A stretch of 64,000 bases of DNA from positions 38,443-102,442 of the IMG/VR virus record IMGVR_UViG_3300042934_000619; one strand, written 5' to 3'. Shown here piece after piece: positions 1 to 64,000 of the stretch (positions within the stretch are counted from its first letter, which is position 1; each line of letters starts with the position of its first letter). Origin of the DNA: a virus. The translations under genes were made by a program, and so were the position numbers. The notes beneath the pieces were generated by a model, which was given only the letters and a program-made list of their open reading frames with translations, had not been told where the DNA came from and made no database searches.

Positions 1-285
1 AGTTGAGGCATAAGACGACAGGGATAGCGCTCTGGTGCTAGCTGCTCCGTAGCGGGTCTCAGCGAGGGTGGTTCGAGTCCATCCGCTCCGGCTGCTTCTT
101 CGTCTGTGGGGATGGGCGAGGGGGTCAGCACCACCTCTGCGAGTGGCTGAGGTCATTGAGGGTCGGCTCCGCCCAAGAAGTGCGCAAGGAGTCTCACCGT
201 GTCCGCTGCTTGGCGGTGCCGGGCACGATGGAACGCGCACCCATTCATCCGGTGGGTGCGCGTTCCACGTACAGAAGGAGACAGT

Positions 286-531
286 GTGAGTAATTCACAC
301 GCAGCAGAAGGTCTTATCGGTTCACTCGACACAACGCCATGGCTTTACCCTCTGGTTATCGGGCTTGTCCTTATCTTCGTGTCCGCCCTTTTGTTTCGTG
401 CGGCCGATCGTTTCACCAAGGGTGGCGCCAGTTCGGACGGATGCATCAACGTGCTGCTCGTCATGGTCGGGCTTGTACTGGGGGCCACGGGATTCATCTG
501 CCTGTGCCTCGGACTCTTCGGGTGGTTCTGA
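286..531 (+). CDS. Small membrane protein (2 TM)
   Basis: GTG after AAGGAG RBS; two hydrophobic segments. Confidence 0.6.
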   Translation: MSNSHAAEGLIGSLDTTPWLYPLVIGLVLIFVSALLFRAADRFTKGGASSDGCINVLLVMVGLVLGATGFICLCLGLFGWF

Positions 532-605
532 ACACACCCGAAGGGCGTGCTTTACCCGGCCCTGGATGAAAAAATTCAAGGCCGACAGACAGGCGAAGGA
601 GAAGC

Positions 606-1724
606 GTGAAGGATCAGCAGAACTTCATCAACCACATAGCTCTGGTGCTCGACGCCTCCGGATCGATGGGGCGGCACAAGCGCAGCCTGATCAAGGTGGC
701 CGACGAGCAGATCGCCTACCTCGCCCGGCGCTCCGAAGAGCTGAACCAGGAAACCCGGGTCACCATCTACACCTTCGACGACCAGGTGAAGTGCCTGGTC
801 TACGACAAGGACGTGCTCCGCCTCCCCAGCATCAAGGATCTGTATGTGGTCGGCGGTATGACCGCTCTGATCGACGCCACGATGCAGTCGCAGGACGACC
901 TCGCGCACACCTGGGAAGGGTACGGCGACCACTCGTTCCTGACCTTCGTCCTCACCGACGGCCTGGAGAACGCCAGCGGTACTACCGGCGGCTACTACCG
1001 AGAGTCCCGGGATGTCCTGGCCGAGCGCCTGACCAGCCGCCTGGAGGCAATGCCGGACCACTGGACCGTGGCCGTGCTCGTGCCCGACCAGATGGCCAAG
1101 CGGGAGGCGATGGGCTTCGGGTTCCCGAAGGACAACATCGCCATCTGGGACACCAACTCCTCGGACGGCGTGGAGGAGGCGGTCAGCACCATCCGAACCG
1201 CCACTGACACGTACATGACCAACCGCACCAAGGGTGTGCGCGGGACCAAGACCCTGTTCGTCGGCGAGAACGTGGACGCCAGCGCGATCAAGAACGCCAA
1301 GCTCACGCCGCTGTCGAACAGCGACCGGAAGATCGTCGTCGTCGCCAAGACGAGGGACACCGAGTCCCTGTTCTTCGAGAAGCCGATCAACCGGGCCACG
1401 AAGACACGTCCTGTCCCGGACAAGGCGCTGCACGTGGAGATCAAGCCGTTCGTGGACGCCGCCTTCCCTCCCTACCGGGTGGGCATGGCGTACTACGAGC
1501 TGATCAAGTCCGAGCGTGTCACCGGCGACAAGCAGATCGCGGTGGTCGACGTGGACACCAATCAGGTGTACGTCGGGGACGGTGCCCGGCAGCTCCTTGG
1601 GCTGCCTGCCGGTCAGTGCCGGGTGAAGCCGACGCTCAACCCGAACTACAAGGTCTTCGTCGAGTCGACGTCGCTGAACCGGCACCTGCGTGTCGGCTCG
1701 CAGCTTCTGCTGCTGACGAAGTGA
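606..1724 (+). CDS. vWA domain protein
   Basis: MIDAS motif VLDASGSM, GGMTALIDA, FVLTDGLEN. Confidence 0.85.
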   Translation: MKDQQNFINHIALVLDASGSMGRHKRSLIKVADEQIAYLARRSEELNQETRVTIYTFDDQVKCLVYDKDVLRLPSIKDLYVVGGMTALIDATMQSQDDLAHTWEGYGDHSFLTFVLTDGLENASGTTGGYYRESRDVLAERLTSRLEAMPDHWTVAVLVPDQMAKREAMGFGFPKDNIAIWDTNSSDGVEEAVSTIRTATDTYMTNRTKGVRGTKTLFVGENVDASAIKNAKLTPLSNSDRKIVVVAKTRDTESLFFEKPINRATKTRPVPDKALHVEIKPFVDAAFPPYRVGMAYYELIKSERVTGDKQIAVVDVDTNQVYVGDGARQLLGLPAGQCRVKPTLNPNYKVFVESTSLNRHLRVGSQLLLLTK

Positions 1725-1730
1725 CATGGC

Positions 1731-1761
1731 GGAGCCGGGGCCGAACAAGGCCCGGCTCCTT
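1731..1761 (+). terminator. Hairpin terminator after vWA gene
   Basis: GGAGCCGGG/CCCGGCTCC inverted repeat. Confidence 0.55.
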
Positions 1762-1947
1762 CATCGAAGGAGACATGACAACCAATGAGACGGCGGAGTC
1801 GTCCTCTCCCTGCGTACCGTGCCCTCCTTGAGTGTGGGCGTGAGATCTGGCTGGCGGACTCACCAATCACGAGTGCGGTGAAGTACGGCTGCAACATGGG
1901 GCTCGGCTGTGGATACCGACTGAACTGGATCTCTTGGTGGCACGTCG

Positions 1948-2211
1948 ATGATCCCGATAGCAAGAGGCCGAATCGAGGGAGTGAGGGCGCTGAGTAGTCC
2001 ACGCGTCTACAAGAAAGTGATCAGAGGTCGCCTGGTCGTCGCTCGCCCGCGCCGAGGCTTCTGCGAGGTGCTGGTGTACGCCGGTGAGACCCCGGACACC
2101 GAGCTGGTCGGCGACTGGGAAATGCCCAGGGAGATGAACAGCGTGCTGTATCTGGCAGCTCAGCAGGCGGAGCTTCAGACTCCGCGCAACTACGAAGGAG
2201 ACAGCGCATGA
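1948..2211 (+). CDS. Hypothetical protein (start uncertain)
   Basis: ORF stop overlaps TerD start (ATGA). Confidence 0.5.
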   Translation: MIPIARGRIEGVRALSSPRVYKKVIRGRLVVARPRRGFCEVLVYAGETPDTELVGDWEMPREMNSVLYLAAQQAELQTPRNYEGDSA

Positions 2212-2819
2212 CCACGAACACCGTCCCGTCCCTGAGCAAGGACCAGGTCGCCACGCTCAACGGCAAGATCCGTGTCGGGGCCGCCTGGGACACCTCCACG
2301 CGCGGACACGGCGGGTTCCTCGGCCGCATCTCGAAGAGGGCGGGCGCCGACCTCGACGCTGTGGCCGTGCTGTTCGAGGATGGCGTGCCCGTCCGTATGG
2401 CCGGGCTCGACAACAACGACCCGCTCAAGAACGGCTCCGTCCTGCACTCCGGCGACAACCAGACCGGCAAGGGTGAGGGCGACGACGAGTCCATCGACTT
2501 CGACCTCGGGCGGATCGACGAGGAGATCGACAAGATCGTCGTCATGGTGGCCGCCTTCAAGGAGGCCAACAAGCGCATGGGAGACCAGGGGTTCCAGGGC
2601 GCCGACAACGTCGAGTTCACCGTCTACGACATGGATGGGGGTCGCCCGGAGAAGGCGTTCCGCATCCGCCCGTCGCTCATGGGCCGGGAGAACTGTGTCA
2701 TCGTCGCCACGCTTGAGCGCGTGGGCCAGGGGTGGCTCATGAAGAAGGCCAACGCCAAGGTCCACGTCGAGCACGGCAACCGCGACAAGCTCCTCATGGC
2801 GGCCGTCAACGCCGACTGA
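2208..2819 (+). CDS. terD: TerD-family stress protein
   Basis: WD...DLDA and HSGDNQTGKGEGDDESI motifs typical of TerD. Confidence 0.85.
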   Translation: MTTNTVPSLSKDQVATLNGKIRVGAAWDTSTRGHGGFLGRISKRAGADLDAVAVLFEDGVPVRMAGLDNNDPLKNGSVLHSGDNQTGKGEGDDESIDFDLGRIDEEIDKIVVMVAAFKEANKRMGDQGFQGADNVEFTVYDMDGGRPEKAFRIRPSLMGRENCVIVATLERVGQGWLMKKANAKVHVEHGNRDKLLMAAVNAD

Positions 2820-2827
2820 GTATGTTG

Positions 2828-2861
2828 AGGGCCCGGACGCTTCGGCGTCCGGGCCCTTGTT
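2828..2861 (+). terminator. Rho-independent terminator
   Basis: 13-bp stem AGGGCCCGGACGC, TTCG loop, followed by TGTT. Confidence 0.7.
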
Positions 2862-2882
2862 CAACGGAAGGAGACAACTGAC

Positions 2883-3470
2883 ATGGGACTGACCGCATCC
2901 GCGCAGCGGATGGACGAGCACCTGCTGCCGTTCGTCGACAGCTTGCTGGCGGTGCACCCGGACAAGCTGGTTGCCCGAAGCCACCTGTGCGCAGCGGCTG
3001 CCTCGTTCCTGACGGTGACCCGGCAGGCGGTGTCTGGCCGTATCGCCGACGCCGTGGCGGACGGGAAGTTGATCGAGATCTTTCCCCGCTCGGACTGGCT
3101 GGTCATGCTGCTCGGCGGCACGGATCTGCCGAATCTGTACGCCGTGCAGAGCGGCAAGAACAGCGGCCTCTACGGACTGGTCAGGGATCGGCCGGTCTCT
3201 CGGGGTTCCGGCGGGGTCAGCTTCATCACCACCGGCGCCGCGCTGAGAGAACTCGTGACCGGGCTGCGGAAGGAGTACGGTCTTCCGGACCCCGGAGAGG
3301 CGTTTTACTACGTGCCCGCCATCGAGCGGCATGTGCGCGCCGACGCCTATATGCAAATGCTGGAGGTTCTGTCCCGTTACCGCGCACATAGCCCCGGTGA
3401 TGCGTCAAATGCACTCGTCGTCAACGAACTGCTGGCGGTTGTCAATCTGAAGCCGCCGCAAGGGCACTGA
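2883..3470 (+). CDS. Hypothetical protein
   Basis: AAGGAG RBS, 195-aa ORF. Confidence 0.6.
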   Translation: MGLTASAQRMDEHLLPFVDSLLAVHPDKLVARSHLCAAAASFLTVTRQAVSGRIADAVADGKLIEIFPRSDWLVMLLGGTDLPNLYAVQSGKNSGLYGLVRDRPVSRGSGGVSFITTGAALRELVTGLRKEYGLPDPGEAFYYVPAIERHVRADAYMQMLEVLSRYRAHSPGDASNALVVNELLAVVNLKPPQGH

Positions 3471-3480
3471 AGCCGTCACG

Positions 3481-3705
3481 ATGGGCAGCGATATGAAGAC
3501 GCGAAGGACGTGGCACGACCGTCCTGTGATTGCCCCGCTGGTGTACGGAGTCTCGACCGTGGCGATAGGCGGTGTCGGGTATGCATCCGGCTTCCTGGCC
3601 ACGGATTCCGTTATCCACGCAATCTACGCATCTCTATTCATAGAGGCGTTGCTCGTGCTGTACTTGCGAGCAAGTCACAAAGAGGCGAGGAGGAAAAGCG
3701 CATGA
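3481..3705 (+). CDS. Small membrane protein
   Basis: Two hydrophobic helices; stop overlaps next start. Confidence 0.55.
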   Translation: MGSDMKTRRTWHDRPVIAPLVYGVSTVAIGGVGYASGFLATDSVIHAIYASLFIEALLVLYLRASHKEARRKSA

Positions 3706-4007
3706 ACCATGCGATGAGTACCGTCCCGTTCGGTGAACGATTCAGTGCGTCCTGTGAGTGGGCGCAGAGCCGGGCCGCCAAGTCCGTCAGTCCGGAGCGG
3801 TACATGGAACTGTTCCACAACGCGATGGCGGAGGCTCGACGGAACGGGGAGAACGCGATCGTCGACCAGTCCCCTGACTGGGGCGACCCCACACACCTGG
3901 CCGCCGAGGTCGAGGCACTGGCCGCACGCCGGGCGATGAGGCACTGGGGTACCACGTGGGGGATCTGCCTGAGACGCCGCGTGAGCAAGCAGGATCTGGC
4001 AGCATAG
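3702..4007 (+). CDS. Hypothetical protein
   Basis: ATG overlapping upstream stop, GGAGG RBS. Confidence 0.55.
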   Translation: MNHAMSTVPFGERFSASCEWAQSRAAKSVSPERYMELFHNAMAEARRNGENAIVDQSPDWGDPTHLAAEVEALAARRAMRHWGTTWGICLRRRVSKQDLAA

Positions 4008-4046
4008 GTCCAACGAGACAGACGGAAAGAGCGGAAGGAGACGGTC

Positions 4047-4307
4047 ATGTCGTGCGCAGAGGCGGACGAGGAGCCGACGCACCACATCTCGAAGGAGCTG
4101 GAACAGAAGCTGGTCGAGGCCAAGGAGTGGTACGACCGGCGTGCGAGGCTTGAGTTCGTCATCCGGACCTACGGCGGCAGTGCTCAGCGCAACCAGGAAG
4201 ACCGAGACGAGAGCGACCGTGAGGGCGCGTCCCTGCTGACCGAGATCGCCGAGATCGTCGACGAGACGTGGGGCTTCGAGAAGCCGCTGCGGGAGGCGGG
4301 GGAGTGA
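4047..4307 (+). CDS. Hypothetical protein
   Basis: AAGGAG RBS, GC3-rich codons. Confidence 0.6.
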   Translation: MSCAEADEEPTHHISKELEQKLVEAKEWYDRRARLEFVIRTYGGSAQRNQEDRDESDREGASLLTEIAEIVDETWGFEKPLREAGE

Positions 4308-4495
4308 CTCACTTCAAGGACGTCGGGCGTATGGTCCTGGAGATCACGATCGAGGACCGGCTCGGGGACACGGCTGCGCTGTACGACCTCTTGGCGCTGG
4401 TCGAGGGGTACGTGGAGCGCTTCGGCTTCGTGGATCTCGATGAGGTGGACACCGCCGAGTTCGAGGCGCTGGCCAAGCGGTACCTTCGCAGCTGA
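4304..4495 (+). CDS. Hypothetical protein
   Basis: GTGA overlap with upstream gene. Confidence 0.55.
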   Translation: MTHFKDVGRMVLEITIEDRLGDTAALYDLLALVEGYVERFGFVDLDEVDTAEFEALAKRYLRS

Positions 4496-4525
4496 CACAG
4501 GGCTCCGGCCGAGTGTGTAGAACAC

Positions 4526-5380
4526 ATGACCGGCGCCCTTCAGCGTGTGGTAGGTTTCGACCCGTCAGGCGGTGCGTCTGAGGAAAGAGACAACGTGGAA
4601 CGAGACAGCGCCTCCGAGGTAGAAGGTTGTCGGAGGCAGAACGAGCGTCTGCGTGAGCGTCTGCGTCAGGAGCAGAAGCAGACGGAAGCCCTGCGTGCGA
4701 AAGCCGACCGTTGGTATCAGTCGGCAGCGAATCTCACCTGGGCGCTGGTCGACGCCAACGCGAGGCTGAACGAAGCGCAGAACGACCTGGCGGAGCTGAG
4801 CAAGTTCAACGGTGTGCAATGGCTGCGCGACGAACTGGCTTGCGAACGCGGCAAGGTCGCGACACTCAAGGCGCGGAGACAGGGATGGAACGACCTGGCC
4901 CGTCGAGCCACCACCGCCAAGGCGGAGGAAGCGCAACGGGCCCGTGACCTCGACGCGGTGGTCGAAGAGCTGCGAGGCAAGCTCGTAAAGAACGAGCAGA
5001 AGCTGGAAGGCGTTATCAGCCGAGCTGAGGGGATGGTCTGGGAGCGCGACAAACGTGAGCGCCGTTTTTTGCAATGGTGTGAGCGTTGGCAGCGGGGCGA
5101 GGTGGGAGCCCATGAGGTAGTCGCGGGCATCACCGCCGAACTGGGCGGCCACCAGATGGAGGAGACCTCCGTACTGGACCGGCGCCGCGCGATCGAGCAT
5201 GCCAAGACGGTGTCGATCATGAACGAGGCGACCGATCAACTCTCCGCTATCGTGCGGCTGTTGGCTGCTGAGGGTGTCCCGTTCAAGGGGACGGCGGTCG
5301 AGCTGGTAGGGGACTACATCGCCCGGGTCAACGGGCGAGTGGCAGCGTCGGAGGGTGACGCTGAGAAGAAGCGGCAGTAG
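4526..5380 (+). CDS. Coiled-coil hypothetical protein
   Basis: E/R/K/L/A-rich heptad-like 284-aa ORF. Confidence 0.6.
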   Translation: MTGALQRVVGFDPSGGASEERDNVERDSASEVEGCRRQNERLRERLRQEQKQTEALRAKADRWYQSAANLTWALVDANARLNEAQNDLAELSKFNGVQWLRDELACERGKVATLKARRQGWNDLARRATTAKAEEAQRARDLDAVVEELRGKLVKNEQKLEGVISRAEGMVWERDKRERRFLQWCERWQRGEVGAHEVVAGITAELGGHQMEETSVLDRRRAIEHAKTVSIMNEATDQLSAIVRLLAAEGVPFKGTAVELVGDYIARVNGRVAASEGDAEKKRQ

Positions 5381-5402
5381 CCGCACAAGGGAGGGGAAAG
5401 TA

Positions 5403-5573
5403 ATGTCCGACAACGGACAGCTCGCACAAACCGGTCTGGGCACGGTCGTGGTGGGCGGTACCGCCTACTACGTGGGTGGGTGGATGATCACCGCCGCCGC
5501 CGTGCTCGTCGTCGCCGGTGCTCTTCTGGTGCGCATGCGCTTCCGGCGCGGGCGCGGTGTGGGAGAGGTGTGA
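5403..5573 (+). CDS. 56-aa membrane peptide with LAxTG sorting-signal-like motif
   Basis: MSDNGQ-LAQTG, hydrophobic helix, basic tail RMRFRRGR; GGAGG RBS. Confidence 0.65.
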   Translation: MSDNGQLAQTGLGTVVVGGTAYYVGGWMITAAAVLVVAGALLVRMRFRRGRGVGEV

Positions 5574-7078
5574 CCGGCAAACGCCGTCGGACCACGGTGC
5601 TGGCTGCGCGCCAGCACCGTTCCGGCACGGTACTGATAGGTATCGCTGTCCTTGGTCTGGCGGCCCTGTGGTCTGCTCATCACGCCATCGCGGCGGCCGA
5701 CTGGGACGAGCGTACGGCCAGTCGCCTCACCGTGGTCTGGCTTGCTCTGTTCTTCGTGTTCATGGCGCAGACCCTCATGTATCACTTCGAACGTCCGTAC
5801 CGTCCGACGCCCCGTCAGAAGCGGCAGCTCGACAGTCTCCACGTAGCGATCCTCGTACCGGCGTACAACGAGGACCCCGGGTATTTCGAGCTGTGCCTGA
5901 AGTCCTTTCTTCGTCAGACGCGTCTCCCTGACTCCGTCCACATTGTCGACGACGGTTCGACGAACGGGGATTACGCGGATATACGGGCGTGGTGGGAACG
6001 CGAGGCGGGGAAGGCGGGGGTTGCCACTACCTGGCAACGCGTTCCGAACGGCGGAAAGCGCCACGCGCAGGCGCGGGGGGTGGATGTCAGCCCTGACGCG
6101 GACGTTTACATAACCTGCGACTCCGACAGCTGCTTTGCCCCTACCGCAGTGGCAGAAGTCATCGCCCCGTTCGTACGTCCTCGGGTTCAGTCGGTGGCAG
6201 GAATCGTGGTCGCCACCAACAACCGAGCCAATCTGCTGGCGCGGATCACGGACCTTTGGTTCACCACCACGCAGCTTGTCGACCGGTCCGGGCAGTCCGC
6301 CGTCGGAGCTGTCATGGTCAACTCCGGCCCGCTCGCTGCATACAGGGCGGAGGTGGTTCGCGACAACCTGGGATCCTACCTCAACGAGACATTCATGGGT
6401 CGCCCCGTCATGTTCTCGGACGACAGCCTCCTCACCCTCTATGCGCAGGAGCGTGGGCTCACCGTTCAGCAGCCATCGGCTGTTGTCTTCACGGCGATGC
6501 CGGAGAAGTGGTCACACTTCTGCCGCATGTACCTCCGGTGGATGCGCGGGTCGACGATCCGGTCTGTGTGGCGGATGAAGTATCTGAGCCTTGCGCGCCC
6601 CGCGTTCTGGCTGCATCTGCTGCGCTGGTTCCAGATGTTCCTCGTCCAGATGGTCACCGTCTGGCTGCTCCTGGTCGAGCCGATTGCGTACAGCAATCTC
6701 CCTCCTGCGAGCATGCTGTGGGTGCCCTTCTTCATCGGATGGGCACAGGGCCTGCGCTACATCAGCATCATCCGGAGCGACGAGCGAATTCGTTCTCGCG
6801 CGGTGACGTGGCTGCTGATGCCGCTGGCCATCGTGTTCGCCTGGACGGTACTCCGCTGGCTCCGCTGGTATGGCATCGCCACCTGCTACGTAACGGGTTG
6901 GGGTACCAGGCAAAACGGCGCGGAAGTATCCCTCGGGACGCCGAGCATTCCAAAGCAACGCACCGGTGAGACGGAGCAAGGGCATGAGGACACTGTCCCG
7001 CTCAAAGTGCTCCTCGACCCGTATGCGGAGATCACCACGGAGCTGGAGATCGAACAGCTCCGCAACACCAACCAGTAG
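5570..7078 (+). CDS. Processive GT2 glycosyltransferase (hyaluronan/chitin synthase-like)
   Basis: VPAYNED, VDDGS, GKRHA, CDSD, SGPLAAYR, SDDSLLT and YLRW (QxxRW variant); N- and C-terminal TM helices. Confidence 0.85.
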   Translation: MTGKRRRTTVLAARQHRSGTVLIGIAVLGLAALWSAHHAIAAADWDERTASRLTVVWLALFFVFMAQTLMYHFERPYRPTPRQKRQLDSLHVAILVPAYNEDPGYFELCLKSFLRQTRLPDSVHIVDDGSTNGDYADIRAWWEREAGKAGVATTWQRVPNGGKRHAQARGVDVSPDADVYITCDSDSCFAPTAVAEVIAPFVRPRVQSVAGIVVATNNRANLLARITDLWFTTTQLVDRSGQSAVGAVMVNSGPLAAYRAEVVRDNLGSYLNETFMGRPVMFSDDSLLTLYAQERGLTVQQPSAVVFTAMPEKWSHFCRMYLRWMRGSTIRSVWRMKYLSLARPAFWLHLLRWFQMFLVQMVTVWLLLVEPIAYSNLPPASMLWVPFFIGWAQGLRYISIIRSDERIRSRAVTWLLMPLAIVFAWTVLRWLRWYGIATCYVTGWGTRQNGAEVSLGTPSIPKQRTGETEQGHEDTVPLKVLLDPYAEITTELEIEQLRNTNQ

Positions 7079-7503
7079 TGAAGGAGGGAGACGTGGACGA
7101 AGACAGCACCATCGAGGTGCAGGTAACGATGAAGCCTTACCAGGCGCTTCGATTCGCCTGCGCCATGCGGCGCCTCGCCGAAATGTCCACGGCGAAAGAA
7201 GACAGGGAATTCTGGCGGTCCATCTATCACGAGGTGGGCGACCAGTGTGCAGGGGTGTACATCACCTCCCGTCGTCACGTCTGGCGGCCCGCCTACGACG
7301 ATGAAGTGGCTCTGAAGCGCGTGGTCGACGGGGACGAACCGTTCCCTGTTCTGTCGCGCATGGATGCCCGTCGAGCGCTTGTCGCGCTCAAAGACAAGCT
7401 GAGTGCTCGGCAGTTGGGGGAGCGCCTGTACATGGACCGCCGCACGGCATCCATGTGGCGTGCGGCATACAACCGGGGGGAGTGGAAGAAGTATGGGTTC
7501 TAG
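7078..7503 (+). CDS. Hypothetical protein, possible C-terminal HTH
   Basis: LSARQLGERLYMDRRTASMWR. Confidence 0.55.
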   Translation: MKEGDVDEDSTIEVQVTMKPYQALRFACAMRRLAEMSTAKEDREFWRSIYHEVGDQCAGVYITSRRHVWRPAYDDEVALKRVVDGDEPFPVLSRMDARRALVALKDKLSARQLGERLYMDRRTASMWRAAYNRGEWKKYGF

Positions 7504-7717
7504 GAGCAAGCCACTCAGCAGTGCCGAACAGGCTGTTCTCAGGAAGCTCATCGCGCGAGGCGGCACGTGGGCGAACGGGGACACTCCCCTGTGGGAGAGC
7601 AGGTACTGGACCCTGCATCTGCTGAACCGCCTGGCCAGCCAAGGACTGGTCAGCGAGGTGGAGCAGGACAGGAAATACCAGGCGACCCGCGACGGCCTGG
7701 CCGTCAACCGCTGGTGA
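7493..7717 (+). CDS. Small hypothetical protein (winged-helix-like)
   Basis: LNRLASQGLV...YQATRDG pattern. Confidence 0.5.
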   Translation: MGSRSKPLSSAEQAVLRKLIARGGTWANGDTPLWESRYWTLHLLNRLASQGLVSEVEQDRKYQATRDGLAVNRW

Positions 7718-7873
7718 CTCTGGCCTTCCAGTGGCACTGCCGTTAGAGTTCAATCACCGCCTGCGTACCCTGTGTAGAACCAAGGGACGTAACTGAACGT
7801 CTTGCAGACAAAGGGCCCGGCTGACAGATGATGCGTAAGGGCATCACGAGGGGCCCGCTAGGAAGGAGACAGC

Positions 7874-8896
7874 ATGGAAAACGTCGAGATCGAGGTCGAC
7901 GGTTGGATGTACCCGGTGGCGCCGCTCGACCCGGAGATGCACGACCGCCCCAGCCCCGCGTTCCCGATCGTCATCACTCCGGCGGTCGCCCAGTCGTGGC
8001 TGCGGTACAACTGGCGTAACCGCAACAAGCGCGGCAAGGGCATCAACGACTACAGCGCCGACATGACCAATGACCGCTTCGACCTCAACGGCACGACCAT
8101 CACCTTCTCCCGTCCGCTCGGACAGGGAGAGGACCCGGACGTCCCCGGCGGCAAGCCGGTCCTGATCGATGGTCAGCACCGGCTGGAGTCCTGCGTCAAG
8201 AGTGGGAAGCCGTTCCTCACCTACGTCATCTACGGACTCGACCCCACCGCCCGGCGTACCGTGGACGGCGGCATAAAGCGTCGCTTCCAGGACATCCTCC
8301 AGATGGATGGCGAGGTCAAGACGGACGTCCTCTCGTCGGTCACGGCGCGCTGTTTCGCCTGGACCATCGGCGACCGTCACCTCACCCTCAAGCGGGCGGG
8401 CATGACCAAGGCGGCGCTGGAGGGATTCCTCAAGGAGCACCCCGAGCTCCGGCGCAGTGTGGACGTGGCGGTCCAGGTTCACGGGGATTTCATCGGATCG
8501 GGCATCCGTAAGTCGGTGGTCGGCACGGCGCACTGGCTGCTCATGCAGGCCGATCCGACCGTCGCTCCCGAGTTCTTCATCCGCCTCGGCGACGGAGCGG
8601 AGATGCCCAAGGACCACCCGATCATGGTCCTGCGTCGGCGCATCATGAAGGACAAGACGGACCGGGAAGCGCGCAGCAAGCGTGACGTCCCGCACGTGCC
8701 GGACTGGCAGCAGCTCTGCTACATCATCCGTACGTGGAACGCGCTGATGGAGGACAAGTCGGACTTCGCGCTGGTGAGCCGGTACGACCACCAGCGTATG
8801 CCCGTCCCGATGACGGCCGTCGAGATCGATCCGTCGAAGAATGTCTGCCTCTCTCTGCTGGTGGACGACGACGACGAGATGCCCAAGGCATCCTGA
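7874..8896 (+). CDS. ParB/Srx-like (DGQHR) domain protein
   Basis: ITPAVAQSWL..N.RNR, LIDGQHRL. Confidence 0.75.
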   Translation: MENVEIEVDGWMYPVAPLDPEMHDRPSPAFPIVITPAVAQSWLRYNWRNRNKRGKGINDYSADMTNDRFDLNGTTITFSRPLGQGEDPDVPGGKPVLIDGQHRLESCVKSGKPFLTYVIYGLDPTARRTVDGGIKRRFQDILQMDGEVKTDVLSSVTARCFAWTIGDRHLTLKRAGMTKAALEGFLKEHPELRRSVDVAVQVHGDFIGSGIRKSVVGTAHWLLMQADPTVAPEFFIRLGDGAEMPKDHPIMVLRRRIMKDKTDREARSKRDVPHVPDWQQLCYIIRTWNALMEDKSDFALVSRYDHQRMPVPMTAVEIDPSKNVCLSLLVDDDDEMPKAS

Positions 8897-8903
8897 CGTA
8901 GCG

Positions 8904-8931
8904 CAGCCGGGGCACATCAGTGCCCCGGCTG
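8904..8931 (+). terminator. Hairpin terminator
   Basis: 12-bp perfect stem CAGCCGGGGCAC. Confidence 0.55.
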
Positions 8932-8950
8932 TACGTATGAAGGTGATGAG

Positions 8951-9409
8951 ATGACAGCTGACTACCGTGTATTGGTCACAGCCAGCCGGGACCTGAAGGA
9001 CCGGCTCCTGGTGCGGCAGCTGCTCGACGACTGCCTGACGATCGCTTTGTACGAAGAGTACGAGCGCCTCGTCGTGGTGCATGGCGCATGCCCGACCGGT
9101 GGTGACGCGTTCGCCGACGAGTGGGCCGTCGAAATGAAGAATGCGGGTATGCCGGTCGACTACGAACGGCATCCCGCTCAAGGGCACCCCACGCAGGACT
9201 TCGGCCCGTGGCCGGGGTGCGGTCCGCGACGGAACGGCTACATGGTTTCCCTGGGTGCGCACGAGTGTCTGGCCCTCATCGGCCCGTGCACATCGACCCG
9301 CTGTCGACGGATTGATCCTCATGGCAGTCATGGCGCCAGTGGCTGCGCCGCCGCAGCGCTCAGGGCGGGGATCAAGGTGGATAAGTGGGATCTGTGGAAG
9401 GCATCCTGA
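8951..9409 (+). CDS. SLOG/DUF2493-family protein
   Basis: RVLVTASR, VVHGACPTGGD, GPRRNGYMV, SHGASGC. Confidence 0.7.
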   Translation: MTADYRVLVTASRDLKDRLLVRQLLDDCLTIALYEEYERLVVVHGACPTGGDAFADEWAVEMKNAGMPVDYERHPAQGHPTQDFGPWPGCGPRRNGYMVSLGAHECLALIGPCTSTRCRRIDPHGSHGASGCAAAALRAGIKVDKWDLWKAS

Positions 9410-9741
9410 CGGCAGCCGGGCAGCTGGCCCACGTATCCGAGTTCCGGTTCGACTACTGGCACACCGATGTTGAGCACCGGTACTACACGGTGCGTCGTGG
9501 CGTAAATCGCTATGACGGCCGATGGGGTGTCAATGAAGGTGGCGTCATGGGTGTGTACTGGGACGGTGAGGGCTGGGCCCACGTGCGTGGCTCGGGCGCG
9601 TATCGCTATGAGCTGGAAGAGGCGTTGCCGATTGCTCAGCGTCTTGCGTTCGAAGAGAACCAACACGTCATCATGGTCATGGAGAACCGGTTCCCTGGAG
9701 AGTTCCGGGGTGGACCATATGACATGTCCGCAGGAAGGTAG
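9385..9741 (+). CDS. Hypothetical protein
   Basis: ORF fills gap in operon. Confidence 0.5.
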   Translation: MGSVEGILTAAGQLAHVSEFRFDYWHTDVEHRYYTVRRGVNRYDGRWGVNEGGVMGVYWDGEGWAHVRGSGAYRYELEEALPIAQRLAFEENQHVIMVMENRFPGEFRGGPYDMSAGR

Positions 9742-9749
9742 GGAGAGGC

Positions 9750-10151
9750 ATGGCTGAGGAAAAGTACCCCAAGGGATTCACTGTCTGCGTCTACCTGCCG
9801 AACGGGGTGACCGACGAGCAGATCAACCGCGTTGCGGATCACATCTCGGAGGGGGTGTACGGTGACCTGCTCGCCGATCGCGGGCAGTGGGCTCCGTTCG
9901 TGGTCGGGCATAAGGGCGACCTGCTTCAGATCGACCACGAGGGACACGACTGCTGTCCTCCGCACATCTACCTCTCGACGTCGTGCTTTCACGGCAACCA
10001 CAATTACTGTCAGGCTGAGCGTGGCCTGATCGGGAACAAGACGCCCGCTGTTTGCAAATTCTGTGATGCTCCGTGTACGTGCGTCTGTCATGCGCAGATG
10101 CAGGGTAAGAGGCAGGCGGAAGGAGAAGGGCCCCATGTGGATACTCCGTGA
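9750..10151 (+). CDS. Hypothetical protein with Cys/His-rich C-terminus
   Basis: GAGG RBS; CFHGNHNYC...CKFC..C.C.CH. Confidence 0.6.
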   Translation: MAEEKYPKGFTVCVYLPNGVTDEQINRVADHISEGVYGDLLADRGQWAPFVVGHKGDLLQIDHEGHDCCPPHIYLSTSCFHGNHNYCQAERGLIGNKTPAVCKFCDAPCTCVCHAQMQGKRQAEGEGPHVDTP

Positions 10152-10163
10152 AGGAGAGAGGTA

Positions 10164-10535
10164 ATGACCGGAATCCTGGCGGTATCCGTCTTCCTCAACG
10201 CGCTCCTGATCATCGCGCTCCTGATCAAGCGCGAGTCGCGGAACTGGATGGACGGAATCAAGGAAGCGGATGTTCCGCTTCCGCAGGGGATTCATCGTCC
10301 CGCGTTCCGGCGGTTCGTCTTCGATCGAAAGGTCGACGTGACCGGCATCTCGGGTACGGGCATCCGCGTCGAGGGTGTCGTGTTCAGCGACGGATGGGGC
10401 GTGTCGCACTGGCTTGACATGCCCCCGATGAACGAGCCGAAGACCGAGGTGTGGCACAACCCCGGTGTCGCACCACTCGTCAAGATCAGCGGACACAACG
10501 GGGCCAGCGAGGTAGTCTGGCTCGACAGGCCGTGA
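10164..10535 (+). CDS. Membrane-anchored hypothetical protein
   Basis: N-terminal TM helix, RBS. Confidence 0.6.
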   Translation: MTGILAVSVFLNALLIIALLIKRESRNWMDGIKEADVPLPQGIHRPAFRRFVFDRKVDVTGISGTGIRVEGVVFSDGWGVSHWLDMPPMNEPKTEVWHNPGVAPLVKISGHNGASEVVWLDRP

Positions 10536-10570
10536 TACCTTCAACTCGAAGGCGACAAGGGAGAGATGAC

Positions 10571-10765
10571 ATGACGGACAACCAGAAGGACAAGACGGTG
10601 CAGGAGATTCGAGAGGAAGAGCGCAAGCGCCTTGAGCGGTTCACTCGCGGCGCCGCGAGCGAGAGCGCCGCGACCGTGGTCGCGATTACCGTGGCTTCGG
10701 TCAGCTCCTCGTCTTCGTCGAGCTGCGACACCTCGTCCTCGTCGGACGGCGGATGCGCCGCCTGA
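10571..10765 (+). CDS. Small Ser-rich hypothetical protein
   Basis: GGGAG RBS; SSSSSSSCDTSSSSDGGC tail. Confidence 0.45.
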   Translation: MTDNQKDKTVQEIREEERKRLERFTRGAASESAATVVAITVASVSSSSSSSCDTSSSSDGGCAA

Positions 10766-10979
10766 AAAACCCCCGCCTTCCCTGAATGAGGGCGGGTCAG
10801 GGCAGCACCCGTCCGAGCCCCCAGCTCCTGCGGGTTGTGGTGAAACCGGCTGACGTCCCGGTGCCCGACGGCGTCATGCGTCACTGGTGGCCGTGCGTAG
10901 GTTTTCTTCCATTTCCTTACGTACGGGCCCGGGGCAACTCGGCTGACATGCCCGAGGGCGCATGCATGTCACCGTACAT

Positions 10980-11080
10980 GGGCGGGTAGCTCAATGGGCG
11001 CATGAGGAGGTGGCCACCTTCGATTGCATATGCCGATGGTAGAGCGCCGGAGGTTGCGGGTTCGAGTCCCGTCCCGTCCA
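10980..11080 (+). ncRNA. tRNA-like RNA: expanded D loop, no anticodon arm
   Basis: Acceptor GGGCGGG/CCCGTCC-A, TAGCTC..GAGC D stem, T arm GCGGG-TTCGAGT-CCCGT. Confidence 0.7.
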
Positions 11081-11219
11081 CGCAGGGTGCGCCAGAGATG
11101 TCTGCCGTCGGGTGGACGCGCACGGAGACCCGACACCGCGAAGCGTCCGAACGTGTGATCCAGTTCGGACGCTTTTGCTGTATCATTCTGCATAGGCAGG
11201 CGAATGGAAAACCGGGGAA

Positions 11220-11465
11220 ATGAAGAAGATGGTTCAAGGCGCCACTATTGCTGGCGCCTTTTTCGTTCTCACTGGGTGTGTTTCCGGGGCGGTTGACGAC
11301 AAGCGCGCCCCTGGAATGCCGGGGGAGAAGCAGTACGAGATACTGGTCGAGAACGACCAGCCGTACGGACCGGACAGATTCTGGCTTAAAGTCACCGAAA
11401 GAACGTGGGATAACTGCCATCTCGGTGACCAGATAGAGGACTGCCAGGTTGACGGAGCTTCTTGA
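11220..11465 (+). CDS. Putative lipoprotein
   Basis: MKK, hydrophobic stretch, LTG-C lipobox. Confidence 0.6.
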   Translation: MKKMVQGATIAGAFFVLTGCVSGAVDDKRAPGMPGEKQYEILVENDQPYGPDRFWLKVTERTWDNCHLGDQIEDCQVDGAS

Positions 11466-11504
11466 TCCCGAGTAGCCTCGGGATCAAGAAGGTGAAAGTG
11501 GAAG

Positions 11505-11801
11505 GTGACAATGACGATGGATGGTCTTTTCGGTGTGTTCGATGGTGTCGATCGTGTGGCGCAGTTCAGCGACGACGAGGCGGCCGAGGAGTTCCGGCGC
11601 GAAGCGCTCGAACTCGATGTCCCCGAGTTCTTCCGCCGACCGGCGTACGATGACCTCCAGGTCTACGAGGTCCCACAGGGTTACGATGTGCTGCACCGCC
11701 TGCTCCTGGGACTCCGACGGTCGCGGAACCAGGATCTCGCGGTGACGGCGGCCCTGACCAGGCTGAACCGGGAGCGGAGGGCGGCGGACCGTGACGCGTG
11801 A
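11505..11801 (+). CDS. Hypothetical protein
   Basis: ORF with phage-like codon usage. Confidence 0.5.
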   Translation: MTMTMDGLFGVFDGVDRVAQFSDDEAAEEFRREALELDVPEFFRRPAYDDLQVYEVPQGYDVLHRLLLGLRRSRNQDLAVTAALTRLNRERRAADRDA

Positions 11802-12012
11802 GTGTGACAACGATGACTGTGACTACGAGACGTACGTCAACGACGACGGACGCCCCCGAGTCCGGTGGATTCACGTGGAGGGATGTGAGGGTCCTGTGCC
11901 CTTCGATGAACTTCGTGAAGAGAATGCGCCAAGGGACAGCTTCCTCGCCTACTTGGAGGCGCGCATGCCGGGAATCCGTAGCGTCAAGGGACCTGAGTTG
12001 ACGGAAAGTTGA
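11791..12012 (+). CDS. Hypothetical protein
   Basis: GGAGG RBS, overlaps upstream ORF. Confidence 0.45.
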   Translation: MTRECDNDDCDYETYVNDDGRPRVRWIHVEGCEGPVPFDELREENAPRDSFLAYLEARMPGIRSVKGPELTES

Positions 12013-12185
12013 CGGCGCTGTTCGTTGAACAGTGTTCCACAGGTGATCGTTTGTAAGGTGCAACCTGTCTGTTACTGTTCGGTCAGAAGGAGAAAAGAAG
12101 CGCCAGGAACTCACCGTTCGCCCCGCATCGTGTCGGGTAATCGGGAGGAAGCCGGAAAGCGCCTGGAGAAGGAGAAGGAAGACTG

Positions 12186-12743
12186 ATGACAGTGACCAAT
12201 GAGAACGAACCGGGCGCAGCGCGGAAGATCGTTGTGAGAGACCAGGTGGGTCCCCTTGAGTTCTACGGGGAACTCGTCGCCGACCTCTCCTGGACCAACG
12301 TCGAAGCGGAACAGTACGGACACCATCGGTGGACGAACCTCACGCTGTACCGCGTCCTGCAAGACGGCTCGGCGTACGCGTACGCACTCCAGGTCGTAGG
12401 CCGGAGCGTGATGTACCACCGGGCCGGTGGGGATTGCAAGAGCGGCCAGCCACGCACGGTGGCGTCGCTGAAGGGTGACAGCAGGCGGTGGGACGAGCTT
12501 AAGGTCTGCCCGAAATGCTACCCGGAGGATCTTGAGGACATGACGCCGACCACCGTGGTCTTCGTGGAGGAAGACATCCCGACCCTCTTCCGGTGCGTCG
12601 ATGCCTCGGAGGTGGTCAAGGTTCTGCATGGCCGGAGCAGGAGGGAGCGAGGCAGCAACGGGCTCAGTCTGAAGCTGCTCCAGATCTCCTCGGAGCGTGA
12701 CGAGGAGATCGCGAAGGTACTTCGTCAGGCGCGGAGTCTCTGA
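12186..12743 (+). CDS. Hypothetical protein
   Basis: RBS, 185 aa, CPKC motif. Confidence 0.65.
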   Translation: MTVTNENEPGAARKIVVRDQVGPLEFYGELVADLSWTNVEAEQYGHHRWTNLTLYRVLQDGSAYAYALQVVGRSVMYHRAGGDCKSGQPRTVASLKGDSRRWDELKVCPKCYPEDLEDMTPTTVVFVEEDIPTLFRCVDASEVVKVLHGRSRRERGSNGLSLKLLQISSERDEEIAKVLRQARSL

Positions 12744-12795
12744 GGGGTTACATCCTCGGACTCCGGGAACCCGTGCAGTAGCCCATCCCGAAGCG

Positions 12796-12829
12796 CCGCC
12801 CGTCGAGCATCCCCCCGCTCGACGGGCGG
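12796..12829 (+). terminator. Hairpin terminator
   Basis: 13-bp stem CCGCCCGTCGAGC/GCTCGACGGGCGG. Confidence 0.6.
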
Positions 12830-12848
12830 TCCTCATTTCCGGCCCAGG

Positions 12849-12877
12849 TTGACAGGTCGGGTTGACGAACGTATAAT
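12849..12877 (+). promoter_or_regulatory. Consensus sigma70/HrdB promoter of the replication operon
   Basis: TTGACA-17 nt-TATAAT upstream of DNA polymerase. Confidence 0.8.
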
Positions 12878-12934
12878 CTCCCATCCGGCGAGATCCGGTG
12901 TTATCTTCCTGCTCTGAGGCAGGAAGGCAGACAT

Positions 12935-14716
12935 GTGACATCACCACTCGCTGACGTAAGCCTTCACCTCGTCGAGAGCATCGACGACGCGATGGCGCTC
13001 AAGCGGTGGCTTGGTGAACGACACGACGGCATCGTTGCGTTCGACACCGAGTCCGGAGGGCTTTCGCCCTGGAAGACTGAACTGCGCATGGTTCAGTTCG
13101 GAGACAAGCGGACCGGCTGGGCTGTCCCCTGGGAGCGATGGGGCGGTGTCGCCCTGGAGATCTTCCAGTCCTACGAGGGTGAGTGGGCCGCCCACAACGG
13201 CATCCATGACTGGAAGTTCCTCTCCGTCAAGGCCGGGTACGACGTGCCGTGGGAGCGGATGCACGACACGCTCACCATGGCCCGAATAGATGACCCCTCC
13301 CGGGCCAACGGCCTGAAGCCGCTGGGCAGTTCGCTGATCGACCGGCGTGCCGTCGCCGGGCAGAAGGCCCTCGACGAGGGCATGGCGGCGAACAAGTGGA
13401 ACTGGGCTACGGTGCCCATCAACTACCCGCCGTACTGGATCTACAGTGCGCTCGATCCCGTGATCACGTCGCACCTGCATGACCACCTGGCCCCACGGGT
13501 CCTCGCCTCCGCGCCGGAGGCGTACGACCTGGAGCGCGCGGCCAACCGGATCTGCACCAAGATGATGATGAAGGGGATGCAGCTCGACGTCCCCTACGTC
13601 GAGCGGGCCATCGCGACGTACGAGGAGACCAGCGGCAAGATCCGGGACTGGCTGATCAAGGCTCATCAGATCACGAGCCCCGTGTCCGCCGGGCAGATCC
13701 GCCGGGCCTTCGAACGTCTCGGGCAGGACGTCCTGTTCTGGACGAGGACCGGCCAGCCGCAGTTCACCAAGGCGACCCTCGGCTTCTACGTGGAGCAGGG
13801 GCAGAACGATGCCGTCAAGCAGCTGGCCAAGTACCTGCTCGCCGTCCGCAAGGCCGACAAGTTCCCGCGCGACTACCTGCACAAGTTCCTCAACCTGCGG
13901 GACGCCGGGGACATCCTGCGGATGAACATCAACGTCATGGGCGCGATCACCAGTCGCATGTCCGTGTCGGAACCACCGCTCCAACAGCTCTCCCGTGACG
14001 AGGCGATGATCCGGGGGTCGTTCGTTCCGCGCGACGGGCTGGTCCTTCTCTCGTGCGACCTCGACCAGATCGAACTGCGGATGATCGCCGACGCCTCGGC
14101 CGACGAAGGACTCATCCGGGCGATCCATGAGGCCGACGCCACCGGCACCAACGTGTTCCTCGTCATCGGCCGTGAGATGTACGGCGAGAAGATCACGAAG
14201 AAGGATCCGCGCTATACCTCACTGAAGGCGTTTGTGTACGCCCGTGCGTATGGCGCCGGGCCGGAGGAACTCGCGGAGACGGCTGGCATCCCTATCGAGA
14301 CCGTGGTCCACATCGAGACCCTGTTCAACGAGAACTTCCCCGGCATGCGCCGGATCTCGGACGAGCTGATCAGCGCGGCCAGGCAGATGCGCGCACGAGG
14401 TGAACGAGCCGGTGTCCGGCTGAAGTCGGGCCGCTTCATCCCGCTCAAGCAGGGCAAGGACTACACCGCCCTGAACTACAAGACGCAGGGACCGGCCGCC
14501 GAGTACATGAAGCGCTCGCTCGTGAACCTCGACGCGTCCGGCCTCGGGGACAACCTGCTCCTCCCGATCCACGACGAAGTCCTCCTCGAAGCTCCGGCGT
14601 CGGAAGCCGAGGAAGTCCTGAAGGTCGTTGAGGAGTGCATGACAGACCGCGAGAACTACGCGGTTCCTCTGACGGCGGGCGGTTCGATCCTGCCGGAACG
14701 GTGGGTGAAGACGTGA
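12935..14716 (+). CDS. polA: Family A DNA polymerase with 3'-5' exonuclease
   Basis: Exo motifs FDTES, HNGIHD, YSALD; Pol motifs DLDQIELR, KAFVYARAYG, IHDE. Confidence 0.92.
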   Translation: MTSPLADVSLHLVESIDDAMALKRWLGERHDGIVAFDTESGGLSPWKTELRMVQFGDKRTGWAVPWERWGGVALEIFQSYEGEWAAHNGIHDWKFLSVKAGYDVPWERMHDTLTMARIDDPSRANGLKPLGSSLIDRRAVAGQKALDEGMAANKWNWATVPINYPPYWIYSALDPVITSHLHDHLAPRVLASAPEAYDLERAANRICTKMMMKGMQLDVPYVERAIATYEETSGKIRDWLIKAHQITSPVSAGQIRRAFERLGQDVLFWTRTGQPQFTKATLGFYVEQGQNDAVKQLAKYLLAVRKADKFPRDYLHKFLNLRDAGDILRMNINVMGAITSRMSVSEPPLQQLSRDEAMIRGSFVPRDGLVLLSCDLDQIELRMIADASADEGLIRAIHEADATGTNVFLVIGREMYGEKITKKDPRYTSLKAFVYARAYGAGPEELAETAGIPIETVVHIETLFNENFPGMRRISDELISAARQMRARGERAGVRLKSGRFIPLKQGKDYTALNYKTQGPAAEYMKRSLVNLDASGLGDNLLLPIHDEVLLEAPASEAEEVLKVVEECMTDRENYAVPLTAGGSILPERWVKT

Positions 14717-14982
14717 CCCGGATCCTCAGGTACATCGTCCCGGTCGATGACGAGTGGCACACCGTCTACACCGCCGGGCGCCCACTTCATGTCGCCTGCC
14801 GATCCGCCGACGTGGTGGAGTTCTGGGCATGGGAGTCAGCAACGGAACTCCCCACGGAGTACCGGGTCTACGGCACCGGACACCCGGTCGAGCCCGGCGC
14901 AACGTATGTTGGTACAGCACTTACTCCCGGAGGTCACCTGGTCTGGCACCTGGTGACGCGCGTGGCAGGAGGATCGTCGTGA
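14713..14982 (+). CDS. Hypothetical protein
   Basis: GTGA overlap; VYGTGH...LVWHL motif common in phage proteins. Confidence 0.6.
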   Translation: MTRILRYIVPVDDEWHTVYTAGRPLHVACRSADVVEFWAWESATELPTEYRVYGTGHPVEPGATYVGTALTPGGHLVWHLVTRVAGGSS

Positions 14983-15464
14983 GCGAAGAGCGGAACCTCG
15001 TCGTCTGGGCTGACCCCGGTCTCATGACCGGCCTGGCCTGGTATGACGTCGCGGCGGGAGACTTCCAGTCGGGCCAGTACGGACCCGACGACCTCGTGCG
15101 CAAGCTCGACCAGCTTGGCGCCGTCCATGCCGCTCGCATGGTGCTGGGGTATGAGAAGTTCATCGCCACGTCCGGTGGCGCGAGGACCAGTTCGTCTTCG
15201 CACTCGCAGCGAGCGATCAGGGTTCTCGACGACTGGGCGTACGGATCCCAGGTGCCGGTGCTCCGGTCGCAACCGTCGTCAGCTCGCAACCTCGGACAGG
15301 TCGTGTGGCTTCGTCGGCTCGGCTGGTACAAGCCCGGCAAGGGGCACGCAAATGACGCCGCTCAGCACCTTCTTGCGGATCTGCTCAAGCGTCAGCCCAT
15401 GCCACACGCGATACGAGCGAAGCTCTTCCCGGGATACACAGCGCGTGGTAACCTCGCCACCTGA
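14979..15464 (+). CDS. RuvC-like Holliday junction resolvase
   Basis: WADPGLMTGLA, GYEKF, HANDAA. Confidence 0.65.
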   Translation: MSEERNLVVWADPGLMTGLAWYDVAAGDFQSGQYGPDDLVRKLDQLGAVHAARMVLGYEKFIATSGGARTSSSSHSQRAIRVLDDWAYGSQVPVLRSQPSSARNLGQVVWLRRLGWYKPGKGHANDAAQHLLADLLKRQPMPHAIRAKLFPGYTARGNLAT

Positions 15465-15515
15465 GCAAACAAGCAGCTCAGAGCGCTCTTCAAGCGCAGC
15501 ACACAGGGAGATGGT

Positions 15516-15845
15516 GTGCCTGTCGCTGAGATAGTTGACGGAAGAGTCGCAATCCGTACGCAGTACCACGAACGTCACCTGGTTCAACAGGTCCCCGGAG
15601 CACGCTATGACAAGCGCGGGGGATACTGGACGGCGCCGCTCAGTTGGCCGACATGTGTGGTCCTTCGTGGTCTCTTCGGAGAGCGACTAGAAATCGGTAC
15701 CGACCTCGCCGAGTGGTCTTGGCGGATTTACAGGGCGAGGATCGGTCCCGCACTCCAACTCAGACACGCAATGGAGTTGTCCCCGGACGACCCCGTGGCA
15801 AAGATCATCGACCTCGTGGAATCACGCATGGAAGGCGGCGGATGA
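15516..15845 (+). CDS. Helicase-associated (HARP-like) protein
   Basis: VPGARYD..GGYW.AP; overlaps helicase start. Confidence 0.55.
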   Translation: MPVAEIVDGRVAIRTQYHERHLVQQVPGARYDKRGGYWTAPLSWPTCVVLRGLFGERLEIGTDLAEWSWRIYRARIGPALQLRHAMELSPDDPVAKIIDLVESRMEGGG

Positions 15846-17353
15846 AGCTCCTCGGCTACCAGCGTTCTGGTGTCGCATTCCTTGTCAAGAGTCGACGGGC
15901 TCTGCTCGCCGATCCTCCGGGTACCGGCAAGACGGCACAACTGATCCGCACCTTGCAGGTGTTGCAGGAACTGGGCGAGAACCCCTTTCCGGCTCTCGTA
16001 GTCTGTCCGAACAGCCTGAAGCTGTCAACCTGGGCTCGCGAACTGTCAACCTGGGCTCCGGAAGTCACGTACCAGGTGGTGGATGGCAACGCGACCCAGC
16101 GTCGGAAGCAACTCGCCTCCGAAGCGCAGGTGTTCATCCTGAACTGGGAAGCCGTCAGGCTCCACTCCCGGCTCGCCGGGTACGGAACCATCGCGCTCAA
16201 GGACAAGGAGAAGGAGCCCAAGGAGCTGAACAAGCTCGGGCTCCGGACCGTCATCCTCGACGAGGCGCACAAGGCCAAGGACCCGAACGCCTCGCAGACC
16301 CGCGCAGTATGGGCGGTCCTGCACGACGCCGAGTTCCGGTACCTCGCGTCCGGTACGCCGGTGGCTCAGCACGTCGGAGACCTGTGGTCCCTGCTTCACG
16401 GCATCGACCCCGTGTGGTTCCCGGCCAAGACGAAATACCTCGACTACTTCGCCGACATTTCCCTCAATCACTTCGGCGCCCTCGAAGTTCACGGCCTCAA
16501 GCCGGAACATCGCGACGAGTTCTTCCGCATCGTCGACCCGTTGATGCGACGGATCCCGAAGGAAGCAGCTCTCCCCCAGCTGCCCCCCGTCCTTCCGGTA
16601 CAGATCCGGCATACGGTCATGTCGGCGAAGCAGAAGAAGTCGTACGACGAGATGGAGCGCGACATGGTCGCGCAGCTTGACGATCTCGTCGTGGCGCCGA
16701 ACCCCCTCAGTCAGCTGATCCGGCTGAAGCAGTTCGCAGCCGCGTGCGGGGAGACGTCGCCGGGGGTCCGGCGGGAGAAGCAGCAGTTCTGGGAGAACGG
16801 CGAACTGGTCGAGAGGATCGTCGAGGTTCCGACGATCAACGTGAAGCTGCTCGCCCCCTCGGGGAAGGTGGACGACCTCGTCGACCTGCTCGACGAGATG
16901 GGAGACGACGAGCCCCTCGTCGTGGCCGCCGTCTCCCGGCAGCTGATCGAGCTGGCGGCCGAGAAGCTGACCAAGCTCAAGATCTCCCACGGCCTGATCA
17001 CCGGCGCGCAGTCGCAGTACGAGCGCGACCAGGCGGTACAGCGGTTCCAGAACGGACAGATCCGCGTGGTCCTGCTGACGCTCGGAGCCGGAGCCGAAGG
17101 GATCACCCTCACCCGGTCCCGGACGATGCTCTTCATGCAGGAGAGCGACTCCGAGATCCAGAACCAGCAGGCCCGTGATCGGGTCCACCGCATCGGATCC
17201 GAGCGGCACGACGCGATCCGGATCATCAAGCAGGTCGCCCCCGGCACCGTCGAGGAACGCCAGGAAGAACTGCTGGCCACCAAGAAGATCCGCATGGAAG
17301 AGGTCGTTCGCGACCGCGAGACGTTGGCGAAGCTCCTGGGAGTCGCAGCATGA
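15842..17353 (+). CDS. SNF2-family DNA helicase
   Basis: LADPPGTGKT, DEAH, SGTP, GAEGITL, QARDRVHRIG. Confidence 0.9.
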   Translation: MKLLGYQRSGVAFLVKSRRALLADPPGTGKTAQLIRTLQVLQELGENPFPALVVCPNSLKLSTWARELSTWAPEVTYQVVDGNATQRRKQLASEAQVFILNWEAVRLHSRLAGYGTIALKDKEKEPKELNKLGLRTVILDEAHKAKDPNASQTRAVWAVLHDAEFRYLASGTPVAQHVGDLWSLLHGIDPVWFPAKTKYLDYFADISLNHFGALEVHGLKPEHRDEFFRIVDPLMRRIPKEAALPQLPPVLPVQIRHTVMSAKQKKSYDEMERDMVAQLDDLVVAPNPLSQLIRLKQFAAACGETSPGVRREKQQFWENGELVERIVEVPTINVKLLAPSGKVDDLVDLLDEMGDDEPLVVAAVSRQLIELAAEKLTKLKISHGLITGAQSQYERDQAVQRFQNGQIRVVLLTLGAGAEGITLTRSRTMLFMQESDSEIQNQQARDRVHRIGSERHDAIRIIKQVAPGTVEERQEELLATKKIRMEEVVRDRETLAKLLGVAA

Positions 17354-17580
17354 ATGCACTGAATGAGGTCGAGCGGCTCCTGTACACCACGGAGGAAGCC
17401 GCCGCCGCGCTCGGGATCGGGGTCACCAAGGCCAAGGAGCTGATCCGCGAAGGTGACCTGCGCAGCGTGAAGATCGGTACGCTCCGCCGGATCCCGGTCA
17501 GCGCCCTCAAGGAGTACGTGAGCCTGCTGCACCTTGAGCAGGCGGTCGGTGCCCCTGTGCTGAAGGCGGAAGCCGCATGA
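17350..17580 (+). CDS. Excisionase-like HTH DNA-binding protein
   Basis: LYTTEEAAAALGIG..K..ELI..G.L.SVKIG..RRIP. Confidence 0.75.
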   Translation: MNALNEVERLLYTTEEAAAALGIGVTKAKELIREGDLRSVKIGTLRRIPVSALKEYVSLLHLEQAVGAPVLKAEAA

Positions 17581-17798
17581 CGGCGCAAGGTATGCACCCT
17601 CCGGCGACCAGGCGGTGCCAGATCTACGTGGACGCCAGCGGTGACGGATCCGATCTGCATCGGTGCATCAACGAAGGCACGCACTGGGAGGAGTGGCCGG
17701 GTTGTGGCTGCGCCGACGAGGACGAGGGCATGTGCGCCGAAGATTTCTTCACCTGGGAGTGCGGCGGCCCTCATCGCCTCCACGGAGGAACGGTATGA
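17577..17798 (+). CDS. Cys-rich hypothetical protein
   Basis: ATGA overlaps on both sides. Confidence 0.5.
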   Translation: MTAQGMHPPATRRCQIYVDASGDGSDLHRCINEGTHWEEWPGCGCADEDEGMCAEDFFTWECGGPHRLHGGTV

Positions 17799-17956
17799 GC
17801 GAGTCGGGCGACCCCCTGGTCGGCATGGACGAAGGCGCCGTCACCCAGCACGAGCTGTACATGTCGTGGGTACGTGCGGGATTCACCCCGGACCAGGCGC
17901 TGGACCTGGTGAAGACGGTGATCAGCGAGATCTTCCGGAGGAACGATGAGGAATGA
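17795..17956 (+). CDS. Small hypothetical protein
   Basis: HELYMSWVRAGFTPDQAL motif; GGAGG RBS. Confidence 0.55.
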   Translation: MSESGDPLVGMDEGAVTQHELYMSWVRAGFTPDQALDLVKTVISEIFRRNDEE

Positions 17957-18281
17957 GCCCTACGAGGTGTCGGAGCGGGCGGCGATCCGTATCCGTGCCT
18001 TCCGGAAGACGCGCCGCATCAGTGCCGAACTGCTGGCGGAGAAGCTGACCAAGGCCGGATACCCGATCACCCGCAGTGCGCTGGCGAACTTCGAGAACGG
18101 GCGGTTCCGTACTGTCCCGCTCGATCTGGTCGTGGCCGCGATGAAGGTCTTCGAGGTCGGCTTCGGGACGTTCATGCAGGGCCCGCTGTGCGGTACCTGC
18201 GCGGACAAGCCGCCGCTCGGCTTCGGCTGCCAGACGTGCAAGCGCACCATGACGGAACGCGGGGAGCTGGTGGCGTGCTGA
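17946..18281 (+). CDS. XRE-type HTH protein with C-terminal Cys4
   Basis: ISAELLAEKL..ITRSALANFENG; CGTC..CQTC. Confidence 0.7.
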   Translation: MRNEPYEVSERAAIRIRAFRKTRRISAELLAEKLTKAGYPITRSALANFENGRFRTVPLDLVVAAMKVFEVGFGTFMQGPLCGTCADKPPLGFGCQTCKRTMTERGELVAC

Positions 18282-19246
18282 AGGTCAGCCCGTCGGAGAT
18301 CGCCAAGTTCAGGCGGTGCCGCCGGAGTTGGGCCCTCACGTACCACTACCGGTGGGGGCTGAACCCGCTGACGGCACCGGTGACCGGAGCCGCGCAGTTG
18401 GGAACGCGTATCCATGCCGCGCTGGAGGCGTACTACGGGTACGACATCGACCCGTGCTCGGCGATCGGGATCATCTACGACTTCGAGCGGGACCGGCGAC
18501 CGGACGCGGCAGCGGAGCTGACGGCCGAACAGGACTGGGCCATGATCATGGTCTCCGGGTACCTGGACTGGGCCGCCGAGACAGGTATCGACGAGGAGTA
18601 CGACGCGGTCACCGTCGAGCGTGCCGTCGAGGTGCCGATCCTGCTGTCCAGCGGCGAGATGGCCATCGTCACCGGCAAGCTCGACCAGATCGTCAGGCGG
18701 CGGATGGACGGCGCACTGTGCGTACGCGACTGGAAGACCGTCGCATCCCTGCACAAGGCCGACCTCCTCGTGCTCGACGAGCAGATGCGTATCTACTCGG
18801 CCCTGTTGTCGATCGCCTCCGACGGGATGCGGGTGGACGGCGCCATCTACGCCATGCTGCTCCGCTCCAAGCGGACGGCGCGAGCCAACGGACCGTTCTA
18901 CGAGCAGGTGCACATCGGCTACAACGGGGCCGACCACAACAGCATGATGATGCGTCTGCGCGGTGTCCTCGATGACATGGACCGGGTGACCCGACAGCTG
19001 AATCAGGGAGTCGTCGACCACAGGGTGGCGGCGTATCCGAACCCGATGACGGACCGCTGCAAGTGGGACTGCTCCTTCACTCACGTCTGTCCGCTGTTCG
19101 ACGACGGCTCCCGTGCCGACGCGGCGATGCGTGCGAACTACATACAGCTCGACCCCTACCACTACCGCAACAACGACCTGATCGACACGGTGAAGGCGGC
19201 GTTCGGCGTGACCTCTCCCGTGATCGGGGAGGGCTCCGATGGCTGA
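18275..19246 (+). CDS. Cas4/RecB-like PD-(D/E)XK exonuclease
   Basis: SPSEI..FRRC.R, GT.IH, GKLD..DWKT, Q..IY, C.WDC.F..VC. Confidence 0.8.
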   Translation: MLKVSPSEIAKFRRCRRSWALTYHYRWGLNPLTAPVTGAAQLGTRIHAALEAYYGYDIDPCSAIGIIYDFERDRRPDAAAELTAEQDWAMIMVSGYLDWAAETGIDEEYDAVTVERAVEVPILLSSGEMAIVTGKLDQIVRRRMDGALCVRDWKTVASLHKADLLVLDEQMRIYSALLSIASDGMRVDGAIYAMLLRSKRTARANGPFYEQVHIGYNGADHNSMMMRLRGVLDDMDRVTRQLNQGVVDHRVAAYPNPMTDRCKWDCSFTHVCPLFDDGSRADAAMRANYIQLDPYHYRNNDLIDTVKAAFGVTSPVIGEGSDG

Positions 19247-19973
19247 CGACGGCCTCTCGATGATCGTCTACGGTCCCAGCAAGGGCGGCAAGTCCACGCT
19301 CGGCGACACCACTCCAGCTCCGCGCCTGGTGCTTGACGCGGAGATGGGGTCACGCTTCACCCCCAGCAAGAAGATCAAGTGGGATCCGATACGTGAGGCT
19401 CCTCCGGAGGCCGACGGATCATGGGACACCGCGCTGGTGCCGGTCCACTCCTTCACCGCAGTGCAGAAGGCGTACGAGTGGCTCAACTCCGGTAAGCACC
19501 CCTTCCGTTCGGTCGTCATGGACTCGATCTCCGAGGTCCAGCAGCGGATGGTGGACTCCCTCGTCGGCACCAACCCGATGCAGCTTCAGGACTGGGGCAC
19601 CCTGCTACGTCAGGCGTCCGACCTGGTCCGCAAGTTCCGTGACCTGACGACCAACCCCGTTAGGCCCCTCGACATCGTGCTCTTCATCGCGATGGCGCAG
19701 CAGCGGCAGGACGGGACGCAACACCCTTATGTGCAGGGGCAGCTGAAGACGACGCTCCCCTACTACACGGACCTGCTGGCGTATCTCGCGCCCGTCCCGG
19801 CGGAGGACGGCACCATCGTGCGGCGCCTGCTGGTCGGCCCGACTCAGGGCTACGAGACCGGTGAGCGAGTCGGAGGGCGACTCGGTCACTTCATCGACAA
19901 CCCGAACATCACAGACATGCTCAGCAAGGTCCGCGAAGACGCGGTCCCGGCGACGACGAACGAGGTGGCGTGA
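19239..19973 (+). CDS. AAA_24/Sak4-like ATPase
   Basis: YGPSKGGKST, VVMDSIS. Confidence 0.75.
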   Translation: MADDGLSMIVYGPSKGGKSTLGDTTPAPRLVLDAEMGSRFTPSKKIKWDPIREAPPEADGSWDTALVPVHSFTAVQKAYEWLNSGKHPFRSVVMDSISEVQQRMVDSLVGTNPMQLQDWGTLLRQASDLVRKFRDLTTNPVRPLDIVLFIAMAQQRQDGTQHPYVQGQLKTTLPYYTDLLAYLAPVPAEDGTIVRRLLVGPTQGYETGERVGGRLGHFIDNPNITDMLSKVREDAVPATTNEVA

Positions 19974-19975
19974 AC

Positions 19976-20482
19976 ATGGCGAGCGCGAATTTCTCTGACC
20001 TGCTCAAGGCAGCCGAGGACGCGGGTTTCAGCAACTGCCCGCCCGGAACCTATGACGTCCGCATCGTCGAGGGCGTCGCCAAGACGACCAGCGCGGGCAA
20101 GGACATGATCGTCGTCAAGTTCGAGATCGTCGGCGGCCCGCACGGTGGGCGCAAGGTCCCGAACAACTTCGTCATCTCGCCGGAGAACGCCAACGCGCTC
20201 GGCTTCTTCTTCCGCCACATGCGGGCCATGGGCCTGGACGGTGCGTACTTCAGCCAGAACCCCGCGCCGCAGAAGGTGGCCGCCGACCTGGTCGGTCAGA
20301 CCTGTCGTATCGAAGTCGGTACGCGAGTCTGGAACGGCGAGGAGCGTGAGGACGTTAAGAAGATCATGCCGCCTCTCACGGAAGCCGGACCGGCTCCGGC
20401 GGCGCCTGCTGTCGCCACCGCGACGACCCCTGCTGCACCCGCTCCGACCGCCGATCCGATGGCTCCTCATGTGCCGTTCTAG
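19976..20482 (+). CDS. DUF669-like ssDNA-binding protein
   Basis: PPGTYDVRI, GKDMI, Pro/Ala-rich tail ending PF; follows Sak4-like gene. Confidence 0.7.
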   Translation: MASANFSDLLKAAEDAGFSNCPPGTYDVRIVEGVAKTTSAGKDMIVVKFEIVGGPHGGRKVPNNFVISPENANALGFFFRHMRAMGLDGAYFSQNPAPQKVAADLVGQTCRIEVGTRVWNGEEREDVKKIMPPLTEAGPAPAAPAVATATTPAAPAPTADPMAPHVPF

Positions 20483-20507
20483 TCGTTCCCTCGTCAACCT
20501 TCCGCAC

Positions 20508-20537
20508 GGGTGCCTCGCCTGTTAGTGTGAGGCACCC
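20508..20537 (+). terminator. Hairpin terminator
   Basis: GGGTGCCTCGC/GTGAGGCACCC. Confidence 0.5.
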
Positions 20538-20540
20538 TGG

Positions 20541-21008
20541 TTGGAAAACTTGGAAGAAGTGGAAAAAGGCGTGCTTTTCGACTCATGGTTGCACACGGTG
20601 CGCGCCCAGGAGCGGGACGGCGGGGTTGACTACCGGAACCTCGCGTGCTATCCGGACAAGCTCACGGACTACATACAGGACCACATGTCCACTGCGCTCC
20701 AGGGTCTTGAGGAGCTGTATGCCGAGCTTCCGTCCAAGGTTGCGAAGGACGATGAGCAGCGCGAGGCGTGGATCACGCAGCGCGAGAGCTTCATCATCAG
20801 GACGCGGGCTGCTCTTGATCATCTCGCTGCCGCTCTGTCCGCCGTCGGATGCACCGACGAGGAGCTGAGCGGATCCACGAAGGGGCGGGAAGAGAGCGAC
20901 GGGGCTCCTCGTACCGGTACACCGTCCTGGGTTCGCGTGGACATCGAGGGCGCCTCGCTGTCCCCCTCCGACGTCACGTGCGTCTCCGGCGACGTAATCG
21001 AAAAGTGA
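20541..21008 (+). CDS. Hypothetical protein, possibly degenerate all-alpha dUTPase/MazG-like
   Basis: Helical pattern ..YIQDH..ALQGLEELYAEL..LAAALSAVGCTDEEL. Confidence 0.45.
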   Translation: MENLEEVEKGVLFDSWLHTVRAQERDGGVDYRNLACYPDKLTDYIQDHMSTALQGLEELYAELPSKVAKDDEQREAWITQRESFIIRTRAALDHLAAALSAVGCTDEELSGSTKGREESDGAPRTGTPSWVRVDIEGASLSPSDVTCVSGDVIEK

Positions 21009-21079
21009 GCAGGTAGAAGGGACCCCCACACCCTTCATTCGAACTGTTCGTCGTATCATTCAGGGAGCGGTGGCCGCGT

Positions 21080-21154
21080 AGCGGGATAGCGCAGTTCGGT
21101 TAGCGCGCCGGGGCCATGACTCGGAGGTCGCAGGTTCAAATCCTGCTCCCGCAA
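21080..21154 (+). tRNA. tRNA-Met(CAT), initiator-like
   Basis: Full cloverleaf; 1:72 mismatch; loop GC-CAT-GA; T arm GCAGG-TTCAAAT-CCTGC; no encoded CCA. Confidence 0.75.
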
Positions 21155-21179
21155 CACCGCTCGGTTCGGGGAGGTTGGG

Positions 21180-21530
21180 ATGACGGAATCGGTTGCTGAA
21201 CGTCCCGCTGAACCGGTTGGAATGGGCACCACGTACGGAGGATTCGCCGACATAGCGCGTCTCCTCAATGCACGGCACCCGGAACGACCGACACCGTTCA
21301 GCCGACAACTGGCAGCGAAGTGGCACAAGCATCGGGACACGAACGGCTTCCCCGAGCGATGTCCTGTGGAGCTGGGACCCGGCAAGGTGAAGTATCTCTT
21401 CGACCTCGACGCTGTCGAACGGTGGCACACCGGCCGAAAGGTGATCCGCCGTCCCGTGAACCCCCCGATCGAGACGATCCCTCTGTTCCAGGTGGACAGC
21501 CGGGGGTTCTGGACTCCGCTCGCTTCGTAG
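21180..21530 (+). CDS. Putative HTH DNA-binding protein
   Basis: GFADIARLL..SRQLAAKW..FP..LFDLDAVERW. Confidence 0.55.
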   Translation: MTESVAERPAEPVGMGTTYGGFADIARLLNARHPERPTPFSRQLAAKWHKHRDTNGFPERCPVELGPGKVKYLFDLDAVERWHTGRKVIRRPVNPPIETIPLFQVDSRGFWTPLAS

Positions 21531-21550
21531 CGGGAATTCGGAAAAAGCGT

Positions 21551-21580
21551 TTGACCTTGAGGGCGGGGACCCGATAGGTT
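21551..21580 (+). promoter_or_regulatory. HrdB-like promoter for the Y RNA/Ro60 cluster
   Basis: TTGACC-18 nt-TAGGTT. Confidence 0.6.
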
Positions 21581-21638
21581 GAACACATCGAACGACAGGT
21601 GCGAAGGGTACAGCTGCTTCTTTCGTTCGGAAGTTTTT

Positions 21639-21775
21639 CTGTCTGGTGCGCAGACGACGGATACTTCACTGTTAATGAAGAGGTCCGGGGTTCGAGTCCC
21701 CGCCCGCTGGTAAAAAGGTGGGTAGCTCAGTTGGTAGAGCACTTACGTTTCCGTTGTCGACTTGATCTCAGACAG
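21639..21775 (+). ncRNA. Y RNA 1 (YrlA-like; permuted tRNA-Asn GUU domain)
   Basis: Terminal stem CTGTCTG/CAGACAG with GGTGCG..TGATCT; inside, anticodon arm, T arm, closed acceptor, D arm. Confidence 0.8.
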
Positions 21776-21795
21776 TTCAATTCAAAAGTGCGCAA

Positions 21796-21870
21796 GCGTC
21801 CGGTGCGAAGGCAACGACGGCTACTTCTTTTGGTGAAATCACGCCGTCACGCCGTACTGATCTCGGACGC
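21796..21870 (+). ncRNA. Y RNA 2 (minimal, no tRNA domain)
   Basis: GCGTCCG-GTGCGAAG...TGATCT-CGGACGC; inner stem GACGGC/GCCGTC. Confidence 0.75.
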
Positions 21871-21879
21871 GTACAACTT

Positions 21880-22019
21880 GTGCCTGGTGCGCAGATGAGG
21901 AGTTCTTCGCCTTGGGAGCGGGAGGTCGCGGGTTCAAATCCCGTTCGGTCGGCAGAGCTGACCGGTAGCTCAGTCTGGAAGAGCGCCTACGATCGCCTCG
22001 TCGACTTGATCTCAGGCAC
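21880..22019 (+). ncRNA. Y RNA 3 (YrlA-like; permuted tRNA-Pro UGG domain)
   Basis: GTGCCTG-GTGCG...TGATCT-CAGGCAC; loop CTTGGGA, T loop TTCAAAT, D arm GCTC..GAGC. Confidence 0.8.
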
Positions 22020-22029
22020 GAAAATCAGA

Positions 22030-22150
22030 TGTCCGGTGCGCAGGACGACGCGTTCATCGATGGTTCGACCCCACCCGGGAGTCCCTCGCAAGAGGCTCGC
22101 TCCTGTTGCCCACTTGGGGGCAGCTCGCGTTTCCGATCTGATCTCGGACA
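22030..22150 (+). ncRNA. Y RNA 4
   Basis: TGTCCG-GTGCGCAG...TGATCT-CGGACA; inner hairpins including a GGTTCGA T-loop-like element. Confidence 0.7.
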
Positions 22151-22156
22151 GTACAA

Positions 22157-22308
22157 GGGTGCGTAGCTCAGAAGGTAGAGCGGCCCGAAAACGGACGGGC
22201 GGCGTGTCGAGACGGTTGCGGATGCACCGAATGGCTCTCGCAGGGTCTGTAGGGAAGCGCGTTTTCCAAGCTCGGCTCACGGCGCGGGTTCGAGTCCCGT
22301 CGCATCCA
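22157..22308 (+). ncRNA. tRNA-like RNA with ~80-nt variable-region insertion
   Basis: GGGTGCG/CGCATCC-A acceptor, D arm GCTC-AGAAGGTA-GAGC, T arm GCGGG-TTCGAGT-CCCGT. Confidence 0.7.
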
Positions 22309-22410
22309 CGGCACATAATCGGCTCCGACGTCCCTACTCGACTTCAGTCGTCGGAGAAACGAGGACTCTGGCATTGACGATGGTTATGTCCTCGTTGCCC
22401 CGGCGCAAGC

Positions 22411-22496
22411 CGGGGTTACCCGGGAGGCCCTGGCCAGGCACACGGCTAAAACACCGGCGCACCCGGTGCGAGACGGTTCAAGTCCGTCAACTCCCA
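22411..22496 (+). ncRNA. Degenerate tRNA-like element
   Basis: T arm GACGG-TTCAAGT-CCGTC, variable-arm-like hairpin CGCAC/GTGCG; acceptor and D arm ambiguous. Confidence 0.4.
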
Positions 22497-22498
22497 CT

Positions 22499-22585
22499 GG
22501 TTCCTGGTGCGAAGCCACCACGGGTACTTCATTTCTCTCTCAAAGAAACCCGAACCCCGTATCGGCACCCCTGATCTCAGGAACC
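22499..22585 (+). ncRNA. Y RNA 5 (pyrimidine-rich loop)
   Basis: GGTTCCTG-GTGCGAAG...TGATCT-CAGGAACC. Confidence 0.75.
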
Positions 22586-22631
22586 GCATGACCACCGGCA
22601 CGACCGGTGCGACAGGAAGGAAGATGGAGAC

Positions 22632-24314
22632 ATGGCGCGCTTCAACTCGCGTGGACACCGGGCGAAGCCTGCGGTGGCGACGGTAAGCAGTCCGATCGGT
22701 ACTGCCACGAAGAAGGCGAACACCCGTACGTTCGAAGGCGGCGCGGGATACACGCGTGATGCCAAGACGGAGCTGTTCCTGCGTGCGACCGGTGCGTTCC
22801 ACGGCGGCGAGGGCAGCTTCTACGAGTCCGCCGACAAGCGCGACAACCGGCTTCGTGAGCTGGTACGTACGATCGCGATCGAAGACCCGGACTGGGGATT
22901 CGAGTTCGCGCGCTGGCTCCGGTCCGAGGGTCACATGCGCACGGCATCGCTGATGTTCGCCGTCGAGTACGTGCACGAGCGACTCGATGCGGAAGCGCAG
23001 GAGCCGCGCACCACCAAGTACACCAACCGTCAGATCATCGACGTCGTATGCCAGCGTCCCGACGAGCCTGGCGAGATCCTCGCGATCTGGACGGCGTGGT
23101 ACGGGCGGAACATCCCGCAGTCGGTCAAGCGCGGCGTCGCCGACGCGGTTCGGCGTCTGTACAGCGAGCGCTCGCTGCTCAAGTACGACACGGACTCGAA
23201 GGCGTACCGCTTCGCCGACGTGCTGGATCTGACGCACCCGACGCCGTCCCCCGAGAAGGCCGCATGGCAGGGCCTGCTGTTCTCGTACGCCCTCAACCGG
23301 CGGCACGGACGTGGGGATGACATCCCCAGCACGCTGGATATCATCCGCAACAACGCCTCGTTCCGAGCGCGGGCGGCTGAGACGCACTCGTTGCTGTGCT
23401 CGCCGGACGCTCTGCGTGCAGCGGGCATGACGTGGGAGGACGCGCTGTCCCTCGCGGGCCAAGTAGGCGTCGACAAGCGCAAGGTCTGGGAGGCCATGAT
23501 CCCCTCCATGGGGATCATGGCGCTGATCCGCAACCTGCGGAACTTCGACCAGGCTGGCGTCTCCGACGAGGTGGCCATGACGGTCATGGAGCGCCTGGCC
23601 AACCCCGAGGAGATCGCCCGGTCCAAGCAGTTCCCGTTCCGGTTCCTCGCCGCGCACCGCGCGACCAAGGACTCCCTGCGGTGGGCGTGGCCGCTGGAGC
23701 AGGCGCTTGGTCACTCGCTGGTCAACGTCCCCCGGCTCGACGGCCGGACGCTGATCCTCGTCGACCGGTCGCCGTCCATGTTCCCGGAGTACGACCACTG
23801 GTTCCCGACGCTGAAGAAGTCGGACATCAGCCGCGCCGACCAGGCTGCGGTGTTCGGCGCCGCGCTGGCCGTCCGTGCAGAGCAGCCGACGCTCGTGGAG
23901 TTCGGCGGCGGCTCGCGGGTGATCACCTTCCAGCGCGGTACGTCCGTGCTGAAGCTGGTCGACAAGTTCTACCGGGACCCGGGTACGGACATCCCGAGCG
24001 CGGTGAAGAAGCATTACGACGGGCACGACCGGGTCGTCATCCTCACCGACGAGCAGACCCGCCCCGGGTCCCTTCCGTCGAACATGTGGCGGAGCTACGG
24101 TGGCATGCGTGAGACGGAGGTCAACGACCTCGTCCCGAAGCACGTCCCTGTATTCATGTGGAATTTCGCCGGTTACTCGGCGGCGGCCATGCCGTCCGGG
24201 AACGAGGCGCGGTTCCACCTCGGCGGACTCACCGACAAGGCATTCCAACTCATTCCGATTCTGGAATCCGGAGTGAATGGCAGCTGGCCCTGGGAACTGG
24301 ACAGCACACCCTGA
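22632..24314 (+). CDS. rsr: Ro60/Rsr TROVE-domain RNA-binding protein
   Basis: N-terminal EGGAGY, ALIRNLRNF, SKQFPFRF; C-terminal vWA with VDRSPSM, GTD, ILTDEQ; 560 aa. Confidence 0.9.
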   Translation: MARFNSRGHRAKPAVATVSSPIGTATKKANTRTFEGGAGYTRDAKTELFLRATGAFHGGEGSFYESADKRDNRLRELVRTIAIEDPDWGFEFARWLRSEGHMRTASLMFAVEYVHERLDAEAQEPRTTKYTNRQIIDVVCQRPDEPGEILAIWTAWYGRNIPQSVKRGVADAVRRLYSERSLLKYDTDSKAYRFADVLDLTHPTPSPEKAAWQGLLFSYALNRRHGRGDDIPSTLDIIRNNASFRARAAETHSLLCSPDALRAAGMTWEDALSLAGQVGVDKRKVWEAMIPSMGIMALIRNLRNFDQAGVSDEVAMTVMERLANPEEIARSKQFPFRFLAAHRATKDSLRWAWPLEQALGHSLVNVPRLDGRTLILVDRSPSMFPEYDHWFPTLKKSDISRADQAAVFGAALAVRAEQPTLVEFGGGSRVITFQRGTSVLKLVDKFYRDPGTDIPSAVKKHYDGHDRVVILTDEQTRPGSLPSNMWRSYGGMRETEVNDLVPKHVPVFMWNFAGYSAAAMPSGNEARFHLGGLTDKAFQLIPILESGVNGSWPWELDSTP

Positions 24315-24445
24315 ATGCAGTAGATTCTTACACAACGGAGAAGGAACTCTAGCGCCAACTCCGACACCAATTTACATCCTGCGAGTGAATTGGTGATCTG
24401 CCCAGAGTCCGGCTGATGCATGCCCACGCGTCGGCCGGACGGCAG

Positions 24446-24514
24446 GGGGCCGCCGGTAGCTAAAGGGAGGACTGAGCAGCTCCCCGAAGATAGGTTCAAT
24501 TCCTACTGGTCCCA
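24446..24514 (+). ncRNA. Degenerate tRNA-like element
   Basis: Acceptor GGGGCCG/TGGTCCC-A, T loop TTCAATT; poor D arm, 10-nt anticodon-position loop. Confidence 0.4.
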
Positions 24515-24518
24515 CGAA

Positions 24519-24592
24519 GACCTCGTAGCTCAGTTGGATAGAGCGGTGGATTCCTAATCCGCAGGTCGCAGGTTCGAGTCCTGCCGTGGTCA
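24519..24592 (+). tRNA. tRNA-Arg(CCT)
   Basis: Canonical cloverleaf, GTGGA-TT CCT AA-TCCGC. Confidence 0.9.
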
Positions 24593-24593
24593 C

Positions 24594-24667
24594 GGACGCG
24601 TAGCCCAATTGGTAGAGGCGTCTGGCTCAGGTCCAGAAGGTTGGGGGTTCGAATCCCTCCGTGTCCA
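24594..24667 (+). tRNA. tRNA-Leu(CAG), short variable loop
   Basis: TCTGG-CT CAG GT-CCAGA; T arm GGGGG-TTCGAAT-CCCTC. Confidence 0.85.
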
Positions 24668-24703
24668 CTTGCTTCACCGGGACAGTCGAAGGAGATATGG
24701 CAA

Positions 24704-25012
24704 ATGCTGGTTGTGACGGTGAGTGTGTGGCCCGGCGGAGACTTCGAACGGGGCACCGAGGTGGCCCGTGTCGGACTGTTGAACAGGACGCAGCTCGGAG
24801 ACTTCGCGAACTACGATCTGGTGGCCCTGCTGGCTCGTGACAAGGAGGAGCGGGTCATCCGGTCGGAGGTCAACCAGCATGAGCGGGCGCACGGTTGGGT
24901 GCCACTCGTCCGGCGGGCCATGACCGAAATTCACCTCAGCGATCCGTGTATGCATGGCGCCCCGTACGATGACCCCACCGCTGTACTACTTCGGAAGGGG
25001 AGCCATGAGTGA
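24704..25012 (+). CDS. Hypothetical protein
   Basis: AAGGAG RBS; MLVVTVSVWPGG. Confidence 0.6.
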   Translation: MLVVTVSVWPGGDFERGTEVARVGLLNRTQLGDFANYDLVALLARDKEERVIRSEVNQHERAHGWVPLVRRAMTEIHLSDPCMHGAPYDDPTAVLLRKGSHE

Positions 25013-25289
25013 CGAGGTTCTCGACTCAGGTGACGTGATTGATGCGCGGGAGCTGTGGCTGCCGCAGTTCCGACACGAGGGAGGTGCGTGGACGGACATC
25101 GCCACGCATCGCGCGGACCCCGCAGAAGCGCTGCGCATCTACGACTTCTGGGTGGGAAATCATGCGGACGTTGAGCTTCGGATGACGAAGACATACGTGA
25201 CGACTGTAGGCGTATCCCTCGATGTGCTACGTGAAGCGGTCGCGCAGAAGGCTGACGAAAAGAACGAGACAGCCGTACAATCCGAGTAA
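25005..25289 (+). CDS. Hypothetical protein
   Basis: GGGAG RBS. Confidence 0.55.
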   Translation: MSDEVLDSGDVIDARELWLPQFRHEGGAWTDIATHRADPAEALRIYDFWVGNHADVELRMTKTYVTTVGVSLDVLREAVAQKADEKNETAVQSE

Positions 25290-25310
25290 TCAGCACTGCG
25301 CTGAAGCGGG

Positions 25311-25493
25311 GTGACGGGCATGACACGAGAACAGCAAGTGTACGCCGACACACTGAACCTCCTCGGGTCCGACGTGATGGACGACCCCGAGATACAGAGC
25401 CTCCTGGATCAGGAGCACGCGAGGGCGGATCGCTCCTTCGCCTTCACCCTCGCCAAGCGTTACGCGGTGAGGTGCCTGTCCAACCCGAGTTGA
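25311..25493 (+). CDS. Small hypothetical protein
   Basis: ORF with GC3-rich codons. Confidence 0.45.
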   Translation: MTGMTREQQVYADTLNLLGSDVMDDPEIQSLLDQEHARADRSFAFTLAKRYAVRCLSNPS

Positions 25494-25502
25494 CTAAAAA
25501 CG

Positions 25503-25546
25503 AAAGAGCCTCCCCCGGACCAATACGGTCACGGAGGAGGCTCTTT
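25503..25546. terminator. Possible bidirectional terminator
   Basis: AAAGAGCCTCC/GGAGGCTCTTT. Confidence 0.55.
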
Positions 25547-25572
25547 GAAGTTTCTGCATTTACAATGCGGCC

Positions 25573-26199
25573 ATGCATGCTGATCCGGGGAGTCTTCGGG
25601 AACGCCTGAAGAGCAGCACAGAAACAGCGTGGCGCTTGTATTGCGCTCTCGAAGTGATGCTCCCTTATAAGGAACCCAGTCGTGGCCAGCCCATTAGTCG
25701 CCAGAAACTCACAGCTTCACCGATTCCGTGGCACGGTACGGCTGCCGGGCTGATCGGCGACCTCTACGCCGAGGTCCGGCGAATGGAAGTCAACCTCAAG
25801 GCAGCGGTCACAGGGATACGTGGAGTCCGGCGCGGCGGGTCCGACGGCAACACGCAGATGGCGATGCGTTCGATCGTCAACTTCTCGCACACGGTTGACG
25901 ATCAGACGGTCATCGGGGTCCTCAACTACTTCGACCGGTGGGCACGCAAGGCGAACGCCGTATTCAACCCGGACCTCGGACTGCATCGAATTCCGCGCTC
26001 ACCGGGCGAAGAAGAACTGCGTTGTCCTTGGTGCGAATACCAAACAATGCGTTGGCAGCCGGCCAGTGGCGTCATTGTTTGTGTAAATCCCGAGTGTATT
26101 ACCGATACGGGTGTGCGTCCTCGCTGGCGGGCAGACTATGAAGTAGTGGGCGACCAGATGCAGTTCACCTGGGAGCCGTTCTCGGAGGGAGACGGATGA
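25573..26199 (+). CDS. Zn-ribbon hypothetical protein (possible regulator)
   Basis: CPWC...CVNPEC. Confidence 0.6.
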   Translation: MHADPGSLRERLKSSTETAWRLYCALEVMLPYKEPSRGQPISRQKLTASPIPWHGTAAGLIGDLYAEVRRMEVNLKAAVTGIRGVRRGGSDGNTQMAMRSIVNFSHTVDDQTVIGVLNYFDRWARKANAVFNPDLGLHRIPRSPGEEELRCPWCEYQTMRWQPASGVIVCVNPECITDTGVRPRWRADYEVVGDQMQFTWEPFSEGDG

Positions 26200-26456
26200 C
26201 CCGGCGAGGGTGGACGACGGCAGGGCTGACGCTCGTCGAGGCGGATGACCGGCTCTGGACCATAGGAGAGGCGGCCCGCCTTCTGGGGCCGCCTGTGCTG
26301 AAGGAATATCAGGTTCGGCAGCTCGTCGTCATGATGCAGCTGAAGCCGGTAGGTACCCGACGTCCGGACCGTGTCGACAAGCGAGGGCGACAGCCTCGGG
26401 TGTACCGAGCTATCGACTTCATACGGGCGTACGACGTGCTTGCGAAGGCAGCCTGA
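26196..26456 (+). CDS. HTH-like protein
   Basis: LWTIGEAARLLG...VRQLV. Confidence 0.55.
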   Translation: MTRRGWTTAGLTLVEADDRLWTIGEAARLLGPPVLKEYQVRQLVVMMQLKPVGTRRPDRVDKRGRQPRVYRAIDFIRAYDVLAKAA

Positions 26457-26592
26457 CGACTGACTGTATGACCCGAACGGGGGATTTTCGGCGGCGGCGC
26501 GTATGTCGTAGCTTCGGTCACGCATCAAAGTGGTCACTCATAGTGATTGTGTGATTACGCGCTCGACGACACCTGACCGCAAGGAGACAGTT

Positions 26593-27042
26593 GTGACAGT
26601 TGCGCCCGAGAGGCCCATCGCTGTAGCCGTCCGCCGTGGGCGTGACCTCGTTCTCGATGAGGACTTCAAGATGCTGTCCGAGTTCTGCGCGGACGAGTAC
26701 AAGATGCTCCCCGAGCTGGCCGACCGAGTCATCGACCAGGCGCTGGCCATGGTCTACGTCATGGGGGCCACGAGGTCTGGCGGCACCATGTCGCCTTCGG
26801 CGATGGTCGACCCCGGGTGGCACACCCTCATTCTGCATACCGACTGGTACGCCGACTTCTGCAATCAGCACTTCGGGTACTTCCTGCACCACCAACCCAA
26901 CCGAGCGGTCCGCAACAAGGGCATCATGGGCCACGTCACCGGGTGTATCGAAGGGGCGGGATTCCAGGTCGACCGGATGCTGTGGGGCGCTGTAGCAGAA
27001 TGTAACCCACCTGCCTGCTGTGGAGATGGAGACGGCTGCTGA
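26593..27042 (+). CDS. Glycine-rich-domain-protein (GRDP)-like protein
   Basis: PSAMVDPGWHTLILHTDWYADFC..FGYFLHH.P motif. Confidence 0.65.
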   Translation: MTVAPERPIAVAVRRGRDLVLDEDFKMLSEFCADEYKMLPELADRVIDQALAMVYVMGATRSGGTMSPSAMVDPGWHTLILHTDWYADFCNQHFGYFLHHQPNRAVRNKGIMGHVTGCIEGAGFQVDRMLWGAVAECNPPACCGDGDGC

Positions 27043-27095
27043 CCGGCGGCCGATAGGGTCCGTGGTTCGCGGACTCCGACTGACAGGGGAGAGCC

Positions 27096-27515
27096 ATGAC
27101 AGCCACTGTGGTGACCGGACAAGGGCGTATTACGGTCTTCAGTATGTTCGGCCCGACCTTCGCATACGTCAGCCAGATCGTGGAGGGCGAGCGGGTCGCC
27201 TACATCGGGCCTGTCACTCCCGGCGTACAGTGGCGGAAGCTGCGGCAAATGGCGGCGCAATGCAGTCGAATCAACGCCACTGCCCAGGAGAAGGCGCGAT
27301 GGGTCGTTCTGCAAGCGCATCGCGCCCTCGTCTGTGGTGATGTCATCGTCAAGCTCTCCGACGAGAAGTGGGAGATGACGAACAGGGCTCAAATGATCGA
27401 CGTCGGCAACTGGTGCGGGCACAGTGCACTAGTGCTCGGTGACATGTATGTCCCGTCCCTGGCAGCCGACCAGGTCGCCAGTCGACCCACACGTTGGCCG
27501 AACTACGCAGCCTGA
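27096..27515 (+). CDS. Hypothetical protein
   Basis: GGGGAG RBS. Confidence 0.55.
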   Translation: MTATVVTGQGRITVFSMFGPTFAYVSQIVEGERVAYIGPVTPGVQWRKLRQMAAQCSRINATAQEKARWVVLQAHRALVCGDVIVKLSDEKWEMTNRAQMIDVGNWCGHSALVLGDMYVPSLAADQVASRPTRWPNYAA

Positions 27516-27533
27516 CGATTCGGCCGTGTCGAC

Positions 27534-28253
27534 CTATGGGGCGACGCGGCCGTTGGCGTTGAAGGCGGCGTACGTGAGCGGCATGAGACGGGCCCATTCG
27601 GCCTCCATCTTCTCGCCGACCATCTCGATCTCCCGCTGCGGGAAGGACGGGACCTTCGCCAGCTCGTGCTGTGTGCGCAGGCCGAGGAAGTGCATCAGCG
27701 ATCGGGCGTTGCAGGTGGCGTACATCGAGGAGTACAGACCGACCGGGAGGACGGAGCGGGCGACCTCGCGGGCGACGCCAGCGTTGAGCATCTTCTGGTA
27801 GCTCTCGTAGGCGGTGATGTAGGTGCCGGTCATCATGCCGCATGCTGCATAGCGCAGTTCTTGCGAGCCGTCAGTGAACTCGTACTTCCCCGGTTTGCCA
27901 GTCTGTACGAGCTTGCGGTCCTCATCCGGGACGTAGAAGACCGGCTGAAGCTCCCGGTATCGCCCGGACTCCTCGTTGTACGACCAGCCCACGCGGTGCC
28001 GCATGAACTCCCGGAACACGAAGATCGGGGCGCTGATGAAGAAGGTCATCGAGTTGTGCTCGAAGGGGCTGCCGTGCCGGTCCCGCATCAGGTAGTTGAT
28101 CAGGCCCTTGGAGCGCTCGGGGTCCTTGTCCATCTCGGCCAGGGACTGCTCGCCGACGGTCGAGACGCGGGCGGCGTACAGCACGTCGGCGTCGGACGCG
28201 GTGTGCTTGACCAGCTCGACAGTGACGTCCGAGCGGAACTCTATGTCTGTCAT
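27534..28253 (-). CDS. thyX: Flavin-dependent thymidylate synthase
   Basis: HGSPFEH, REFMRHR..SYNEESGRY, NARSLMHFLGLR. Confidence 0.95.
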   Translation of the reverse strand: MTDIEFRSDVTVELVKHTASDADVLYAARVSTVGEQSLAEMDKDPERSKGLINYLMRDRHGSPFEHNSMTFFISAPIFVFREFMRHRVGWSYNEESGRYRELQPVFYVPDEDRKLVQTGKPGKYEFTDGSQELRYAACGMMTGTYITAYESYQKMLNAGVAREVARSVLPVGLYSSMYATCNARSLMHFLGLRTQHELAKVPSFPQREIEMVGEKMEAEWARLMPLTYAAFNANGRVAP

Positions 28254-28273
28254 GTTCTCCCCTGGTCCAACGC

Positions 28274-28310
28274 AAAAAGCGGGTGCCTGGCAATTCTGCC
28301 AGGCACCCGC
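28274..28310 (-). terminator. Terminator at end of lysis cassette
   Basis: 14-bp stem followed by U5 on minus strand. Confidence 0.75.
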
Positions 28311-28314
28311 GAAT

Positions 28315-28527
28315 TCACGTGAGGATGTGGACCAGGAACCATGTGGCGAACCCGCACCACGCGGCCCCGAAGACAACTGCTCCGGCCCGCGTGCGGACCT
28401 GGAACCATGACCTCGTCCTCTCGGACAGGGTGTCGCCGTCACGCCCGTTGGCCAGGGCGTAGACCTCGAACGCTGCACCTGCGGTCAGCAGACCGCCCCA
28501 CACCAGGTCGGCGGACGAGACGTCCAT
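28315..28527 (-). CDS. Membrane protein (lysis cassette)
   Basis: 2 TM helices, GDTLSE motif. Confidence 0.65.
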   Translation of the reverse strand: MDVSSADLVWGGLLTAGAAFEVYALANGRDGDTLSERTRSWFQVRTRAGAVVFGAAWCGFATWFLVHILT

Positions 28528-28528
28528 G

Positions 28529-28765
28529 TCAGGCGCCTATCCCCTGGGCAAGATACGGTACGGCCATTCCGACCAGTGCTGCCGCGCCACTGGCCATCCA
28601 TACGCGGCGTTCAAGTTGCGTGACGCGCGTTTCCAGTTGTGCGATGTCCGCGTCCGCTCGGTCCAAATGCTTCTCAATGGATGTCAGTCGGCCGTCGATC
28701 CTTGCGAGGCCGACCTCAAGGGCAAGACGGATGTCCTCCAAGGTGCATGCCTCCGAATTCGCCAC
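28529..28765 (-). CDS. Coiled-coil membrane protein (lysis cassette)
   Basis: Coiled coil plus C-terminal TM; GTG overlaps holin stop. Confidence 0.65.
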   Translation of the reverse strand: MANSEACTLEDIRLALEVGLARIDGRLTSIEKHLDRADADIAQLETRVTQLERRVWMASGAAALVGMAVPYLAQGIGA

Positions 28766-28977
28766 TACACGCCTCCGTTGAGGGAGGCGCTGTCCTTGTT
28801 GCCGACCTTCTTGGCGACGAGTCCCTTCAGAAGTGCACCGACAGCGGCCACGCCGCCACCCGCAGCGGCAAGCCACGCCGACTTGTCCGACAGCTCGGTC
28901 ACGACGAGCGAGCCCAGGAAGCCCTGAGCGAAGGTCACGACGACGCGTTCGGCGAGGTCGCGGAAGTACACGTTCAT
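28765..28977 (-). CDS. Holin (r1t-like)
   Basis: DLAERVVVTFAQ motif, 2 TM, adjacent to endolysin. Confidence 0.75.
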   Translation of the reverse strand: MNVYFRDLAERVVVTFAQGFLGSLVVTELSDKSAWLAAAGGGVAAVGALLKGLVAKKVGNKDSASLNGGV

Positions 28978-28986
28978 GAAGGACTC

Positions 28987-29919
28987 CTAGTTGTCGGCTA
29001 CTTCCAGGCGCACGGTGACCATCTCGATCTCGCCCTTGATGCGGGCAATGAGGGCATCCGCGTCGATCTTCTCCGCGTTCGCGGCCAGCTGGGCAACTAC
29101 CTTGACCAGCTCGTCGATGGTGGTCTGCTGTGCGGCCGTACGGACGTCGATGGCACGTACCCGGTTACCGACGTCCTTGAGGTAGCTCTGCGGCTGCCAG
29201 GTTTTGTTCGTGTCCCTGTCGGCCGCCGTGTCCGGGGCGGTGAACTTGTCGGTGAGCCAGACAGCGTTGTAGACGTCGTCCTTGGTTATGCCGGACAAGC
29301 CGTCCTCCTCGTCTCCCGGGGACCAGTCCGCCGGGTGCTTGAGCCGCTCGTCGATCTCGGCCCGGAATGTGTCCATGTCAAAGGTGGGGTCGATCTTGCG
29401 ACGTGTCCCCTCCTTGTGGCCGATGACGGAATCCGCAGACCAGCCATGCGCCCGGCAGATCGCCGTCGCCCAGCGAACGGCCGCCTCGTACTGCACGTCG
29501 GGGTACGGGTCCCTGCCGTTGCCGAGGTTCTCGATCTCGATGCCGTAGTAGTGGCGGTTCCCGTCCACCGGCTCCGAGCTGTCGGGGCGGGGGTGATTCG
29601 AGGACTCCGCGACAACGGCATCGTGGGCGTTCTGGGCGAACGTTCCGGCGTGGTTGGCCCGGCCGTAGCCGACCATCGTCGCTGTACCGTCCTTGGCCAG
29701 GTGGGTGTGGCAGAGCGGGCCGGGCAGAGCGGTCGTGCCGTTGAAGCACAGGCTCAGGCTGTCCGATCCGGCGGTGTGATGGATGACGACCCCGTTGAGG
29801 TTGTCCCACTTGCCCTTGTGGTTGCGGTTGTTGGAGCGCCAACCGGTGCGCTCGACGACCTGCACGCCTTCGTCACGGAGTGCAGAGACGAGCCGATCGG
29901 CAGACAGGGGAGCAGCCAC
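28987..29919 (-). CDS. Endolysin, N-acetylmuramoyl-L-alanine amidase
   Basis: VIHHTAG, ANHAG, GIEIEN, GHKE..RKIDP. Confidence 0.9.
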   Translation of the reverse strand: MAAPLSADRLVSALRDEGVQVVERTGWRSNNRNHKGKWDNLNGVVIHHTAGSDSLSLCFNGTTALPGPLCHTHLAKDGTATMVGYGRANHAGTFAQNAHDAVVAESSNHPRPDSSEPVDGNRHYYGIEIENLGNGRDPYPDVQYEAAVRWATAICRAHGWSADSVIGHKEGTRRKIDPTFDMDTFRAEIDERLKHPADWSPGDEEDGLSGITKDDVYNAVWLTDKFTAPDTAADRDTNKTWQPQSYLKDVGNRVRAIDVRTAAQQTTIDELVKVVAQLAANAEKIDADALIARIKGEIEMVTVRLEVADN

Positions 29920-29928
29920 GCCTTCTCC

Positions 29929-30450
29929 TTACGCTGCCTGGTAGTGACCGAAAGCGCGGATCGAGTCCGTGCTGGCCCACGTGAACGGTGTGACGGCGTC
30001 GATCAGTCCGACGGAGGTGGCGGCATAGCCACCGGCAGCGCCGGTCGATCCGCCTGATGTCTCGAATTCGAGGTCGGTGGTGGCGGTGAGGCGACAACGC
30101 ATCGGATAGCGCGCGGCGGATGGCGTGCCGCCGGTCGCGGTGTCCTGTGCTTCGGCGGAACCGACGATCAATGCGGTCGTGGAGGCTGTCACGGGAAGAG
30201 AGAATCGCCAGTTGTCGGACGACCCGCCCCCTCCGAATGACGTGGTGGTTCCGAAGGTGATTTCCAGACGGAAGAACACAACGTCCCCGGTCTGGCAGTA
30301 CGATCCGCTGACCGTCGCATTGCCGATGCTGGGTGTATTCGCTCCGGTCGACGTGGTCCATGTCGGTGTCCATGAAGACCATGTCGGTGTTATCTGGTTC
30401 AGCCGGGCAGCGGTTATTCGCTGCCCGGCCTGCCAAGGGGTGACACCCAT
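29929..30450 (-). CDS. Minor tail protein
   Basis: AGQRITAARLN N-terminus, Thr/Gly-rich beta content. Confidence 0.7.
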   Translation of the reverse strand: MGVTPWQAGQRITAARLNQITPTWSSWTPTWTTSTGANTPSIGNATVSGSYCQTGDVVFFRLEITFGTTTSFGGGGSSDNWRFSLPVTASTTALIVGSAEAQDTATGGTPSAARYPMRCRLTATTDLEFETSGGSTGAAGGYAATSVGLIDAVTPFTWASTDSIRAFGHYQAA

Positions 30451-30461
30451 CGGGCGGCTCC

Positions 30462-33400
30462 TTACAGTGCCGTAATGGCGGGATATGCGAGGCGCACGTC
30501 AGCTCCGGCCGAATGTGCCTTGACGACCCCGTTCACGGACCGAGTCACAGTAAAGGTCTGCGGATTCACGACCTTGAAGTTGTCGAACCTGGCCTGCGGA
30601 CCGACGTTGGTGTTCCCTGACCCTGCGAAAGCGCGTACGCCGACGCTGGACGATGTGGTGACTGATGTGTCCGTGGTCGACAGTTGCCATGCTCCTGGCT
30701 CAAGGCCAGTCGGCTGCCAGATGCGTGCCTTGATGGCGGTCCCGGTTACTTGAAACCGGACACGGACATTTGTTCCCGGGGTGTGACTGAATGGCACCGT
30801 GTATGTGGCGAGCTGCGCTTCCACGCCAGCCACGCGTTCACGCAGGGTTGCCGTGATCGTGTTGGTCGTGGTGAATTCCAGCCGACACATGTACAGGTCG
30901 ACGTTTCCGTTGGCCCGAACGACCGGTCCGGCGAAAATTGATGCGCCTGTCGCGGTTGCGGCAGTGGTGACATCCACGTACATGTCAATGTCGGCGTTGG
31001 GGGCGGTGACCAGTGCCAGTCGTGAGGAGTTGACTGCGGACATGGTGATGGCGCCGTATCCACCCGTCACGGAATAGTCCGATGCCGTACCGGATACCGA
31101 CCAGGTCTGCCCGGAGTCCGCCGTACCCCATGAACCGGCGGCAACCGCTGTGCTGAAATCGTCGTAGACGCTGCGGGTGCATCCCGTGACGCGCATGACT
31201 TCTCCGCCGACCCGTATGTCGAACGGGAAGTCGTCCGGAAGTTCGTTCTCCACGGTGAGACGGAGCGTCAGCATGTCGGAGTACAGAACGTCGGTCGCAG
31301 GGGGGAAGTCGGGGACCGTCGGAGAAATGTTGACGTACGCCGCGCTCGCCGGGGCGGTGGCCGACGACTGGAACCATGTCCATTCCCCGGCCGTCAGTGA
31401 CTCGGTGGCCGAGTCTGTGGACAGGTAGCCGAAGGAGGCGTCGAACCAGTTGATGTTCAAGTCCACGCTGCGCGTGGTTTCGCACATCTGCCAACCGGAG
31501 AAGGTGTACGTCTTCCCGACGGTAACGGGAGTCATGTCCGAACCGACGTTGGGGAACTCTGTCACTCCGTCCGGGGTGAGCTTCATGGACCATTCACCCA
31601 GGAACGGAGGGATGCCCGGGGTGACCACTCGTTCGACGGTGCATCCGTTACCGGTCCATCCGGTAATGCTGTCCTCGAAGTCGTAGTTCGTGACCAGGGA
31701 CGGGGCCGCGATCACCCACTCCGGACCTTCGGTGACCTTTACGTCGACTTCGGTCTCCGTGGTGGTCAGATCCTCCACCAGTTCGCTGCCGTCGGTGTCC
31801 ACGTGGGTGTAGAGGCTCTGCGGAGACTCCGCCTCGTACGCGACGTTGTACGGACCGTACGGCGTGCAGTTGTACCTGATCGTCCAGTGGTATTGGTCGA
31901 ACGTCTCCGTGTAGCCCTGCACGAGCAGATCGATCGTGTCCGGCGGAAGCCAGACGGGAGGATTGGTGATCTGCATACGACACCCGATGTCCACCAGGAC
32001 AGCATCGGGAATGGACTCCGGAGCGCTGGCCAGATCCACAGTGACCTGCGGGAACCGCGTCTCGTCCCACGTACCGCGATGGAGCAGCCATCCTGCGTGA
32101 TGTGGAGGCTGGTCGTCGTCGTAGAGGTGGAAGGTGTAAGACGTGTCGTACAGTCCGACGCCGTCTGGTGGTGTCTGAGTAGACAGGGCTCCAGTCGTCA
32201 GCGTGGTGCGAGCGAAGGAGCCGCCTTCTCTTGCGACAGTCACGTCATTGGTGACTTGCTGATCATCATCGACCGGGTCGAGGGGCGATACGAGACCGTC
32301 AGATCCTTCGTAATCCAGGGTCAGCGAAGATGTCTGGTTGTAGATGCTGGTGCGTTGCACCAACTTCAAGCCGAGGATGTCACGCTGTTCACCCAGAATC
32401 CCTTGGTCAACTTCTTCTGCACCACGCAGCAGGTCGATGATGGTTCCGCGCGACTGCACACCCATCTGCTGATCACCGAATGCTGTGGTGTACGCGTTGA
32501 TGCTCTCCTCGACTCCGAAACGGTGAACGCGAGCGGCAGCCGTTTCGCCAACCCACCCAATTAGGGCGTTGGTGGCGTTATTGAGCCCCGTGTTCAAGTC
32601 CGACAGCGCAAGATGACCGAACGCGGTGTCGTTCATCAAGCCGTTTTCGCCGAACCGGAACTGCGTCACACGCCCAACGGTGTAGCCGGTGAGCGTGCCG
32701 GAGATGGCGCTGCTGCTGTAGCTGTTGAGCGTGCTGTCGGTGAGGTCGTAAGAGATGACGCGGTAGTCGATGTCGCTACCGTCTTGCGTCAACTCGATAC
32801 CCAGGCTCTTCTTCTTCCCGTTTATGGCGAAGAGGAAGTAGCCAGTGTTCAGGATCTCCGTGCCGTCGTCGTCGTACGCGCGCAGACTCAGTGATCCGTT
32901 GGTGTTCAGGAACACCGACCAGTGCTTTGCTGTACCGGTCTGCGTGAAAGAGTACAGACGTTGCTCAGCAGCGACTCCGGCCTCGGGTACCGCCACGAAT
33001 ACGCGAGTGAAGATGTAATCCGTCTCCGTGTACGCCGGGACGTTCACTTTGAGAGACCCGGTCCCGATCGTCAGAACAGGATCGGAGCCTGCCCAGTCGC
33101 TGTAGGCGGCAGGAGTGACAGTTCCGGTGATCGTCATGGCGGGATGCCCGTCAAAAGCGGAAGCGATACTCGTCGCATCGCTTCCGTCTTCCATCGGCCA
33201 GTAGGCGATGATGTTCTCGCGAAAGGGAGACGTGAATTCCCGATACGCAGGAGACTTTGCAGCGATGGCACCCTGGGAGAGGCGTCGCAGGATGCCAGAT
33301 GCTTCTACCCTCGTGACAACGTCGAAGCCTCCGGTGTCCCATTCGGGTGTCCAGGAAGAGATCTCTCCGACGAACCGAACCTTACGGGTGGCTATCTCCG

Positions 33401-34337
33401 CGTTGCCGTCCTCGTCGTACACCCAGGTCAGACCCGCCTCGTCCACGAAAGACGCGAGGCCCTCAGCCTCGTTCGCGAAGACAGGGTTGGCGACGATGGT
33501 TCCGTCGATCCCGTTGCGGACCTCTGCCGCGTGAACGTAACCCTGCGGTCTCTCGTACGTCGCACCGTTGTAGGCGTTACCGATCTGGAGAGCTGCGGTG
33601 CTGTTGAAAATGCTGGTGGGCGCTCCGCCGGTCTCCGTATCGCCTAGCTGCGTCCAGACGCCGTCGATGGAGTCAGAGGTGTAGAACTGGCAGGTGAAGC
33701 CACCGCTTCCGTTGTCGACGTCCAGGGTGACGCGTACAGCGAGACGCCCGGTCGGCGGGACGGGGAGCGTTTCGGAACACGTGACGGTGTATCCCGTACT
33801 ACCAGTGCCGTCTTCCGACCACGCGAACGTGAGCGCGCCGTTCTGGACGTACATAACCCAGGATCGCTGATCCCCGCTCGTCGTGTACTTCCCCATCAGC
33901 TCCGTCAGGATGGATGCGGTGCCGGAGCCGACCACTCCATCAGCCAGATGCCAGTTGAGCAGCGTCGCGTCCAGGCGGACGTCGATGTCTCCAGTGATGT
34001 CCAGAGCAGCAGTGTCGAGGACGCCGGTGGTATCCGCAGACGATTGTCCAGGGAGCCAGAGCGCCGCGTCTCCCGTCTTGATGGAGACGCGAACGGGCGT
34101 GTTGCGTCCGATCTGCCCGTAGTACGGACTCTCGGGGTTGCGAGGGCTGTACTTGCCATCGCGATTGTCCAGGGAGAAGGAACACCGCCCAGGGTCAATC
34201 TGCTGTCCCCAGTCGGAGCGACCACGCGTGATCTCGATCTGATCGGCGGAACGAACGTCGCCGGTGATGTCGGTCCACGTGGTGCCGTCGAGGCTAATTT
34301 CCACAGAGATCGGAAGTGGAGTCTCCGGAAAAGCCAC
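30462..34337 (-). CDS. Large minor tail/baseplate protein with lectin/CBM-like domains
   Basis: Follows tape measure; WTDIT..ITRGR..LDNRDG, AYWPMED; 1291 aa. Confidence 0.8.
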   Translation of the reverse strand: MAFPETPLPISVEISLDGTTWTDITGDVRSADQIEITRGRSDWGQQIDPGRCSFSLDNRDGKYSPRNPESPYYGQIGRNTPVRVSIKTGDAALWLPGQSSADTTGVLDTAALDITGDIDVRLDATLLNWHLADGVVGSGTASILTELMGKYTTSGDQRSWVMYVQNGALTFAWSEDGTGSTGYTVTCSETLPVPPTGRLAVRVTLDVDNGSGGFTCQFYTSDSIDGVWTQLGDTETGGAPTSIFNSTAALQIGNAYNGATYERPQGYVHAAEVRNGIDGTIVANPVFANEAEGLASFVDEAGLTWVYDEDGNAEIATRKVRFVGEISSWTPEWDTGGFDVVTRVEASGILRRLSQGAIAAKSPAYREFTSPFRENIIAYWPMEDGSDATSIASAFDGHPAMTITGTVTPAAYSDWAGSDPVLTIGTGSLKVNVPAYTETDYIFTRVFVAVPEAGVAAEQRLYSFTQTGTAKHWSVFLNTNGSLSLRAYDDDGTEILNTGYFLFAINGKKKSLGIELTQDGSDIDYRVISYDLTDSTLNSYSSSAISGTLTGYTVGRVTQFRFGENGLMNDTAFGHLALSDLNTGLNNATNALIGWVGETAAARVHRFGVEESINAYTTAFGDQQMGVQSRGTIIDLLRGAEEVDQGILGEQRDILGLKLVQRTSIYNQTSSLTLDYEGSDGLVSPLDPVDDDQQVTNDVTVAREGGSFARTTLTTGALSTQTPPDGVGLYDTSYTFHLYDDDQPPHHAGWLLHRGTWDETRFPQVTVDLASAPESIPDAVLVDIGCRMQITNPPVWLPPDTIDLLVQGYTETFDQYHWTIRYNCTPYGPYNVAYEAESPQSLYTHVDTDGSELVEDLTTTETEVDVKVTEGPEWVIAAPSLVTNYDFEDSITGWTGNGCTVERVVTPGIPPFLGEWSMKLTPDGVTEFPNVGSDMTPVTVGKTYTFSGWQMCETTRSVDLNINWFDASFGYLSTDSATESLTAGEWTWFQSSATAPASAAYVNISPTVPDFPPATDVLYSDMLTLRLTVENELPDDFPFDIRVGGEVMRVTGCTRSVYDDFSTAVAAGSWGTADSGQTWSVSGTASDYSVTGGYGAITMSAVNSSRLALVTAPNADIDMYVDVTTAATATGASIFAGPVVRANGNVDLYMCRLEFTTTNTITATLRERVAGVEAQLATYTVPFSHTPGTNVRVRFQVTGTAIKARIWQPTGLEPGAWQLSTTDTSVTTSSSVGVRAFAGSGNTNVGPQARFDNFKVVNPQTFTVTRSVNGVVKAHSAGADVRLAYPAITAL

Positions 34338-34359
34338 GGTGTTCCTCCCCTGGAATCAC

Positions 34360-37300
34360 TTATTTTCCGAGGACCGCCTGAACGTTTCCACCACGATGAC
34401 GAATGGACTTGCGCAGGGGGTCGATGATGACTTCGCCGATGTTGTTACCGCCGATGTTCAGCTGAATGATCATCGGCTCACCCGCCCGAGCACTGGTGTG
34501 GCTCGCCCCACCGGAACTGCCCGACGAAACGTCGAGCATCGAATCCCAGGAGTGCTGCGGACGGCTGTTCTTCTCGATACCGAGAGCGAAGCCTTCGGCC
34601 GTGAAGTGTCCGAGTTTTTGCATGACGCGGGAAGGGGACCTGATCCCCAGCGCCCGCTTGATCGCCTTCTCCATGGATTTGGCGATACTCATCATCGTCT
34701 TCTCGATGACTTTCTTCTGGGCCGTGAGACCCTTGACCAGACCCTCGGCGGCCTTGATTCCCGCCGCGTACAAGGCGTCAGAAGCAACGTCACCTGCATC
34801 GTCAGCTGACTGACGAATGCTCTGGTTCATGGCGTTGATCTGCTTGATCTGGGACGACGAAGCGCTCATCAGCGCTGTTGCCGTCTCCAGTCCTCCGCCT
34901 GTAACACCCGCCTGAGCCACCTGCTCCAGAATGTGTCCCGAGAACCCGCGCTTCTTGAGCGTGGCGAGGACCGACTGGAACTGCTTGGCGCTGTTGGAGT
35001 CGCCGGTCATCTGGCTCATGATGGTGTTGAGCGTGACCTGCGAGTCCTCACGGGACGCGGACCTTGTGAGGTCCAGCTCGCTGATGATTCCGTTCTTGAC
35101 GGATTCCTTGAGCTGCGCTGCGGCATCCTTGAGGCCGTCCAGTTTCTCCTTGGCCTTCTCCAAGGACTTGTTCACCGACGACAGTTTGGTCTGGTACTTG
35201 AGCAGGCCCTTGCCCGCCGAGTCCAGCTGCTTGAGCAGGCGGGACTCGGTCCGGCCGCTGGTGGACTTCTTAATGGATGAGCGCATCCGGTTCAGGTCGT
35301 CAACCAGATCCTGACGGCTGTCCATCTTCGTCATGGCGGAGAGGAACTCGGAGTTCTTGTTGCCAGCGAACTGGCCGAACCGGGACACCGTCAGATACGG
35401 GACCAGATCGTCGCGGGCCTCGCGCATCTTCTTTGCCGCACTGCCACCGCTGGCGAACTTCGGAAGCAGTCCCATGTTGATGCGCCGCATGGCGTCAACG
35501 CCGTACTTGTCGACGGCGGCAGCGCGCATGACGAACTCGCCTCGGGAGAGGCGCGCGACGATACCGTCCGACGTCTTCGTACCCGGACCTTGAAGAACGC
35601 TGCCGGAGATGCTGGCGCCCTTGGCGAACCGCCTCATCGGGAGAGAGGAAGCGGAGCCGCCCTGTGCACCGAACGGCCGTGCCACTTGGTTGTCGTATCG
35701 GCGTTGTACGTTGATGTATGCCGTACCGAGAACGGAACCGACGATACCGCCGACGGCGCCATGGAATTGTGAGGCGTCGGCCGAAATGAAGATCTTCTTG
35801 TTGCTGAGTCGGTTCCGTGCCTCTTGTGCTGCGGCAATGGGGCCGAGGGCGTTGCCCACCGCTGCCGAGAACGAGAGTTTTTTGCCGCTGAGTCGGTCCC
35901 GTGCTCCTTGAACGGCGCCTATGTCGGCGCTGGCCGCCCCTGTCTCTGCCGATATTTTGAATGACCCGTCGGGCATGCGGGTGACCGTGTACCCGAGGTC
36001 CTCCAGAATCCGCTGAGCTTCACTGGTGAGCGCCTGAACCGTGATGGTCTCCGCGTGCGGTGTCGCTTCCATCGCCGCGATGACGGCATCAAGGCTGGTG
36101 ATGGCTCCGGCCGTCTCCGCCTTGACGACGAGGTCTCTTGACGGGGGGATGCCGAGGATCTGGTCCGCCAGTGCTTGGGCCTGCTCTTCGTTCAGGCCCC
36201 AGCCGTCGGCCATCTCGATGAGACTCTTCCGGCCGTCCTTCCAGCGCTGGTTGATCTGTTCCCAGGGGGCGTTGGCATCGACGGCCGTGTCCGTGGCTTC
36301 GCGCGTGGTGCGTGCGATGTTGGACAGCATCTCGTAGGCGTCACGGCCTGCCTGTCCGTGGCGGACAAGCTGTCCGTTCGTCCACGACAGCGACTCGCCC
36401 CACTTGTTCTGCTTCTTCGTCGCGTCGGCGATGGCCTGTTCCTGCGCCGCCTGAGCGTCGAGGTGGCCACGGTTCAGGTCGGCCAGGGCCTGGATCTGCC
36501 CGATCAGCTCCTTGACGGAGCTGGCGTGGTTCCGTGTCTCGGCAGCCGCAGTGGCCTCTGCTTCAGCGACTTGCCTGGCCAGGGACTCACGCTCGCTCAG
36601 GGCTTCATTCAGGTCTTCGTCCGTGGCGCCGACACCGGCAAGGAAGTCGGCCCCGTTGTCGCCCAGAGCGAGGTCGCTGTTACGTGCCTCCTTCATCTTC
36701 GCGATGCGTTCGTCGACCTGGGACAGCTTGTTCTTGAGGGAGTCGACGTCTGAGCCGGTGGAACGGAAGACGCCGCCGAGGCCGTCGATGCGCTGCTCGA
36801 ACTTTCCGACGCCGCCGATGCTGCCCGTGATCTGAGAAAGCACATCGCCGAACATTCGGTCGAGGAACGACATGCCGCCCTCGACCAGGTGGAGAACCCC
36901 GGACAGTGCACGGAAGACACCGACCAGCAGGGCCGTTGCCGTTGCGGACTGCGACATGGCGTTGGTGAACTGGCCGAAGTTGACCAGCAGGTTCTTGACC
37001 TCTGTGCCGAGGGTCTTCCAGACGTTACTGAGACCTTCGGCGCCGCCGCCTTCCGTCATCGACGCGAACATGTCGCCGAGGCCGGAGCCGATCATGCCCA
37101 TGGCCGATCGGAAGCCCTCCATCACCGGGCCGGACCTGCTCAGCGCCTGCTCGAATCCGGGCAGCGCGTACTCGATCAGGTCGGTGAGACCGCCCATGAA
37201 GTCTTTGGCCAGTGGCGCGGACGCCGCGAAGGCGCGCGTCAGTGCGGGCTGCATCCGTCGAGCGGAGGCTCCCACCTGATCCAGACCATCGGAAAGAGCG

Positions 37301-38688
37301 GACTGCATAGGGAGAGCGGACTCCGACAGGACATCGTCCAGGGTGTCCTTCATCCGGCTGAAGGCGGACCTCACCTGTGTGCTGCCGCGTAGCGCGAAAG
37401 CTCCCAGGGCGATGAACGCGCCACCAAGTGCCGTGACAAGCAGGGCGCCCAATGCCTGAGCGATAGGACCGATCAGGACCAGCGCGGCGATCAGGATCGC
37501 TGTCCAGCGTCGGTTGACGTTGATGACGCTGCCCACTTGGCGCAGCGCTCCCAGCAGTCCGCCGACGCCGCGAACGGCCCCGCGCATGCTGCTGGTCATA
37601 CCGTCGCCGATGCCGATCAGGGAACGGCGGAGCGCACCACTGTGATGGCTGGTGTCGCGCATCCGGTGCTGGAATATCAGCAGACGGGAGTCGAGCCTGT
37701 CGAAAACGCTCCCGTCGTCACCCAGCAGGCGCAACTGTGCCCGCAGGTAGGCGATCTCGCGGGAGCTGTCACGAAAGGCGCCGCGCGTCAGGGCACCGGC
37801 GCTCCGCAGTCCACGTGCCCCGTTCGCGGCCTGAGTCAGACCGCGCGACAAGGCGTTGAACTCGCGCTGGCTCAGGCGCCCGTTCCGTGCCGCTTCTCCG
37901 AGGAGGCGCGTCATGACGCGCAGGTCTCCGGAGAGTGACTGTGCCGTGCTGTGCGCCCGCGCGTTGCTGGTGCTGACGCCGTTCATGGCGTTGCTGACGG
38001 CCTGAAGCGCACGAGCCATGCGGTTGAGGTCGTTTCCGCCGAGGCCCTGGAACCGGCCCGTCATTCCCTCGTCGTTGTCCCCGATGCTGGACAGGCGGGT
38101 GACGTGGCGGCGGAAGTCCGCCTCCTCCTGGCGGAGTCGTGCCGCCGTCTGTGCTGCGATACGACGGCGCTCTGCTTCTGCGCGACGGTTGCGCGCTGTT
38201 GCTTCGCGTTGGAGCCGCGCCTCTTCCGCATCACGTCGAGCGTTCTCACGCAGGGCTTCGGCGTGCGCCTGAGCGATCTCACGTGCACTGCGCTGTGCAA
38301 CAGCGCTGTGACGCCGGATCTCGTTGTCCAGGCGGTCGAACTCCAGCCTGGACTCTTCGAGTTCGTTGCGGAGGCTGTGGAACTCTTCCTCTGTGACTTC
38401 ACCTGCGCGGGCGGCCAGCCGGAGATCGCGCCCCAGGAGACCCATGGACCGCCGCATGTAGTCCATCTCGTGCCCGGCCAGGCTTCCGGCGCGCTGCATC
38501 TGTCCGAGGCGTCCGGAGACGCCTCGGATGCTCTGGCTGAGCCGGTCGGCGCGGTTGGACGCCATGTTGCTGGTCTGCGCCAGGCCACGGATGTCGCCGT
38601 CCATGCCATTCATTCGCCGACGAATGTCGGCGAATTCGCCCCGTGTCATGTCCCGGACTCGGACAGTAAGAGTGATGTCATCAGCCAT
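34360..38688 (-). CDS. Tape measure protein
   Basis: 1442 aa, Ala/Gly-rich helical, LGIRSPSRV, after chaperones. Confidence 0.9.
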   Translation of the reverse strand: MADDITLTVRVRDMTRGEFADIRRRMNGMDGDIRGLAQTSNMASNRADRLSQSIRGVSGRLGQMQRAGSLAGHEMDYMRRSMGLLGRDLRLAARAGEVTEEEFHSLRNELEESRLEFDRLDNEIRRHSAVAQRSAREIAQAHAEALRENARRDAEEARLQREATARNRRAEAERRRIAAQTAARLRQEEADFRRHVTRLSSIGDNDEGMTGRFQGLGGNDLNRMARALQAVSNAMNGVSTSNARAHSTAQSLSGDLRVMTRLLGEAARNGRLSQREFNALSRGLTQAANGARGLRSAGALTRGAFRDSSREIAYLRAQLRLLGDDGSVFDRLDSRLLIFQHRMRDTSHHSGALRRSLIGIGDGMTSSMRGAVRGVGGLLGALRQVGSVINVNRRWTAILIAALVLIGPIAQALGALLVTALGGAFIALGAFALRGSTQVRSAFSRMKDTLDDVLSESALPMQSALSDGLDQVGASARRMQPALTRAFAASAPLAKDFMGGLTDLIEYALPGFEQALSRSGPVMEGFRSAMGMIGSGLGDMFASMTEGGGAEGLSNVWKTLGTEVKNLLVNFGQFTNAMSQSATATALLVGVFRALSGVLHLVEGGMSFLDRMFGDVLSQITGSIGGVGKFEQRIDGLGGVFRSTGSDVDSLKNKLSQVDERIAKMKEARNSDLALGDNGADFLAGVGATDEDLNEALSERESLARQVAEAEATAAAETRNHASSVKELIGQIQALADLNRGHLDAQAAQEQAIADATKKQNKWGESLSWTNGQLVRHGQAGRDAYEMLSNIARTTREATDTAVDANAPWEQINQRWKDGRKSLIEMADGWGLNEEQAQALADQILGIPPSRDLVVKAETAGAITSLDAVIAAMEATPHAETITVQALTSEAQRILEDLGYTVTRMPDGSFKISAETGAASADIGAVQGARDRLSGKKLSFSAAVGNALGPIAAAQEARNRLSNKKIFISADASQFHGAVGGIVGSVLGTAYINVQRRYDNQVARPFGAQGGSASSLPMRRFAKGASISGSVLQGPGTKTSDGIVARLSRGEFVMRAAAVDKYGVDAMRRINMGLLPKFASGGSAAKKMREARDDLVPYLTVSRFGQFAGNKNSEFLSAMTKMDSRQDLVDDLNRMRSSIKKSTSGRTESRLLKQLDSAGKGLLKYQTKLSSVNKSLEKAKEKLDGLKDAAAQLKESVKNGIISELDLTRSASREDSQVTLNTIMSQMTGDSNSAKQFQSVLATLKKRGFSGHILEQVAQAGVTGGGLETATALMSASSSQIKQINAMNQSIRQSADDAGDVASDALYAAGIKAAEGLVKGLTAQKKVIEKTMMSIAKSMEKAIKRALGIRSPSRVMQKLGHFTAEGFALGIEKNSRPQHSWDSMLDVSSGSSGGASHTSARAGEPMIIQLNIGGNNIGEVIIDPLRKSIRHRGGNVQAVLGK

Positions 38689-38900
38689 CGTGGCTGCCCT
38701 TTCTGTCCTTGCCCATGTCGTACAGCTCGACCAGCTGAAGAAGCTCTACGTCCTCATCGAGGATCTGGCTGGGCAGTACGTGGAAGAATTGACACAGGGA
38801 GATGAGGAGTTCGGCCCTGGCGTATTCCGCAGGCTTCGTTACAACGTTTCCGTCGGAATCGACTCCACCAGGGAAGGCTCGCCAGTCACGGACTTTTTTT
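38681..38900 (-). CDS. Tail assembly chaperone, -1 frameshift extension
   Basis: -1 frame continues from the A-AAA-AAG slippery site. Confidence 0.7.
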
Positions 38901-39228
38901 CCGTGGCCTCCGGAACGGTGGCGAGAGCCTGCGTCCATGCGTTGATGACGTACATGTTCATCACGAAGTCGTTGGTGACAACGCCGTCGTACGTCGTCGG
39001 CACCGCCTCTCCGGTCACCTCGTCTTCGAGGTTCCAGGAGACGAGGTGGTCCGCGAACATGCGCAGCATGCCCTCGGTCTCCGCGTCTCCCTCAGTGCCA
39101 GGAGCACTGAGGGAGACGATCTCCAGGTACTCGCCCGTGGTGAGGCCACGGACCTTGACCTCAAGACCCTCGTACTCCGTGCCGGTGAAGTCGAGGTTGT
39201 AGATCTTGCGCTTGCGCTTGAACGCCAT
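38839..39228 (-). CDS. Tail assembly chaperone
   Basis: Position upstream of tape measure; LVSWNL motif. Confidence 0.8.
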   Translation of the reverse strand: MAFKRKRKIYNLDFTGTEYEGLEVKVRGLTTGEYLEIVSLSAPGTEGDAETEGMLRMFADHLVSWNLEDEVTGEAVPTTYDGVVTNDFVMNMYVINAWTQALATVPEATEKKSVTGEPSLVESIPTETL

Positions 39229-39256
39229 TGCTTCTCCCCGGTGTTGGGCATGAAGA

Positions 39257-39284
39257 AGACCCGTCGCAAGAATGCGACGGGTCT
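39257..39284 (-). terminator. Hairpin after HNH gene
   Basis: 12-bp stem AGACCCGTCGCA/TGCGACGGGTCT. Confidence 0.55.
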
Positions 39285-39303
39285 ACCGAGTTGTTCTATT
39301 TTG

Positions 39304-40071
39304 TTAGTGTCCTTCGTGTGGACACTTTCCGCCGTTGAGTTGTCGTCCGTGGTTGCAGTTATGGCACAGGACGCGGAACCCTTCGGGGTATCCGTTTTTC
39401 CTCAACCAGATCCAGAACCCTCCGCCACCCGTGGCGAGCCTGTGCTGCCGTCCTCCACCGTCGATGTGATCAAGGGCGAGGAACAGCGGCTGGGTTTCGC
39501 CGCAGCAGATGCACTGGGGCGTACCGCTGCTGTAGTGGGTGAGGGCGGCGTGCCGCTGAGCGCGATACCGCTCCGCCCGCTGCTCGCCGAGAAGCGCTTC
39601 TCGGCAATCCGGCGAACAGTATTTTTTCTGCGTCTGCGATCCGACGAACTCGGCACCGCAGTGCTTGCACTTGCGGCCAACGAGCGGGCGGCAATCGTGG
39701 CAGTTCGTTTCTGAGCTGTTGATGTGACGCCAGAACCGGCGCGAACAGTTGTGGCACGTCAGCGATTCATACTTCTTGTTTTCGCAGGACTTGCAACTGT
39801 TCCGTGGTCCACGGTTCGGTCCACGGCTCTGGAACTGGTCGATGGGCTTGGTCTCCTGGCACTTCCGACACACCTTCATGCCGTCAGGTGCCACAAGTCC
39901 GAGGCAGGCATCGCAGATTCCGCAGTTCCGGCAGGGCCGATCGTAACTCTCTCGGGGCGGCTTGGGCTTCCGAAGAGCGGCGATCTGCTGCGGGCGACAC
40001 GCGCGACACCAGGCGTGCGCTTGCCCGCATGACTTGACGGAGTACCTGCCTGCGGCAGCCCCCTGGACCAT
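39304..40071 (-). CDS. HNH endonuclease with multiple Zn fingers (likely mobile homing endonuclease)
   Basis: Many CxxC; LALDHIDGGG...VLCHNCN. Confidence 0.8.
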   Translation of the reverse strand: MVQGAAAGRYSVKSCGQAHAWCRACRPQQIAALRKPKPPRESYDRPCRNCGICDACLGLVAPDGMKVCRKCQETKPIDQFQSRGPNRGPRNSCKSCENKKYESLTCHNCSRRFWRHINSSETNCHDCRPLVGRKCKHCGAEFVGSQTQKKYCSPDCREALLGEQRAERYRAQRHAALTHYSSGTPQCICCGETQPLFLALDHIDGGGRQHRLATGGGGFWIWLRKNGYPEGFRVLCHNCNHGRQLNGGKCPHEGH

Positions 40072-40111
40072 GACTAGACCTCCGGGTCAGCGACTTGACC
40101 CGGAGACTATA

Positions 40112-40519
40112 TCAAGACCAAGTTGGCACGGTTCCATCACTCAGCTGACCAGGAACAGCCCAGGTGAGTTCACCGGAGTCCGAGCGGGTCAGCGGGTAGT
40201 CGGTGAAGATGCACTCGTTGTTGAGCGACTGGCCCGACACGGTGATGCTGACGGTGCGTGAGACGGAGGTCGACGGAACCGTCTTGAAGACCGCGTGAGA
40301 GGCGTTCGCGGCGTCGTTGAAGACGCCGTTCAGGGTGACCGTGAAGTCGGCCAGCAGAAGCAGACGCTCGAACGCCGACTTGTCGATACCCGTGGTGTCC
40401 TGAGTCGCGCGCGGCGTCGCGAACTCAAGGTTGGTCACATCGTTGCGGATGTCCTGCGGAGACCCCGAGCTGTCGTCGACCGACAGCGTAGTCCACGCGA
40501 GGCCACTCTCCTTTGCCAT
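40112..40519 (-). CDS. Major tail (tube) protein
   Basis: Position; Thr/Ser-rich beta protein, DTTGIDKSAFER. Confidence 0.7.
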   Translation of the reverse strand: MAKESGLAWTTLSVDDSSGSPQDIRNDVTNLEFATPRATQDTTGIDKSAFERLLLLADFTVTLNGVFNDAANASHAVFKTVPSTSVSRTVSITVSGQSLNNECIFTDYPLTRSDSGELTWAVPGQLSDGTVPTWS

Positions 40520-40541
40520 TGCAAATCACTCCCTCAAGAGT

Positions 40542-40982
40542 TCAGCCCCGCTGGATCTGCTGGGCGATCTTTTCCTGGTGCTCGGCAAAGTCTTCTTGCC
40601 AGTGATCAGGACGCGTGTGCTTCCGGACGTTGCCGGTGGGATTCCCCCGGTAGTCACCGTCTCGGACGATGAAGATCTCCTGCTTGTCGAGGAGGGTTCG
40701 GTGTAGCTGTGTACGGAAACACGGTTGGCCAGATTCGAAGATCAGCCAGTTCTCGGTCGCCGTGACGTTCAGCTCCGTGTACTTTCGCCCGGAGGTCTTC
40801 GCCGCATGCAGCATCTCCGGCGGCAGCCCCTCGACACGGAGCTTCCAGCCTTTGGTGTACTCCGGACAGTCCACCTCGGCACACGTGGCGGGACGCCAAT
40901 GCGTGCTGAGAGGAGAGACGATCTGGTATGTCTTGTAGTCCTGAACCTTGCCTTGCGGCGGAATCCGGTTCATGCGCTGCAT
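40542..40982 (-). CDS. Hypothetical virion-module protein
   Basis: ORF in late operon. Confidence 0.6.
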   Translation of the reverse strand: MQRMNRIPPQGKVQDYKTYQIVSPLSTHWRPATCAEVDCPEYTKGWKLRVEGLPPEMLHAAKTSGRKYTELNVTATENWLIFESGQPCFRTQLHRTLLDKQEIFIVRDGDYRGNPTGNVRKHTRPDHWQEDFAEHQEKIAQQIQRG

Positions 40983-41006
40983 GCTGATCTCCCCGATGAA
41001 TGCAGA

Positions 41007-41756
41007 CTAGAAAACGACGCTCGTGTCATTGCGCACGGCGACCACGGCGAACGAGCACTCCGTGAACGTTCCGGTCGTCGCCACTCGCAGATACCGTTCG
41101 ACCGTCTGATCGCGCGCCGTCTGTATGCGTTCAACCGCCGGTGCCGCCGTCACTTCCGTGAAGGCCCCGCCGGTGACTGCCGCGAACGCGTCAGCAGCGG
41201 CGTTGTCCGAGGACTCCTCGATCGTGAAGGTGATGTCCGTCCCGGTGAACGAGAAGACCTGGAGGTAGAACTGCGCGCCGAAATCGGTCGAGCCGGTGCC
41301 GAAATCAACGCTCGTGCCGTTGGTCGCTGCGGTGTCGCTGCGGACACCGGCCGTCAGGCTCTTCCCCCACTCGATGCCGTAGCCGTTCGATTCGGCCCGG
41401 ACCTTCATGGTGACCTTGCCGTCGTCACCACGGGTCCAGTCGTAGTTCAGCTGCTTGCCGATCAGGGCAGCCGCAGCATTCCCGAGGGTGGTTCCACGGA
41501 AGTACATGAGGTGACGGTCCGTGGACGGCAGGGTCGCGAGCACTTCGTGCTGCTTGCCCTCGGCGGGGTTGAAGTGCGACGTCCACTCGATACGGCCGTC
41601 TCGTAGCCCACCGATACGTTCGAACGCGGACTTGTCGATGCCGGTGACGTCGATGACGGCAGGTCCGCCGCCTACTTCGTCGAGCGATGCGGTGTCGCCG
41701 GAAAGGTTGTACCCGCCGACGTAAAAATTGTCGCCGAGGCCGCTGGACTTTGCGAT
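41007..41756 (-). CDS. Tail tube paralog with C-terminal extension; apparent ATC start
   Basis: Open frame (I)AKSSGLG...DVTGIDKSAFER; GGAGG 9 nt upstream of ATC. Confidence 0.7.
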   Translation of the reverse strand: MAKSSGLGDNFYVGGYNLSGDTASLDEVGGGPAVIDVTGIDKSAFERIGGLRDGRIEWTSHFNPAEGKQHEVLATLPSTDRHLMYFRGTTLGNAAAALIGKQLNYDWTRGDDGKVTMKVRAESNGYGIEWGKSLTAGVRSDTAATNGTSVDFGTGSTDFGAQFYLQVFSFTGTDITFTIEESSDNAAADAFAAVTGGAFTEVTAAPAVERIQTARDQTVERYLRVATTGTFTECSFAVVAVRNDTSVVF

Positions 41757-41789
41757 ATCTACTGCCCTCCTCGGGACGTTACGATGCGA

Positions 41790-42245
41790 CTAGGGCGATT
41801 CGGCCCAAACGTCGTTGATGATGATCGGCAGTACGATCTGAAAGACCCGGAACTCGCGGCCGTCCATGTTCATGTAGCCGACGCGTACGCTCAGTGGATT
41901 TCCGTGGGCGCCGAAGATGTCGATGTGCCTGACATTGCTTCCGAGATCGAAGTCACCGATGTAAGCGGTGAAGAGATCGTCGACCGCCTTCGTGAGATTG
42001 GCGTCGATATCGTCGTACGGTTCCGCCATCGTGGATCCGTACAGCCGCATCTGAAGTTCCAGGCGGACAGAGACGTTGCTCAGGCCGGAAGACTTGACCG
42101 GAACGACACTCTCGACCCAGACACCGGCTGTGAGTCCGTTCGTCCCGGACTGCTTGGATTCGTACTCCGTGACGGACTGGAACCATCCGGTGTTCTGAGC
42201 GTGCGTGACGACAATGTCGAGAATGTCGTTGATGGCGAGAGTCAC
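41790..42245 (-). CDS. Tail terminator-like protein
   Basis: Position and size in head-tail module. Confidence 0.6.
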   Translation of the reverse strand: MTLAINDILDIVVTHAQNTGWFQSVTEYESKQSGTNGLTAGVWVESVVPVKSSGLSNVSVRLELQMRLYGSTMAEPYDDIDANLTKAVDDLFTAYIGDFDLGSNVRHIDIFGAHGNPLSVRVGYMNMDGREFRVFQIVLPIIINDVWAESP

Positions 42246-42254
42246 GGGTTCCTC

Positions 42255-42665
42255 CTAAATCAGGCGACCCCGTGCCTGGTGCTGCTCCAGGATTTGTTCA
42301 GCGATCGGTCGACGCCGCATCTTCATTTCTGCCTTGGTGTCCCGCATCGACCAGTAACCGGGGAATCGGGTGACTGGCGAGTTACGGGAACCCGTACCTT
42401 CAAGCCAGTGACCGTAGATAACCCCATTGTCATGAATCTTGTAGCGATTCCAGGCAAGGCGACGAGTGTCGATCCTCGTCATGTAGTAAGGGGTCTGATG
42501 CCGGAGTCGAGAGTTCAGGAAGTCGCGCCACGCGCGTTCGGCTTCCTCTCCGAGTTCCTCCGCAACGTCCTTCTCGTAATCACGGACATGCTTGTGGATC
42601 GCCCCGGACGAGATCGGGCCCTGAGTCCTGGAGCGGAAGCTGATGTGGTAACTGACAGAAGCCAC
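42255..42665 (-). CDS. Head-tail module protein (HK97 gp10-like)
   Basis: Basic, YGHWLEGTG motif. Confidence 0.55.
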   Translation of the reverse strand: MASVSYHISFRSRTQGPISSGAIHKHVRDYEKDVAEELGEEAERAWRDFLNSRLRHQTPYYMTRIDTRRLAWNRYKIHDNGVIYGHWLEGTGSRNSPVTRFPGYWSMRDTKAEMKMRRRPIAEQILEQHQARGRLI

Positions 42666-42676
42666 GGCATCCCCCT

Positions 42677-43753
42677 TCAGATGGCTCGGGTACGCGCCTT
42701 CCGGCCGTAGGTCTGGTAGGTCTGATCGCGGAAGTCGATCAGCGCCTCGACCGTGGCCGCGCGCTTCGCCGTACCGCCGAAGATCGACGAGGCGGACATG
42801 GTGCGGAACCAGCCGGTCTGTTCCTGCATCAGTTCGTGGATTGCCTCAGCCGTGACGTACTGACGTAGTCCGGAGGGGACGCGCCACATCTGGATCGTCG
42901 CGCCGGAGACATGTGTCGCAGCGGTACTCCCCAGGGCGCCACGCTCGATCACGAGAGTGCGCGGTGCGTAGATCGTCGTATCGGCCGCGTGGGCAGCGGA
43001 GGTAGATCCCTCGAAGGCGCGCTCGATGGTAAGCGTGTTGCCAGCGATCTCCGTGACCAGGACGCGCTCGGAGCCGATGAGGAGCGTCTCGTCGACAGCA
43101 AAGGACGTGCCATCGGCCACCGTCAGCGAGGTGTCGCCCTTCGAGACGGTGAGTCCTGCTCCTCCGACGGTCTGCCCGGTGTCGAGCTGGCGTCGCTCTG
43201 TCACCAGGAGACGTTCACTGTCGATCTTCAGAATCGATCCGACGCCCACCTGAACCCCGACCTCGGCATCGACGTCGACTTCCGTCTCGGAAGCGTCGAG
43301 CGCCTCGATCGTCGCTCCAGTGTTGATGTGCTCGTCGTTCCAGCCCCACAGGCCGGTCAATGTGATGTCACGCTGGTACGTCGACCCGCCGCCGAACGCC
43401 GACGAGGTCCCGATGTTGATCTCGATCCGGTTGTACGGCGGGCCGGAGGTGTTCGGCTCCAGCAGGATGTTCCCTGTCGGAATCGAATCGTCGCCGGACG
43501 TGGCCGTCGTCAGGGAGATCAGGTCGTTGTCATCGAGCCACAGTCGCCACGGCAACGACCCTTGTGCATTCGGCCAGTTGAAGTACTTGGTCGCGATGTG
43601 CGGGTAGAACGTGCGGTGACACAGCAGCTCGGCGTTGCGGGACGCGGACTCGATGCAGCGGTCGATGTTGCGGTTGTTGCGCGCAACCTCGCCCTGGTCG
43701 AGTGCGCGCTTGATCGTCTCCCGGGTGGTGTAGACGGGCGTGGTGATTGCCAT
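42677..43753 (-). CDS. Head-to-tail adaptor with inserted beta repeats
   Basis: YTTRETIKRAL..IESASR..C.RTF; duplicated IDSERLLVT/IGSERVLVT. Confidence 0.7.
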   Translation of the reverse strand: MAITTPVYTTRETIKRALDQGEVARNNRNIDRCIESASRNAELLCHRTFYPHIATKYFNWPNAQGSLPWRLWLDDNDLISLTTATSGDDSIPTGNILLEPNTSGPPYNRIEINIGTSSAFGGGSTYQRDITLTGLWGWNDEHINTGATIEALDASETEVDVDAEVGVQVGVGSILKIDSERLLVTERRQLDTGQTVGGAGLTVSKGDTSLTVADGTSFAVDETLLIGSERVLVTEIAGNTLTIERAFEGSTSAAHAADTTIYAPRTLVIERGALGSTAATHVSGATIQMWRVPSGLRQYVTAEAIHELMQEQTGWFRTMSASSIFGGTAKRAATVEALIDFRDQTYQTYGRKARTRAI

Positions 43754-43769
43754 CAGCCCTCCCGGGAGA

Positions 43770-43952
43770 TCAGATCAGACGCCGCATACGCGGCCAGGAA
43801 TAGTTGCCGAGTTGGCAGAACAGGCTGCCGTCAGGGCCCTGGTCCAGAGGCTCGCCGTCGTAAGGGCAGGCCGTCGGGGGTTCTGACTTCTCCTGCTCGA
43901 CGTAGCCGATCGCCTCGGCGTAGATGCTGGAGAGCTGGTACCAGGACCCCAT
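43770..43952 (-). CDS. Small Cys-containing protein
   Basis: CPYDGEPL..LFC; GGAG RBS. Confidence 0.55.
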   Translation of the reverse strand: MGSWYQLSSIYAEAIGYVEQEKSEPPTACPYDGEPLDQGPDGSLFCQLGNYSWPRMRRLI

Positions 43953-43955
43953 GGC

Positions 43956-44522
43956 CTACTCCTCGTCGGCGCCCTTGAGGCGCTCGATGAGCTGCGCCTT
44001 CGTACCGTAGGTCGGGAGCCTGGCAGCGTCGGCGGCAGCGCGAAGCTCCGCCAGCGTCATGCCGTCGTAGTCGACAGCGGGCTCGTCCGCCTCGACAACA
44101 GCCTCGACCGTCGTCTCTTCAGGGGTTGGATGCCCCAGGTCGTCCTCGGCTACGACCTGGGGCGCACTCGCGACAGCGACCGGGGAGACGTTCGCCTCGC
44201 GAGCGTTGGTGGCACCGCCAGTGACGGTGATCTTGGGGGACATCGGCTCCTCCTCGGGAGGCCAGGTGACCGGCACCCGGCTACCGCACGAGGCGCAGGC
44301 CAGAGTCGGAAGTTCGATGAGGCCGGAGGTGACGGACTGCATCCGCACCGTCCAGGGTCCGCGTCCGCAGTCGGCGCAGGAAACGGTGACGAACAGAGGG
44401 AGTCGTCGAGCGACGACCCCCTCCTGTTCGACGTAGTCACTGCTGCCGCAATGCGGGCACGCAGCCAGGTCCAGCGCATACTGCGTGGAGCAGCTCGCGC
44501 ACGTCCGCAGGTTTGCAGGCAT
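43956..44522 (-). CDS. Zn-ribbon plus SAP/HeH-like domain protein
   Basis: CASC..CPHC, CADC..CASC; MTLAELR..GTKAQLIERL. Confidence 0.6.
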   Translation of the reverse strand: MPANLRTCASCSTQYALDLAACPHCGSSDYVEQEGVVARRLPLFVTVSCADCGRGPWTVRMQSVTSGLIELPTLACASCGSRVPVTWPPEEEPMSPKITVTGGATNAREANVSPVAVASAPQVVAEDDLGHPTPEETTVEAVVEADEPAVDYDGMTLAELRAAADAARLPTYGTKAQLIERLKGADEE

Positions 44523-44542
44523 CAGTTACTCCGAGGTGTTGA

Positions 44543-44989
44543 TCAGGCAGCGGTCAGGGTCGCGCCGTCGTCCAGCGGAACCCAGGTGCAGTACCACTTG
44601 ATGACGCCATCGCCGCCGGTGGCGACGGTGTGCTCGATGACGCCGGTTTCCACGGCGAGCGGGAACCCGGTGAGGTCGTCAGCGCCGATGGCGATCGAAG
44701 CGCCCTTGGTGACGACGAGGATCTCGCCAGCCGCCGTGTCGGTCGTACCGAGGTCCGTGGCGGTGCACAGATCCACGCTCGTACCGGCAGTCGGGTTGGC
44801 GGTCAGCTTGGTCGTGCCCGCCACCGTGATGGCCGTGGTGACACGGCCGACCAGCGAAGTGACCAGAACGAGGCCGCCGGTGACGGTGAAGACGCTCTGG
44901 GTACCGGCGCCGGACTGGGTGATCGAGTTGCTGGCCATGCGTCCGAGACCGATGTCCCGGAGCTGGTTGCCATGGATGATCGTGCTCAT
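44543..44989 (-). CDS. Putative capsid decoration protein
   Basis: Thr/Gly/Ala-rich, downstream of capsid. Confidence 0.55.
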   Translation of the reverse strand: MSTIIHGNQLRDIGLGRMASNSITQSGAGTQSVFTVTGGLVLVTSLVGRVTTAITVAGTTKLTANPTAGTSVDLCTATDLGTTDTAAGEILVVTKGASIAIGADDLTGFPLAVETGVIEHTVATGGDGVIKWYCTWVPLDDGATLTAA

Positions 44990-45001
44990 GTGTCAGCCCC
45001 C

Positions 45002-45418
45002 TCAGACCACGTTGCGTGCGAGGTTGGCGGGCTTCCGCTGCACGAGCAGGTCGTGAACGATGGCGACGCAGATGCCGCCGTCGACCGTGACCTCGACGCA
45101 GTTGTAACCGTCGTCGAGCTGCTCGTGCCCGACGGTGAACACCATGCAGTCGTTGGTGGCGTCGTCGGCCAGGTCGAACGAGGACGCCTCCGTGTCCGAC
45201 ATGGCGGTCCAGGTGCCACCGACACCCGGAGCCTTGTGCGGGTAGCCCTTGACAGACAGAGCCGCCTCAGACGCACCGTCGACAGACTGCTTGACGGTGG
45301 CGATCTGCGAGCCTGCGTCCAGGTAGGTCACGAACGAGACAGCCAGCCCCTGCTTGAGGGGGATGTGAACACCGCTCGCGGCGGCGACCACGTTGAAAAC
45401 GCGTCCCAGGCCCTTCAT
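45002..45418 (-). CDS. Putative capsid accessory protein
   Basis: Immediately downstream of capsid gene. Confidence 0.55.
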   Translation of the reverse strand: MKGLGRVFNVVAAASGVHIPLKQGLAVSFVTYLDAGSQIATVKQSVDGASEAALSVKGYPHKAPGVGGTWTAMSDTEASSFDLADDATNDCMVFTVGHEQLDDGYNCVEVTVDGGICVAIVHDLLVQRKPANLARNVV

Positions 45419-45480
45419 GGTCTGGTCCTTTCAGTACGGCGCGATACTTGGCGCAGGGGTGCCGGTGCCTGCGTTGCGAG

Positions 45481-45512
45481 CCCCCGGGCGGGGTTTTACT
45501 GCCGCCCGGGGG
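45481..45512 (-). terminator. Hairpin after major capsid gene
   Basis: CCCCCGGGCGG/CCGCCCGGGGG. Confidence 0.5.
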
Positions 45513-45585
45513 TCGAGATGCCGCCGAACGACGGCATCAAAAAACGCCAGTTCACGAAGAACCGGCGTGCGTGCGTCCGCTCAGA

Positions 45586-46947
45586 TCAGGAGCGGGTCTC
45601 CAGCCGTACGAACGGCGAGAGGGTGTTGGAGCCCTGGTTCGGGGTGATCGCCGACTGGATCCAGGGGCGGCCGTCCAGGCGCGAGATGAAGCGCACCGTG
45701 GTCTGGTCGTTCTGGAAGCGGTAGTGCGGCGAGGTGTCGGCCTGGATCGCCTGCCGGTCACCGATCAGGTAGTACGAGAAGTCGACCAGGTTGATGTCAC
45801 CCGCCGTACCGAGGGTGTTGACCTTCTCGGTGAACACGACGGGGCGACCCAGGATCGTCATGGGCGGACCCTGGACACCGTTGTTCAGCCAGATCGCGGA
45901 GCCGCCGGTACCGACCGAGAGCGCCATGGTGGCCAGCTCCGGGAAGGTGTCGATGTGGGCGACCCACACCGCCGAGTCCAGCGAGCTGGGAAGCATCCGG
46001 GCGTACATCTTGACGATGTTCTCCCAGACGATGCTGTTCGCAGCCTGGCCGGACTCCTTGGAGACCTCGACCGTGGCCGAAGCGTTCAGGAAGCCGAGAG
46101 GCTCACCGACGCCGGAGCCACCGATGAACGCCTGGTCCTCGAACCAGGCGATGGCCTCGGGGAAGATCTCGTTGATGAACATCTCCAGGGAGATGATCGA
46201 GTCCGCGAACAGCTCGTTCGGGATCTCGCTGTAGGCCGTGAGCTTCTTGGCCTCCAGCTTGACGCGGCCGAAGGTCGGCGAGGAGTCCGTGAGGGACGCC
46301 GCCTCCTCGGTCCAGTACGCGGTGACGCCGCCGTAGATGTTCGACGCGTTGGAGGTCGTGTCGATCATCGGGAACGGAACGGTGAGCGTCTCCATCGGGA
46401 TGACGCGCGCACGGCCACGGACCAGCGCCTTCTCCAGCGACACGCGCAGCAGCTCGGAGCGCAGCGTCTCCGGGATCAGGAATCCGCCGTCCGCCGGGAC
46501 CGTGGACCCGAAGGAGTTCTGGATCTCCTTGATCTTGTGCTGGTTGGCCAGCGCCTCGGAGGTGCGGGCGCCGTGCCAGATCGCCGACATGAACTCGGTG
46601 ACGTTGGAGAAGTGCTCGTCGAGCTTGGCGCCCGGAGCGTTCTTGTTGTACTTGTCGCCGACGCGCGAACCCTTGGTGGAGTTCGACGGGCGCAGGTCCA
46701 GACGCTTGGCGTCGCCCTTCGGGTCGATGGACCCGGAGTCGGCGAGGTACTTGAGGATGCCGCTCTGGACCTGGGCGTCGATCTGGCCCTCAAGGTCACC
46801 GTGAGAAGCGGCGTTGAACTGGTTCGCGTAGTCCCGCACGAACTTCAGAGCGTTGTCCCGGGAAGCGAAGACTTCCTTGACGGCAGTGCCGTCGTTGAAC
46901 AGCTCTTCCAGTTCGGCGTCGTTGCGCGGAGTGGTGGGCGTGGACAT
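45586..46947 (-). CDS. HK97-family major capsid protein
   Basis: DGGFLIPE, WTEEAA, PTFGRVKL.AKKL, FIGGSG.GEP.G, TILGRPV. Confidence 0.92.
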   Translation of the reverse strand: MSTPTTPRNDAELEELFNDGTAVKEVFASRDNALKFVRDYANQFNAASHGDLEGQIDAQVQSGILKYLADSGSIDPKGDAKRLDLRPSNSTKGSRVGDKYNKNAPGAKLDEHFSNVTEFMSAIWHGARTSEALANQHKIKEIQNSFGSTVPADGGFLIPETLRSELLRVSLEKALVRGRARVIPMETLTVPFPMIDTTSNASNIYGGVTAYWTEEAASLTDSSPTFGRVKLEAKKLTAYSEIPNELFADSIISLEMFINEIFPEAIAWFEDQAFIGGSGVGEPLGFLNASATVEVSKESGQAANSIVWENIVKMYARMLPSSLDSAVWVAHIDTFPELATMALSVGTGGSAIWLNNGVQGPPMTILGRPVVFTEKVNTLGTAGDINLVDFSYYLIGDRQAIQADTSPHYRFQNDQTTVRFISRLDGRPWIQSAITPNQGSNTLSPFVRLETRS

Positions 46948-48209
46948 TACCAAGCCTCCTTCAGGCTCGTGAACACGTCGTCCGCGCTGGGCGACGGTGC
47001 GGTGAGGCGGGCGACGAGTCCGGCCCATTCGTCGGTCGGCTCGTCTTCCTCCTCTTCCTCGTCCTCATCGGGCTGAAGGAAGGGAGGCAGCTTCTTGTCG
47101 GCGTCCTCGGGGTCGGGCTCTTCGGCCGGTTCCGCCGGTGTCGTGCCCTTGAGTTCCGGCTCCGGAGGCGCGGGGTTCTCAGGGGCAGGAGTTTCGGGCG
47201 CGGGAGTCTCCGGCGCCGGGTTCTCGGGTGCCGGAGACTCCGGCGTGCTCGGCGCGGGAGGTGCCGGAGGTTCGGAACCCTCTTCGATGGGCGCCATGGC
47301 GGTCGTCACGACTTCCCGAATGAGGGCGACCAGGTCGTCACGGGTCATGTTCGCAATGGACTCCGAGCTGGTTGCCGACGTGGTGTCGGTGGCTTCGTTC
47401 GTCACGGGGCGGACCGCCTCCCGGAGCAGGTCGGTGACCTGTTCCGTTCCGTTGGCCAGGTTCAGTTCGACCCGGGTCGTGCCCTGCTTCTGCGGGGCCG
47501 GAGCGTTGTCGCGACCGGCGTAGCGGTACATCGACAGGTCCCATGTCCGGTTCATGACATGGGGAGAGGCGGAGGCAGCCGGTGCCTCCTCCTTGGCGGG
47601 CTTCATCGGCATAACCTCGTCGGCCAGGCCGACAGCCACAGCCTCCTCGGCGGTGAACCAGGTCTCCGCGTCCATGTACGCCTGCCAGTCGGCGAGTGAG
47701 CCGCCGGTGTGCTGTGCGTACGCCTCGGCGATGTTGCGGGACTGCTTGTCCAGCAGATCCGCCATCTTCGTCATCTCGGTCGCATCGCCGTAGACGGCGC
47801 CGGATGCGTTGTGGACCATGAACTGTGACTGCGGCATCATTACGACCCGATCGCCCGCGAGGGCGATCACGGAGGCGATGGACGCGGCCAGCGAATCCAC
47901 GTAGACAGTGACCGTCGCGGGATGCGAGCGGATCGAGTTGGCGATGGCGATGCCGTCGAATACCGAACCGCCCGGCGAGTTCAGCCGTAGGTTGATCTTC
48001 GAGGTGGCGACCTGCTTCAGCTCGCGGATGAAGTCATCCGCCCACATCCCGAACCATCCGCCGATGGACTCGTAGACGTAGATATCGGTCGTGTCTTCCT
48101 CATCGATGGAATTCTCGATGCGGAACCAGTCCTTGGCGTTCTCAGGCGCTTGCATCCCCGGCGGAGGCGCCGGTGAGCGACGCTGAGCCGCCAGCTCAAT
48201 GAAAGGCAT
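46947..48209 (-). CDS. ClpP-like prohead protease with Pro/Glu-rich C-terminal region
   Basis: LNSPGGSVFDG, AASIAS, MVHNA, ETWFTAEEA; PENPA/PETPA repeats. Confidence 0.9.
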   Translation of the reverse strand: MPFIELAAQRRSPAPPPGMQAPENAKDWFRIENSIDEEDTTDIYVYESIGGWFGMWADDFIRELKQVATSKINLRLNSPGGSVFDGIAIANSIRSHPATVTVYVDSLAASIASVIALAGDRVVMMPQSQFMVHNASGAVYGDATEMTKMADLLDKQSRNIAEAYAQHTGGSLADWQAYMDAETWFTAEEAVAVGLADEVMPMKPAKEEAPAASASPHVMNRTWDLSMYRYAGRDNAPAPQKQGTTRVELNLANGTEQVTDLLREAVRPVTNEATDTTSATSSESIANMTRDDLVALIREVVTTAMAPIEEGSEPPAPPAPSTPESPAPENPAPETPAPETPAPENPAPPEPELKGTTPAEPAEEPDPEDADKKLPPFLQPDEDEEEEEDEPTDEWAGLVARLTAPSPSADDVFTSLKEAW

Positions 48210-49509
48210 TGGTCGCCTCCTCGGGTGGTGTGTTTTCTTCCTGCGGGGGTGGCAGAGCCGGACGCGCCGAAGGCGGGGGAGTGCGTGGCTCTGGCAGCTC
48301 CGCCATGTCGGGCAGGCCGACGGCGGAGAGAATGTCGGCCGCTTCCCACAGGCCGGTGTCGGCCAGGAACTTCGCGGACTGTGCCTTGTTCACCAGCACC
48401 TGGGCAGCGATCTCGTCGTCCTCGGGGACCGGGTTGACGAAATCGAATTCGAGGCCCTCACCTGCGCGGCCGAACATGGGCAGCAGCAGGCAATTGAGCG
48501 CTTCCTTGGTCCGCATCAGGCGCGGCTTCGTCATCCACCGGGCGAACATGACCTCGCCTGCGTAGGCGTTGGCCTTGTTCACGTCGTCGGTGGCGCCGGT
48601 CATCGCCTTCGGAAAGCCGAAGGCTTCGCGGATCGTCTCGCGGGACGCCTCACGCAGTTCGACGAACTGCATGTCGTCCATCGTGTACTTGCGGTCGACC
48701 CACTTCATCCCGGCTTCGAGGATCGCCACCCGGTGCGCATTCGCGACACCCTTGTGGGTTTCCGCCCACCGTGCCTGGAACTGGTGGAAGTCCTCGTCCG
48801 AGATGTTGTTCTCGGCCTCGATGATCCCGCCGGGAGTGGCCGAGTTTCGGAAGAAGTTCCGGTTGTACTCGGTGGCCAGGTAGGTCGCGTCCAGATCGCC
48901 GAGGATCGACTGAACGGCACCCAGTCCCCGGTACGGGTCCAGCGGGTGCGGACGGCGCATGAAGATGACGTCGTCCCGGCTGAGCGGGATGTCCTCGCCA
49001 CCCGGACCGTGGTAGATGTACCCGGCTAGGTAGTCGTTGGCGTCCGGCACCGGCTCCATCCGGTCGGGCCGGACGAACCACATCTCAGCGGGGATGTTGA
49101 ACCGGCGTACGATGATCCAGTACTGCTCGCCGGTCAGCTCTTCGTGCTGCTGCGTCGACTCACGGAAAGCGGAGCCGAAGAAGAACTGATTCGGCTTGTG
49201 CCACAGATCCAGTGCGGGATGCTTGGTGACCTCGATGCGGTTGTCCTGCATGCCGGATGTACCGCCGCTGTACCGGCGCCGCCCGTCGCGGGGGATGCGG
49301 TACAGCTTCCACTCGACCTGCGAATAGGCCGTGATGATGCGGTCGACGATGGCGAACAGGGTTCCGACCTGGCCCTGCGCCTGCATCTGGGCGACCATGC
49401 CGCCAGGTGGCGTGGTGCCCGCAAGCCAGCTCCTGCGTCCTGCGCCCCGTGGGACGTAAGGGACAGGGGCCTTGTTCTTGAGGACCGCGCCGAGCAGTGT
49501 GCGTCCCAT
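48196..49509 (-). CDS. HK97-family portal protein
   Basis: HPALDL..KPN, FFRNSATPGGII, DMQFVE.R. Confidence 0.9.
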   Translation of the reverse strand: MGRTLLGAVLKNKAPVPYVPRGAGRRSWLAGTTPPGGMVAQMQAQGQVGTLFAIVDRIITAYSQVEWKLYRIPRDGRRRYSGGTSGMQDNRIEVTKHPALDLWHKPNQFFFGSAFRESTQQHEELTGEQYWIIVRRFNIPAEMWFVRPDRMEPVPDANDYLAGYIYHGPGGEDIPLSRDDVIFMRRPHPLDPYRGLGAVQSILGDLDATYLATEYNRNFFRNSATPGGIIEAENNISDEDFHQFQARWAETHKGVANAHRVAILEAGMKWVDRKYTMDDMQFVELREASRETIREAFGFPKAMTGATDDVNKANAYAGEVMFARWMTKPRLMRTKEALNCLLLPMFGRAGEGLEFDFVNPVPEDDEIAAQVLVNKAQSAKFLADTGLWEAADILSAVGLPDMAELPEPRTPPPSARPALPPPQEENTPPEEATNAFH

Positions 49510-49553
49510 GCGCGCTCCTGTTCTACTGTTCAAAGGAAACGAAGGAGACAGAA

Positions 49554-49841
49554 ATGACCATGACGCTCGCGGATCTGCGCAGGAAGGCTGGGCTTTCCCA
49601 GGCGCAGATGGCAAAGAAGATGGGCGTGAGCAACACGCAGGTGAGCCGCATCGAGGCCAGCTACCCGGACGTCATGTTCCCGTCACTGCGGCGGTACATG
49701 GACGCGCTCGGCACGACGATCAAGTTCGTGGGCATTGAGACGGAATGCGACTCCGACGACGTCGAGAAGGACGCGACCCGTATTTACGGAGAGACGAGGC
49801 GACAGGATCCGACTCGTGCGTTCGGCCGCAAGAGCGCCTGA
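49554..49841 (+). CDS. XRE HTH protein, antisense within packaging module
   Basis: LADLRRKAGLSQAQMAKKMGVSNTQVSRIE; AAGGAG RBS. Confidence 0.8.
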   Translation: MTMTLADLRRKAGLSQAQMAKKMGVSNTQVSRIEASYPDVMFPSLRRYMDALGTTIKFVGIETECDSDDVEKDATRIYGETRRQDPTRAFGRKSA

Positions 49842-50039
49842 TCACTGACCGGCGAAGAACTGCCACTGGAGTACCGCAGCGCCGAGACCGGCGGCGATCA
49901 CTCCTGCCGGGATGTAGATCATCCCGATGCCGAACGCGACCAGCGCGACGGCGGCCAGGGCCAGAAGGCCCGACATGATCGACCCTGCTGCCCCTGGTGC
50001 AAGCTTGGGCAGCAGGGTCTTCCTCGTACTCGCGTGCAT
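49842..50039 (-). CDS. Small membrane protein (portal-adjacent)
   Basis: 2 TM helices. Confidence 0.6.
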   Translation of the reverse strand: MHASTRKTLLPKLAPGAAGSIMSGLLALAAVALVAFGIGMIYIPAGVIAAGLGAAVLQWQFFAGQ

Positions 50040-50257
50040 CAGCGACTCCCCTGTACGCGGAAGTACGGCGGATGGTCGGCAATGAAAGCGTCCGGCGATA
50101 CCACCGTGTCCACCGAAACCCAGCCGGTGCTGTACCCGCAGTTGCAGTAGTAGAGGACCAGACCCGTCAGCTCACGGTGCATGGCGTGTTCCGTACCCGT
50201 GCAGGATTGAACCTGACGGACGACGGTCGGTTCGTGGCGTGTTTCGAGCTGCTCCAT
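50039..50257 (-). CDS. Small hypothetical protein
   Basis: RBS; YCNCG. Confidence 0.5.
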   Translation of the reverse strand: MEQLETRHEPTVVRQVQSCTGTEHAMHRELTGLVLYYCNCGYSTGWVSVDTVVSPDAFIADHPPYFRVQGSR

Positions 50258-50290
50258 GGGTTCTCCCCTCGTGCGCGCCCGGATGCCGAG

Positions 50291-51808
50291 TCACAGGAAG
50301 CGCATACGTGGTGTCGTGCCGTTGTAGTACGCCAGCAGCAACGCGTCAGCGTTGTCCGGCGACCTGCCGCAGCGGCGGATGATGTCGTCCTTCGGCTCGA
50401 CCTGGATTTTGCCCTTGGAGTCCAGGAACCAACGAGGCCACAGGAGTTGGGCGCATGCGGTGTCCGCGTTCTCCATCTGGGACAGATCCCACGCTCCGGA
50501 AGCGGAGAACTCCCGGCCGATCGTCCACCACATCTCGGCCCGCAGGTTCACGAACTTCTTCTTGTCGTGCGGTTTCGTCGAGACGTTCACGCCGACGATC
50601 TGCGCCTGATGCTCGCCCCGACGGGCCGCGTTGCGCAGCTCGCCGATCACGCCGAAGCCGACACCGATCGAGTCGATCTTCACCTTGGTCGCACCACTGA
50701 TCCGCAGTGCTCGCAGTACAAGAGGTGCGATCTTCTCGGGTCGGTCCGTCCGGATCCGCCATTCGCGTCCGGCGAGGATGCCCCGGCGTTCGCGGATGAC
50801 CGTCTCGTCGGAACCACCGCCCACGTCCACGCCCAGTTCCACAGGCGAGAGATCAGCGGGGGAGTACTTGGTCTCCGGGTCCAGTCGGCAGGCTGCCACA
50901 TCGGATGCCCTCACCACCGTGTCCGCCGCGTCGACCGAGAACTCGCCGAGCACCTTGCTTCGGTAGAGGGCGTTGTCCTCGCCCCAGTCCAGCTTCTTCT
51001 CGTCGACCCACACTCTGGAGACCAGCGAGGCGGCGACGTTCTCACTGACGTGCTCGCCGGTGAAGTTCGGTGAGTCGAACGCCGAGATGCCCATGGTGTT
51101 CCATCCCGAGCCGGGCTGGCACACCTTGAAGAAGTGCGTCGCCGAGTTGTCGGGGTTGCCGATCGCGAGGATGCGGCAGTCCGGGCCGGTGGCCAGGGCG
51201 TCGGCCGCGACCCAGAGCTGCTCCGGCACGCCGCACGCCTCGTCGATCACGACCAGTACGTACCGGGCGTGGATACCCTGGAACGCCGACTCGTCCTGGT
51301 CGGCAGGCTTGCGGCCGTAGGCGACGATCTCCTCGTCGATCAGCCACTCGGTCTGGTTCACGCGGCCCGGCAGACCCACCGACTTGTGGAACCGGCGCAC
51401 GTAGCGCCAGAGGATCGCGCGGACCTGCGCCGTCGTCGGAGCCGTCGTCACCACGAACGCTTCGCCGGGCGGGTGCGAGTCCAGCCACCAGGAGATGGCG
51501 AGTGCCGCGACGTGCGACTTGCCGATGCCGTGACAGCTGTGCACGGCGGTACGGCGATAGTCGCGTACCGACTCCAGGATGTCCCGCTGCTTCGACCAGA
51601 CCGCCTGTCCGAGACGTTCGTCGACCCACAGTGCGGGGTCCGTCATGTACTTGGACTGACGCTGGTTCGACTGCTTGCGGTCAACCGCTGCCTTGAGCTG
51701 ATCGCGGACGATCTTCAGGCGCTTGGTGTCACCGGTGCGGATCAGGCGCTCGACCAGCTCCTGCATTCCCTGGGGATCGAGCCCGCCGAGTTCAGCTTCC
51801 GTTGTCAC
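50291..51808 (-). CDS. Terminase large subunit
   Basis: SCHGIGKS, VIDEA, IGNP, GVDVG, SPDNADA. Confidence 0.92.
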   Translation of the reverse strand: MTTEAELGGLDPQGMQELVERLIRTGDTKRLKIVRDQLKAAVDRKQSNQRQSKYMTDPALWVDERLGQAVWSKQRDILESVRDYRRTAVHSCHGIGKSHVAALAISWWLDSHPPGEAFVVTTAPTTAQVRAILWRYVRRFHKSVGLPGRVNQTEWLIDEEIVAYGRKPADQDESAFQGIHARYVLVVIDEACGVPEQLWVAADALATGPDCRILAIGNPDNSATHFFKVCQPGSGWNTMGISAFDSPNFTGEHVSENVAASLVSRVWVDEKKLDWGEDNALYRSKVLGEFSVDAADTVVRASDVAACRLDPETKYSPADLSPVELGVDVGGGSDETVIRERRGILAGREWRIRTDRPEKIAPLVLRALRISGATKVKIDSIGVGFGVIGELRNAARRGEHQAQIVGVNVSTKPHDKKKFVNLRAEMWWTIGREFSASGAWDLSQMENADTACAQLLWPRWFLDSKGKIQVEPKDDIIRRCGRSPDNADALLLAYYNGTTPRMRFL

Positions 51809-52031
51809 TCGCGCTGTCCTCGCGGTGCGCCGACACGAACAGGTCCGACTTGAACGCGGCCACGACCTGGTGCGCGCTGTTCTTGAACAGCACCAGCGAC
51901 TGGTCCTCGACGAAGTAGGCCGCCATCACGTCGCGGGTGTACGTCGTCATGGACGCCGGGTTCAGGAGGGCGACCGTGTGCCGGTGCATGGATGGGGCGG
52001 TGTTGGGAGCGGTCATGTCGTTCTCCGGCAA
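51792..52031 (-). CDS. Hypothetical protein
   Basis: ORF in late operon. Confidence 0.5.
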   Translation of the reverse strand: MPENDMTAPNTAPSMHRHTVALLNPASMTTYTRDVMAAYFVEDQSLVLFKNSAHQVVAAFKSDLFVSAHREDSASDNGS

Positions 52032-52085
52032 CTCTGCTGCGGTGGTGGTAAGTTCGTTGGTCCTGGTGAGAGAAGGAGACGCAAG

Positions 52086-52280
52086 ATGGAGCAGAAGGCG
52101 TCCAGCTGCACAACCGGCTGGGACTGGAAGACGGCCAGCTACACGGCCGCCAACAACACGTGTGTGGAGACGAAGGCGGACGCCCTGTCCGTCCGTGTGC
52201 GTGACACGAAGGACCGCGCCATTCCGGGGATCCGGGTGGCTCCCGCCACCTGGGCGCAGTTCATCGGGATGGTGCGCTAG
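52086..52280 (+). CDS. DUF397 (BldB-like) protein, antisense insertion
   Basis: WKTASYT..NTCVE..VRVRDTK..WAQF; AAGGAG RBS. Confidence 0.8.
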   Translation: MEQKASSCTTGWDWKTASYTAANNTCVETKADALSVRVRDTKDRAIPGIRVAPATWAQFIGMVR

Positions 52281-52585
52281 TCCTCGACCGGCGTCAGCAG
52301 GTACATCGGCGGGTTGATCTCCAGCGGAGTCGTCTTCGTCTGTACGTACACGTCATCGGGGTCGGTCGGGGACACCTGCACCCGGCCGTCCTCGGTGAGT
52401 ACGTGTGCCTCGTAGTCGATCACCCACGTGCCGGGTGAGATCTCACGAACCGTGACGTCGCTGTCGACCGGGACGTGGTAGGGATCGACTCCGTTCATGC
52501 GCAGCCAGTTGCGCAGCTCTTCCCGGCGGATCTCGGGAAGCCGTTTCCAGATCTCCCCGCTGCTGGCCAGCCAGCGGCTGGTCAT
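52277..52585 (-). CDS. Hypothetical protein
   Basis: Overlaps upstream stop; WLRMNGVDP. Confidence 0.55.
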   Translation of the reverse strand: MTSRWLASSGEIWKRLPEIRREELRNWLRMNGVDPYHVPVDSDVTVREISPGTWVIDYEAHVLTEDGRVQVSPTDPDDVYVQTKTTPLEINPPMYLLTPVED

Positions 52586-53163
52586 TCGTCGTCGCCCGTG
52601 TCGAGGACAGCCTTGGTGACGTCCTCGGTCGCGTTGATCATCGCGATGAGCTGGCTGATCTCGCTGCCGATCTGGTCGGCCTCGACGGACAGGCGGACCT
52701 GTGCGTCCAGACCCAGGTACTTGGCCCGCCGTTCCTTGATCTTCAGGATGCGGTCCAGGGCTTCGAGCACGAAACGCTCGTCCTGGACGACCTGTCCCTC
52801 GACCATGATGACCCGGCCCTGCTGCACGAGGACGTGTTCACGGCGCAGCTGTCCCCACAGGTGCCGCTCCATCTCGTCCAGCGACTGGAGTTCTTGGAGC
52901 TTGGTCTCGTCCGCCGAGAAGCGGTAGACCGCGTGGAGCCCGCGCCGGATCGCCGCTATCGCACGGCGGGGGTCCGGGAGCTTGGTCTCGTAGTCGGTGA
53001 GGTTCAGGATCTCGGCGATCTCGTCGGGGCTGTGCCCGATCGCGGAGAGGCGCGAGGCTTCCCTGTCCCGCTTCCAGTTGTGGTAGCCCGGGTAGTCGTC
53101 GGGCCGCTGGTCGGGGAAGAACTCTTCGTTGCCCGTGAAGGGCTTGGGGAGGTTGTCGCTCAC
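52582..53163 (-). CDS. Probable terminase small subunit
   Basis: HTH (SPDEIAEIL), DRILKIKERRAKYLGLDA; first gene of late operon. Confidence 0.7.
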   Translation of the reverse strand: MSDNLPKPFTGNEEFFPDQRPDDYPGYHNWKRDREASRLSAIGHSPDEIAEILNLTDYETKLPDPRRAIAAIRRGLHAVYRFSADETKLQELQSLDEMERHLWGQLRREHVLVQQGRVIMVEGQVVQDERFVLEALDRILKIKERRAKYLGLDAQVRLSVEADQIGSEISQLIAMINATEDVTKAVLDTGDDE

Positions 53164-53200
53164 TGATACCTGCCGAGGTTCTCTGGAAGCAGGGCAAGAG

Positions 53201-53231
53201 AAGCGCCCGTACGTGTTACGTACGGGCGCTT
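53201..53231. terminator. Perfect hairpin upstream of terminase small subunit
   Basis: 13-bp stem AAGCGCCCGTACG. Confidence 0.45.
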
Positions 53232-53498
53232 TCTCCTGCCCCCAGGAGCAGGACAGCGGCACAGTGCGATGGGTGCCAGCGTGTCCGGATTCCAGTATAC
53301 GAAGTGAATATTGTTTATAAATACCCATCCGACTATGTGGCGCGTGTCACATCATCGACAAGTTGGATGGCGATCGTTCAGGTCGTTTTCCCAGGTCACA
53401 CAGAAAAAACGAAAAAATTTGCAGAATCTACCTACGTGGGGAAACCCTCATGGGTATACCTTCAAATGGATCTAGGAACATGTCGACTTGGAGATCAC

Positions 53499-53780
53499 GT
53501 GACCGACACGCTTACCAACGTCCCCAATGAAGAGGACGTGTTCGAAGCTCTTCTGACCCCGCGCGAGGCGGCCACGCTTCTCGGCGTGTCCACACGGACG
53601 CTGGTGATGTGGTCGGACAAGGGGCGCATCCGCAGCACCCGGACCCACGGTGGACACCGCCGGTACTTCGTGTCGTCCATCCGTGGCGCTCACTGCGGCG
53701 ACTGGGATCTGGCCGGACGCAGGCCCTCCGTGGCAGAGCTGCTCCCCGAGGAGAAGCTCGTCCTGGTGGACGAGGCGTAG
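53499..53780 (+). CDS. MerR/BldC-like HTH protein
   Basis: LLTPREAATLLGVSTRTLVMWSDKGRI.STRTHGGHRRY. Confidence 0.75.
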   Translation: MTDTLTNVPNEEDVFEALLTPREAATLLGVSTRTLVMWSDKGRIRSTRTHGGHRRYFVSSIRGAHCGDWDLAGRRPSVAELLPEEKLVLVDEA

Positions 53781-53783
53781 GGA

Positions 53784-54479
53784 ATGGCGCGACCGCGTCT
53801 GCTCGACCTTTTCTGTGGGCAGGGCGGTGCCGGATGGGGGTACCACCTCGCCGGGTTCGATGTGACCGGCGTGGACGTACGGCCCATGCCGCTGCATCCA
53901 CCGCAGATGGAGTTCATACAGGCCGACGCCCTGGAATACGTGAGAGAGCGCGGCCATGAATACGACGCCATCCACGCGTCCCCGGTTTGTCGTGCCCACA
54001 CCAGAGCCAGGGGCGCGGCCACCGGCCGGTACCGGCACGCCGACTACATCCCTGGCCTGCGGAAGGCGTTCGGCGAGATGAGGGCACGGGGACTGCGTAC
54101 GCCGTATGTCATCGAGAACGTCGTCGGTGCCCCGCTCGTCGATCCCGTCGTCCTGTGCGGTGCCATGTTCGGCCTGCCCATGTATCGGCACCGGCTCATC
54201 GAGTTCGGCAACATCGAGCGGCCCGAGCCACCGGCGCACCCTGAGCACACCGCCCCGGTCGCGTCCATGGGGCGCAAGCCGCGCGAGGGGGAGTACTGGT
54301 CCATCGCCGGGAACTTCTCCGGGGTATGGGAGGCGGGGGATGCCATGGGGATGCCGTGGGCCAACCAGGACGGCCTCCGTCAAGCCGTACCGCCTGCGTA
54401 CACCTGGTGGGTGGGTTCTTATCTGATGCATGTACTCCACTCGCAGTGGCCCACATCCGCTGCTAAAGTTGAGGCATGA
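53784..54479 (+). CDS. DNA cytosine methyltransferase-like protein
   Basis: LDLFCGQGG (motif I), HASPVC (IV), IENV (VI). Confidence 0.7.
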   Translation: MARPRLLDLFCGQGGAGWGYHLAGFDVTGVDVRPMPLHPPQMEFIQADALEYVRERGHEYDAIHASPVCRAHTRARGAATGRYRHADYIPGLRKAFGEMRARGLRTPYVIENVVGAPLVDPVVLCGAMFGLPMYRHRLIEFGNIERPEPPAHPEHTAPVASMGRKPREGEYWSIAGNFSGVWEAGDAMGMPWANQDGLRQAVPPAYTWWVGSYLMHVLHSQWPTSAAKVEA

Positions 54480-54808
54480 CGGAGAAGAACGGAAAAGTCA
54501 GAAAGCATGTGCCGCTCGACAGGGAAGACCTCGCCGACCTCACCACACTGAGGATCACGGGAACCAACAAGGCGGACGCACTGGCCGATCTCCTCGGAAA
54601 GCCGGTCAAGGAGAACGCGTCCGAAGCCGAAGTGCTGCACGACCTCGTCGTCCTCGGACGGCGGGCCGTCGCCGACAAGGCCCTCGAACTCTCCTACCGG
54701 CGGGCAGCGGAAGTCGACGCCCGTGACCCGGAGCGGATCACCTGGCGAAGGGCCATGCGCAGGCATCGCGTCGCTCGCCCCTTCCTCGACGGCGAGGCCA
54801 CCGCGTGA
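54476..54808 (+). CDS. Hypothetical protein, possible antitoxin-like
   Basis: N-terminal RKHVPL strand then helices; near PemK-like gene. Confidence 0.45.
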   Translation: MTEKNGKVRKHVPLDREDLADLTTLRITGTNKADALADLLGKPVKENASEAEVLHDLVVLGRRAVADKALELSYRRAAEVDARDPERITWRRAMRRHRVARPFLDGEATA

Positions 54809-55182
54809 ACAACCCTGTGGTCATCGTCAAGGCCGAGCAGACATCCCTGGGATTCCCCTCGCAGTGGAACGCATGGGACACCGAGGGCCGGTACTACTAC
54901 ATGCGCTACCGGCGCGGACACGGAACCGTACTGAGGTGCGCCGATCCATCCCCCTCCGCCTGGACCGAGGAGGAGTGGTACAACCCCGTGGCCAGCTTCG
55001 ACTACGGTGACCCTCTGGACGGAGTCATCGCCTTCGACGTCTTCTGTGAGCAGGCAGGACTCGCCCTGGCCCCCATGATCGAATACGCCTGCTTCGACCG
55101 CTATCTCTCCGGCCTGGTCGACTCGGTTCTTCAGGCGGCGAGCGAAGATCACGGCACGAACACCCAGGAACACACTTCATGA
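54805..55182 (+). CDS. Hypothetical protein
   Basis: PSQWNAWDTEGRYYYMRYR motif. Confidence 0.6.
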   Translation: MNNPVVIVKAEQTSLGFPSQWNAWDTEGRYYYMRYRRGHGTVLRCADPSPSAWTEEEWYNPVASFDYGDPLDGVIAFDVFCEQAGLALAPMIEYACFDRYLSGLVDSVLQAASEDHGTNTQEHTS

Positions 55183-55499
55183 ACATCATCGCCAAGCGCG
55201 GCCACATCTACCGCGTCGCCCTGGAGCAGGACTCCACGGTCCTCGGGCTGATCCTGTCCAACGACCGCCTCAACGGTGAGTACGACGAGTACGTCACCGC
55301 ACAGGTCGCGGCCAGCAAGGACCACGAGGGGACCGGGGGAGCGGTCCGGCTCAAGTCCGGCGACCCCGTGTTCGGGTACGTGATCTGCCGGGACATCGGC
55401 ATGGTGCATCAGGAAGAACTCAAGGAAGACCTCGGCAAGTTGTCCATGGAGACAATGGTCGAGGTCGAGCGTTCCCTGCGCACAGTGGTGGGGCTGTAG
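55179..55499 (+). CDS. PemK/MazF-like protein
   Basis: KRGHIYRV, LILSNDRLN, LGKLS.ETM.EVE.SLR.VVGL. Confidence 0.65.
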   Translation: MNIIAKRGHIYRVALEQDSTVLGLILSNDRLNGEYDEYVTAQVAASKDHEGTGGAVRLKSGDPVFGYVICRDIGMVHQEELKEDLGKLSMETMVEVERSLRTVVGL

Positions 55500-55751
55500 G
55501 CGAAAAGAGTGGCGCACCCTACACCACGGCATATGTCTGTGTCTGTCGGGGTGCCAACTCTTCTATGACCGGGGTAAGAAGGAAGAAGGAGACAAGATGG
55601 CTGACGGAGACTCGACCTGGTACTGCAACAACTCCGGACATCCGCATGCAACCTATGGCGCCGCTCAGCAATGTGATCTGACGGCACACAGGCAGCGGAG
55701 GCTGGAACAAGAGCGTGCCGAGGCGGAGGCTCGTCGAAGGCGAGAGGGAAA

Positions 55752-56207
55752 GTGATGGACAGTGACCCTGGCCCCGTGCGGAAGATTCCTCGATACCAGG
55801 AAATCGCCCGGCACTTCGAGCAGGCCATCGACACCCATGATCTGATGCCCGGACAGAAGCTCCCGCCGATTCCCCGCATCGCCGAGCAGTTCGGCGTGGC
55901 CACCGAAACAGCGGCCAAGGCGGTCCGGGATCTGCGGGACAAGGGGTACGTCCAGACCAGCACGCAGGGGACGATCGTCCTGGACCGGCTACGGGTCGGG
56001 GTGTTCGGGGCGGAGGTGCTGCCGCCCCGGCATATGACCGGCTGTCGGTCCACCATCCACTGCGCCAGCTTCGGTTTCTGCCACCGGTGCTCACCCGAGC
56101 TGGCCGAGGCGAGCAGTCACGTGATGCTGGCGCTTGCGACCGTGGGGCAGGAACGTAACGGCGGGCTGTACGAGCGGGTCATGAACCTCCTGAAGGCCGA
56201 CGGGTGA
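55752..56207 (+). CDS. GntR-family HTH protein with Cys/His-rich C-terminus
   Basis: PRYQEIA..PGQKLP.I..IAEQFGVA.ET..KAV.DL...GYV. Confidence 0.75.
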   Translation: MMDSDPGPVRKIPRYQEIARHFEQAIDTHDLMPGQKLPPIPRIAEQFGVATETAAKAVRDLRDKGYVQTSTQGTIVLDRLRVGVFGAEVLPPRHMTGCRSTIHCASFGFCHRCSPELAEASSHVMLALATVGQERNGGLYERVMNLLKADG

Positions 56208-56332
56208 TTTGCCCGTTATGTCGGAATTCTTTAGAGGTTCGTGGAGGGTGCAAAAATCTTGAGGGACCGCGCGCCCGGCCATGATCATTTTCGAGGTAAC
56301 TGTACGTAGCGGTAACATAGCTGTGAGTAGTC

Positions 56333-56502
56333 GCTCATATGAGCAGGGGTGCTGCTCGTATGAGCGCTCACATGAGCAGACATCCGCTCCTTTGAGCCAA
56401 TGCCGGTTCACGCTCAGTTGCGTCACCCTGCGCTCACATGAGCGGCATGCCGGTTCACGCTCAGTTGAGCACGGGCATGCACACCGGAGCGCTCAAACGA
56501 GC
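56333..56502. repeat. Array of GCTC-N4-GAGC palindromes
   Basis: Copies at 56333, 56354, 56366, 56386, 56432, 56459, 56491. Confidence 0.75.
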
Positions 56503-56574
56503 ACGACCATACTCATACGTCCGTTATACGCCCGTTACCTTCGCGTTACGGTTACGAGACCAACGACCCTATAT

Positions 56575-56717
56575 ACTGGGGTCACCCCAAGGGGGAGGTT
56601 CCCTCCCCCAGCGGGGGACTCCCGGAGGGAAGGGCCGAAAGGCCCGGACCGAAGGGGGGACAGGACCCCGGGGCTCTGATAGACTGGGGTCACCCCAAGG
56701 GGGAGGTTCCCTCCCCC
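56575..56717. repeat. Exact 35-bp direct repeat, two copies
   Basis: ACTGGGGTCACCCCAAGGGGGAGGTTCCCTCCCCC at 56575 and 56683. Confidence 0.85.
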
Positions 56718-57229
56718 GAAGGGTCTGGTTCCCTATGGAAGGAGAGTGGTTGGCCCCCCGCGTGCGGGAGTGCGCCGACGTATGCCGACCTGGCACAGCG
56801 CCAGGAGTCTCCTCGGCTTGTGCGGATTGGCTTCGGCCGGTCCATTGAGAACTGAACAGCGTGCAATATGCCCATACCGAGACACGTGTGTCTCGTATGC
56901 GTGAGTTCCCTATGACTTCCGCAATCACCGGCGGGACGAGGGACCCTGTAACCCCGTGCCCCATAGTGCGGGATAAGGGACCGACAGAACCCCCAAGGTG
57001 GGGTTGGGTGTCGAGAGAACCTGAGACCCCGGAGTGATCGGGTGAGGATACCCGTGTGTCCAAGAGGGCGCATGGTCAGGGTGCTATTTCAGACCACTCA
57101 TGCATGCGCGCGTCAATCCGGGTTCGCACATCACTTTGCTTACGTGCGATCGGCCCTCTAGCCCTGACGCCTCTAACGGTTACGACTGTGGTGGTGCGGG
57201 ATGACGTACTCGCCGGATAACCCCCTGTA

Positions 57230-57473
57230 GAACGGAGGCCCGGACGGCAGTCATTCGCTAGCTGTGGCCAATGGGCGAAAACGCCAACTTACCTCCCCGG
57301 AATACCTCGCAAGTTGAACGGGGGGAGGGGTCTTCTCTGCGTAGCGGAGAGGCCGGTGGGGGAGCGTAAGTCTGGGATGACTGCCTGCGGGTTGTAAACC
57401 AGTGACTCCCCCGTTCGTAAGGTGGCGAACGGTGTGTGACCTTTCCCGTAGGGAACGTGTGTCGCCTCCGTTC
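57230..57473 (+). ncRNA. Candidate large structured RNA or leader
   Basis: Nested long-range helices 57230-39/57464-73 and 57246-56/57375-85 plus several hairpins. Confidence 0.45.
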
Positions 57474-57507
57474 GCCCCTTGAAGGGTGACAATCGGAAGG
57501 ATGCGCT

Positions 57508-58551
57508 ATGCGCAAGTTGGCAACTAGTCCGGTTCCTCCGCTGCCTCGCTATGGGACAGCCAAGGGGACCAGTGCGCGCATTATGCCGCGTACGATCAAG
57601 AATGAGGTCCGTGCGCCCCGGTGGTTGGGTTACGCCACTGGCAAGGGACACGCGTTCCTCGTTCCGGCCGGACCGATCGACCGTGACACCGTCAAGGGCG
57701 TGTGCGGTCGCGTTATGGAAGCTGGACGGCTCATCCCGTCCAAGGGTGAGCGCTGCAAGACGTGCTCGTCTGCCATGGCGGAGGACACGCGTAAGCGTGG
57801 CACCGGCTTGACCGAACCGACTGTCGACATTGTTGACACCGGGTCGGCCAAGGGTGACCCGCGCGAGGCGGAGTTGCGCCGTAGGGCGGAGTTGGCTCCG
57901 TTGTCCGGCGACGCTGGTGAATCGAATGCGGAGATTGTTGCTTCTCTCCGTTCGGGCGACAAGAAAGCGGCGATTGCGGACGCCCGTAAGTTGGATGCGC
58001 GCTCTCGTGAGCTGCGGTCCAAGGGGCGTAAGGGTCCCGTTCCGGTAGCGGAGCGTGCCCCGATCGGCAATCGGGATCATGGCGCAATCGATGGCGTGGC
58101 CATGGTTCAGGGACCGAACATGAACGGGAATGAGGGTGCGCTCACCAATTGGACGCGTCCCGCGCTCCCGAAGGGTGGTCTGCCAGCGTGCCTCGATGGG
58201 GCACCGATGGCGGAGGACAACCCGGACGCTCCCCGTCGGACGTGGCGTAATCCCGCTACGGGTGAGATTGAGCCTGCATCTGCGCGGCTTGACGGCTCCC
58301 TGCGTGAGCGTGGTGACCGCGAGATCGTCGAACGGGTTGACCGTGATGGTTTCCGGCTGGAGACCGCTAAGCGGACTAAGGCGTCGAAGCGTCGGCACCG
58401 TGCGCGTAAAGTCGCGGAGCGAAAGCTTCGGGAGCGCATTGAGGGCCGTGGGGAGAAGTTCGTCCCCAAGGGGCGCATGGTCGACCCGGTGCAGGTGGAG
58501 TTGAAGCGTTTGCGTAAGGGCGGCGCCGATCTCCCCACCCATGGGTGGTAG
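57508..58551 (+). CDS. Basic hypothetical protein
   Basis: 347-aa ORF, H..C..CKTC in N-terminal part, Arg/Lys-rich C-terminus. Confidence 0.6.
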   Translation: MRKLATSPVPPLPRYGTAKGTSARIMPRTIKNEVRAPRWLGYATGKGHAFLVPAGPIDRDTVKGVCGRVMEAGRLIPSKGERCKTCSSAMAEDTRKRGTGLTEPTVDIVDTGSAKGDPREAELRRRAELAPLSGDAGESNAEIVASLRSGDKKAAIADARKLDARSRELRSKGRKGPVPVAERAPIGNRDHGAIDGVAMVQGPNMNGNEGALTNWTRPALPKGGLPACLDGAPMAEDNPDAPRRTWRNPATGEIEPASARLDGSLRERGDREIVERVDRDGFRLETAKRTKASKRRHRARKVAERKLRERIEGRGEKFVPKGRMVDPVQVELKRLRKGGADLPTHGW

Positions 58552-58937
58552 TTCCGGGCAGTGGTTGGACCGTAGGGGCACCGTTTCAGAACGGTGTCCC
58601 TACGGTGTTTCAGGCCGTCCGGTCTGACAGCAAGGGGAGAGATATGTTCAGGCGTTCGTGGATCAGGGTGACTGTCGACGGGGAAACGCGTCGCGTTGTT
58701 TTCGAGCGTTGCCCGCACTGCTCTCGTGGCACTCGGGTATGGGTGCCGGACGGGTTCAGGCGCCGTATGGCCGGGCACGTCCTCATGGGCCGGGGCAACG
58801 GTTCGGAGGCTGTGATCAACGCTGCGTGTCCGGGTGACGTGAGCGTACGGATGGCATACGGCATCGTGAGGCGTGGCCCGTACCGCACGGCCACGTTCAT
58901 GCGGTCGGTGCGGTCGGTCGTCGCGCTCATGGACTAG
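58545..58937 (+). CDS. Hypothetical protein (start possibly downstream)
   Basis: CPHC motif. Confidence 0.45.
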   Translation: MVVPGSGWTVGAPFQNGVPTVFQAVRSDSKGRDMFRRSWIRVTVDGETRRVVFERCPHCSRGTRVWVPDGFRRRMAGHVLMGRGNGSEAVINAACPGDVSVRMAYGIVRRGPYRTATFMRSVRSVVALMD

Positions 58938-59294
58938 GTCCTGCGTGGTCACGTTTGGGGGTGTCTGTCTCGTACAGGCACCCCCCCCCATGCATGACCA
59001 GGGAGGAATGCGTATGTGGGTTGCCATCGTGGTGATGGTCGGGGCTGGAGTCGCGCTCATGGTCGCGATTGCTGTCACGCCGAACGACAACTAGGAAGGG
59101 AATGGCGTGTTGGTTCTGAAGGACGACATTCCGCAGGTCGTGATGGTTGAGGCTCGTGGTTGGGTGTCGTTCGTTTCGGAGTATGTGCCGTAGGGGTGTT
59201 CTGGTGTCCGGGGTGCATGTTCCACGTGAAACATCGTGGGCGTGCATTCCCGGTCTCGGCGCATCGCTGAGTGGTGACGGTCGGAGGGTGAGAT

Positions 59295-59738
59295 ATGACG
59301 GTGGCGTTGGCGACGGCGGTCCCGTATCCGGTAGTTGGGTTGCCGGGTGTGGCGCTCATGTGGGGGCCTGTGTGCCTCGATCATTGGCGCGTGACGGACC
59401 GTCCGACGGACGTGACGCGTGCGAGTGCGGAGAGGTTCGCGCACGCGATGCAGTGCACGAACGTGGACCACGGGCACGTGGACGCGTCCGGGTGGCACAA
59501 GCGGGTCGCCGGTGTGGTCGGGTGTCTGCACTGTGAGGACGGCTCGTTCGCGTCAGGGCATTACGTGTGCACGCATGGTGCGCCGTGCGATGACTGCATG
59601 GATGCCGGTGTGTCGGCGGCGGAGAACATCGCGGCGGGGTACGGCGCGAACGGTGAGGACACCGACGACGAAATGTACTACGACGACAGCTCATCCAACT
59701 ACGCATCGTGCGGATGGGACGGGCCGATCGAGTACTGA
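59295..59738 (+). CDS. Cys/His-rich hypothetical protein
   Basis: GGAGG RBS. Confidence 0.55.
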   Translation: MTVALATAVPYPVVGLPGVALMWGPVCLDHWRVTDRPTDVTRASAERFAHAMQCTNVDHGHVDASGWHKRVAGVVGCLHCEDGSFASGHYVCTHGAPCDDCMDAGVSAAENIAAGYGANGEDTDDEMYYDDSSSNYASCGWDGPIEY

Positions 59739-59830
59739 CGCGCGCAACGTCCGGGGTGCATGTTTCACGTGGAACATGCACGCCCGGTCCTGGCGTGCGC
59801 TGGGAATGGTCAGCGAAGAGAGGGGCTGTT

Positions 59831-60091
59831 ATGGCGCGCAGCATCGACTACCCGACGGGTAACCCGAACGGGATGTCGTTCATCTGTAATCGGTGGGTGT
59901 TCACGGGGCCGGAGGGGTACCGGGTGCAGTTCGTCGATGGCGAGGGTGACGCGCGATGGGGCGTGTTCCGGTACGACGGCGCGTACACGCATCGGGCGTA
60001 CATCAAGCCGATGGCGGAGGACGACGCGCACGCGTTCGCGGCGCGGTTGTCGGGCCGTCCGGTCAACGTGGCGCAGGAGGTGACGGCATGA
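59831..60091 (+). CDS. Hypothetical protein
   Basis: GAGGGG RBS. Confidence 0.55.
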   Translation: MARSIDYPTGNPNGMSFICNRWVFTGPEGYRVQFVDGEGDARWGVFRYDGAYTHRAYIKPMAEDDAHAFAARLSGRPVNVAQEVTA

Positions 60092-60519
60092 TCATTGAGT
60101 ATGCGGGCCCGGCTGATCGTTCGGCCGGACCGGGGTGGATCCACAAGGCACGCGCCTGGTGGAACGTCCACACCGACGATCAGGGTGAGGTGAGGCGCGC
60201 GGTGCTCCGCGCCGTCAAGGCGGCGGTACCGGAGGACAGCACGGTCACGTTCGTGTCCTGGCACATGGACACGTCCACGCACCCGACGATCAACGCGTGG
60301 CCGAGTGTACGGGTGCTCGACGCGGAGAGTCAGCGGCTGCGCAAGGTGGTCGCCCGTGCATGCGACTTCTGTTCCAGTCCGAACCCGTGCAACTACCTGC
60401 GCATGCCGGACAAGAGCAACAAGGCGGCGTGCTTCACGTGTTTGCGTGGTGAGCAACTGGCCGCCGTGCGCTACGTGACCGTCGCATGGATCAAGGCAGA
60501 CGGCACGTTGCAGATCTGA
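60088..60519 (+). CDS. Hypothetical protein with Cys4
   Basis: GGAGG RBS; CDFC..CFTC. Confidence 0.55.
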   Translation: MIIEYAGPADRSAGPGWIHKARAWWNVHTDDQGEVRRAVLRAVKAAVPEDSTVTFVSWHMDTSTHPTINAWPSVRVLDAESQRLRKVVARACDFCSSPNPCNYLRMPDKSNKAACFTCLRGEQLAAVRYVTVAWIKADGTLQI

Positions 60520-60603
60520 CCGTGCGGGTTCGGGGCGCAGTGTTCCACGTGAAACATCGTGCGAGCGCTGCGCCCAGTGTCCACACGGAAGGTGACAATC
60601 GAC

Positions 60604-60819
60604 ATGACGGAATTGAAGATCGAGCGCGTGCGCAGCGTGCTGTGGGTGACGGTGATATGCCCCGTGAGCAAAAGCAAGGGCGCGTCGGCGTCGGCGGACA
60701 AGGCGGCCCGTAAGTGGGTGCAGGAGAACAAGGGGTATCGGCAGGCGTTCCGGCGGTCGTCCAGTCAGACGTCCGGTGCGAAGGGGTTCCACTACCGGGC
60801 GGCGTTCGCCTTGCACTGA
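60604..60819 (+). CDS. Small basic hypothetical protein
   Basis: RBS and ORF. Confidence 0.5.
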   Translation: MTELKIERVRSVLWVTVICPVSKSKGASASADKAARKWVQENKGYRQAFRRSSSQTSGAKGFHYRAAFALH

Positions 60820-60893
60820 CCTGGTCGTGCGGGTCGTGGGCTCAATGTTTCACGTGGAACATTGGGTCCCCTGTCCGCATGGATGAGAGGAGA

Positions 60894-61370
60894 ATGATCA
60901 TGTTCACGATCCACAAGCGTCCGCAAACGCGTATCGGCACCGATGGCGTGGTGCGCGAGGTACCGGGTGAGACGCGCACGATCACCACGTCGATGGGGCT
61001 GCTGAGGTTCGCGCTGCGGGAGCGGCTGTTCACCCACCGCACCGGCGGCCGTCCGTACCCGGCCCGGCCGGACAATGTGCACTTGGGGCGTGAGGGTGCA
61101 CCGACGTACGGGCTGTTCGACCCGCTCAAGCGGTGGGAAGTGACGTACGACCACGTTGAAGCGATGCGCCGTGCGCAGCGCGCGTACAACGAGCGCATGC
61201 ACTACCGGCGGGAGGTCGCGCCGATGTGGCGTCCGGACACGGAGTACGCGGGCAACGAGTCGGGTGTGGTGCACTACGCGGACAACTCGACCGTCCAGTA
61301 CGAGATCGACAAGGATGGTAACCGGCGTCACCGGACGATCATCGCGCCGGGTGGGGACGCCTGTTTCTAG
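60894..61370 (+). CDS. Hypothetical protein
   Basis: GAGGAG RBS. Confidence 0.55.
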   Translation: MIMFTIHKRPQTRIGTDGVVREVPGETRTITTSMGLLRFALRERLFTHRTGGRPYPARPDNVHLGREGAPTYGLFDPLKRWEVTYDHVEAMRRAQRAYNERMHYRREVAPMWRPDTEYAGNESGVVHYADNSTVQYEIDKDGNRRHRTIIAPGGDACF

Positions 61371-61383
61371 GGAGGGATAACCC

Positions 61384-61797
61384 GTGTTCGGGTACCGCAT
61401 GTGCACGGCGGAGGATGAGCAGTACGACCTACGACAGCTGTTCGCCTCCGCCATGGACCACCGCGCACCGGTGCGCGTGTCGTACTTCAAGCAACTGAAG
61501 CGGCCGGACCGGGCGATCGTTCCGGGTCAGTACGTGAAGGTGACGCGCGTGGTCGAACCGTTCGATTTCGACGTGGCGAAGATCGGCGCACGCATCGTGC
61601 GCGTGGTGGACCGCACCCCTGATGGGGTGTGGGGTCCCGCGTACCGGGCGATCCGGCTGGACCGGGTCGCGTTCAGCCGCAGCACGGGCAAGCCGTTGGC
61701 TGTCCGGCTGCTGTCGCAGGGGTTCATCTGTCCGACGCTGTTGGACGGTAAGCCGCTGCATTCGACAAAGCGTGTGCTTACCGCACGCGCGGCGTGA
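61384..61797 (+). CDS. Stand-alone WYL-domain-like protein
   Basis: VRVSY...TRVVEP...IVRVVDR...YRAIRLDRV. Confidence 0.6.
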   Translation: MFGYRMCTAEDEQYDLRQLFASAMDHRAPVRVSYFKQLKRPDRAIVPGQYVKVTRVVEPFDFDVAKIGARIVRVVDRTPDGVWGPAYRAIRLDRVAFSRSTGKPLAVRLLSQGFICPTLLDGKPLHSTKRVLTARAA

Positions 61798-61826
61798 CAA
61801 ACCGAAGGTGACAGGAGACAGCAGGA

Positions 61827-62246
61827 ATGATGAACCACAAGGCGCGCCGTGCGCGCACGGGTCTGGCGTTCGGCACGGTCACCGGCCTGTTCCTGGGGCT
61901 GGCAGCGCTGTTCAGCGCGTCCGCCACGGAGGGGGCCGCGTCCACCGTGTCGAAGGTGAGCATCTGCGAGACCGGGTTCCCGAGCGACCCGGACTACGCG
62001 GCCGAGTGCATGAGGGACGGCACGAGGGAGGACGCTGCCGTCCTGTGGTACTTCGGCTACTCCGACGCGCAGCGCACGGCCGACTGCCGTACGGGGCGAC
62101 GCACGGGCGACCTGATCGGTGTGGTGCGTGAGACGCGCGGCGACGTGATCACGGACAACTTCCGCAACGGTGAGCAGATGATCCGCTGGACGGCGCGCAT
62201 GGGTGTGGCCGACTGCGAATCGCTCGGTTTCGGCGACGTCCGCTGA
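61827..62246 (+). CDS. Secreted or membrane-anchored protein
   Basis: Basic N-terminus, hydrophobic helix, ASA cleavage-like site; 4 Cys. Confidence 0.6.
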   Translation: MMNHKARRARTGLAFGTVTGLFLGLAALFSASATEGAASTVSKVSICETGFPSDPDYAAECMRDGTREDAAVLWYFGYSDAQRTADCRTGRRTGDLIGVVRETRGDVITDNFRNGEQMIRWTARMGVADCESLGFGDVR

Positions 62247-62264
62247 CAACCAGGAAGGGGAACG

Positions 62265-62528
62265 ATGATGTCCCGACGCAAGAGCCTGCCCACCCTGCAC
62301 GGGCGGGACGACGGCGTGATCATGTTCCGATCACGCCTGCTCGTCGACGAGAAGGACGGTGCCGACCTGTGCACGGCACTCGACCGCATGGTGCGCAGTC
62401 ATCCGCGCATCGGTGACGCGGTGATCCGCATGGGCGGGTGCGGTGGTGCGAGCGCGTATGTCAACGCGCTCGATTCGCTGCGCACGTACGAGAGCACCGG
62501 CGTGGCGATCGTCCCGCTGCGTCCGTAG
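62265..62528 (+). CDS. Hypothetical protein
   Basis: RBS and ORF. Confidence 0.5.
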   Translation: MMSRRKSLPTLHGRDDGVIMFRSRLLVDEKDGADLCTALDRMVRSHPRIGDAVIRMGGCGGASAYVNALDSLRTYESTGVAIVPLRP

Positions 62529-62623
62529 TACCTGAGCGTCCCGCTTCGGGGCGTCTCCACGGTCACGTATGTTTCACGTGGAACCGTGGGGGCGTCCCCG
62601 TGGCACGGACGATAGGTGTATCT

Positions 62624-62821
62624 GTGATCAAGTCGAGTCGCATCCCCAAGGGGTGGGAGTTCGTGTCCATAGATCACGGATGGGAGGCGGCATGGTCAAC
62701 CGCGATGCGCTTCAAGCACGAGCGCGAGAGGCTGCGGCCCGACTTGTTCGTCCGCGTCAAGGTGGTCCCGTCGGGGAGCACCAACGTGTGGTGGATCTTG
62801 AAGAAGGAGGAGAGCAGATGA
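62624..62821 (+). CDS. Small hypothetical protein
   Basis: ATGA overlap with next gene. Confidence 0.45.
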   Translation: MIKSSRIPKGWEFVSIDHGWEAAWSTAMRFKHERERLRPDLFVRVKVVPSGSTNVWWILKKEESR

Positions 62822-63072
62822 GCGCCGAGGTGAGCCGCGTACTGTCCATCGACCCCGATGCGCAGCATCTGGAATTCCGCGCCAACGCTTGCCGGGAGTG
62901 CAACGAGTACAGTCCGCTGACCACGATCGACAACCCCTCCTGGAGTGTGTGGTTCGACGTGCACTCGCGCGAGACCGGGCACCAGAAGTTCTATCAGCTC
63001 AAGGTCGAGCGCAGCATGGGCGAGATCCACACCATGCCGAAGCCGAAGCGCCGGATGCTCGGCCAGCGCTGA
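62818..63072 (+). CDS. Hypothetical protein
   Basis: GGAGG RBS; CREC..H..TGH. Confidence 0.5.
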   Translation: MSAEVSRVLSIDPDAQHLEFRANACRECNEYSPLTTIDNPSWSVWFDVHSRETGHQKFYQLKVERSMGEIHTMPKPKRRMLGQR

Positions 63073-63119
63073 GAAACAAGCACGCGTGATTGTTTCACGT
63101 GAAACATGGAAGGCAGGAC

Positions 63120-63329
63120 ATGGGAGTCACCGAAGAACTGAAGGCGCAGCTCGACACGCTTGAGCTGGTGTACGCCGACCTGACCGACGGGCGTGCGCTG
63201 GTCGTGGCGCAGGAAGAGGGCCGGTACGTCTTCGCCGACGGCGCGACCGCCCGTAACCTGCCGGACGCCGTGGACCAGGGACGCGCACTCGTGCGGTTCG
63301 CGATCAACCAGATGCGCCAGTCGGCGTGA
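63120..63329 (+). CDS. Small hypothetical protein
   Basis: ORF between two parS sites. Confidence 0.5.
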   Translation: MGVTEELKAQLDTLELVYADLTDGRALVVAQEEGRYVFADGATARNLPDAVDQGRALVRFAINQMRQSA

Positions 63330-63370
63330 ATGTTCCACGTGAAACATCGACAGCCCAGGAAGGCGACAAC

Positions 63371-63871
63371 ATGACCGACACCCTCACCGTGGAGATCCCG
63401 CTCGAAGTGCGGGACAACTCCGAGACCGTGACCGACTACGCGTTCATGCGGCACCGCTCCCCGGGCCGGGGCGTGGTCACGGTGGTCGACCGAGACCGCT
63501 CGATCGACCTCTGTACCGCACTCCCCTCCCTCCAGTACACGCACCACCAGTGGCACGACACGAACCAGCGGAACGGCCAGCGTTGCCGCTTCGACATGAT
63601 CGTCAGCCACACCGGGCACGTGGTGTACCTGTTCCACACGGAACTGTGGACGCGTGTGGCCTGCCACATGGGCGACGACTGCTACTACTACGCCGCCTAC
63701 TACGTGCGCGAGGACGACCCGCGCGAGGAGATCGAGGACCAGCGTCCGTTCTGCGACGAGCACACCGCCGAGATCATCGGTGCGCCGCTCGTGCTCACGC
63801 AGGACAGCTACATTCGCGACGACGGCATCGCGGTCCGCCTGTCCGAGCGTCTGCTCGTCGGGCAGCACTGA
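63371..63871 (+). CDS. Hypothetical protein
   Basis: RBS GGAAGG; 166 aa. Confidence 0.55.
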   Translation: MTDTLTVEIPLEVRDNSETVTDYAFMRHRSPGRGVVTVVDRDRSIDLCTALPSLQYTHHQWHDTNQRNGQRCRFDMIVSHTGHVVYLFHTELWTRVACHMGDDCYYYAAYYVREDDPREEIEDQRPFCDEHTAEIIGAPLVLTQDSYIRDDGIAVRLSERLLVGQH

Positions 63872-64000
63872 CCCCGTCACCTCAAGCCGAGCACCCCGCC
63901 ACCTCTCCCCGGCGGGGTGTTCCCTTGACCTGACGGCGCAATGTTCCACGTGAAACATCGACGAAAGGACACCGCATGCCGGTGAAGGAATGGATCATCG

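Follow-up and report, generated by a model that had tools for sequence, protein, structure and literature searches.

Chromosomal ParB (Spo0J) binds parS as a dimer and loads onto DNA as a CTP-dependent sliding clamp. In plasmid RK2, a plasmid-encoded ParB-family CTP clamp, KorB, acts with OB palindromes that are spread among the plasmid's genes. Extrachromosomal mycobacteriophages of Cluster A reportedly have genes for ParA as well as ParB, together with a non-chromosomal parS of their own. SGI1 carries parS only and hijacks the parABS system of IncC plasmids (PMC10954446). Phages phi29 and Nf contain host-type parS (Meijer et al. 2005, as summarised in PMC2731898). According to that summary, phi29 has five parS sites in a 19-kb protein-primed genome and no ParA, and its DNA is a target of host Spo0J/ParB, which aids segregation of that DNA into the prespore. 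The published parS consensus is TGTTNCACGTGAAACA, and chromosomal parS counts are 21 in S. coelicolor, 10 in C. glutamicum and 3 in M. smegmatis (PMC7022226).

The locus described here resembles each of these systems in part. Like phi29 and Nf, it belongs, as far as the sequence tells, to a phage without parB that bears parS of the host-chromosome type. It differs from phi29 in having 14 sites (20-32 in relatives) that are co-oriented at gene junctions in the early arm of an about 100-kb genome, in the Soj-type ParA of its relatives, in its probable actinobacterial host, and in that no counterpart of the Spo0A box is known. The sites share with actinobacterial ParABS origin regions the same 16-bp sequence and tolerated variation, their clustering and, in the relatives, a chromosomal-type ParA, but they are viral, about 100-fold denser, without parB, and not known to adjoin an origin. 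Like SGI1, the phage is a mobile element with parS sites only that would use the ParB and ParA of another replicon, although the system that SGI1 exploits belongs to a plasmid rather than a chromosome, and SGI1 has few sites. Also in the KorB-OB system, a single palindrome recurs many times among the genes of a mobile element. However, RK2 encodes its own reader, and no ParB-family gene was found here. The Cluster A mycobacteriophages are similar in that they are actinophages said to use a partition system.

The window that we analyzed is a 64-kb stretch (positions 38443-102442) of a virus record 102,442 bp long. A 127-bp terminal overlap in the record makes the assembly circular, at 102.3 kb. 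Three complete relatives (G001, G002 and G009) also have arrays; together with this genome (G000) they make four complete array-bearing genomes, from different samples. Their major capsid proteins are 76-83% identical, and 54 of 176 proteins are common to G000 and each of G001 and G002. The array region had no DNA similarity to isolated phages in megablast and blastn searches, and the nearest isolates are distant (Streptomyces phage Dagobah by major capsid protein, 52%; Gordonia phage GodonK by PolA, 39%). The phage is uncultured, and protein similarity points to an actinobacterium as its host. A first-pass annotation had spoken of hyphae and mentioned Streptomyces; nothing in the data leads to either in particular.

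That annotation had listed eight 16-bp palindromes near the right end of the window, all between ORFs, with no full copy elsewhere in the window. Our scan of the window with TGTTTCACGTGAAACA, allowing up to three mismatches, recovered these eight and no others in 64 kb, compared to 0.13 expected from shuffles; none of 100 shuffles reached eight. All eight lie between ORFs whose boundaries were read by hand, including those of two micro-ORFs before the first site. The array runs past the end of the window, with six more sites at genome positions 327, 851, 925, 1391, 1699 and 2234, and the genome total is 14 unique parS sites within about 7 kb. The remaining 95 kb of the circular genome contains none. 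Half-sites are not enriched outside the array (26 observed, 26.5 expected). Extending the scan to the relatives, as had been proposed, yielded 24, 32 and 20 sites (20 in G009). The sites are restricted to one arm of the genome, presumed to be early from gene layout alone, and occur there at nearly every gene junction. Cumulative GC skew gave no origin signal adjoining the array, and we therefore make no claim that the array is near an origin.

The eight sites in the window, all on the plus strand, fall into two classes: the first five cap long GC-rich hairpins, whereas the others are bare junction sites. Site 1 (59218-59233; TGTTCCACGTGAAACA, one mismatch to the perfect palindrome) occupies the apex of a roughly 55-nt, GC-rich hairpin (about 59198-59262; -33.3 kcal/mol, z -4.4). 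The apex position is shared by site 2 (59761-59776; TGTTTCACGTGGAACA, in flipped orientation; hairpin about 59742-59800, -37.0 kcal/mol, z -4.5), site 3 (60541-60556; about 60523-60585, -36.8 kcal/mol, z -3.9) and site 4 (60846-60861, flipped; about 60827-60880, -30.6 kcal/mol, z -4.9). The right flank of site 4 is similar to that of a hairpin-type site in a related fragment, G011. Site 5 (62570-62585; TGTTTCACGTGGAACC, flipped, with position 16 changed and two mismatches) is within a long hairpin (about 62543-62604; -44.2 kcal/mol, z -4.2). The junction class begins with site 6 (63091-63106), a perfect palindrome with a stop codon 18 nt before it, an ATG 13 nt after it and no significant fold. 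Site 7 (63331-63346) begins 2 nt past a TGA stop, with an RBS and ATG 24 nt downstream. Site 8 (63942-63957) is inside the 127-bp overlap and is the same site as genome 69-84. Three features are absent from the first-pass annotation: the array beyond the window end, the hairpin-tip location of five sites, and the co-orientation of sites with transcription.

The sites divide twelve small co-directional ORFs (59295-63871, plus strand) into groups of one to four. These ORFs (59295-59738, 59832-60083, 60088-60519, 60604-60819, 60900-61370, 61384-61797, 61827-62246, 62265-62528, 62624-62821, 62818-63072, 63120-63329 and 63371-63871) have ribosome-binding sites (RBS) and GC3 of 0.8-0.9, and Pfam and PHROG searches of the twelve gave no family above threshold. 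Only the last, of 166 aa, and a few other ORFs have homologues in the relatives, and the genes between sites are mostly not conserved across the four complete genomes. A non-coding, repeat-rich control region of 1.3 kb (56210-57500) heads this rightward early arm. It lies 1.7 kb before site 1 and has four to five copies of a distinct palindrome, GCTCA(y)ATGAGC. A search of Rfam over 55.5-64 kb returned only a spurious miRNA match.

The identification of the motif as chromosomal parS holds up well. All 70 sites of G000, G001 and G002 fit TGTTNCACGTGAAACA at each of its 14 constrained positions, and the 20 sites of G009, searched as the 14-mer core, match the core exactly. Positions 2-4, 6-11 and 13-15 are invariant in the 70 sites, and variation is limited to positions 1, 5, 12 and 16. 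The same positions vary in chromosomes: 98 parS sites adjoining parA, collected from 64 of 80 bacterial loci, differ mainly at positions 1 and 5 of the half-sites. Symmetry extends in part into the flanks of the phage sites: 60/70 have an A at -1, 61/70 have a T at +1, and CGA...TCG is frequent. Chromosomal sites, too, have TCG as their most common flank. A coincidental match to all 14 constrained positions is not credible. Some sites in the relatives fall inside ORFs, where they encode in-frame DVPRETS linkers, indicating that the DNA sequence is kept independently of gene signals.

The array also has a direction. Among asymmetric sites, 64 of 67 point along the genes, and the bare junction sites, which end 9-30 nt ahead of the start codon and immediately upstream of the RBS, have C at position 5 of the sense strand in nearly all cases. 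This near-uniform orientation suggests that the sites are read directionally. The dominant orientation is also the one that gives the weakest mRNA hairpin (-1.3 vs -5.3 to -5.8 kcal/mol), and we infer only that avoidance of such hairpins might have produced the bias. Perfect palindromes are used in G011. Together, the DVPRETS linkers and the orientation bias show the strength of selection on the DNA site.

Neither ParB nor ParA had been seen in the window, and this extends to the whole genome: nowhere did it match ParB_N, ParA (AAA_31 or CbiA) or, significantly, HTH_ParB. ParB_N likewise gave nothing in G002 or G009, and in G001 one match of 12 bits (E 0.018). We also built a custom profile from 53 ParB proteins and searched it, with filtering switched off, against six-frame ORFs of three genomes (G000, G001 and G002) and of the array part of G009; the lowest E-value was 0.33. 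The peptide G[LIVM]G[RK]G[LIVM], mimicking the ParB N terminus, had one match, in a frame not called as a gene. In contrast to G000, the three complete relatives each encode a Soj-type ParA (AAA_31, E about 1e-62, intact deviant Walker A) inside the array, with sites on both flanks. No genome has ParA and ParB on the same replicon; the relatives have ParA only. In cellular genomes the phage ParA matches best (50-60% identity) the chromosomal ParA of Actinomycetota, whose gene is in most cases followed by parB; the matches are scattered among Propionibacteriales, Micrococcales and Acidimicrobiia metagenome-assembled genomes. None of 18 array-less relatives has ParA, and tblastn of the phage ParA against isolated phages revealed no actinophage relative. 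The association of ParA with the array is drawn from one clade and so counts as a single evolutionary event.

This phage, with parS sites but no ParB of its own, most likely loads the ParB of its host, and we think it quite probable that host ParB binds these sites. The best explanation, to which we give somewhat better than an even chance, is that they are host-ParB loading sites that act as a phage centromere. After entry, host ParB would nucleate at the 14 sites, one roughly every 0.25-0.8 kb, and the early region would be covered by a partition complex resembling that at the host origin. This complex could turn the phage DNA into cargo of a ParA ATPase, supplied by the host in the case of this phage and by the phage itself in the three relatives with a Soj-type ParA in the array. 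The genome might thereby be treated as a small chromosome and positioned or segregated, perhaps during a carrier or plasmid-like state or while trapped in a spore; phi29 provides the precedent. Taken by itself, the claim that the purpose is partition or positioning falls a little short of an even chance. G000 lacks both ParA and a tyrosine recombinase, so partition in this phage needs host ParA or may be vestigial. In addition, 14-32 gene-junction sites are more than a centromere needs, which counts against this reading. The first-pass annotation had offered four purposes without choosing among them: positioning or segregation, titration of ParB, shielding of incoming DNA, and gene regulation. 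The Soj-type ParA inside the relatives' arrays favors the first.

It is possible, though on the unlikely side, that host ParB binds the array for one of the other purposes. Replicating phage DNA could act as a sink or coat that pulls ParB (and SMC) off the host origin and upsets segregation, division or sporulation, or zones of ParB-CTP clamps could silence, insulate or shield the early region, as with KorB on RK2 and silencing by P1 ParB. Each phage copy has 14-32 sites, at least as many as a whole actinobacterial chromosome (3-21, PMC7022226). Their confinement to nearly every junction of the early arm, at a density far above what a centromere needs, would also be accounted for, as would the retention of the array in G000 without ParA. 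However, neither role would need the intact ParA that lies inside the array in three of four complete genomes, and no sigma-70-type promoters overlap the sites, leaving no specific target of repression visible. The two functions might also be combined, with host ParB serving as both centromere protein and governor of early genes. Clamps of ParB-CTP at nearly all early-gene junctions would then merge into an unbroken partition complex, which would pass the genome to ParA for inheritance in a carrier or plasmid-like state and, like KorB on RK2, would silence or insulate the lytic early genes; this we regard as fairly unlikely.

Explanations that dispense with host ParB fare less well. The sites could be operators read by a phage DNA-binding protein, either an Xre-type HTH protein or an unrecognized ParB- or KorB-like one, with the likeness to parS due to mimicry or coincidence. 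Most early proteins have no known fold, and all four array-bearing genomes, but none of 14 array-less relatives, encode an Xre-type HTH protein of 95 aa (window 49554-49841). But from genome to genome this protein shares only 38-49% identity and has divergent recognition helices, while the sites keep 14 of 16 positions in 70/70. The first-pass annotation had allowed that a phage-encoded regulator might account for the sites; this best candidate for one makes it quite improbable, the more so as the control-region palindrome GCTCAyATGAGC is a better operator candidate and neither Pfam nor the custom profile finds a ParB-like domain. The orientation along the genes, the position of junction sites just upstream of the RBS, and the strong hairpins capped by five G000 sites would instead fit a one-way signal in transcription or RNA: an early promoter used by a phage factor or by a sigma of ECF type (with TGAAAC as the -35-like box), a sequence associated with starts, or a hairpin for RNA processing or stability. 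We consider this very improbable, because the dominant orientation forms the weakest RNA hairpin, the G011 sites are perfect palindromes, flanks are partly symmetric, the distance from site to start codon varies, in-frame linker sites inside ORFs are followed by neither an RBS nor a start, and no phage RNA polymerase or sigma factor is among the proteins scanned. A sigma-70 consensus scan found no promoters, and terminators were at chance level. The ECF-type promoter was rejected: there is no conserved -10 at a fixed distance, and the RBS and start occupy the space for the -10 and transcript start. Finally, the sites may be cassette boundaries, identical direct repeats of 16-22 bp at which recombination shuffles, deletes or fuses early modules. 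They would be analogues, not homologues, of integron attC sites and lambdoid boundary sequences. The sites keep their places while the genes between them turn over rapidly from genome to genome, fusions of protein modules span the sites, and the phage has a recombination module (PD-(D/E)XK nuclease, AAA_24 and DUF669), with a tyrosine recombinase in all three complete relatives. That recombinase sits far from the array, though, and a search of G000 found neither a tyrosine nor a serine recombinase. Boundaries would also leave unexplained why the repeat is parS at every constrained position and why ParA is in the array. As a function this is highly unlikely; the repeats more probably cause shuffling as a by-product. 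An integron-like array was dismissed, as there is no adjacent IntI-type recombinase and the sites are 16-22-bp parS-identical palindromes without attC architecture.

The principle behind host-ParB loading by a phage centromere is known from phi29; the dense, co-oriented array at gene junctions is a new form of it. The literature that we searched has no description of parS arrays in actinophages. A short-motif BLAST against isolated phages returned phi29-like phages and no cultured phage with an array, in a survey kept incomplete by the E-value limit for 16 nt.

Phage use of host segregation machinery has so far rested mainly on phi29 in Bacillus. The clade described here, whose genomes are about 100 kb long, is far more heavily invested in it, with at least as many parS sites as an actinobacterial chromosome, ParA in three of four genomes and ParB in none. 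If host ParB does load, these phages are a natural experiment that places ParB-CTP clamps, ParA and probably SMC on a foreign replicon, and the array could become a compact, portable ParB-loading cassette for actinobacteria. If ParB also governs the early genes, then part of the decision between lysis and carriage would be ceded to the chromosome segregation machinery of the host. Given loading of host ParB, the system could also be a sign that a carrier or plasmid-like way of life has been missed in soil actinophages.

A scan of the window for TGTTTCACGTGAAACA, allowing up to three mismatches, gives exactly eight matches, starting at 59218, 59761, 60541, 60846, 62570, 63091, 63331 and 63942 (sites 1 to 8), the positions at which the first-pass annotation had placed eight host-type parS palindromes of 16 bp. 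By chance 0.13 matches are expected, and none of 100 dinucleotide-preserving shuffles reached eight. The site at 63091 is perfect, that at 62570 has two mismatches, and each of the other six has one, always at position 5 or 12. Reading of the sequence together with the ORF list places all eight between ORFs, as that annotation had also claimed. The array extends beyond the window, which covers bases 38443-102442 of a 102,442-bp virus record. This record has the same 127 bases at both ends, which we take to mean that the assembly is circular and overlaps itself there; site 8 and the site at genome position 69 would therefore be one site. Further sites lie at genome positions 327, 851, 925, 1391, 1699 and 2234, bringing the array to 14 unique sites in about 7 kb of genome. 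The remaining 95 kb contains no site at up to three mismatches, and a lone match with four is noise. The parS array is a real feature of this genome.

The sites also vary in the way that chromosomal parS sites (the sequences bound by chromosomal ParB, or Spo0J) vary. Across the 70 sites of this genome (G000) and two complete relatives (G001 and G002), positions 2-4, 6-11 and 13-15 are invariant, and variation is confined to positions 1, 5, 12 and 16. Our comparison set consisted of 98 chromosomal parS sites no more than 3 kb from parA, found in 64 of 80 bacterial loci, and its variation is likewise concentrated at half-site positions 1 (T in 76%) and 5 (T in 77%, C in 23%). Published work gives TGTTNCACGTGAAACA as the parS consensus of B. 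subtilis and C. glutamicum (PMC7022226). The flanks of the phage sites are partly symmetric, with A at -1 in 60 of 70 and T at +1 in 61 of 70, and they often read CGA...TCG; TCG is the commonest flank of chromosomal sites too (8% vs about 1.6% expected). The phage sites therefore show a ParB-binding constraint profile that goes beyond mere resemblance.

The genome is that of a tailed phage of about 102 kb. It encodes an HK97-type capsid protein, a portal, a ClpP-type protease, a terminase and long tail proteins, along with PolA, an SNF2 helicase, PrimPol, an SF1 helicase, ThyX, a dCTP deaminase, an amidase endolysin and a Ro60/TROVE-domain protein. The gene for the last of these is at window 22632-24314 (Pfam E 2.5e-21). 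The nearest isolates, all distant, are the Streptomyces phage Dagobah for the major capsid protein (52% identity) and Gordonia, Arthrobacter and Microbacterium phages for PolA (39%). We therefore take the host to be an actinobacterium and assign no genus. The structural genes run leftward. A non-coding, repeat-rich region of 1.3 kb (window 56210-57500) stands at the head of a long rightward arm of small ORFs, and the array starts 1.7 kb into this arm, whose layout would fit an early region. For none of the approximately 20 ORFs in the array did Pfam or PHROG give an above-threshold match. The first ORF past the control region (window 57508-58551) encodes a basic protein of 347 aa, again with no Pfam or PHROG match; its GC3 is unusually low, and a GC3-based gene caller skipped it. 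Behind this ORF is a hairpin with 17-bp arms (window 58569-58606), whose apex, CCGTTTCAGAACGG, looks like a shortened, non-functional parS. Directly ahead of site 1, two micro-ORFs with ribosome binding sites (window 59015-59193) encode peptides of 26 aa (hydrophobic) and 27 aa.

Relatives of this phage were found by an exact-pattern scan of IMG/VR and by a search with the major capsid protein. Three are complete: G001 (116.7 kb, 24 sites), G002 (104.3 kb, 32 sites) and G009 (111.6 kb, 20 sites). Two are fragments that end at or near the array, G011 with five sites and G010 with one. The structural arm is syntenic with those of G001 and G002 (major capsid protein 76-83% identical, terminase 74-76%), and each of these two genomes has 54 of the 176 called proteins of our phage in common with it. 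Of the genes that separate the sites, our phage and its relatives have few in common. In 25 relatives that are further removed (53-65% identity in the major capsid protein; lengths of 30-122 kb) no site was found; 12 of them are at least 90% complete by CheckV. The presence of sites within the clade and their absence from these 25 relatives make the array a conserved trait of one clade of phages of about 100 kb, in which it is kept while neighbouring genes turn over. Recombination between direct repeats probably contributes to this turnover as a side effect.

The sites fall into two classes. Junction sites, which include sites 6-8 and nearly all sites of the relatives, are bare palindromes of 16-22 bp squeezed in ahead of a ribosome binding site and behind the preceding stop codon, which is often a TGA that abuts the site. 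Hairpin sites (sites 1-5 and all five sites of G011) cap a GC-rich hairpin of 45-65 nt. Fold energies range from -30 to -44 kcal/mol (z-scores -3.9 to -4.9), and stem pairing is preserved despite sequence differences. Possible identities of the five large hairpins of our phage are terminators that lack a U-tract, RNA stabilisers and cruciform-prone DNA. Variation inside the palindrome is seen at one position only (5/12), and among the 67 asymmetric sites the sense strand carries C at position 5 in 64. Folded as RNA, this orientation has an energy of -1.3 kcal/mol, compared with -5.3 for the flipped orientation and -5.8 for a perfect palindrome. All three flipped sites are of the hairpin class and lie in our phage, and the hairpin sites of G011 are perfect palindromes. 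We infer that the binding protein keeps the DNA site constant and that position 5/12 is set to weaken an mRNA hairpin ahead of the ribosome binding site, except where a hairpin is wanted.

Some sites in the relatives lie within coding sequence. On the minus strand of G002 (contig L058, 5282-5651), an ORF of about 190 codons with a GC3 of 0.81 crosses three sites, each read as DVPRETS, so that the sites form in-frame links joining protein modules. The module in the middle, some 65 residues long, has a homologue in G001 (contig L056) that lacks a ribosome binding site and a start codon of its own, and in-frame sites flank the module in both genomes. The DNA sequence is thus kept where action as a promoter or translation signal is impossible.

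The first-pass annotation had seen no canonical HTH-containing ParB or ParA in the window and suspected host ParB as the reader; our searches extend both absences to the whole genome. Pfam ParB_N has no match in our phage, G002 or G009, and its sole match in G001 (12 bits, E 0.018) is far under the cut-off. The HTH_ParB matches all fall below threshold and are to generic HTH proteins of the Xre type. A custom profile of 53 ParB proteins from bacterial parAB loci, run with all filters off against ORFs from all six frames of G000, G001 and G002 and of the array portion of G009, reached a best E-value of 0.33. The main phage-encoded candidate is an Xre-type HTH protein (window 49554-49841) restricted to the clade. 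Between genomes its identity is only 38-49% and the recognition helices diverge, which makes it a poor fit as the reader of sites that are identical across genomes. A different 12-bp palindrome, GCTCA(y)ATGAGC, is present in 4-5 copies at intervals of 33-66 bp (window 56329-56503) within the non-coding region that opens the early arm. These copies look like phage-regulator operators or iterons, and a phage regulator would use them more naturally than the parS sites. The same non-coding region contains two exact copies of the 21-mer ATGCCGGTTCACGCTCAGTTG and two copies of a 39-nt unit in which a -10-like TATACT or TAGACT is followed by short GC hairpins (window 56400-56467 and 56571-56717); these repeats could be tandem promoters or small RNAs.

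Each of the three complete relatives encodes one ParA of 265-279 residues (AAA_31 E about 1e-62) with an intact deviant Walker A motif, from a gene inside the array with sites on both sides; in one relative this gene is on the minus strand of contig L063, at 1270-2067. These proteins are 66-71% identical to one another and 50-60% identical to chromosomal ParA of Actinomycetota, most of whose genes are followed by a canonical parB. No such ParA was found in 18 array-less relatives. The link between ParA and array counts as a single evolutionary event, because all array-bearing genomes form one clade. The three relatives also encode, far from the array, a tyrosine recombinase (351-396 aa; G001:26046-26627, G002:72241-72810 and G009:18101-18673), whereas our phage has neither protein. 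This difference suggests that lifestyles diverge within the clade, with temperate or plasmid-like phages on one side and lytic ones on the other.

In the best-supported account, host ParB would nucleate at the sites, load as a CTP clamp and spread across the early arm. This would form a partition complex on which host ParA acts in our phage and the phage-encoded ParA in the relatives, and which probably recruits SMC as well. We infer these steps from established ParABS biology. Binding by host ParB is likely. The most likely purpose of the array, though a little short of an even chance, is to partition, position or segregate phage DNA in a non-lytic or delayed state. Titration of ParB, or silencing, insulation or shielding by a ParB coat, are live alternatives, and both the extreme site density and the lack of ParA in our phage fit them. 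We also tested the sites as a promoter or RNA signal and as an integron-like cassette system, and neither reading fits.

The principle of a phage that carries host-type parS without parB is already established in phi29 and Nf; phi29 positions or segregates its DNA through five parS sites and host Spo0J (PMC2731898). Similarly, SGI1 exploits its helper plasmid's parABS system (PMC10954446). Viral contigs of about 11 kb from one IMG/VR sample (L111, L131, L142, L119 and L082; 3300045988) have the same parS 16-mer in pairs, spaced by about 40 bp and close to one end or both, and their size suggests phi29-like phages using the same strategy. We found no description of the present arrangement in the literature that we searched. 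What is new is its scale, 14-32 sites per genome, which equals or surpasses the count of a whole actinobacterial chromosome; the strictly co-oriented placement at gene junctions, together with in-frame sites within ORFs; the hairpin-capped class of sites; and the orphan chromosomal-type ParA of the sister genomes. The array is of clear interest to those who study ParABS systems and phage lifestyles.
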